In this document: piece after piece, positions 1-28,819 of the stretch
How positions within the stretch are numbered: position 1 is the first letter of the stretch
Layout of the letters: every line of letters begins with the position of its first letter
Assembly (NCBI RefSeq): GCF_003334315.1
Contig: NZ_QOWR01000060.1
DNA: 28,819 nt
Reading direction: 5' to 3' (one strand)
Source of the DNA: Escherichia coli
GTDB lineage: Bacteria; Pseudomonadota; Gammaproteobacteria; Enterobacterales; Enterobacteriaceae
Position numbers and translations under genes: made by a program
The notes under the pieces: generated by a model
The model's input: the letters and a program-made list of their open reading frames with translations, nothing else
The model's database searches: none
Told to the model about the DNA's origin: nothing

Positions 1-50
1 GTCCATTTCCGCGCAGACGATGACGTCACTGCCCGGCTGTATGCGCGAGG

Positions 51-326
51 TTACCGACTGCGGCCTGAGTTTTTTAAATGGCGGAAAATCGTGTTGAGGC
101 CAACGCCCATAATGCGGGCGGTTGCCCGGCATCCAACGCCATTCATGGCCATATCAATGATTTTCTGGTGCGTACCGGGTTGAGAAGCGGTGTAAGTGAA
201 CTGCAGTTGCCATGTTTTACGGCAGTGAGAGCAGAGATAGCGCTGATGTCCGGCGGTGCTTTTGCCGTTACGCACCACCCCGTCAGTAGCTGAACAGGAG
301 GGACAGCTGATAGAAACAGAAGCCAC
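51..326 (-). CDS. insA: IS1 InsA (transposition inhibitor / N-terminal part of InsAB' transposase)
   Basis: 91-aa [43 protein letters not shown]... with the zinc-finger CxxC...CxxC and helix-turn-helix typical of InsA. Confidence 0.95.
69..75 (-). other. IS1 programmed -1 ribosomal frameshift motif (A6C) at the insA/insB' junction
   Basis: The + strand reads GTTTTTT, i.e. AAAAAAC on the coding strand, at the end of insA, followed by the insB' frame (ATGGACGAACAGTGG is the rc of the window start). Confidence 0.8.
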
Positions 327-381
327 TGGAGCACCTCAAAAACACCATCATACACTAAATCAGTAAGTTGGCATCATCACC

Positions 382-633
382 GTGAATTTCCCGATATTGT
401 GAGATTAAAGAATAATAATGTTCACAAACAGAACGTGGATCTTCACTTTCACCGGCTAAATCAGCAATGACTAATCCGGAACGACGTAATTGTAATAAGG
501 TAAGGTCCTCCGCAGAGGCGCTGGATATTATTTCATATTCAGGGAAGTGAGTCCTCATGACCTCTTTTAACCCTGCTTGCATAACAGGTATTTTACTGAT
601 AACAATTCCATTTTTGCAGCATCCTGGCAACAT
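382..633 (-). pseudogene. yjjQ: yjjQ 5' fragment (LuxR-family regulator), truncated by the IS1 insertion after about 83 codons
   Basis: The ORF starts [44 protein letters not shown]... (YjjQ N-terminus). The frame runs straight into the IS1 IRL at 381 and stops inside IS1 (...REIH|GDDANLLI*). Full-length YjjQ is about 241 aa as I recall. Confidence 0.85.
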
Positions 634-1253
634 ATTTCCTCCACATCCACTGTCTAAAAATTATGATGGTTTATTCAGGATATTCATTCCTTAAATGTTT
701 CCAGCAAATTAATAGATTAAGCGAATAAATTATCCTTAGCATTCACTTTCATATCAGCATACTCCTGCTGCACAACAACTCCACTGCATGTGTCAGAAGG
801 TTAGCATCAAATGATAACCTGGTGAAATAGCCTGGAGACATTTAAAATATCTACATTAAGTTGTTAGGAATACTTAATGAAAAACAGAAATCACATTCAT
901 TTAATTTATAATTAAATGATATCCCTTCCCGCAGAATGCGGGAATCACACAATCAATATTTATTCAATAAAATCTGATGATTTTAACTTGTTAACACTAA
1001 AAAACGCGCCCAGCTATCTATTATCCTGACCCGTAAAGGCTAAAACAATAAATTCATTATAGTGATAATATTCATGTGATAGTTTGTTTGCGGCGAGAGA
1101 TAATTCGCTTTTTATCACCGAGCTTGTCCCGATAACCAGGATTAATCAGCGCAATTTTGATCTTAACCTACCGCAAAACAACCGTGCTTCATGATACAAA
1201 TGGATTCTCATTATCTGAACAATACGCAGCACGTCTATGACAAAGGGCGAGTT
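634..1253. promoter_or_regulatory. yjjQ / yjjP divergent intergenic region, strongly AT-rich
   Basis: About 600 bp of low-GC DNA between divergent genes, typical of nucleoid-protein (H-NS type) silenced divergent promoters. Contains a perfect hairpin TTCCCGCA-GAA-TGCGGGAA at 926..944. Confidence 0.5.
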
Positions 1254-2024
1254 ATGCAAACTGAGCAACAGCGAGCCGTAACGCGGCTTTGTATCCAGTG
1301 TGGATTATTTCTTTTGCAACATGGTGCGGAAAGCGCGTTGGTTGATGAGCTTTCCTCACGACTGGGTCGGGCGTTGGGAATGGACAGCGTCGAAAGTTCT
1401 ATCTCTTCGAACGCCATAGTGCTGACAACTATTAAAGATGGGCAATGCCTGACATCGACACGAAAAAATCACGATCGCGGCATTAATATGCATGTGGTGA
1501 CTGAAGTCCAGCACATTGTGATTCTTGCGGAGCATCATCTGCTGGATTACAAAGGCGTAGAGAAACGATTTAGCCAAATTCAGCCATTACGTTACCCAAG
1601 ATGGCTGGTAGCCTTAATGGTTGGCCTTTCTTGCGCCTGTTTCTGTAAACTCAATAACGGTGGCTGGGATGGTGCCGTCATCACCTTCTTTGCCAGTACG
1701 ACCGCGATGTATATCCGTCAGCTGCTGGCACAACGTCATCTTCATCCACAGATCAACTTTTGCCTTACCGCTTTCGCCGCCACCACCATTTCCGGATTGC
1801 TTTTGCAACTCCCCACTTTCAGCGATACACCCACCATTGCGATGGCCGCCAGCGTTCTGCTGCTGGTGCCGGGCTTTCCGTTGATTAATGCCGTCGCCGA
1901 TATGTTTAAAGGCCACATCAATACCGGACTGGCACGCTGGGCGATCGCCAGTCTGCTGACGCTGGCTACCTGCGTCGGCGTGGTGATGGCACTGACGATT
2001 TGGGGGCTACGCGGATGGGTGTGA
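1254..2024 (+). CDS. yjjP: YjjP, ThrE-family inner-membrane protein (putative dicarboxylate exporter subunit)
   Basis: ORF 1191..2024; start placed at the internal ATG at 1254 ([12 protein letters not shown]...) to give the ~256-aa protein I recall. Multiple hydrophobic segments in the C-terminal half. Confidence 0.9.
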
Positions 2025-2488
2025 TCGAGTTTCTGTTTGCATTGGCGCAGGATATGATCCTCGCCGCCATTCCAGCGGTCGGCTTTGCGATGGTGTTCAA
2101 CGTTCCCGTGCGGGCGTTACGCTGGTGTGCGCTGCTTGGCGCGATTGGCCATGGTTCACGAATGATCTTAATGACCAGCGGGCTGAATATTGAGTGGTCA
2201 ACTTTTATGGCTTCTATGCTGGTCGGCACCATTGGTATTCAATGGTCGCGCTGGTATCTGGCGCATCCGAAAGTGTTTACCGTGGCGGCCGTTATCCCTA
2301 TGTTCCCGGGCATATCGGCTTATACCGCAATGATTTCGGCGGTAAAAATCAGCCAGTTAGGTTACAGCGAACCGTTGATGATTACCCTGTTAACCAACTT
2401 TCTTACAGCTTCATCGATTGTTGGTGCGTTATCCATCGGTCTTTCCATTCCTGGATTATGGTTGTACCGCAAGCGCCCTCGCGTATAA
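2015..2488 (+). CDS. yjjB: YjjB, small inner-membrane protein partner of YjjP
   Basis: ORF 2000..2488; start at ATG 2015 ([20 protein letters not shown]...), overlapping the yjjP stop by 10 bp, which suggests translational coupling. Hydrophobic throughout. Confidence 0.9.
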
Positions 2489-2594
2489 AATTGCCTCGCT
2501 TAAGCACACGGATGAGAGACAGCCTCCTCTCCTCCGTGTGTTACTATAAAAGTTATCTCCCTTCTCGTTCATCGTTCCATATTTGAGAAACAGT

Positions 2595-3134
2595 ATGTCT
2601 TCCAGAGTTTTGACCCCGGACGTCGTTGGTATTGACGCCCTGGTACACGATCACCAAACCGTTCTGGCAAAAGCTGAAGGCGGTGTGGTTGCCGTATTTG
2701 CTAACAATGCCCCGGCGTTTTATGCCGTCACGCCTGCACGCCTGGCTGAACTGCTGGCGCTGGAAGAAAAGCTGGCGCGTCCGGGAAGCGATGTCGCTCT
2801 GGACGATCAACTCTATCAGGAACCGCAAGCCGCTCCCGTTGCTGTACCCATGGGGAAATTCGCCATGTATCCGGACTGGCAACCCGATGCCGACTTTATC
2901 CGCCTGGCGGCGCTATGGGGCGTGGCACTAAGAGAGCCGGTGACCACCGAAGAACTGGCCTCATTCATTGCCTACTGGCAGGCGGAAGGTAAAGTCTTTC
3001 ACCATGTGCAGTGGCAACAAAAACTGGCGCGCAGCCTGCAAATCGGTCGTGCCAGCAACGGCGGACTGCCGAAACGAGATGTGAATACGGTCAGCGAACC
3101 TGACAGCCAAATTCCACCAGGATTCAGAGGGTAA
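2595..3134 (+). CDS. dnaT: DnaT, primosomal protein I
   Basis: [35 protein letters not shown]..., 179 aa. Sits immediately upstream of dnaC, as in the dnaTC operon. Confidence 0.95.
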
Positions 3135-3136
3135 CG

Positions 3137-3874
3137 ATGAAAAACGTTGGCGACCTGATGCAACGCCTGCAAAAAATGATGCCTGCCCATATCAAACCTG
3201 CATTCAAAACGGGTGAAGAGCTACTGGCCTGGCAGAAAGAACAAGGGGCGATCCGCTCCGCCGCTCTCGAACGTGAAAATCGGGCGATGAAAATGCAGCG
3301 CACCTTTAACCGCTCCGGTATTCGTCCACTGCATCAGAACTGCTCCTTTGAGAACTATCGCGTTGAGTGTGAAGGGCAGATGAATGCGTTAAGCAAAGCG
3401 CGCCAGTATGTCGAAGAGTTTGACGGCAACATCGCCAGCTTCATCTTTTCTGGTAAGCCAGGAACCGGCAAAAACCATCTGGCGGCGGCAATCTGCAACG
3501 AGCTGCTGCTACGCGGTAAATCCGTATTGATCATCACCGTGGCCGATATTATGTCGGCGATGAAAGATACCTTCAGGAATAGCGGTACCAGCGAAGAACA
3601 ACTGCTTAACGATCTGAGCAACGTTGATCTGCTGGTGATCGATGAGATCGGCGTGCAGACCGAATCGAAATACGAAAAAGTGATCATCAACCAGATCGTC
3701 GATCGCCGCTCTTCTTCCAAACGCCCAACCGGGATGCTGACCAACAGTAATATGGAAGAGATGACCAAGTTGCTGGGCGAACGCGTGATGGACCGTATGC
3801 GCCTGGGTAACAGTTTGTGGGTGATCTTCAACTGGGATAGCTACCGTAGCCGGGTAACAGGTAAAGAGTATTAA
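3137..3874 (+). CDS. dnaC: DnaC, DnaB-helicase loader (AAA+ ATPase)
   Basis: 245 aa with Walker A motif GKPGTGKNHL and Walker B LLVIDEIG. Starts 2 bp after the dnaT stop. Confidence 0.97.
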   Translation: MKNVGDLMQRLQKMMPAHIKPAFKTGEELLAWQKEQGAIRSAALERENRAMKMQRTFNRSGIRPLHQNCSFENYRVECEGQMNALSKARQYVEEFDGNIASFIFSGKPGTGKNHLAAAICNELLLRGKSVLIITVADIMSAMKDTFRNSGTSEEQLLNDLSNVDLLVIDEIGVQTESKYEKVIINQIVDRRSSSKRPTGMLTNSNMEEMTKLLGERVMDRMRLGNSLWVIFNWDSYRSRVTGKEY

Positions 3875-3919
3875 TCCCCGTTTCTGGCGGTATACTGCGA
3901 CACAATTCCACCTTGAGTA

Positions 3920-4417
3920 ATGATGATGAAAACTGTTAAACATCTTCTGTGCTGTGCCATTGCCGCCAGCGCATTAATTTCCACCGGGGTGCATGCTGCG
4001 TCCTGGAAAGATGCGCTCTCCAGCGCCGCCAGCGAACTTGGCAACCAAAACAGCACGACACAGGAAGGCGGTTGGTCGCTCGCGTCATTAACTAACTTGC
4101 TTAGCAGCGGGAACCAGGCCTTAAGCGCAGATAACATGAACAATGCCGCAGGCATTCTGCAATACTGCGCGAAGCAAAAGCTGGCGTCGGTAACCGATGC
4201 CGAAAACATCAAGAACCAGGTGCTGGAAAAGCTGGGCCTGAACAGTGAAGAACAAAAAGAAGACACCAACTATCTGGATGGCATTCAGGGTTTGCTGAAA
4301 ACCAAAGATGGTCAGCAACTCAATCTGGATAACATCGGAACGACTCCGCTGGCAGAAAAGGTGAAAACCAAAGCCTGCGATCTGGTGTTAAAGCAGGGGC
4401 TGAACTTCATTTCCTGA
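3920..4417 (+). CDS. yjjA: YjjA, secreted protein of unknown function (DUF2501-type)
   Basis: N-terminal signal peptide MMMKTVKHLLCCAIAASALISTGVHA; 165-aa ORF; conserved position after dnaC. Confidence 0.85.
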   Translation: MMMKTVKHLLCCAIAASALISTGVHAASWKDALSSAASELGNQNSTTQEGGWSLASLTNLLSSGNQALSADNMNNAAGILQYCAKQKLASVTDAENIKNQVLEKLGLNSEEQKEDTNYLDGIQGLLKTKDGQQLNLDNIGTTPLAEKVKTKACDLVLKQGLNFIS

Positions 4418-4670
4418 ACCGCGAAACGCCGCGTTTTAGCTGTTACCCGGCTGACGCGGCTCTCTCCTGCCCTTTTCCCTGCTCCTGGACGGTTTTCCCC
4501 CTGTTACACGGGAAGCGACCGCGATCAAAAAAGTCTGTTTATAAACTAATTCCTAACAACATCGCATTTTTTTGACACTAGAATTGCAGCAATATGGCGA
4601 CGCCATTACATTGTGCTTCTCAAAAAGCTTAAACGTTGGCTAAACGGCCCGGTTTAGTGAGGATCGCCTG

Positions 4671-6962
4671 TTGTCAGAACTACTCTCTTTCGCCCTTTTT
4701 CTCGCCTCTGTGCTGATTTACGCATGGAAAGCGGGACGTAACACCTGGTGGTTTGCAGCCACATTAACGGTGCTGGGGCTATTTGTCGTTTTAAATATCA
4801 CCCTGTTTGCCAGCGACTATTTTACTGGCGATGGTATTAACGACGCGGTTCTCTATACCTTAACCAATAGCCTGACCGGTGCTGGCGTCAGCAAATACAT
4901 CCTGCCGGGTATCGGCATTGTGCTGGGGCTGACGGCGGTGTTCGGTGCGCTGGGCTGGATCCTGCGCCGTCGTCGTCATCATCCGCACCATTTTGGTTAC
5001 AGCCTGCTGGCGCTCTTACTGGCGCTGGGTTCGGTGGACGCCAGCCCGGCATTTCGTCAGATAACGGAACTGGTGAAATCCCAGTCACGCGACGGCGACC
5101 CGGACTTTGCGGCTTATTATAAAGAGCCGTCGAAAACTATCCCTGACCCGAAACTCAACCTGGTTTATATCTATGGCGAAAGTCTCGAGCGAACCTATTT
5201 TGATAACGAAGCTTTCCCGGATCTCACGCCTGAACTGGGCGCGTTGAAAAATGAAGGCCTGGATTTCAGCCACACGCAGCAGCTGCCAGGAACGGATTAC
5301 ACGATTGCGGGCATGGTGGCTTCTCAGTGCGGCATACCGCTGTTTGCCCCCTTTGAAGGCAACGCCTCCGCTTCTGTTTCCAGCTTCTTCCCGCAGAACA
5401 TCTGTCTGGGCGATATCCTGAAAAACTCGGGTTATCAGAACTATTTCGTGCAGGGCGCGAATCTGCGTTTTGCCGGTAAAGATGTGTTCCTGAAGTCGCA
5501 CGGTTTCGACCATTTATACGGCTCAGAAGAGCTGAAAAGCGTGGTGGCCGACCCGCACTATCGCAACGACTGGGGATTCTACGACGATACCGTTCTCGAT
5601 GAAGCGTGGAAAAAGTTTGAAGAGCTTTCCCGTTCTGGTCAGCGATTCTCACTGTTTACCCTGACAGTCGATACCCATCACCCGGATGGTTTTATCTCGC
5701 GTACCTGTAACCGCAAAAAATATGATTTTGACGGTAAGCCGAACCAGTCATTCAGCGCGGTAAGTTGCAGCCAGGAGAATATCGCGGCGTTTATCAACAA
5801 AATCAAAGCGTCACCGTGGTTTAAAGATACCGTCATCGTCGTCTCTTCTGACCATTTAGCGATGAACAACACGGCGTGGAAATACCTCAATAAGCAGGAT
5901 CGCAATAACCTGTTTTTTGTCATTCGTGGCGACAAGCCGCAGCAAGAGACGCTGGCAGTGAAGCGTAACACGATGGATAACGGCGCGACGGTGCTGGACA
6001 TTCTCGGTGGCGATAACTATCTCGGACTTGGTCGTAGCAGTTTATCCGGGCAGTCGATGTCGGAAATCTTCCTCAATATCAAAGAGAAAACATTGGCGTG
6101 GAAGCCAGATATCATCCGCCTGTGGAAATTCCCTAAAGAGATGAAAGAGTTCACCATCGACCAGCAGAAAAACATGATTGCCTTCTCGGGTAGCCATTTC
6201 CGTTTGCCGCTGCTGTTGCGGGTTTCAGACAAACGCGTGGAACCGCTGCCGGAAAGCGAATACTCAGCACCGCTGCGTTTCCAGCTGGCCGATTTCGCTC
6301 CACGCGACAATTTCGTCTGGGTTGACCGTTGCTATAAGATGGCACAACTCTGGGCTCCGGAACTGGCACTTTCCACCGACTGGTGTGTCTCGCAGGGGCA
6401 GCTTGGCGGTCAGCAAATTGTCCAGCATGTTGACAAAACAACATGGAAGAGCAAGACGGCATTTAAAGATACGGTCATCGACATGGCGCGTTACAAAGGC
6501 AATGTCGATACGCTGAAGATTGTTGATAACGATATTCGCTACAAAGCCGACAGTTTCATCTTTAACGTCGCCGGTGCGCCAGAAGAGGTGAAACAGTTTA
6601 GCGGGATTTCCCGTCCAGAGTCGTGGGGCCGCTGGTCCAACGCGCAGCTGGGCGATGAAGTAAAAATCGAGTACAAGCATCCGCTGCCGAAGAAATTTGA
6701 CCTGGTGATTACCGCCAAAGCATACGGCAATAACGCCAGCCGTCCTATTCCGGTACGCGTAGGCAATGAAGAACAAACTCTTGTGCTGGGCAATGAAGTG
6801 ACCACCACCACACTGCATTTCGATAACCCAACCGATGCCGACACACTGGTAATTGTGCCGCCGGAACCTGTCTCAACCAACGAAGGGAATATCCTCGGAC
6901 ACTCGCCGCGTAAGCTCGGGATCGGCATGGTGGAAATTAAAGTTGTGGAACGTGAAGGGTAA
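4671..6962 (+). CDS. opgB: OpgB (MdoB), phosphoglycerol transferase I for osmoregulated periplasmic glucans
   Basis: 763-aa ORF starting at TTG ([20 protein letters not shown]...). N-terminal transmembrane segments followed by a sulfatase-like domain. Confidence 0.93.
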
Positions 6963-6973
6963 TTCCTGACTGA

Positions 6974-7025
6974 TGTGTAGGTCGCATAAGGTGCGACCTA
7001 CACACCTTCTCCGGCCTACAAAACA
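6974..7025. repeat. Perfect 12-bp-stem hairpin (TGTGTAGGTCGC-ataaggt-GCGACCTACACA) plus a REP-like tail (CCGGCCTACA) between convergent opgB and lgoD
   Basis: Inverted repeat read directly at 6974..7004; REP-like motif at 7011..7020. Likely a bidirectional terminator or REP-type element. Confidence 0.6.
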
Positions 7026-7101
7026 TCATTGAGAAACAGAAAAAAAACAGCGCCCAACACTTCCCCGGACGCTGCATGGCAACTTTAATAATCTCGCCTT
7101 A

Positions 7102-8124
7102 TCAGAAAGTAATTACGCCTTTAATTAACTCACGATTGTTAATCACATCGCGCTCGTAGGTTTCTGCCAGCGTGGCGAACGGATAGCGATGGGTTAACAT
7201 CATGTCGGCAGTGATTTTCCCTTCCGCCATAAGTCGACCGACTTTAGCGAAATCTTCCGGCGTGGCGTTGCGGCTGCCCATCATCGTCGTTTCTTTTTTA
7301 TGGAATTCCGGATCGGAGAACTGCAACTCACCTTTAAACAGGCCGACAAATACCACCGTGCCGCCGTGACGAATCAAATTCACGGTGTTATTCATCGCAT
7401 GTTGATTACCTGTCGCGTCGATCACTTTCTGCGCCAGCGAACCACCAAACTGCGCCCGCAGCTGCGCGTCAAAATCTTCGGCTGACGGGTCCAGCACGGG
7501 CAACTCCAGACGCGTTGCCACATGTTCACGGCGCGCCGGACTGGTATCCGCCACCACCACCTGTGCGCCATCGGCTTTAGCGATTGCCGCCGCGCCCAGA
7601 CCGATTGGCCCCGCCCCGACCACCAGCACCTGCTCGCCGGGAGCAATGGCTGCGCGACGCACCGCATGAGCGCTAATAGCGAAAGGTTCAATCAATGCGG
7701 CCGCCTGCGGGTCAATACCGTCTGCGGGCAAAATGTTCGCCACCGGCACGCTCAAATACTCACTAAAACCGCCATCCTGATGCACGCCAATGACTGAAAT
7801 TTTTTCACAGCAATTGGTACGCCCGCTTTTACACGCCGGGCATTGCTGACAGGCAACATAAGGGATCACAGCAACTTGCTGACCATTTTTAAGATCAGCA
7901 ATATTTTTACCCAGCCCAACAATCTCCCCACATATTTCATGGCCTAAAACACGTGGATAACTAAAAAATGGTTGATTTCCACCCCAGGCATGAATATCGG
8001 TACCGCAAATCCCGACAGACTTAATTTTTATTAATGCTTCATTGTCACCCGGAATAGGTATCTCGCGTTGTTTCCAGACTAATTCTTTCGGCTGCTGGCA
8101 AATTAAAACATTCATCGTAGACAT
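7102..8124 (-). CDS. lgoD: LgoD (YjjN), Zn-dependent L-galactonate 5-dehydrogenase (MDR family)
   Basis: ORF 7102..8139; start placed at the internal ATG (MSTMNVLICQQ...). Contains GHEICGEI zinc-ligand and GAGPIGLG NAD-binding motifs. Confidence 0.9.
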   Translation of the reverse strand: MSTMNVLICQQPKELVWKQREIPIPGDNEALIKIKSVGICGTDIHAWGGNQPFFSYPRVLGHEICGEIVGLGKNIADLKNGQQVAVIPYVACQQCPACKSGRTNCCEKISVIGVHQDGGFSEYLSVPVANILPADGIDPQAAALIEPFAISAHAVRRAAIAPGEQVLVVGAGPIGLGAAAIAKADGAQVVVADTSPARREHVATRLELPVLDPSAEDFDAQLRAQFGGSLAQKVIDATGNQHAMNNTVNLIRHGGTVVFVGLFKGELQFSDPEFHKKETTMMGSRNATPEDFAKVGRLMAEGKITADMMLTHRYPFATLAETYERDVINNRELIKGVITF

Positions 8125-8194
8125 GATTCGGCTCTCCATTTTTTGTTGCCTTAGATATCAATGAAAATGAAAAATGGCAGCGGAACGGAAAATC

Positions 8195-8209
8195 TGTTTT
8201 GTGAAAACA
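8195..8209. promoter_or_regulatory. Candidate GntR-family (LgoR) operator: inverted repeat TGTTTT-gtg-AAAACA in the lgoD/lgoR divergent promoter region
   Basis: Inverted repeat read directly; GT...AC half-sites are typical of GntR/FadR-family operators; located between divergent lgoD and lgoR. Confidence 0.4.
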
Positions 8210-8262
8210 CGCGCATAAAAATGTTTTAAATCGGGTTTTAATGGACTCACAAGGAGGAAAAT

Positions 8263-9177
8263 ATGAGTCGTTCACAAAATTTACGCCACAATGTGATTAA
8301 CCAGGTCATTGATGATATGGCGCGGGGTCATATCCCTTCCCCACTTCCATCGCAAAGTGCGCTGGCGGAAATGTACAACATCAGCCGCACCACAGTGCGT
8401 CATATTCTCAGCCACTTACGCGAATGCGGCGTCTTGACGCAGGTTGGAAACGACTATGTTATTGCGCGTAAACCTGACCATGATGACGGTTTCGCCTGTA
8501 CTACCGCTTCAATGAGTGAACAAAACAAAGTGTTTGAGCAGGCTTTTTTCACGATGATAAACCAGCGCCAGTTACGCCCAGGGGAAACGTTTTCTGAACT
8601 GCAACTGGCTCGGGCCGCGGGTGTCAGCCCGGTTGTAGTAAGAGAATATCTTTTAAAATTCGGCCGTTATAATCTTATTCACAGCGAAAAGCGCGGCCAG
8701 TGGAGCATGAAGCAATTCGATCAATCCTACGCCGAGCAGCTGTTTGAGCTACGCGAAATGCTCGAAACACATTCACTTCAGCACTTTCTCAACCTGCCTG
8801 ATCATGATCCCCGCTGGCTGCAGGCGAAAACCATGCTCGAACGTCATCGGCTACTGCGTGACAACATCGGCAATAGCTTTCGCATGTTCTCGCAACTTGA
8901 CAGAGATTTTCACTCCTTACTGCTTTCAGCTGCCGACAATATCTTTTTTGATCAATCGCTTGAGATCATCTCAGTCATCTTTCATTTTCACTATCAATGG
9001 GACGAAAGCGATCTTAAACAGCGCAATATCATTGCCGTCGATGAGCATATGACCATTCTCAGCGCTCTGATTTGCCGCAGTGACCTTGATGCCACCCTTG
9101 CGCTCCGTAACCATTTGAATTCAGCTAAACAATCAATGATTCGATCCATTAATGAGAACACGCGTTATGCTCATTAA
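8263..9177 (+). CDS. lgoR: LgoR (YjjM), GntR-family transcriptional regulator of L-galactonate catabolism
   Basis: 304 aa; N-terminal winged-HTH (LPSQSALAEMYNISRTTVRHILSHL); divergent from lgoD. Confidence 0.9.
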   Translation: MSRSQNLRHNVINQVIDDMARGHIPSPLPSQSALAEMYNISRTTVRHILSHLRECGVLTQVGNDYVIARKPDHDDGFACTTASMSEQNKVFEQAFFTMINQRQLRPGETFSELQLARAAGVSPVVVREYLLKFGRYNLIHSEKRGQWSMKQFDQSYAEQLFELREMLETHSLQHFLNLPDHDPRWLQAKTMLERHRLLRDNIGNSFRMFSQLDRDFHSLLLSAADNIFFDQSLEIISVIFHFHYQWDESDLKQRNIIAVDEHMTILSALICRSDLDATLALRNHLNSAKQSMIRSINENTRYAH

Positions 9178-9391
9178 GTACGGATTAAAAACAGCAAACT
9201 ATTAGCGGGTGCACGGTTTTATCAAAAGATAAATACCGGGAAATTCCCGCTTACCTATGCTCACAATCAGTCGACTAAAAATGTTTTTGTGAGCGGTAGT
9301 AAAGTCCTAAAACTTTAACCTGCCGTTAATGTCAACCTTGCGTAATGCACAATTACGTAAACAATTAAAATTATAAATACAGGAGTCCGGC

Positions 9392-19142: not shown

Positions 19143-20519
19143 ATGAGCGACACCTCACCTGCCATACCGGAGAGTATCGATCCGGCGAATCAGCATAAAG
19201 CGCTGACTGCCGGACAACAGGCGGTTATTAAGAAGCTGTTTCGCCGCCTGATCGTCTTTCTGTTCGTGCTGTTTATCTTCTCGTTCCTTGATCGCATCAA
19301 CATCGGCTTTGCCGGACTCACGATGGGACGCGACCTCGGTCTGAGCGCCACCATGTTTGGCCTCGCTACCACCCTGTTCTATGCCGCTTATGTCATCTTC
19401 GGCATTCCCAGCAACATTATGCTGAGTATTGTCGGTGCGCGGCGCTGGATCGCCACCATCATGGTGCTTTGGGGCATCGCCTCTACTGCCACCATGTTTG
19501 CCACTGGCCCCACCAGCTTGTACGTACTGCGTATACTGGTTGGCATTACCGAAGCCGGCTTTCTGCCCGGCATTCTGCTGTATTTAACCTTCTGGTTTCC
19601 GGCCTATTTCCGCGCCCGTGCCAACGCCTTGTTTATGGTAGCAATGCCGGTAACGACAGCGTTGGGATCGATCGTTTCCGGCTACATTTTGTCGCTGGAT
19701 GGCGTAATGGCATTAAAAGGCTGGCAGTGGCTGTTTTTGCTGGAAGGCTTCCCGTCGGTATTACTCGGCGTCATGGTGTGGTTCTGGCTTGATGACTCAC
19801 CGGACAAAGCTAAGTGGCTGACGAAAGAAGACAAAAAATGCCTGCAAGAGATGATGGATAACGATCGTCTGACGCTGGTTCAGCCAGAGGGAGCCATCAG
19901 CCACCACGCCATGCAACAACGCAGCATGTGGCGGGAGATCTTCACTCCGGTGGTGATGATGTATACCCTGGCGTATTTCTGCCTGACCAACACACTTAGT
20001 GCGATCAGCATCTGGACACCGCAGATCCTACAAAGCTTTAATCAGGGCAGCAGTAATATCACCATCGGCCTGCTGGCCGCCGTACCGCAGATTTGTACCA
20101 TTCTCGGGATGGTCTACTGGAGCCGTCACTCAGATCGCCGCCAGGAACGAAGGCATCACACCGCCCTTCCTTATTTGTTCGCTGCCGCTGGTTGGTTACT
20201 GGCTTCGGCAACTGATCACAACATGATCCAGATGCTGGGGATCATTATGGCTTCGACCGGATCATTCAGCGCAATGGCGATTTTCTGGACAACACCGGAT
20301 CAGTCCATCAGCCTGCGGGCACGAGCGATCGGTATTGCGGTGATCAACGCCACTGGCAACATTGGTTCAGCGTTAAGTCCGTTTATGATCGGCTGGTTGA
20401 AAGATTTGACCGGCAGCTTTAACAGTGGATTGTGGTTTGTTGCCGCGCTGCTGGTGATTGGTGCGGGGATTATCTGGGCGATTCCAATGCAGTCCTCCCG
20501 TCCGCGAGCGACCCCGTAA
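19143..20519 (+). CDS. hpaX: HpaX, MFS 4-hydroxyphenylacetate permease
   Basis: ORF 19083..20519; start at the ATG with SD AGAGGAAG (MSDTSPAIPESIDPANQHK...), 458 aa, 12 predicted transmembrane segments. Confidence 0.9.
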   Translation: MSDTSPAIPESIDPANQHKALTAGQQAVIKKLFRRLIVFLFVLFIFSFLDRINIGFAGLTMGRDLGLSATMFGLATTLFYAAYVIFGIPSNIMLSIVGARRWIATIMVLWGIASTATMFATGPTSLYVLRILVGITEAGFLPGILLYLTFWFPAYFRARANALFMVAMPVTTALGSIVSGYILSLDGVMALKGWQWLFLLEGFPSVLLGVMVWFWLDDSPDKAKWLTKEDKKCLQEMMDNDRLTLVQPEGAISHHAMQQRSMWREIFTPVVMMYTLAYFCLTNTLSAISIWTPQILQSFNQGSSNITIGLLAAVPQICTILGMVYWSRHSDRRQERRHHTALPYLFAAAGWLLASATDHNMIQMLGIIMASTGSFSAMAIFWTTPDQSISLRARAIGIAVINATGNIGSALSPFMIGWLKDLTGSFNSGLWFVAALLVIGAGIIWAIPMQSSRPRATP

Positions 20520-20528
20520 GGAACGACG

Positions 20529-21419
20529 ATGTGTGACCGTCAGATTGCCAATATTGATATCAGCAAAGAGTACGATGAAAGCCTGGGCACGGACGATGTG
20601 CATTATCAGTCGTTCGCCCGCATGGCGGCATTTTTTGGCCGCCATATGCTGCCACATCGCCACGAACAGTACTTTCAGATGCATTTCCTCAATAGCGGAC
20701 AGATTGAGCTACAGCTTGACGATCATCGCTACTCGGTGGAAGCGCCCCTGTTTGTCCTGACGCCGCCGTCAGTACCTCATGCGTTTATTACGGAGTCTGA
20801 CGCCGACGGTCATGTGTTGACGGTACGGGAAGATCTGATCTGGCCCCTGCTGGAAGTTCTTTATCCGGGCACTCGGGAAACCTTCGGCCTGCCGGGGATT
20901 TGCCTGTCACTGGCAGATAAACCCGACGAACTGGCGGCGCTGGAACACTATTGGCAACTGATAGAGCGGGAATCGGTAGAACAACTGCCTGGACGGGAAC
21001 ACACCCTGACGTTACTGGCACAGGCAGTGTTCACCCTACTGCTGCGTAACGCAAAACTCGACGACCATGCCGCCAGCGGAATGCGCGGAGAATTAAAACT
21101 GTTCCAGCGTTTTAATATGCTGATTGAAAGCCATTTTCATCAGCACTGGACAGTACCGGATTACGCTAACGAACTGCATATCACCGAATCACGCCTCACG
21201 GACATCTGCCGCCGCTTTGCCAACCGTCCGCCAAAACGGTTGATTTTCGACAGGCAGCTGCGAGAAGCCAAGCGGTTGCTGCTGTTTTCTGATAACGCCG
21301 TGAACAATATTGCCTGGCAACTCGGTTTTAAGGATCCGGCTTATTTTGCGCGCTTTTTTAATCGCTTAGTCGGTTGCTCGCCCAGTGCTTATCGCGCCAA
21401 AAAAGTACCTGTGACGTGA
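20529..21419 (+). CDS. hpaA: HpaA, AraC/XylS-family activator of hpaBC
   Basis: 296 aa; C-terminal AraC-type HTH (IAWQLGFKDPAYFARFFNRLVGCSPSAYR); immediately upstream of hpaBC. Confidence 0.9.
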   Translation: MCDRQIANIDISKEYDESLGTDDVHYQSFARMAAFFGRHMLPHRHEQYFQMHFLNSGQIELQLDDHRYSVEAPLFVLTPPSVPHAFITESDADGHVLTVREDLIWPLLEVLYPGTRETFGLPGICLSLADKPDELAALEHYWQLIERESVEQLPGREHTLTLLAQAVFTLLLRNAKLDDHAASGMRGELKLFQRFNMLIESHFHQHWTVPDYANELHITESRLTDICRRFANRPPKRLIFDRQLREAKRLLLFSDNAVNNIAWQLGFKDPAYFARFFNRLVGCSPSAYRAKKVPVT

Positions 21420-21669
21420 AAATCCCTTAGCCTTAACGGGAAACCAGGCACCACCTGCTATTCCCCTTTCTCCGCCTGGAGCAAGGGGATTTAGTAACGT
21501 TAAAAATCGCTAAAAGCGACCTCGATCACAAAACCGTACCCGACCTGAAAAGTACCAGCCATTGTCCCAAAAGTGTCTTCCCGTAATCGCCCCTGCAAGC
21601 TTCAATTGAATAACAAAAACAACACACAAAATTAACAATCGTATTCCGATTAATACTGTAGAGGTCGAT
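21420..21669 (+). promoter_or_regulatory. hpaBC promoter region (HpaA-activated), including a hairpin after hpaA
   Basis: 250-bp intergenic region; hairpin TCCCCTT...AAGGGGA at about 21452..21482; palindrome TCGCT-aaa-AGCGA at about 21507..21519; A-rich tract AACAAAAACAACACACAAAATTAACAA upstream of the hpaB SD. Confidence 0.5.
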
Positions 21670-23232
21670 ATGAAACCAGAAGATTTCCGCGCCAGTACCC
21701 AACGTCCGTTCACCGGGGAAGAGTATCTGAAAAGCCTGCAGGATGGTCGCGAGATCTATATCTATGGCGAGCGAGTGAAAGACGTCACCACTCATCCGGC
21801 ATTTCGTAATGCGGCAGCGTCTGTTGCCCAACTGTACGACGCGCTACACAAACCGGAGATGCAGGACTCTCTGTGTTGGAACACCGACACCGGTAGCGGC
21901 GGCTATACCCATAAATTCTTCCGCGTGGCGAAAAGTGCCGACGACCTGCGCCAGCAACGCGACGCCATCGCTGAGTGGTCACGCCTGAGCTATGGCTGGA
22001 TGGGCCGTACCCCAGACTACAAAGCCGCTTTCGGTTGCGCACTGGGCGCGAATCCGGGCTTTTACGGTCAGTTCGAGCAGAACGCCCGTAACTGGTACAC
22101 CCGTATTCAGGAAACTGGCCTCTACTTTAACCACGCGATTGTTAACCCACCGATCGATCGTCATTTGCCGACCGATAAAGTGAAAGACGTTTACATCAAG
22201 CTGGAAAAAGAGACTGACGCCGGGATTATCGTCAGCGGTGCGAAAGTGGTTGCCACCAACTCGGCGCTGACTCACTACAACATGATTGGCTTCGGCTCGG
22301 CACAAGTGATGGGCGAAAACCCGGACTTCGCACTGATGTTCGTTGCGCCAATGGATGCCGATGGCGTGAAATTAATCTCCCGCGCCTCTTATGAGATGGT
22401 CGCGGGTGCTACCGGCTCGCCGTACGACTACCCGCTCTCCAGCCGCTTCGATGAGAACGATGCGATTCTGGTGATGGATAACGTGCTGATCCCATGGGAA
22501 AACGTGCTGATCTACCGCGATTTCGATCGCTGCCGTCGCTGGACAATGGAAGGCGGTTTTGCCCGTATGTATCCGCTGCAAGCCTGTGTGCGCCTGGCAG
22601 TGAAATTAGACTTCATTACGGCACTGCTGAAAAAATCACTCGAATGTACCGGCACCCTGGAGTTCCGTGGTGTGCAGGCCGATCTCGGTGAAGTGGTGGC
22701 GTGGCGCAACACCTTCTGGGCATTGAGTGACTCGATGTGTTCAGAAGCGACGCCGTGGGTCAACGGGGCTTATTTACCGGATCATGCCGCACTGCAAACC
22801 TATCGCGTACTGGCACCAATGGCCTACGCGAAGATCAAAAACATTATCGAACGCAACGTTACCAGTGGCCTGATCTATCTCCCTTCCAGTGCCCGTGACC
22901 TGAACAATCCGCAGATCGACCAGTATCTGGCGAAGTATGTGCGCGGTTCGAACGGTATGGATCACGTCCAGCGCATCAAGATCCTCAAACTGATGTGGGA
23001 CGCCATTGGCAGCGAATTTGGTGGTCGTCACGAGCTGTATGAAATCAACTACTCCGGTAGCCAGGATGAGATTCGCCTGCAGTGTCTGCGCCAGGCACAA
23101 AGCTCCGGCAATATGGACAAGATGATGGCGATGGTTGATCGCTGCCTGTCGGAATACGACCAGAACGGCTGGACTGTGCCGCACCTGCACAACAACGACG
23201 ATATCAACATGCTGGATAAGCTGCTGAAATAA
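21670..23232 (+). CDS. hpaB: HpaB, 4-hydroxyphenylacetate 3-monooxygenase, oxygenase (FADH2-utilising) component
   Basis: 520 aa (MKPEDFRASTQRPFTGEEYLKSLQDGREIYIYGERVKDVTTHPAFRN...). Confidence 0.95.
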   Translation: MKPEDFRASTQRPFTGEEYLKSLQDGREIYIYGERVKDVTTHPAFRNAAASVAQLYDALHKPEMQDSLCWNTDTGSGGYTHKFFRVAKSADDLRQQRDAIAEWSRLSYGWMGRTPDYKAAFGCALGANPGFYGQFEQNARNWYTRIQETGLYFNHAIVNPPIDRHLPTDKVKDVYIKLEKETDAGIIVSGAKVVATNSALTHYNMIGFGSAQVMGENPDFALMFVAPMDADGVKLISRASYEMVAGATGSPYDYPLSSRFDENDAILVMDNVLIPWENVLIYRDFDRCRRWTMEGGFARMYPLQACVRLAVKLDFITALLKKSLECTGTLEFRGVQADLGEVVAWRNTFWALSDSMCSEATPWVNGAYLPDHAALQTYRVLAPMAYAKIKNIIERNVTSGLIYLPSSARDLNNPQIDQYLAKYVRGSNGMDHVQRIKILKLMWDAIGSEFGGRHELYEINYSGSQDEIRLQCLRQAQSSGNMDKMMAMVDRCLSEYDQNGWTVPHLHNNDDINMLDKLLK

Positions 23233-23249
23233 CGCAGCAGGAGGTTAAG

Positions 23250-23762
23250 ATGCAATTAGATGAACAACGCCTGCGCTTTCGTGACGCGATGGCCAGCCTG
23301 TCGGCAGCGGTAAATATTATCACCACCGAGGGCGACGCCGGACAATGCGGGATTACGGCAACGGCTGTCTGCTCGGTCACGGATACACCACCGTCGCTGA
23401 TGGTGTGCATTAACGCCAACAGTGCGATGAACCCGGTTTTTCAGGGCAACGGTAAGTTGTGCGTCAACGTCCTCAACCATGAGCAGGAACTGATGGCACG
23501 CCACTTCGCGGGCATGACAGGCATGGCGATGGAAGAGCGTTTTAGCCTCTCATGCTGGCAAAAAGGTCCGCTGGCGCAGCCGGTGCTGAAAGGTTCGCTG
23601 GCCAGTCTTGAAGGAGAGATCCGCGATGTGCAGGCGATTGGCACACATCTGGTGTATCTGGTGGAGATTAAAAACATCATCCTCAGTGCAGAAGGTCACG
23701 GACTTATTTACTTTAAACGCCGTTTCCATCCGGTGATGCTGGAAATGGAAGCTGCGATTTAA
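23250..23762 (+). CDS. hpaC: HpaC, NADH:flavin oxidoreductase component of 4-HPA 3-monooxygenase
   Basis: 170 aa (MQLDEQRLRFRDAMASLSAAVNIITTEGDAGQCGITATAVCSV...), flavin-reductase fold; follows hpaB with an SD. Confidence 0.93.
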   Translation: MQLDEQRLRFRDAMASLSAAVNIITTEGDAGQCGITATAVCSVTDTPPSLMVCINANSAMNPVFQGNGKLCVNVLNHEQELMARHFAGMTGMAMEERFSLSCWQKGPLAQPVLKGSLASLEGEIRDVQAIGTHLVYLVEIKNIILSAEGHGLIYFKRRFHPVMLEMEAAI

Positions 23763-23769
23763 GCTCCAG

Positions 23770-23804
23770 CCCCTTCACGCATTCGTCGAAGGGGTATTTT
23801 TATT
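23770..23804 (+). terminator. Rho-independent terminator of hpaBC
   Basis: CCCCTTC-acgcattcgtc-GAAGGGG followed by TATTTTTATT. Confidence 0.8.
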
Positions 23805-23827
23805 GTGATCTCAATCACATATCCACC

Positions 23828-23855
23828 CGATGAATAATTCTTGCCCAACCGCTCA
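23828..23855 (+). promoter_or_regulatory. Direct repeat ACCGCTCA / ACCGCTTA in the btsT promoter, candidate LytTR response-regulator (BtsR/YehT) binding site
   Basis: Two copies of ACC(G)CT(C/T)A separated by 12 bp, about 300 bp upstream of the btsT start. This matches the YehT/BtsR binding motif as I recall it from the yjiY promoter. Confidence 0.55.
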
Positions 23856-24154
23856 CCGCCATTCCTGACCGCTTACATCCCTAAAATAACCACTCAGTTA
23901 TTTACCTTACTTTACGCGCGCGTATCTCTGGCAACATCACTGCAGGATAGCGGTCAATTTACCTCCTCAAATGCAACGCAAACCTAGAACGGCTTCGGCC
24001 TATGATTAACAAATTACTCTATGGATTTTGGTTTGCAGGAAGGCAGCAAGTGAGTGAATCCCCGGGAGCTTACAAAAGTAAGTGTCAGAGGTGAACGAAC
24101 GCAGCTGCCGCACCTGTAAGCCAAAAGACGACGAGTAAAATGCCAGGTTTTACT

Positions 24155-26305
24155 ATGGATACGAAAAAACTATTCAAGCACATACCCTGGGTGATTCTCG
24201 GAATCATCGGTGCATTCTGCCTCGCGGTAGTTGCATTACGTCGGGGGGAGCACGTCAGCGCCCTGTGGATCGTGGTCGCCTCTGTGTCGGTGTATCTGGT
24301 GGCTTATCGCTACTACAGTCTGTACATCGCCCAGAAGGTGATGAAACTCGACCCCACGCGCGCGACGCCTGCGGTTATTAACAACGACGGTCTGAACTAT
24401 GTTCCGACCAACCGTTACGTGTTGTTTGGTCACCACTTCGCCGCTATCGCCGGTGCTGGTCCGCTGGTTGGTCCGGTTCTCGCCGCGCAGATGGGCTACC
24501 TGCCCGGCACGCTGTGGCTGCTGGCGGGGGTAGTGCTGGCCGGTGCGGTACAGGACTTTATGGTGCTGTTTATCTCCTCTCGCCGTAACGGCGCATCTCT
24601 CGGTGAGATGATCAAAGAAGAGATGGGGCCAGTACCGGGAACTATCGCGCTGTTTGGCTGTTTCTTAATCATGATCATCATCCTCGCCGTCCTGGCGCTG
24701 ATTGTGGTTAAAGCCCTGGCCGAAAGTCCGTGGGGTGTCTTCACCGTTTGCTCAACCGTACCGATTGCGCTGTTTATGGGTATCTACATGCGCTTTATCC
24801 GTCCGGGGCGTGTGGGTGAAGTCTCTGTAATCGGTATCGTGCTGCTGGTTGCCTCTATCTACTTCGGTGGCGTGATTGCTCACGATCCGTACTGGGGTCC
24901 GGCACTGACCTTTAAAGACACCACCATTACCTTCGCGCTGATTGGCTATGCGTTTGTTTCCGCACTGCTGCCGGTGTGGCTGATCCTCGCACCGCGCGAC
25001 TATCTGGCAACCTTCCTGAAAATCGGCGTTATCGTCGGCCTGGCGTTGGGTATCGTGGTGCTGAACCCGGAACTGAAAATGCCTGCGATGACCCAGTACA
25101 TTGACGGTACTGGCCCGCTGTGGAAAGGCGCTCTGTTCCCGTTCCTGTTCATCACCATCGCCTGTGGTGCGGTATCTGGCTTCCACGCGCTGATCTCTTC
25201 CGGTACGACGCCGAAACTGCTGGCTAACGAAACCGACGCGCGTTTCATTGGCTACGGCGCAATGCTGATGGAGTCCTTCGTGGCGATTATGGCGCTGGTT
25301 GCAGCGTCCATCATCGAACCGGGTCTTTACTTCGCGATGAACACCCCGCCTGCGGGCCTTGGCATCACCATGCCTAACCTGCATGAAATGGGTGGCGAGA
25401 ACGCGCCGATCATCATGGCGCAGCTGAAAGACGTTACCGCACACGCGGCGGCGACCGTCAGCTCCTGGGGCTTCGTGATTTCGCCAGAGCAGATCCTGCA
25501 AACCGCGAAAGACATTGGTGAGCCTTCTGTCCTGAACCGTGCAGGTGGTGCGCCGACACTGGCGGTAGGTATCGCGCACGTGTTCCACAAAGTGCTGCCG
25601 ATGGCTGACATGGGCTTCTGGTATCACTTCGGTATTCTGTTCGAAGCCCTGTTCATCCTGACCGCGCTGGATGCGGGTACCCGTTCTGGCCGCTTTATGC
25701 TGCAGGACCTGCTGGGTAACTTCATCCCGTTCCTGAAAAAAACCGACTCTCTGGTTGCTGGTATCATCGGTACTGCGGGCTGTGTGGGTCTGTGGGGCTA
25801 CCTGCTGTATCAGGGCGTGGTCGATCCGCTGGGCGGCGTTAAGAGCCTGTGGCCGCTGTTCGGTATTTCCAACCAGATGCTGGCAGCCGTAGCGCTGGTA
25901 CTGGGCACCGTTGTGCTGATTAAGATGAAGCGCACCCAATACATCTGGGTAACTGTTGTTCCGGCTGTATGGCTGCTTATCTGCACCACCTGGGCGCTGG
26001 GCCTGAAACTGTTCAGCACCAACCCGCAGATGGAAGGCTTCTTCTACATGGCAAGCCAGTACAAAGAGAAGATTGCTAACGGTACTGACCTGACGGCGCA
26101 GCAGATTGCCAACATGAACCACATCGTTGTGAACAACTACACCAACGCAGGCCTGAGTATTCTGTTCCTGATTGTGGTGTACAGCATCATCTTCTACGGT
26201 TTCAAAACCTGGCTGAAGGTGCGTAACAGCGACAAGCGTACTGACAAAGAAACTCCGTACGTTCCAATCCCGGAAGGCGGCGTGAAGATCTCTTCGCACC
26301 ACTAA
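24155..26305 (+). CDS. btsT: BtsT (YjiY), CstA-family pyruvate/H+ symporter
   Basis: ORF 24140..26305; start at the internal ATG (MDTKKLFKHIPWVILGIIG...), 716 aa, highly hydrophobic, CstA family. Confidence 0.93.
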   Translation: MDTKKLFKHIPWVILGIIGAFCLAVVALRRGEHVSALWIVVASVSVYLVAYRYYSLYIAQKVMKLDPTRATPAVINNDGLNYVPTNRYVLFGHHFAAIAGAGPLVGPVLAAQMGYLPGTLWLLAGVVLAGAVQDFMVLFISSRRNGASLGEMIKEEMGPVPGTIALFGCFLIMIIILAVLALIVVKALAESPWGVFTVCSTVPIALFMGIYMRFIRPGRVGEVSVIGIVLLVASIYFGGVIAHDPYWGPALTFKDTTITFALIGYAFVSALLPVWLILAPRDYLATFLKIGVIVGLALGIVVLNPELKMPAMTQYIDGTGPLWKGALFPFLFITIACGAVSGFHALISSGTTPKLLANETDARFIGYGAMLMESFVAIMALVAASIIEPGLYFAMNTPPAGLGITMPNLHEMGGENAPIIMAQLKDVTAHAAATVSSWGFVISPEQILQTAKDIGEPSVLNRAGGAPTLAVGIAHVFHKVLPMADMGFWYHFGILFEALFILTALDAGTRSGRFMLQDLLGNFIPFLKKTDSLVAGIIGTAGCVGLWGYLLYQGVVDPLGGVKSLWPLFGISNQMLAAVALVLGTVVLIKMKRTQYIWVTVVPAVWLLICTTWALGLKLFSTNPQMEGFFYMASQYKEKIANGTDLTAQQIANMNHIVVNNYTNAGLSILFLIVVYSIIFYGFKTWLKVRNSDKRTDKETPYVPIPEGGVKISSHH

Positions 26306-26310
26306 CCGGT

Positions 26311-26413
26311 TGCCGGATGCGCTGCGCGTATCCGGCCTACAAAGTGTCTATCGCAGGCCGGATAAAGCGTTTACGCCGCATCCGGCAAATCCCTAGCCCG
26401 GACCTTCCGGGCT
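26311..26413. repeat. BIME / REP cluster after btsT plus a short hairpin (AGCCCGG-acctt-CCGGGCT)
   Basis: TGCCGGATGCGCTGCGCGTATCCGGCCTACA and GCAGGCCGGATAAAGCGTTTACGCCGCATCCGGCA are read directly; hairpin at 26395..26413. Confidence 0.85.
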
Positions 26414-26435
26414 TTACGCATATCTGGAAGGCAAA

Positions 26436-26639
26436 ATGTTTGGTAACTTAGGACAGGCAAAAAAATATCTCGGCCAGGCGGCGAAGATGTTGATTGGCAT
26501 TCCAGACTACGACAACTACGTCGAGCATATGAAGACCAACCATCCCGACAAGCCGTACATGAGCTATGAAGAATTCTTCCGCGAACGCCAGAACGCGCGC
26601 TACGGCGGCGATGGTAAAGGCGGTATGCGCTGTTGTTAA
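26436..26639 (+). CDS. yjiX: YjiX, small DUF466-family protein associated with CstA-like transporters
   Basis: 67 aa ([58 protein letters not shown]...); conserved position after btsT. Confidence 0.88.
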
Positions 26640-26649
26640 TGGAGAGAGC

Positions 26650-27606
26650 ATGAACCCGATTGCAGTTACCCTACTCACCGGTTTTTTAGGCGCGGGCAAA
26701 ACCACCCTGCTGCGCCATATTCTTAACGAACAACACGGCTACAAGATTGCCGTGATTGAAAACGAATTCGGCGAAGTCTCCGTTGATGATCAATTGATTG
26801 GTGATCGCGCCACGCAGATCAAAACGCTGACCAACGGCTGCATCTGCTGTTCGCGCTCCAACGAGCTGGAAGACGCACTACTCGACCTGCTGGACAATCT
26901 CGACAAGGGCAATATTCAGTTCGATCGTCTGGTCATTGAATGCACCGGCATGGCCGATCCTGGCCCGATTATTCAGACCTTTTTCTCCCATGAGATTTTA
27001 TGCCAGCGCTACCTGCTGGACGGCGTGATTGCGCTGGTGGATGCGGTACATGCCGATGAGCAGATGAACCAGTTCACCATCGCCCAGTCCCAGGTTGGCT
27101 ACGCCGACCGTATTCTGCTGACTAAAACCGACGTCGCAGGCGAAGCAGAAAAACTGCGTGAACGCATGGCGCGCATCAACGCCCGCGCACCGGTCTACAC
27201 CGTTACCCACGGCGACATCGACCTGGGCCTGCTGTTCAACACCAACGGTTTTATGCTGGAAGAAAACGTCGTCAGCACCAAACCGCGTTTCCACTTTATC
27301 GCGGACAAACAAAACGATATTTCGTCGATTGTGGTGGAACTGGATTACCCGGTAGATATCAGCGAAGTTTCCCGGGTGATGGAAAACCTGCTGCTGGAAT
27401 CGGCGGATAAACTGCTGCGTTACAAAGGGATGCTGTGGATTGACGGCGAACCTAACCGCCTGCTGTTCCAGGGCGTCCAGCGCCTCTACAGCGCCGACTG
27501 GGACAGGCCGTGGGGTGATGAAACACCGCATAGCACAATGGTGTTTATCGGGATTCAGTTGCCGGAGGATGAGATTCGGGCAGCGTTTGCGGGGTTGAGG
27601 AAGTAA
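26650..27606 (+). CDS. yjiA: YjiA, COG0523-family P-loop GTPase (putative metal chaperone)
   Basis: ORF 26566..27606; start at the internal ATG with SD GGAGAG (MNPIAVTLLTGFLGAGKTTLLRHILNE...), 318 aa; Walker A GFLGAGKTT and the CxCC metal motif GCICCS. Confidence 0.92.
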   Translation: MNPIAVTLLTGFLGAGKTTLLRHILNEQHGYKIAVIENEFGEVSVDDQLIGDRATQIKTLTNGCICCSRSNELEDALLDLLDNLDKGNIQFDRLVIECTGMADPGPIIQTFFSHEILCQRYLLDGVIALVDAVHADEQMNQFTIAQSQVGYADRILLTKTDVAGEAEKLRERMARINARAPVYTVTHGDIDLGLLFNTNGFMLEENVVSTKPRFHFIADKQNDISSIVVELDYPVDISEVSRVMENLLLESADKLLRYKGMLWIDGEPNRLLFQGVQRLYSADWDRPWGDETPHSTMVFIGIQLPEDEIRAAFAGLRK

Positions 27607-27692
27607 TCGTGAAAGGTTGAGTGTAAAGCAGCTCAATGCCCCATTTAGCAGTGAGGGGGGAAACAGAACGACGTGCTCCCCTCCGCTAAGTT

Positions 27693-27884
27693 TTATTGCG
27701 CGTGAATACCTGGATCTGGCAAAAAATTGCCGCGTTTGGCGTCAGACCATGCTTCGCTACCAGAAGCAGGAATGTCGCTGTAATCAATGTCTTCGTCGGA
27801 TTTATTAACCAAAGCCATGAGTTCAGCTTCTTGCTGCACATCAAGTGTGTAGAGTGTGCCCCGTTTATGTTTAACCATGCTCAT
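27693..27884 (-). CDS. Hypothetical small acidic protein (63 aa) with a DEDIDYSDIP motif; possibly a remnant of a small antitoxin-like gene
   Basis: ORF MSMVKHKRGTLYTLDVQQEAELMALVNKSDEDIDYSDIPASGSEAWSDAKRGNFLPDPGIHAQ, 39 bp downstream of the 137-aa ORF on the same strand, with an AAAGG SD-like sequence upstream. No family assignment could be verified. Confidence 0.4.
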   Translation of the reverse strand: MSMVKHKRGTLYTLDVQQEAELMALVNKSDEDIDYSDIPASGSEAWSDAKRGNFLPDPGIHAQ

Positions 27885-27923
27885 TTATGACCAGAACCTT
27901 TACGATTTAATTATAAAGATGAC

Positions 27924-28337
27924 TTATTTCAGCCATCCAGGCACGTTATATTCTGAGACATTCTCAATGGAATATGCATCTCTCCTGTCAGAACCTTTCT
28001 TACACTTCAACTCATTGAACCCCCATTTACCCTCTCTATTGGAATAAAATACAGTATATTTATCGGTATTAAACCCGAAATATCTTTCATCCGGACGTGA
28101 AATATTCAACTCTCCACATTTAACCTGACTGCGCCATTCAAAATCTATGGTGCTTTTTAAAACGTAGTACGAAATATTCTCTACATTTTTTGAAGCAAAA
28201 ACTACTAAAATAGTAGATACTATAAATGCTCCGGCAAGTATAAATAACCTATACACACTTAATTTAGTCCCCAGAGTTAAAAAAGCAAAATAGATAATAA
28301 GTTGCATCAACATGAAGAAAATTAACAAAAAAGCCAT
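27924..28337 (-). CDS. Hypothetical membrane-anchored protein (137 aa; two N-terminal hydrophobic helices plus an ~85-aa soluble domain) in a very AT-rich segment
   Basis: ORF MAFLLIFFMLMQLIIYFAFLTLGTKLSVYRLFILAGAFIVSTILVVFASKN... followed by a Lys/Asn/Tyr-rich domain. GC content is far below the neighbouring genes. The start codon lies 30 bp from the IS1 IRR end, and IS1 transcription is oriented toward it. Confidence 0.5.
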   Translation of the reverse strand: MAFLLIFFMLMQLIIYFAFLTLGTKLSVYRLFILAGAFIVSTILVVFASKNVENISYYVLKSTIDFEWRSQVKCGELNISRPDERYFGFNTDKYTVFYSNREGKWGFNELKCKKGSDRRDAYSIENVSEYNVPGWLK

Positions 28338-28366
28338 CCCTTTCCAGAAATACTCAACCCATGGTG

Positions 28367-28819: not shown

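Follow-up and report, generated by a model that had tools for sequence, protein, structure and literature searches.

Background

The yjjQ-bglJ operon of Escherichia coli is repressed by H-NS (PMC3950696), and in the laboratory allele bglJC a mini-Tn10 inserted in yjjQ/bglJ directs constitutive expression of bglJ (PMC3950696, PMC6698644). The product of the first gene, YjjQ, is reported to repress flhDC, as far as the title of Wiebe et al. (2015) in the reference list of PMC5493358 conveys it, and also the genes for capsule formation (bioRxiv 10.64898/2026.05.27.728231). The latter source, a 2026 preprint, also lists yjjQ among the genes mutated in the inflamed gut. During colonization of the mouse gut, insertion sequence (IS) elements in the spacer between yjjP and yjjQ were found as parallel adaptive targets, and in the one clone assayed the expression of yjjP was 2-fold up under aerobic conditions (PMC4674774, PMC5094792). 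In a related setting, IS1 and IS5 activate the bgl operon by inserting in its upstream silencer, in cells selected as Bgl-positive (PMC9678765, PMC5493358). Transposons are captured by H-NS-bound DNA (PMC11335895), and the target duplications made by IS1 measure 8-9 bp (PMC12428005).

The window, i.e. the whole 28,819-nt stretch of E. coli DNA analysed here, contains an IS1 joined to the coding sequence of yjjQ, and its nearest counterparts are the IS1-disrupted yjjQ pseudogenes annotated in RefSeq for HZ13, CUVET19-1426/W21, ZH142, JMK_KBN3987, VG1046-3E9, ETEC4090 and the OkiPb series. These share the element family and the gene with the window, most of them with clean 8-9-bp duplications and an intact bglJ, but the exact configuration of the window, with the left inverted repeat (IRL) of a co-oriented IS1 joined to nucleotide 252 of yjjQ, occurs in none of 5,426 complete E. 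coli genomes. ZH142 comes closest: its 9-bp target is the same and its IS1 agrees at all 381 visible nucleotides, whereas the orientation is opposite and the flank only 97.2% identical. With bglJC the locus has in common a mobile element inserted ahead of bglJ in the yjjQ-bglJ operon; the mini-Tn10 directs constitutive bglJ expression, whereas no outward promoter is predicted for the window IS1. The mini-Tn10 allele reportedly came from a laboratory selection for the Bgl-positive phenotype. The likeness to the mouse-gut mutants lies in a locus that is recurrently hit by IS elements, and natural genomes also have intergenic IS1 copies, at -456, -106 and -15; the mouse-gut insertions are intergenic, whereas that of the window is inside the coding sequence of yjjQ, ~870 bp from the start of yjjP. 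Similar to the activated bgl alleles, an IS has entered AT-rich, H-NS-bound DNA where it could in principle disturb silencing, but here it sits in the first gene of the operon rather than in an upstream silencer. The feature is an ordinary IS1 pseudogenization of a cryptic, H-NS-silenced regulator, at a hot spot of a known type.

Results

Window positions 1-381 (minus strand) are the left-end piece of an IS1B-type IS1, comprising sense bases 1-381 of an element whose full length would be 768 bp; the contig begins within the element, and the rest, with the insB′ DDE catalytic part and the right inverted repeat, would lie outside it. In BLAST, the piece covered bases 1-381 of a full IS1 of E. 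coli TOE3 at 98.7% identity, and the IS1 of ZH142, annotated as 'IS1B family', showed no mismatch to it, so the assignment is no chance resemblance. The insA gene (51-326, minus strand, 91 aa) matched the NCBIfam models NF033558 (IS1 transposase) and NF050000 (IS1/IS1595 zinc-binding domain), and the A6C programmed -1 frameshift motif of the family, AAAAAAC, can be read at 75-69. The IRL occupies 359-381 on the minus strand and reads GGTGATGATGCCAACTTACTGAT on the IS1 sense strand. Terminal repeats of the family are ~23 bp long with the left end GGTGATGCTGCCAACTTACTGAT, and the repeat of the window departs from the canonical GGTGATGCTGCC by one mismatch, a C-to-A change at repeat base 8. This variant, beginning GGTGATGATGCC, was present as an exact 60-nt end in 363 of 9,312 IS1-bearing E. 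coli records and is thus a minority variant; since it is found at new sites, it is evidently transposition-competent. A promoter-like site at 374-347 (minus strand) coincides with the position expected for the IS1 promoter, which is housed in the IRL.

The join to yjjQ is sharp. Base 381 is the last base of IS1 and 382 the first of the flank, in keeping with the repeat edge proposed in an earlier note on this DNA, and BLAST matches to intact loci likewise begin at query base 382. The 252 nt from 633 down to 382 (minus strand) are codons 1-84 of yjjQ, with DNA and protein both identical to those of the uninterrupted gene in E. coli TOE3 and L73, and in the protein alignment YjjQ 1-84 follows the full-length protein residue for residue. 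The truncation by IS1 that the note had described is therefore present, but its count of about 83 codons has to be corrected to 84. Past codon 84, the frame continues through eight IS1-coded codons (GDDANLLI) and stops inside IS1 at a TAG (357-355), giving a fusion ORF of 92 aa at 355-633 on the minus strand. As the note had it, IS1, with insA on the minus strand, points in the same direction as yjjQ, and the 9-bp flank directly adjoining the IRL, GTGAATTTC at 382-390, reads as given there. On the gene strand these 9 bp are GAAATTCAC, yjjQ nt 244-252 (counted from the A of the ATG, as are all allele positions below), and they are expected to be one copy of a target-site duplication.

Only codons 1-84 of the 241-codon yjjQ frame are retained in the window. 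The sole DNA-binding domain of YjjQ (GerE/LuxR helix-turn-helix), as placed by Pfam, spans residues 153-206 and is absent from the 92-aa product. An 84-residue stub lacking this domain would not make a functional regulator, and the window yjjQ thus appears to be a null allele, judging from its coding content; the loss of YjjQ function suspected earlier is consistent with this reading.

The same 92-aa fusion product was called on four Logan contigs, with the source shown for two of them (SRR10357290 and SRR3824135). When fetched, these two contigs proved identical to the window along 10,280 and 7,203 aligned nucleotides (0 mismatches), and stopped ~28 nt inside IS1. In complete genomes the junction was absent: in a search of 5,426 complete E. 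coli genomes with a 160-nt junction probe, contiguous matches did not exceed 93.5% identity and fell on neighbouring insertion sites only. The closest complete genome is that of TOE3, which was compared over two stretches of the window: it is an exact match at 382-1190 and aligns at 4000-28366 (24,367 nt) as one BLAST piece of 100% identity. In TOE3, both yjjQ and bglJ are intact, while the IS1 found at the far end of the window is already present. With an intact relative this close, and with the junction absent from the 5,426 genomes, the event in yjjQ is of recent date and restricted to a small lineage.

The window allele has many neighbours. Upstream of yjjQ, IS1 occupies -456 to -448 in TUM13064 (same orientation as yjjQ), -106 to -98 in H1827/12 (opposite) and -15 to -7 in both DAX4 (same) and Z1323PEC0011 (opposite), the latter two with the identical 9 bp GTGGATGTG. 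Within the gene, ETEC4090 (nt 124-131, opposite) and VG1046-3E9 (127-135, same) have IS1, and one genome (L013) has an IS3-family element at 128-132. Further on, IS1 is found at 203-211 in OkiPb01701 (opposite), whose upstream junction is common to 10034940-2 with an additional deletion to nt 554, at 223-231 in HZ13 (same), and at 241-249 in three genomes with a divergent IS1-family element (L008, L012 and L017; same). The window target, 244-252, is followed by those of CUVET19-1426 (255-262, same; the BLAST match of W21 is identical in span and identity) and JMK_KBN3987 (268-275, opposite). ZH142 has its IS1 at 244-252 in opposite orientation with GAAATTCAC on both sides, and PSS-11 has an opposite IS1 following nt 249 and a deletion to nt 642. 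Nucleotides 203-275 have thereby received at least eight independent IS1-family insertions, four in each orientation.

Approximately 20 complete genomes have IS1 in this 73-bp stretch, some of them clonal (e.g. ten OkiPb isolates). A uniform spread of the 58,761 chromosomal IS1 copies would put IS1 there in ~0.9 genomes, a rough figure that assumes a chromosome of approximately 4.8 Mb and counts genomes, clonal ones included. Across the ~2-kb locus, IS1 is present in ~1% of the complete E. coli genomes (n = 5,426), oriented as yjjQ in 21 and opposite in 39, and nothing indicates a preference for co-orientation. The public protein cluster containing the fusion product has 213 members, among them entries named Shigella dysenteriae, S. 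sonnei and S. flexneri; the members that were read are mostly truncated N-terminal fragments of YjjQ.

The same 9-bp targets have been used in opposite orientation by unrelated strains in two places, GAAATTCAC in yjjQ and GTGGATGTG just upstream of the yjjQ ribosome-binding site. For the former, a common origin of the window and ZH142 alleles is ruled out: the 5′ part of yjjQ is joined to IRL in one and to IRR in the other, which is unattainable by homologous recombination between IS copies, and the two are separate events. Relative to TOE3, the flanks are 100% identical in the window and 97.2% in ZH142. The genomes L008, L012 and L017 have two IS1-family elements (561-1328 and 2215-2980), one of which is in yjjP-proximal DNA, and bglJ is split into two ORFs.

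The GC content is 28-40% across window 301-1200. This segment takes in part of the divergent yjjQ-yjjP intergenic region (634-1253), which is AT-rich, contains the promoters and the H-NS-silenced region and is intact, with the exact match to TOE3 extending to 1190; yjjP follows at 1254-2024, as mapped from the TOE3 annotation.

Discussion

The join between IS1 and yjjQ could in principle have arisen in the computer, from a repeat collapsed at the contig end, with an undisrupted yjjQ in the source genome. In line with such an artefact, the window is a short-read contig broken inside IS1 at both ends, and these ends share 66 nt. Nevertheless, the join sits exactly at the terminal base of IS1, the contig enters a specific IS1 variant by 381 nt, far beyond any k-mer overlap, and the same join recurs on the four Logan contigs, two of which come from different sequencing runs and agree with the window over 7-10 kb. 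Identical junction and flanks in two runs make an assembly chimera very unlikely, to the point where we give it almost no weight, and the junction, for which the earlier note had left a chimera open, is to be regarded as genuine.

What lies beyond the IS1 is a matter of greater doubt, since only one junction is visible and we infer an insertion from it. A recent, lineage-specific transposition would have put the IS1B-type IS1 into yjjQ at GAAATTCAC (nt 244-252), with a 9-bp duplication expected and the 3′ part of yjjQ and bglJ directly beyond the element. The far junction would then read CAATAAGTTGGAGTCATTACC-GAAATTCAC-TGGGTTTTCATGG, that is, the right end of IS1, then the duplicated target, then yjjQ from nt 253 onward. 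The main rival is an adjacent deletion or rearrangement mediated by IS1, after which the 3′ region of yjjQ, possibly with bglJ, would be missing or located elsewhere. Such events do happen at this locus: PSS-11, with IS1 at nt 249, has lost nt 250-642, strain 10034940-2 lacks nt 212-554, and a Shigella-type genome group (L009 and relatives) has IS1 in place of nt -50 to 154. These make up 3 of the 16 alleles mapped at both junctions, ~1 in 5. Moreover, the far side lies outside the window, whose two ends are IS1 copies in direct orientation, separated by 28 kb. Against a deletion, 13 of the 16 characterized alleles are simple insertions with clean duplications, of 8-9 bp for IS1 or 5 bp for the IS3-family element; the event is recent and the nearest complete relative has an intact locus; and, in the parts compared (382-1190 and 4000-28366), the 28-kb interval separating the IS1 copies shows 100% identity to TOE3. 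We therefore consider a deletion unlikely, and a simple insertion with a 9-bp duplication to be quite probable.

The other side of the window allele was also sought in public sequence data. Neither the 3′ part of yjjQ belonging to this allele nor a duplicate of its 9 bp was found in the 5,426 complete genomes, and a metagenome scan with a degenerate pattern for both junctions, which also fits intact yjjQ, returned 112 contigs that were all intact at the site. The downstream ORF predicted for a simple insertion (154 aa, starting at M88) occurred in 1,206 blocks of the collection, in many different truncation and nonsense alleles; it is too common to be traced to samples carrying the window junction, and its frequency indicates that truncation of yjjQ near codon 85 is widespread. 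One genome (L011, OZ039712.1, 2740-3468) has a stop codon at W85 of yjjQ, the codon directly after the IS1 junction of the window, together with the 154-aa ORF from M88.

The consequences for bglJ are of interest given the precedent of bglJC. The earlier note was right about the background, i.e. that yjjQ-bglJ is silenced by H-NS and that insertions there alter the expression of bglJ (PMC3950696, PMC6698644), and it had considered transcription reading out of the co-oriented IS1 toward bglJ conceivable. Read-through or outward transcription from IS1, or a breach of H-NS silencing, would turn on bglJ and yield a Bgl-positive strain with an active BglJ-RcsB regulon, a natural analogue of bglJC. 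Besides the mini-Tn10 precedent and the orientation of the element, the adaptive IS insertions between yjjP and yjjQ in the mouse gut, with the 2-fold increase of yjjP in one clone under aerobic conditions (PMC4674774, PMC5094792), speak for such an effect. However, neither the 21 versus 39 genomes at the locus nor the four versus four insertions at nt 203-275 show a bias toward co-orientation, and a consensus scan of the reconstructed right-end junction of IS1 gave no acceptable -35/-10 pair, the best pair of hexamers scoring 8/12 with a poor -10 (TCTGAA) and lying inside IS1. With no orientation bias and no outward promoter, read-out toward bglJ is unsupported. In addition, the IS1 promoter in the IRL has low activity and is under repression by InsA, and insertions of IS1 are classically polar whichever way the element faces.

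Translation points the same way. The next in-frame ATG of yjjQ (M88) has no visible Shine-Dalgarno sequence, and in the TOE3 locus bglJ begins within yjjQ, 43 nt before its end, so the 474 nt of yjjQ that would lie between IS1 and bglJ, devoid of an efficient start codon, would be poorly translated and exposed to polarity. The operon being silent already, the effect on bglJ is predicted to be neutral or polar rather than activating, and activation by the IS1 is improbable. bglJ is intact in TOE3 and in other IS1-bearing alleles. A related proposal is that the insertion separates bglJ from the H-NS-nucleating 5′ region of yjjQ and adds read-through from IS1, so that bglJ would be constitutive in a natural isolate; we consider this equally improbable. 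If true, it would imply that the repeated IS hits in yjjQ of E. coli and Shigella reflect selection in the gut, beyond target preference alone.

The reading that probably accounts best for the locus as a whole is a recent simple insertion of IS1 at a hot spot, leaving yjjQ null and bglJ neutral or subject to polarity. The AT-rich, H-NS-silenced 5′ third of yjjQ is a recurrent landing site for IS1, where frequent hits may follow from the target preference of IS1 and the capture of transposons by H-NS-bound DNA rather than from selection for bglJ expression. Together with the fact that a silent operon tolerates insertions, target preference is enough to account for the pattern. Natural selection for loss of YjjQ is possible, considering the gut-related insertions and mutations of yjjQ in the literature, and is not separable here from target preference. 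A useful outcome is the recognition of a dense natural target for IS1 that takes in the 5′ third of yjjQ and its spacer to yjjP; this fits the recent idea of transposon capture by H-NS-bound DNA and parallels the IS insertions observed at the locus in mouse-gut evolution experiments.

A point overlooked in the earlier note is that the window ends in IS1 on both sides, being an entire short-read contig broken inside IS1 at either end. As the contig is bounded by an IS1 copy on either side, the far junction, the 3′ part of yjjQ and bglJ are on other contigs, which calls for caution in annotation, for half an event is all that contigs ending in IS1 reveal. The second, older copy is represented at 28367-28819 (minus strand) by an IRR-end piece of the IS1A type in the same orientation as the first, and is identical to the TOE3 IS1A copy that adjoins a truncated hsdS. 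It is outside the yjjQ event, yet explains where the window stops. The last 66 nt of the window equal its first 66 nt. The IS1A and IS1B pieces differ at positions 325, 373, 376, 465, 468, 471, 507 and 761, counted from the IRR; on this scale the right piece ends at 453 (376 + 77) and the left one begins at 388 (465 - 77). Such break points, each precisely 77 nt past a type-specific base (376 and 465), are the signature of a de Bruijn contig with a 77-nt overlap, as arises where the assembler merges two variants of a repeat. A circular molecule or a tandem amplification as the source of the 66-nt overlap was ruled out, given the two IS1 types and the fit of the break points to the 77-nt graph overlap.

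In TOE3 (locus record L007, 32368-33848; window 28367 onward), the far-end IS1 abuts a gene for the restriction subunit S (hsdS) that lacks its N-terminus, and the restriction ('immigration control') region of the lineage has been remodelled by this older IS1 event. An Rfam scan of the whole window gave no match. Beside the far-end IS1 is a pair of small genes (27693-27884 and 27924-28337, both on the minus strand) that RefSeq names 'antitoxin' and 'hypothetical protein'; the pair had no NCBIfam match and a single weak match in PADLOC (ThsA Macro domain, E = 0.0037), probably due to chance. Between tsr and btsT, at window 12585-23762, the TOE3 annotation places a complete 4-hydroxyphenylacetate (hpa) catabolic cluster, which we take to be absent from K-12.

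Follow-up and report, generated by a model that had tools for sequence, protein, structure and literature searches.

Two models of translational coupling between neighbouring genes have been published, termination-reinitiation and RNA unfolding (PMC12548453). Efficient stop-to-start distances range from about -8 to +10 nt, with the best values between -4 and +3. In synthetic constructs, coupling is efficient at -4 to +3 and drops as the overlap grows from -4 towards -25. The closest described natural systems are the E. coli pairs hyfH-hyfI, astD-astB, ydbH-ynbE, menD-menH and bioB-bioF (Huber et al. 2019, 2023), co-directional operon pairs at -4 or -1 in which the Shine-Dalgarno (SD) sequence is embedded in the upstream ORF. 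Coupling was found in four of five native E. coli pairs at -4, being strict in three, ~60% in one and absent in the fifth. The bioBF pair (-4) showed zero coupling and full de novo initiation, menDH showed ~40% de novo initiation, and +2 mutants of native E. coli pairs retained 30-95% of coupling. Genome-wide, 707 of 2,987 co-directional E. coli pairs (24%) lie at -8 to +6, with -4 the commonest single value (PMC10666635), and heteromeric complexes are over-represented 4.5-fold among pairs at short distance (Huber et al.).

The window analysed here, a stretch of 28,819 nucleotides, is a segment of the E. coli chromosome that runs from yjjQ to yjiA and includes the accessory hpa cluster. Its first 4.5 kb are matched by 5,425 of 5,426 complete E. 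coli genomes. The coding sequences are RefSeq annotations transferred from the near-identical genome L002, which differs from the window at 293 positions over 28.8 kb in an ungapped position-by-position comparison; translated on the window, all annotated plus-strand coding sequences have one terminal stop each. The gene order in the L002 annotation is yjjQ, yjjP, yjjB, dnaT, dnaC, yjjA, opgB, lgoD/R/T and tsr, followed by hpaR, hpaGEDFHI, hpaXA, hpaBC, btsT, yjiX, yjiA and then IS1. The hpa cluster (~12470-24150, hpaR to hpaC) sits between tsr and btsT, and in the B2-type genome L001 tsr leads directly to btsT. The end of the window (27693-28819) holds a short antitoxin gene, a hypothetical ORF and an IS1A transposase; its counterpart in L001 carries BrnT/BrnA and a degraded IS1, indicating a variable, IS-disrupted region.

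The initial annotation had singled out three gene pairs, yjjP/yjjB, dnaT/dnaC and hpaG/hpaE, as translationally coupled and stoichiometrically produced. Its gene identities and coordinates are correct, and direct sequence reading together with translation of the coding sequences bore out the 10-nt overlap, the 2-nt gap and the ATGA overlap that it had described (Table 1). In all three cases the genes are co-directional neighbours on the same strand and belong to the same annotated operon.

Table 1 Coordinates of coding sequences, junctions and associated elements in the window.
Feature	Position	Strand	Details
yjjP CDS	1254..2024	+	256 aa, ThrE-domain membrane protein, upstream partner; stop TGA 2022-2024; annotation
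yjjB CDS	2015..2488	+	157 aa, ThrE_2-domain membrane protein, downstream partner; ATG 2015-2017; annotation
yjjP/yjjB overlap ATGGGTGTGA	2015..2024	+	10 nt; yjjB start and yjjP stop; direct sequence reading
SD-like GGGGG inside yjjP	2002..2006	+	Trp-Gly codons; ahead of yjjB ATG
Stable hairpin 3' of yjjB stop	2503..2542	+	MFE -27.8 kcal/mol for 2486-2596; z = -3.73 vs shuffles
dnaT CDS	2595..3134	+	179 aa; annotation; NCBIfam NF002770 match 1-179 of 179
dnaC CDS	3137..3874	+	245 aa; annotation; NCBIfam NF005931 match 1-245 to 1-246 of 246
dnaT TAA, spacer CG, dnaC ATG	3132..3139	+	TAA 3132-3134, CG 3135-3136; gap 2 nt; direct reading
SD GAGGG in last dnaT codons	3127..3131	+	Arg-Gly; 5 nt upstream of dnaC ATG
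hpaG CDS	13303..14592	+	429 aa, bifunctional decarboxylase/isomerase; TGA 14590-14592; NCBIfam NF011750 match 1-429 of 429
hpaE CDS	14589..16055	+	488 aa, CHMS dehydrogenase; ATG 14589-14591; annotation
ATGA, hpaE start over hpaG stop	14589..14592	+	4-nt overlap; direct reading
SD GAGGA inside hpaG	14575..14579	+	Glu-Glu codons; 9 nt upstream of hpaE ATG
hpaE stop TGA, 1 nt, hpaD ATG	16053..16059	+	fourth tight junction, +1
hpaD/hpaF junction	16906-16920		+9/+10 class
hpaH/hpaI junction	18167-18182		+9/+10 class
hpaX/hpaA junction	20517-20531		+9/+10 class
yjiX/yjiA junction	26637-26652		+9/+10 class

A YjjB scan of the genome collection gave 233 genome hits overall, and loci from 80 Enterobacteriaceae species were compared. 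The distance between yjjP and yjjB is -10, and the position of the ATG identical, in all 80. Across these species the yjjP stop codon varies (TAA in 52, TGA in 26, TAG in 2) and the yjjB ATG is invariant. At site 2015, where a yjjP Gly codon has its fourfold-degenerate third base, every one of the 80 species carries A, while nearby third positions of yjjP show three to four different bases. This contrast is a dual-coding signature and shows that the yjjB ATG is under selection. The SD-like motif ahead of yjjB forms an anti-SD duplex of -8.4 kcal/mol at a spacing of 7 nt (tool) or 8 nt (direct count), its TGGGG is invariant across the 80 species, and position 2006 is G in 74 of them. The junction sequence was found in 5,419 of 5,426 complete E. 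coli genomes.

The hairpin downstream of yjjB, which lacks a clean U-tract, probably marks the 3' end of the yjjPB transcript or acts as a stabilising element; yjjPB and dnaT-dnaC-yjjA have been described as separate transcription units (PMC2500167). A promoter and terminator scan of 600-4700 gave counts at the level of shuffled sequence and no site at the junctions. At the other end of the unit, the yjjP frame stays open for 21 codons ahead of the annotated start (1254), back to an ATG at 1191, and the SD of the annotated start is weak (-4.4 kcal/mol). In Enterobacter, Lelliottia and relatives (L007, L009-L014 and others), the distance from yjjB to dnaC exceeds that of E. coli by ~1.1-1.7 kb, dnaC starting at ~6,150-6,950 rather than ~5,120 in locus coordinates (yjjB end ~4474); in these loci additional DNA, probably comprising at least one gene, separates yjjB from dnaT. 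As yjjB is in the -1 frame relative to yjjP and fused ThrE proteins exist, a YjjP-YjjB fusion by programmed -1 frameshifting was also considered; it was dropped, as inspection of 1910-2024 in the yjjP frame revealed no slippery X XXY YYZ heptamer and the idea had no other support.

DnaC is the replicative helicase loader, and dnaC is essential. The dnaT-dnaC pair is present in 74 species of the YjjB-scan loci, with a distance of +2 in 47, ATGA (-4) in 23 and +1 in 3, so that the junction is tight in 73 of 74. The remaining species, Intestinirhabdus alba, has a 193-nt spacer (L051:5113-5305), and its dnaC carries an AGGGGG SD of its own. GAGG or GGGG is kept in every junction variant among the 74 species. 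In the window the dnaC SD forms an anti-SD duplex of -6.3 kcal/mol at a spacing of 5 nt, and the junction sequence occurs in 5,425 of 5,426 complete E. coli genomes. The dnaT-dnaC-yjjA operon has been described (PMC2500167). An in-frame ATT (3122-3124), 15 nt upstream of the dnaC ATG, is listed as a candidate in vitro initiation signal (INRI-seq table, PMC9825163); it sits inside dnaT just ahead of the SD and may be an offset artefact.

The hpaG/hpaE distance is -4 in Enterobacter, Pluralibacter, Pseudocitrobacter, Klebsiella, Pantoea and Erwinia and -1 in Providencia; overall, 8 Enterobacterales genera have either -4 or -1, and in Pseudomonas the equivalent hpaG2-hpaE distance is +27, with an SD of its own. 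The hpaE SD (anti-SD duplex -8.4 kcal/mol, spacing 9) is kept as GAGGA(G/C) in the 8 Enterobacterales genera. Because the hpa cluster is accessory in E. coli, the junction sequence is present in 2,070 of 5,426 complete genomes. NCBIfam models confirm the hpa family identities, and an hpaGEDFHI operon has been described (PMC3053370). The list of tight junctions in the initial annotation was selective, since it omitted the equally tight hpaE/hpaD (+1), a distance that is +1 or +2 in other Enterobacterales.

HpaG is a single bifunctional protein of 425-429 aa in Escherichia, Enterobacter, Pantoea and Erwinia, and is encoded by split HpaG1/HpaG2 genes in Klebsiella (-4), Providencia (+2) and Pseudomonas (+10) (loci L089:2501-3894, L090:2501-3900 and L093:2471-3902), making it a second fused-versus-split case beside YjjP/YjjB. 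No aldehyde dehydrogenase gene follows the distant HpaG homologues P0122 and P0128 of a 50%-identity library, which are uninformative on this junction. One predicted protein of 605 aa from a Logan contig (P0002), 99% identical to HpaG, combines FAA_hydrolase and Aldedh domains. It resembles an HpaG-HpaE read-through fusion across the ATGA and is most likely an error confined to one contig, either of frame or of assembly.

Are the annotated start codons the ones that are used? The initial annotation had named in-frame starts further downstream as the challenge to its own reading, and such codons exist: GTG 2021 and ATG 2054 in yjjB, the former of which would give a canonical GTGA overlap of -4, and Met8, Met14 and Met15 in dnaC. 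However, every in-frame ATG, GTG or TTG near the three starts was rejected on SD spacing and conservation. Most of the 80 species have GTA or ATA as the third codon of yjjB, so the GTG alternative is not conserved; the AGGA ahead of ATG 2054 lies at just 1 nt by direct reading (tool spacing 0; -4.1 kcal/mol); and the A of ATG 2015 does not vary. The dnaC frame opens at 3104, its three internal Met codons lack an SD, and codons 2-7 vary synonymously while the encoded residues are conserved. The hpaE frame opens at 14577, and ATG 14589 is its sole start codon before codon 29; the N-terminus MKK(I/V)NHWINGK is conserved throughout the Enterobacterales compared. Curated NCBIfam models are matched from residue 1 (YjjB residues 1-157 align to positions 1-157 of 157 in NF007391), or from residue 4 in HpaE, whose residues 4-487 align to profile positions 1-487 of 488 in TIGR02299. 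The annotated starts hold, and we give almost no credence to an annotation artefact with true starts further downstream.

The SDs of yjjB, dnaC and hpaE are all at or above the median strength for the window, and each lies inside the upstream ORF, 5-9 nt from the ATG. The hpaG/hpaE (-4) and dnaT/dnaC (+2) distances fall within the best coupling range, and yjjP/yjjB (-10) just outside the -8 to +10 class; given the drop seen with longer overlaps in synthetic constructs, the yjjP/yjjB junction may couple less efficiently. From this geometry, translational coupling of all three pairs is likely. The annotated ATGs serve as the downstream starts, and selection across the Enterobacterales keeps each junction tight; we consider it rather probable that the three pairs are coupled by termination-reinitiation. 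A ribosome ending the upstream gene would already be on the downstream start or a few nucleotides from it. Between the last sense codon and the AUG, the shift required of its P-site would be roughly -4 nt at yjjB, +2 nt at hpaE and +8 nt at dnaC. The SD could hold the terminated ribosome and allow re-initiation on the downstream gene, and some other ribosomes would initiate de novo, independently, at this SD. With re-initiation plus some de novo initiation, the output of the downstream gene would follow upstream translation, not necessarily 1:1.

The tight spacing could also be a by-product of dense operons and of easily arising ATGA or TAA-N-ATG arrangements, with each downstream gene initiating de novo at its own SD and the junction having no regulatory meaning. 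The SDs of the three downstream genes have normal strength and spacing, and no unusual or conserved structure hides them, so de novo initiation could supply most of the output. The dnaT/dnaC geometry drifts between +2, +1 and -4, and the Intestinirhabdus (193 nt) and Pseudomonas (+27) spacers are each accompanied by an SD; judging from these sequences, the junction is dispensable in some lineages. At -4, bioBF initiates wholly de novo and menDH in part, and a review attributes the abundance of -4 to its ease of evolution. However, tightness has been kept in 73 of 74, 80 of 80 and 8 of 9 lineages amid abundant synonymous change, and three of the five native E. coli pairs rely almost wholly on upstream translation. 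Elongating upstream ribosomes would moreover cover an overlapping initiation site, so that the two translations would not be fully independent. We therefore regard compaction without coupling as unlikely and favour termination-reinitiation.

Coupling by RNA unfolding would require that the downstream SD and AUG be sequestered until an upstream ribosome melts the structure. A single-sequence fold of 3087-3176 does place the dnaC SD (GGGU) and AUG in paired segments, and the yjjB start lies inside a local stem in the corresponding type of fold. The junction folds are no stabler than shuffled sequences, though (z = -1.27, -0.46 and +0.66 for the three junctions), and in a 39-species alignment of the dnaC junction the consensus structure reaches only -3.75 kcal/mol, with SD and AUG unpaired and no compensatory change. 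These data make unfolding a very improbable basis for coupling here.

Coupling alone does not yield 1:1 output, and the claim of stoichiometric production is well founded for only one of the three pairs. YjjP matches Pfam ThrE (PF06738, E = 4.9e-69) and YjjB matches ThrE_2 (PF12821, E = 6.8e-33), the two domains that are joined in the single-chain ThrE threonine/serine exporter. On the ThrE model NF047720 (468 positions), YjjP maps to 98-288 and YjjB to 313-445, collinear with the N- and C-terminal parts. With 26.9 and 34.1 bits, against an equivalog cut-off of 550, both score much too low for YjjP and YjjB to be ThrE orthologues. In contrast to ThrE, E. coli has two separate polypeptides, which are named a putative succinate exporter; YjjP and YjjB have been used together as a succinate exporter. 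A ThrE-domain gene is thus followed by a ThrE_2-domain gene in the order of the fused protein. The comparison supports a split ThrE-type exporter of which YjjP would be the N-terminal and YjjB the C-terminal half, and a single complex is supported indirectly by these 'Rosetta stone' split domains and by the entry for yjjP-yjjB (-10, 'CMPLX yes') in the table of Huber et al. 2023 (PMC10666635). The earlier designation as a two-subunit exporter is thereby supported. The domains and their collinear alignment make a two-chain exporter that needs matched amounts a reasonable proposal, and YjjP and YjjB are presumably required in equal amounts and co-assembled.

For the other two pairs, stoichiometric production is not borne out. 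The same table lists dnaT-dnaC at +2 as 'CMPLX not' (PMC10666635). DnaT works with PriA and PriB and passes on to the DnaB-DnaC complex, a hand-off, and DnaT and DnaC form no stable complex of fixed stoichiometry. Absolute proteomics gives 0.55-0.93 DnaT per DnaC (median 0.70, 18 samples; Mori et al. 2021, Dataset EV9), and a ratio of ~0.7 indicates similar levels with no sign of a 1:1 requirement. HpaG and HpaE had been called sequential meta-pathway enzymes, which does not agree with the pathway order HpaD > HpaE > HpaF > HpaG: HpaE catalyses step 2 and HpaG steps 4-5 of the homoprotocatechuate meta pathway (PMC3053370). Because HpaF acts between them, the two enzymes are not sequential, and neither passes its product directly to the other. 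The gene order G-E runs in reverse to the pathway order, and we found no evidence of an HpaG/HpaE complex. At dnaT/dnaC and hpaG/hpaE the junction would therefore serve co-expression of operon partners rather than complex stoichiometry.

The invariant -10 overlap allows a more specific reading. It could be a 'backward' re-initiation site under specific selection, the ratio of YjjB to YjjP being set by its lower efficiency or by its timing, or it could enforce co-translational assembly of the exporter halves on the same mRNA. Elsewhere this COG pair is normally found at -4 or -1, distances that evolve much more readily; in the cross-species table of Huber et al. 2023 (PMC10666635), COG2966@COG3610 (YjjP@YjjB) has 350 entries, and their median distance is -1. 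We consider such a dedicated role quite improbable.

The three junctions are ordinary operon-internal junctions of the yjjPB, dnaT-dnaC-yjjA and hpaGEDFHI operons, and their architecture was already known, two of the three having been catalogued by Huber et al. 2023. Tight junctions are not enriched in the window, where three of 20 co-directional pairs lie at -8 to +6, or four if the -10 pair is counted, against 24% genome-wide. As a count, tightness does not exceed chance; as a conserved feature kept across genera, it does. A second tight class in the window consists of hpaD/hpaF (+9), hpaH/hpaI (+10), hpaX/hpaA (+9) and yjiX/yjiA (+10). In three of these four the upstream stop TAA continues into GGA (TAAGGA...), so that the stop codon doubles as the 5' portion of the SD of the gene that follows.

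The analysis confirms the annotated starts of yjjB, dnaC and hpaE and the use of the standard tight-junction architecture by their operons, with little significance beyond housekeeping. In practice, a mutation or insertion in dnaT, yjjP or hpaG can have a polar effect on translation of the downstream gene, and when yjjPB is expressed heterologously, for instance to export succinate, its native junction should be retained if the subunit levels are to match. The fourfold-degenerate Gly position in yjjP also provides a clean small example of dual-coding constraint, its third base being frozen as A because it is the first base of the neighbour's start codon.

Within the literature searched, no published coupling experiment on dnaT-dnaC, yjjPB or hpaGE was found. 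Huber et al. tested five other native pairs, and an overlap points to coupling only in a probabilistic sense. The yjjP/yjjB distance of -10 is outside the -8 to +10 class of the Huber analyses, although the pair is present in their table. A tobacco chloroplast pair with a native distance of -10 (Yukawa et al., as described by Brown & Wade 2025) was coupled in vitro, and a change to +2 halved its coupling; according to that secondary account the pair belongs to a different translation system and to unrelated genes, and E. coli at -10 may behave otherwise. The four +9/+10 junctions of the window fall in the E. coli-specific '+9 to +12' class, 203 pairs that carry the SD in their spacer (Huber et al. 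2023). Pairs of that class are thought to initiate largely independently, whereas the three junctions studied here are tighter. Among these, hpaG/hpaE shares the exact ATGA geometry of the native Huber pairs, and dnaT/dnaC at +2 resembles their +2 mutants.

Follow-up and report, generated by a model that had tools for sequence, protein, structure and literature searches.

The question raised by this locus is how the promoter of btsT (yjiY), the gene of a pyruvate/H+ symporter, is organized when the hpa cluster lies directly upstream, and whether BtsR-dependent control has survived next to this neighbor. An earlier note had suggested that the cluster is an island, inserted close to a two-repeat response-regulator site and leaving pyruvate control undisturbed. 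Our analysis covers 28,819 nucleotides of E. coli contig NZ_QOWR01000060.1, the whole stretch being called the window, and 'window-type' designates the allele found there, as opposed to the K-12-type. We consider it very likely that positions 23769-24157 are the ordinary, already characterized btsT regulatory region, in a haplotype with the hpa cluster upstream. This reading draws on what the sequence shows directly: the elements themselves, how far they match K-12, how they are spaced and conserved from genus to genus, and an inserted ERIC element. The promoter and its regulators were already known; the new points are minor, and consist of a conserved third repeat that is degenerate in K-12 and of a leader bearing ERIC.

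A motif scan for ACCRCTYA finds three copies 259-307 bp 5' of the btsT ATG (24155), all on the + strand: copy 1, ACCGCTCA (23848-23855), copy 2, ACCGCTTA (23868-23875), and copy 3, ACCACTCA (23889-23896). Spacers of 12 bp (copies 1-2) and 13 bp (copies 2-3) give periods of 20 and 21 bp. Over the 28,819-nt window, the motif is observed 8 times for 2.59 expected, a number that 0 of 100 shuffles reach, and the spaced-pair pattern has two matches for 0.00 expected. The pair singled out previously, ACCGCTCA-N12-ACCGCTTA, is real and not a product of chance, but it had been placed at 23828..23855, whereas it lies 20 bp rightward, at 23848-23875. Moreover, the site had been described as a pair, and the third copy on the same strand had been missed.

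Which of these copies form the published site of BtsR (YehT)? The abstract of Kraxenberger et al. 2012 (J Bacteriol 194:4272) reportedly gives the YehT motif as ACC[G/A]CT[C/T]A. All three copies match it, and its degeneracy is exactly that of copies 2 (ACCGCTTA) and 3 (ACCACTCA) in K-12. According to PMC4222967, which cites Kraxenberger 2012, YehT recognizes a directly repeated sequence whose two copies are separated by 13 bp; this is the distance between copies 2 and 3 (23868-23896), not between copies 1 and 2, which had been proposed as the site and are 12 bp apart. Copies 2 and 3 with their spacer lie inside the btsT promoter and are identical at 29/29 positions to the site of K-12 MG1655, for which binding has been demonstrated. 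Judged by its spacing, the published BtsR site is made of copies 2 and 3, as upstream and downstream halves respectively, the sole pair with 13-bp spacing in E. coli. The K-12 oligonucleotide 'yjiY YehT bs', used by the Jung laboratory for SPR, comprises exactly copies 1-3 (PMC4847170).

Beyond copy 3, the proximal promoter (23897-23999) aligns with K-12 at 100/103 positions. The proposal that the elements of BtsR-dependent control are kept beside hpa therefore appears sound. Upstream, the alignment is of another kind. Copy 1 is 7/8 identical, K-12 having GCCGCTCA, which differs from ACCGCTCA by a G at the first base and is also found in E. albertii; the 12-bp spacer between copies 1 and 2 is 6/12 identical, the 28-bp linker that follows the CRP site 8/28, and the stretch 5' of that site 8/34. 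The CRP palindrome (16 bp) is 14/16 identical, with unrelated flanks on both sides. The comparison with the K-12 yjiY upstream region, which the earlier note had suggested as a check, thus counts against the pair it had chosen, and holds for the retention of the BtsR site. Since what differs from K-12 is the terminator, the linker, the first base of copy 1 and the 12-bp spacer, the distal promoter is, on this alignment, a different allele. It follows that the homology break is inside the promoter, and not at the terminator, with a recombination break probably around 23856-23867. An insertion that would have left the promoter undisturbed is not supported by this pattern, and is too simple a picture. 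As the functional blocks hold the same positions in the window-type and K-12-type alleles, no qualitative difference in regulation is expected between them.

The distance between the hpaC terminator and the repeats had also been underestimated: copy 1 starts 44 bp beyond the terminator, instead of about 25 bp, and the gap holds a CRP-type palindrome that had been missed, TGTGATCTCAATCACA (23804-23819), with a perfect TGTGA-N6-TCACA core. This palindrome abuts the terminator and starts 44 bp 5' of copy 1. CRP dependence of K-12 btsT has been published (PMC5431176, PMC7730263), and binding of CRP at 23804-23819 may be anticipated. By its palindrome, the element adjoining the hpaC terminator is a CRP site, and not the BtsR site.

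To place these elements in a wider frame, btsT orthologs were collected by a protein-anchored scan, with one genome per species, which gave 80 loci (L005-L084) with proteins 90 to 100% identical. The promoter set (n = 64) adds the window and K-12 to 62 loci, drawn from about 20 genera. In 61/64 promoters copy 2 is perfect, and it has one mismatch in the other 3; copy 1 is perfect in 48/64 and copy 3 in 49/64, with one mismatch in 16/64 and 15/64, respectively. Copies 1 and 2 follow each other with a 20-bp period in 60/64 promoters; for copies 2 and 3, the period is 20 bp in 42/64 and 21 bp in 21/64 (one or the other in 63/64). Given that the 20-bp period of copies 2 and 3 prevails in most genera, a 12-bp spacer is normal for the btsT operator outside Escherichia. 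The CRP core has at most one mismatch in 63/64 promoters, and its distance to copy 1, from start to start, is 44 bp in 58/64. Across the 64 promoters, most columns of the repeats and CRP core carry at least 1.8 bits, against values near 0 for spacer and linker columns; the 28-bp linker varies in sequence and is constant in length. A fourth copy, 20 bp 5' of copy 1, occurs in some species, and Pantoea coffeiphila (L075) has four perfect copies. At this position, K-12 has GTCACTTA (6/8) and Citrobacter CCCACTCA (7/8); no fourth repeat copy was found 5' of copy 1 in the window. One contig of the collection, labeled Chryseobacterium sp. 18061 (L065), carries a typical enterobacterial btsT locus, with CRP site, repeats and a 93% identical protein, and probably reflects contamination or a mislabeled assembly.

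Could the functional BtsR operator nevertheless be copies 1 and 2, preserved where an hpa island was inserted just upstream? The existence of a non-random pair, the maintenance of copy 1 and of its 20-bp period in 60/64 promoters, and the 12 bp that also separate copies 2 and 3 in most genera, which makes such a spacer compatible with BtsR-type sites, are all in keeping with it. However, the 13-bp spacer of the published site is matched in E. coli by copies 2 and 3 alone, and in K-12, where the site was mapped, copy 1 is mismatched and half of the 12-bp spacer differs. Such a pairing also ignores copy 3, which adjoins the core promoter, and supposes an insertion, whereas hpa adjoins btsT in at least six genera and the search for an insertion signature was negative. 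We therefore hold this explanation to be improbable. Somewhat better placed, yet still unlikely in our opinion, is the alternative that BtsR occupies copies 2 and 3 only, copy 1 being conserved for YpdB/PyrR (paralogous LytTR), for a nucleoid protein, or for DNA shape. The published description of the site has two repeats only, and the K-12 promoter functions despite its mismatched copy 1. Against this, copy 1 is the same 8-mer as copies 2 and 3, on the same strand and with the same two-turn period, it is conserved to a similar degree as copy 3 (48 versus 49 perfect copies out of 64), and species such as P. coffeiphila carry four perfect copies with a 20-bp period; the YpdB motif, GGCATTTCAT, is unrelated to copy 1 (PMC4847170).

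We favor the reading in which copies 2 and 3 are the BtsR site and copy 1 is probably a real auxiliary (third) half-site, because it is conserved across genera; its mismatch in K-12, whose promoter is functional all the same, should make it dispensable at least in part. The G with which copy 1 begins in K-12 and E. albertii is then to be seen as derived. Regulation would then proceed as follows. Low external pyruvate would lead the kinase BtsS to activate the LytTR-type regulator BtsR, a dimer of which would bind copies 2 and 3, while copy 1, on the same face of the DNA, probably serves as the third half-site and cooperates with them. Bound BtsR would recruit RNA polymerase to a weak core promoter, cAMP-CRP at its fixed upstream position would add catabolite control, and CsrA would work on the leader and Shine-Dalgarno region.

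What, then, lies upstream of this promoter? The last hpa gene, hpaC (23250-23762, + strand, stop codon at 23760-62), encodes the reductase subunit of 4-hydroxyphenylacetate 3-monooxygenase, as indicated by its ORF and by the annotation of strain CP53 (99.8% identical). The terminator recognized earlier downstream of hpaBC is confirmed: a GC-rich hairpin (23769-23795; -16.1 kcal/mol, z -3.0) is followed by a T-run, TATTTTTAT, to position 23803, as in intrinsic (Rho-independent) terminators. A simple terminator scanner missed this hairpin because of its 11-nt loop. In other genera, the interval between hpaC and the CRP site also holds hairpins, unrelated to this one.

The hpa segment extends from about 12528 to about 23803; its place between tsr and btsT is taken, in K-12, by an unrelated stretch of about 88 bp. 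A site-specific island insertion was considered and, on the criterion of flanking repeats, rejected: neither direct nor inverted ones were found at the junctions of the segment (~12528 and ~23803). Furthermore, hpaB-hpaC lies directly 5' of btsT in Raoultella, the Klebsiella oxytoca group, Pseudocitrobacter, two Citrobacter, Enterobacter and Lelliottia (at least six genera), while tsr is the neighbor of btsT in Salmonella, most Citrobacter and Kosakonia. In Escherichia sp. MOD1-EC7003 (L005, 2118-2228), the last 37 hpaC codons precede a window-type btsT promoter without ERIC, a remnant that looks like the deletion scar of an hpa cluster. Other cargo is found as well: in E. coli N61 (L003, 1-2500), an amino-acid deaminase gene and a gene of the N-acyl-D-amino-acid deacylase (D-aminoacylase) family are 5' of btsT instead, with the same hairpin stem (CCCCTTC/GAAGGGG), a different loop, and the CRP site and linker kept. 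At the population level, the promoter is present in 5384 of 5426 E. coli genomes, with the window-type distal allele in 2226 and the hpaC junction in 2066, so that some 160 genomes appear to be window-type at the promoter without hpaC. Taken together, the adjacency across genera, the other cargo and the population counts argue that hpa next to btsT is an old presence/absence polymorphism; the distal promoter in its window-type form, from the terminator through the CRP site and linker to the perfect copy 1, travels with the hpa side. Within the hpa cluster, a REP/BIME-type palindrome pair (GCCGGATAAGGCGTTT...) lies at 18985-19084.

Downstream of the repeats, a simple promoter scan found no canonical sigma-70 -35/-10 pair. 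Column conservation points to an extended -10 element on the + strand, TG-G-CAACAT (TGnCAACAT, 23929-23937): T23929, G23930, A23933, A23936 and T23937 stand out among the columns of the 64 promoters by their high conservation (at least 1.6 bits each), and their neighbors vary. Transcription would then start near 23944. Another candidate, TATCTC (23923-28) as -10 element, was discarded, its columns not being conserved. The same fate befell a sigma-54 promoter, TGGCAA-N5-CTGCA (23929-23944), for which a conserved GG-N10-GC is lacking: K-12 (CTACA) and most genera have no GC at -12. BtsR belongs to the LytTR regulators and has no known AAA+ domain.

With this start, the btsT 5' UTR would span 23944-24154 (+ strand), or about 211 nt, compared with about 88 nt in K-12. 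The leader of about 300 nt proposed earlier mixed the core promoter with the 5' UTR, 123 nt of which are ERIC. Several leader blocks are conserved across genera. The block TACCTCCTCA (23960-23969, + strand) resembles the anti-Shine-Dalgarno sequence of 16S rRNA. A hairpin with a UUCG tetraloop, GGC-TTCG-GCC (23991-24000, + strand), shows one compensatory change, from GGC/GCC to AGC/GCU, in Salmonella, Kluyvera and Pseudocitrobacter. A third block is CCAGGUUUUACUAUGGAUAC, and the Shine-Dalgarno AGG (24145-24147, + strand), inside CCAGGTTTTACTATGGATAC, is near-invariant. Applied to 27 leaders, RNAalifold retained two structures only, the hairpin with the UUCG loop and a short stem formed locally at the Shine-Dalgarno. 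A conserved helix sequestering the Shine-Dalgarno was rejected on this ground, as the pairing of AAACCU (23980-85) with AGGUUU (24145-50) in the MFE structure is not retained. Nor is the GGA at 23945-47 of E. coli a conserved CsrA site, other genera carrying CAGCATAG there. A riboswitch or known leader RNA was also dismissed, an Rfam search at E <= 1 giving a sub-threshold V_AS5 match on ERIC and a meaningless miRNA match. CsrA control of btsT, which is post-transcriptional, has been published (PMC5431176, PMC7730263).

The gene itself occupies 24155-26305 (+ strand, 716 aa), in agreement with its ORF, its orthologs and the annotation of K-12 and CP53. Both annotated strains place the start at ATG 24155 (MDTKK). 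ORF finders give 721 aa from an in-frame ATG at 24140-24142, which is 15 nt upstream, 5' of the Shine-Dalgarno, and not conserved outside Escherichia. In E. coli 20AH011 (L004, 2650-5150), the btsT promoter is not followed by the btsT coding sequence: IS26, a recombinase gene and aph(3'')-Ib / aph(6)-Id come directly after the leader.

The length of the leader is explained by a miniature inverted-repeat element of the ERIC/IRU family (24015-24137, + strand), located inside the presumed 5' UTR. Its 123 bp make up the entire difference in leader length from K-12; the element is missing in K-12 and in N61, and it appears to be the sole strain-specific addition to the btsT leader. ERIC/IRU elements are reportedly the subject of Sharples & Lloyd 1990 and of Hulton et al. 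1991. The complement of primer ERIC1R was used as a probe and matches at 24054-24075 with 2 mismatches, for 0 matches expected. The element is an imperfect palindrome with the central core of the family (~127 bp), and folds into a long hairpin (-53.1 kcal/mol, z -6.4); a weak, sub-threshold match to Rfam V_AS5 lies over it at 24017-24135. It is bounded by TA at 24015-16 and 24136-37, as the description of the family says (PMC3184786). ERIC is multi-copy, dispersed and extragenic, with 43,838 places in the 5426 E. coli genomes, all of which contain it, and a median of 9 detectable copies per genome. Apart from its 123 bp and a few core substitutions, this copy has nothing unusual with respect to the family, including its intergenic, co-transcribed position.

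In a spread sample of genomes, ERIC was found in 12/12 hpaC-adjacent promoters, and in 0/16 hpa-less promoters still retaining btsT. E. albertii (L007) and Escherichia sp. E1V33 (L006) have a 97.6%-identical ERIC at the same site, the E. albertii copy being combined with the K-12-type distal allele, and Citrobacter portucalensis (L016) has an 80%-identical ERIC at nearly the same site. Does the element affect btsT? We give even chances to the possibility that it is a neutral passenger with no influence on expression. ERICs are dispersed MITEs present in many copies, leaders with and without ERIC are both common in E. coli, and the hairpin folds by itself and leaves the Shine-Dalgarno and the conserved leader blocks intact. 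On the other hand, the element ends 7 nt 5' of the Shine-Dalgarno AGG and more than doubles the UTR, and the orthologous copy persists in E. albertii and another Escherichia, with a related one in C. portucalensis. In addition, PMC3184786, citing De Gregorio 2005, indicates that ERICs within transcripts can alter mRNA decay through RNase E. The additional post-transcriptional control that had been read into the long leader is thus not called for by its length, which the ERIC insertion explains, and, in the form of CsrA control, it is not new. A bolder scenario is that the natural BtsR operator consists of three (ancestrally three or four) phased half-sites, in place of the two repeats defined in K-12, that the first base of copy 1, elsewhere invariant, has changed to a derived G in K-12 and in about 59% of E. 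coli, and that hpa-linked haplotypes would have a stronger or more cooperative pyruvate response, further modified by the ERIC hairpin. We mention it as a tentative possibility, which we do not favor as it stands.

Compared with known systems, the locus has little that is singular. It is the same gene and the same promoter as the K-12 yjiY site, with the differences that copy 1 is perfect here, the linker and 12-bp spacer are another allele, the leader contains ERIC, and the hpaC terminator stands in place of the divergent tsr promoter region. The LytTR-family operators (AgrA P2/P3, ComE, PlnC/D, VirR boxes, and the YpdB site in yhjX) are likewise direct repeats of 8-11 bp, 11-13 bp apart, before a weak core promoter (PMC4847170). 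Unlike these canonical two-repeat operators, that of btsT has three copies, four in some species, and a CRP site at a fixed 44 bp. The btsT paralog cstA is likewise activated by CRP from an unusually distant upstream site and repressed by CsrA at its leader (PMC7730263), but it lacks BtsR repeats, and is described as depending on sigma-70 and as repressed by Fis. The arrangement of the hpa cluster, with hpaA, hpaB and hpaC 5' of btsT, is that of E. coli W, B and C, at the usual tsr-btsT location. The E. coli cluster is said to be that of Prieto, Diaz & Garcia 1996. It is present in E. coli B, and not in K-12 (PMC3446290).

Beyond correct annotation, the re-identification of a published regulator site matters little. 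The useful corrections bear on the coordinates, on the pair of repeats that forms the site, and on the element abutting the hpaC terminator, which is to be annotated as a CRP rather than a BtsR site. For work on LytTR regulators and pyruvate sensing, the point to retain is that, across Enterobacteriaceae, the conservation of copy 1 equals that of copy 3, although copy 1 is degenerate in the model strain K-12. In about 40% of E. coli genomes, moreover, the btsT leader is more than twice as long, through an ERIC element beside the Shine-Dalgarno. Because of these differences in copy 1 and ERIC, results obtained with PbtsT reporters of K-12 may not transfer quantitatively to strains B and W, and to many wild strains.

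Follow-up and report, generated by a model that had tools for sequence, protein, structure and literature searches.

An AT-rich pair of open reading frames between yjiA and IS1 in Escherichia coli very probably lies at the left edge of an immigration control region that has decayed

The window analysed here is a stretch of 28,819 nt of E. coli DNA (contig NZ_QOWR01000060.1, assembly GCF_003334315.1), near the right end of which the GTPase gene yjiA is followed by a short interval, 27607-28366, and a copy of IS1 (Table 1). The gene yjiA is the conserved left anchor of the immigration control region (ICR), for which Sibley and Raleigh reportedly described, in 2004, cassette-like variation between yjiA and yjiN in enterobacteria. 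As the original prediction had it, the interval carries two ORFs on the minus strand, one of 137 aa (27924..28337) and one of 63 aa (27693..27884), and the locus is indeed the ICR: relatives free of IS1 hold type IB hsdRMS, symE and GmrSD at this site. The description of the interval as AT-rich is true of it as a whole, with a GC content of 38.9% vs 52.3% for the window. However, it is strongly AT-rich only in the part derived from a membrane-protein gene (34.3%, with a drop to 30-36% across 27900-28300), the small ORF having 45.8%. The interval had also been regarded as strain-specific. This view does not hold, since megablast of 27607-28370 against 5426 complete E. coli genomes found part of it in 513 genomes and at least 80% of it in 432 of the 5426. 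The last 1819 bases of the window are 99.9% identical to E. coli 13C1065T, in which RefSeq annotates both ORFs, as 'antitoxin' (WP_000063145.1) and 'hypothetical protein' (WP_001347556.1). The stretch 27607-27690 was considered as a sequence shared with other ICR types and dismissed, because the genome with the 84-bp match contains the same type IB cassette, cut further by ISKpn26.

Table 1. Features at the right end of the window, and IS elements found at the same locus in other genomes (window coordinates)
Feature	Position	Strand	Basis or remark
yjiA (GTPase)	26650..27606	+	Identical coordinates in the 13C1065T annotation; adjoins the cassette in reference genomes too
Cassette-specific spacer	27607..27722		No alignment to the 3' half of full-length brnA
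brnA remnant (brnA'), codons 1-54	27723..27884	-	76-78% identity to 100-aa PF14384 proteins; homology stops after codon 54
Spacer of 39 nt, membrane-gene stop to brnA' start	27885..27923	-	DNA alignment with the intact brnTA locus L004
mem322 3' fragment, codons 177-322 plus two bases of codon 176	27924..28366	-	Collinear with L001:12318-12760 (strain C5)
IS1 (IS1A family), right-end inverted repeat and insB	28367..28819	-	Sequence, ORF and annotation; the window ends within the element
IS1, independent truncation of the cassette in other genomes	27965		
IS1, opposite orientation, independent truncation in other genomes	27816		Inside the small ORF
ISKpn26, independent truncation of the cassette in another genome	27690		
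IS1, plain insertion	mem322-hsdR intergenic region of EC7518		

The origin of the 137-aa ORF is revealed by strain C5, with which the interval aligns end to end up to window position 28366, where the match stops. In C5 the ORF runs on into a 322-aa CDS (WP_000432646.1, hereafter mem322; L001 12318..13286), which is divergent from an hsdR of the EcoAI family (type IB); hsdM, hsdS, symE and yjiS come after this hsdR. The 137-aa ORF corresponds to mem322 residues 186-322, starts at the internal Met186 and differs from the C5 sequence by one substitution; residues 1-176 are missing from the window copy. Because the ORF continues into the 322-aa CDS in strain C5, it proves to be what the original prediction had named as evidence against itself, a fragment of a larger gene, albeit one that is itself uncharacterised. 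The ORF is not a gene of its own: it encodes the last 137 residues (43%) of a 322-aa membrane protein. Comparison of the junction across E. coli genomes gave the same picture, the 137-aa stretch being the end of mem322 beside hsdR in IS1-free relatives. The two predicted N-terminal transmembrane helices were confirmed as hydrophobic helices. The 82 aa behind them are soluble but, although said to be rich in Lys, Asn and Tyr, display no special richness (S8, K8, Y7, E7, R6, G6 and N6 in 82 residues). Of the full-length protein, the fragment keeps the last two transmembrane helices (TM6 and TM7) along with the conserved beta-rich domain at the C-terminus, in which two cysteines are invariant. 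The ORF would owe its existence to an accidental in-frame start within a truncated gene. Coverage of at least 80% for mem322 plus the intergenic DNA upstream of it was found in 405 of the 5426 complete E. coli genomes, where the gene is always divergent from type IB (EcoAI-family) hsdR.

The mem322 family (UniProt A0A2Y0KXF9 for the C5 protein) consists of uncharacterised inner-membrane proteins of Enterobacterales and is rare: 1.84 billion cluster representatives contained 29 matches at E <= 0.001. Identifiable hosts are Enterobacterales, except for one metagenome-assembled genome labelled Bacillota, the mem322 locus of which is essentially identical to that of E. coli. Values of dN/dS between intact alleles are 0.25-0.37, indicating that intact mem322 is under purifying selection; the allele of MS20673 is frameshifted. 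A first structure prediction based on 8 sequences was unusable (pLDDT 54.5), and an AlphaFold model based on a 19-sequence alignment reached a pLDDT of 84.6. The model has seven transmembrane helices and a C-terminal beta domain (residues 256-316), and the positive-inside rule suggests that the N-terminus is inside and the C-terminus outside. Conservation within the family is highest in the C-terminal domain: C259, C297 and the motif YFGFNTDKYTV are invariant in the family alignment, and a disulfide-bonded periplasmic domain would fit. Foldseek found nothing in the PDB at E <= 0.001; its top hits, TRP channels and ABC exporters, were rejected as fold relatives (TM-score of about 0.2). A search of PDB sequences with a profile gave no match either. 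Matches in AFDB50 were uncharacterised Enterobacterales proteins only. Likewise, the full-length protein has no Pfam, NCBIfam or PADLOC match beyond transmembrane-region noise, and searches of the window ORFs against Pfam, NCBIfam, PADLOC and PHROGs revealed nothing significant. The only match in PADLOC-DB 2.0, to ThsA (E = 0.0037), fell on hydrophobic residues 2-66 of the fragment and vanished when the full-length protein was used; it was set aside as compositional noise.

The loss of the mem322 5' part can be traced to IS1. As originally described, the terminal inverted repeat of the element (GGTAATGACTCC...) begins at 28367, 30 nt upstream of the ATG of the 137-aa ORF, and the transposase gene insB (28382..28759, minus strand) reads toward this ORF. 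The assignment to IS1 is based on the repeat, the insB ORF that follows it and the IS1A transposase annotated by RefSeq in 13C1065T, where the element measures 768 bp (L003). The junction in 13C1065T is identical to that in the window, and the far end of its IS1 abuts DNA located just downstream of gmrSD. The two IS1 flanks of 13C1065T map to MS20673 positions 12758, within mem322, and 21043, just past gmrSD. Thus, 8,284 bp are missing, namely mem322 codons 1-176, hsdRMS, symE and gmrSD, and the region is, as had been proposed, a remnant truncated by IS1, in which mem322 is cut at the junction and the restriction genes are deleted. The 9-mers flanking IS1 differ (CCCATGGTG vs CATCTGTCC), so that this is not a simple insertion; both signs of an IS-associated deletion were found, i.e. 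flanks that are non-contiguous in intact relatives and no target-site duplication.

IS1 mediates adjacent deletions and prefers AT-rich targets. The locus conforms to both properties, with non-contiguous flanks and no 9-bp duplication on the one hand, and a left junction within DNA of 31.7% GC on the other. The absence of the target-site duplication fits either of two mechanisms, an adjacent deletion caused by IS1 or recombination of one IS1 copy with another; nothing here is unusual with regard to classical IS1 biology, and the one-step and two-copy routes are not separable from sequence alone. An identical junction was found in about 24 complete genomes, most of which have at least 40 IS1 matches. 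Given that it is identical in all of them, these genomes would most simply represent one clonal lineage. In other strains, several independent events involving IS1 and an IS5-family element occurred within the same few hundred bases (Table 1). The AT-rich edge of the cassette is a recurrent IS target, and the locus is prone to decay.

The placement of insB had led to the proposal that the ORFs could be expressed from IS1 across an open frame. The frame upstream of the 137-aa ATG is open across the junction, as claimed, but for 28 codons only, until a stop within the IS1 sequence. These codons include no ATG, GTG or TTG, and the frame differs from that of insB; hence, an InsB fusion protein is impossible. 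No sigma-70-like promoter was found in 27500-28819, and expression driven by IS1 thus finds no support at the level of either a promoter or a translational fusion. A stretch AAAGGG abuts the 137-aa ATG directly, closer than the typical Shine-Dalgarno spacing. A terminator-like hairpin at 27643-27691, followed by GUUUUAUU on the plus strand (-29.7 kcal/mol, z = -2.05 in RNA folding), is probably the terminator of yjiA, a terminator scan reported a weak hairpin at 27938..27917, and Rfam had no match in the interval.

These observations bear on the possibility that the 137-aa product is made by read-through from IS1 and keeps or acquires an activity, e.g. as a surface or envelope factor that influences how phages adsorb, or as a dominant-negative mem322. 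The fragment does retain the best-conserved domain of the family with its invariant residues, it has an ATG and two helices that allow an N-out/C-out topology, insB is transcribed toward it, and the junction persists in about 24 genomes. However, of the seven transmembrane helices only two are left and the native promoter is gone, there is no promoter-like site between IS1 and the ATG of the fragment, the AAAGGG is closer to the start than usual and fusion to InsB is impossible. The persistence of the junction is most simply that of a single clone, and in other strains mem322 is truncated elsewhere or frameshifted. We therefore give this explanation hardly any credence. In view of the loss of the promoter and of five helices, the 137-aa product is most likely non-functional, although some activity may persist, because the retained part is the most conserved of the family and the two helices could still insert into the membrane.

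The 63-aa ORF had been likened to the N-terminal region of BrnA/DUF4415 proteins devoid of a DNA-binding part, and this resemblance was confirmed. Residues 1-54 are 76-78% identical to 100-aa proteins of the 'BrnA antitoxin family' (PF14384), with a common N-terminus MSMVKHKRG and the DIDYSDIP motif, and the C-terminal ribbon-helix-helix (RHH) half is absent. Beyond residue 54 the ORF reads LPDPGIHAQ, whereas BrnA goes on into its C-terminal half. These nine non-BrnA codons and the stop, located at 27693-27722, are supplied by the cassette-specific spacer. At the DNA level, homology to brnTA starts in the last codons of brnT (ATCGTAAAG), continues through brnA codon 54 and then ends. What is left of brnT upstream of brnA' are about the last 10-30 nt, within the 39-nt spacer, and the ~115 bp from the end of the brnA homology to yjiA are cassette-specific. 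An intact counterpart is found in E. coli GCA_012736985.1, where brnT (95 aa) and brnA (100 aa) occupy the same site beside yjiA, convergent with it, and are followed by an Mrr-family gene and hsd genes. DNA of brnTA is present in 2113 of the 5426 complete E. coli genomes, one copy per genome.

Both PMC5086665 and PMC11980606 cite Heaton et al. (2012) for the BrnT/BrnA prototype of Brucella abortus. The BrnT-BrnA complex has a 2:2 composition and acts as a repressor of its own promoter (PMC5086665), and the C-terminal RHH domain of BrnA mediates regulation of the operon (PMC11980606). Like genuine BrnA, brnA' has the same start, the DIDYSDIP motif, a site convergent with yjiA and an antitoxin segment known from PDB entry 7VD7. 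It differs in that the RHH half (about residues 55-100) is swapped for nine unrelated codons, and the window has neither brnT nor the brnTA promoter; the place of the overlapping upstream brnT is taken by an unrelated membrane-protein gene. PF14384 spans residues 37-93 of full-length BrnA, and the 63-aa remnant had no Pfam match even at E <= 10 and no NCBIfam match. The HMM searches (Pfam, PADLOC) suggested along with the original prediction provided no family for either protein, and the link to BrnA came from homologues. The 63-aa ORF represents a gene remnant and not a toxin-antitoxin system. No paper was found in the literature for the RefSeq accessions or for 7VD7.

Could the remnant nevertheless act as an antitoxin? 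7VD7 contains a 94-aa toxin nearly identical to BrnT of the E. coli ICR together with a 44-aa antitoxin fragment (BrnA residues 14-57), and residues 15-55 of brnA' align to that fragment (7VD7_B) with E = 3e-11. The toxin-contact segment is thus probably kept, which makes a predicted trans-neutralising role conceivable. A residual role of this kind is also conceivable because the 7VD7 segment is whole and none of the four alleles examined has a disrupted ORF. In its strongest form, this explanation holds that brnA' still works as an orphan antitoxin, serving for anti-addiction or immunity by neutralising BrnT that arrives on brnTA-bearing DNA or persists after cassette exchange, in the absence of RHH autoregulation. 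Besides the match to 7VD7 and the intact ORF, which is also seen in the clusters named 'antitoxin', it is in favour of this explanation that brnTA is common in E. coli; this makes exchange of the cassette against brnTA-bearing alleles plausible. Against it, brnA' has no promoter-like site, the native brnTA promoter and brnT being deleted, and the loss of the RHH half also removes the dimerisation domain. Its identity to BrnA of the E. coli ICR is only 76-78%, and it diverges about as fast as the neighbouring sequence (4.8% vs 6.1% between the window and MS20673). The dN/dS of 0.40 derives from nine substitutions only, too few to tell constraint from neutrality. Finally, IS1 cuts brnA' in other genomes, which suggests that it is dispensable. 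We consider a functional orphan antitoxin improbable; most likely, brnA' is a neutral relic that at most binds BrnT supplied in trans.

The two ORFs had been proposed to form a defence, abortive-infection or toxin-antitoxin cassette, or a minimal variant of one. Neither a conserved pairing nor a match to an effector family was found. In Salmonella enterica, mem322 (42% identity) lies between type IB hsdR and yjiA without a brnA remnant, and in E. coli the GC content of mem322 is 31.7% vs 45.8% for brnA' (49.7% for hsdR). In Klebsiella aerogenes, mem322 is again next to type IB hsdR but beside yjiR, and a full-length brnA is located on the far side of the hsd genes. Tblastn detected no BrnA or BrnT near the more distant mem322 homologues checked. 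The two ORFs are unrelated leftovers, not a cognate cassette: mem322 travels with type IB hsdR and not with brnA, the natural partner of which is brnT.

The context of the distant homologues was assessed from 12 loci of a genome scan, many other homologues being on contigs of 1-2 kb that offer no context. In Kosakonia and Proteus, mem322 homologues are near type I hsdR, and in Pantoea one lies beside Zorya ZorD. Others are next to integrases, near mdtM or in the uhp housekeeping context. Such a distribution fits mem322 being cargo of variable islands. The mixed neighbourhoods of the 12 loci are not enough to claim a defence role, and such a claim was rejected. A combined explanation would make intact mem322 an unrecognised accessory of type IB loci or other defence islands and, separately, brnA' an orphan neutraliser of BrnT; as a whole this is unlikely. 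In E. coli, Salmonella and K. aerogenes alike, mem322 is arranged divergently to type IB hsdR, which speaks for the accessory part, as do the homologues near type I hsdR, ZorD and integrases. The uhp contexts, the frequent frameshifts and IS cuts and the lack of a detectable function-bearing domain speak against it. Possible roles for such an accessory are sensing at the envelope and exclusion of phages.

Taken together, the comparisons very probably identify the interval as the left edge of a decayed ICR, with the two ORFs as independent leftovers of brnA and mem322. The proposed history has two steps. First, a type IB cassette consisting of mem322, divergent hsdR-hsdM-hsdS, symE and gmrSD would have recombined into an ICR that carried brnT-brnA beside yjiA. 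This event would have removed brnT up to its last few codons and exchanged brnA beyond codon 54 for unrelated DNA, leaving the 63-aa brnA' with neither a toxin partner nor an RHH domain. The resulting mem322/brnA' arrangement is common to about 500 complete E. coli genomes. This step and the order of its events are read from mosaic breakpoints only and are accordingly presumptive. Second, in the lineage of the window, IS1 has taken the place of about 8.3 kb (mem322 codons 1-176, hsdRMS, symE and gmrSD), as comparison with intact relatives shows.

A review of the ICR (PMC12707154) gives type IB as present in 11% of loci and names brnAT, symE/symR and rpn as toxin-antitoxin systems of the region. 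In the passages searched, it makes no mention of a 322-aa membrane gene beside type IB hsdR, and its text gave no match to the term 'membrane protein'. The window locus resembles the known ICR in its position directly after yjiA and in that its relatives hold type IB hsdRMS, symE, GmrSD, Rpn and brnA-type elements. Unlike a typical ICR, it has lost its restriction genes and retains edge fragments only. The locus thus represents ordinary gene decay in a known hypervariable region. It also illustrates that, within a defence hotspot, a pair of AT-rich ORFs that resist assignment and adjoin an IS element may turn out to be the debris of two unrelated genes. Two weak leads emerge from it, an uncharacterised membrane-protein family near type IB hsdR and a widespread truncated BrnA that contains the toxin-contact segment. 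For the organism, the effect of the rearrangement is the loss of type I and type IV restriction systems and not the gain of a new defence function: about 24 complete genomes have lost type IB restriction-modification, symE and GmrSD at the ICR, and the lineage with this junction may, as a predicted consequence, be more permissive to foreign DNA.

The 322-aa membrane-protein gene whose 3' part is kept beside yjiA (mem322, WP_000432646.1) belongs to an uncharacterised family with seven transmembrane helices and a conserved C-terminal beta domain in which two cysteines are invariant; the gene has a GC content of 31.7%, and no relatives were found in Pfam, PADLOC or PDB. A type IB hsdR is the divergent neighbour of mem322 in E. 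coli, Salmonella and K. aerogenes, and homologues in other Enterobacterales have type I hsdR, Zorya ZorD or integrases nearby. The E. coli type IB cassette of the immigration control region is also borne by a contig labelled 'MAG: Bacillota bacterium' (JAEWTL010000091.1), with 100% identity in mem322 and 99.8% in HsdR. This contig almost certainly comes from E. coli and was placed in that metagenome-assembled genome by mis-binning.

AFDB contains numerous partial proteins from Salmonella and Enterobacter under the name 'membrane domain protein', which suggests that mem322 is often pseudogenised. The allele of strain MS20673 (L002:12318-13286) carries a frameshift in its N-terminal third, and its annotation is a 'membrane domain protein' of 232 aa.

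Between yjiA and the mem322 fragment, the truncated 63-aa brnA' (BrnA-like part at window 27723-27884), present in about 500 E. coli genomes, retains almost exactly the part of BrnA found in PDB 7VD7, where a 44-aa BrnA fragment (residues 14-57) accompanies a BrnT homologue. We found no paper citing this entry, which appears to be unpublished. On the opposite strand, a hairpin that is probably the yjiA terminator overlaps the 3' end of the 63-aa ORF, taking in its final codons and its stop codon.

Features at the yjiA-proximal edge of the type IB cassette
Feature	Position	Strand	Remark
Intact mem322	L001:12318-13286		strain C5; portion kept in window, 27924-28366
Hairpin GCAGUGAGGGGGG...CUCCCCUCCGC, then GUUUUAUU	window 27643-27697	+	immediately 3' of yjiA
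IS1	window 28367
IS1	window 27965
IS1	window 27816
ISKpn26	window 27690
IS1	mem322-hsdR intergenic region		simple insertion

Comparison of window 27690-28366 with the equivalent positions in other E. coli loci and genomes (L007, L008, L017 and EC7518) revealed that the same AT-rich edge of the cassette, about 700 bp long, was hit by IS elements on at least five independent occasions across different E. coli genomes; these are the IS rows of the table, and most of them are accompanied by loss of hsdRMS.
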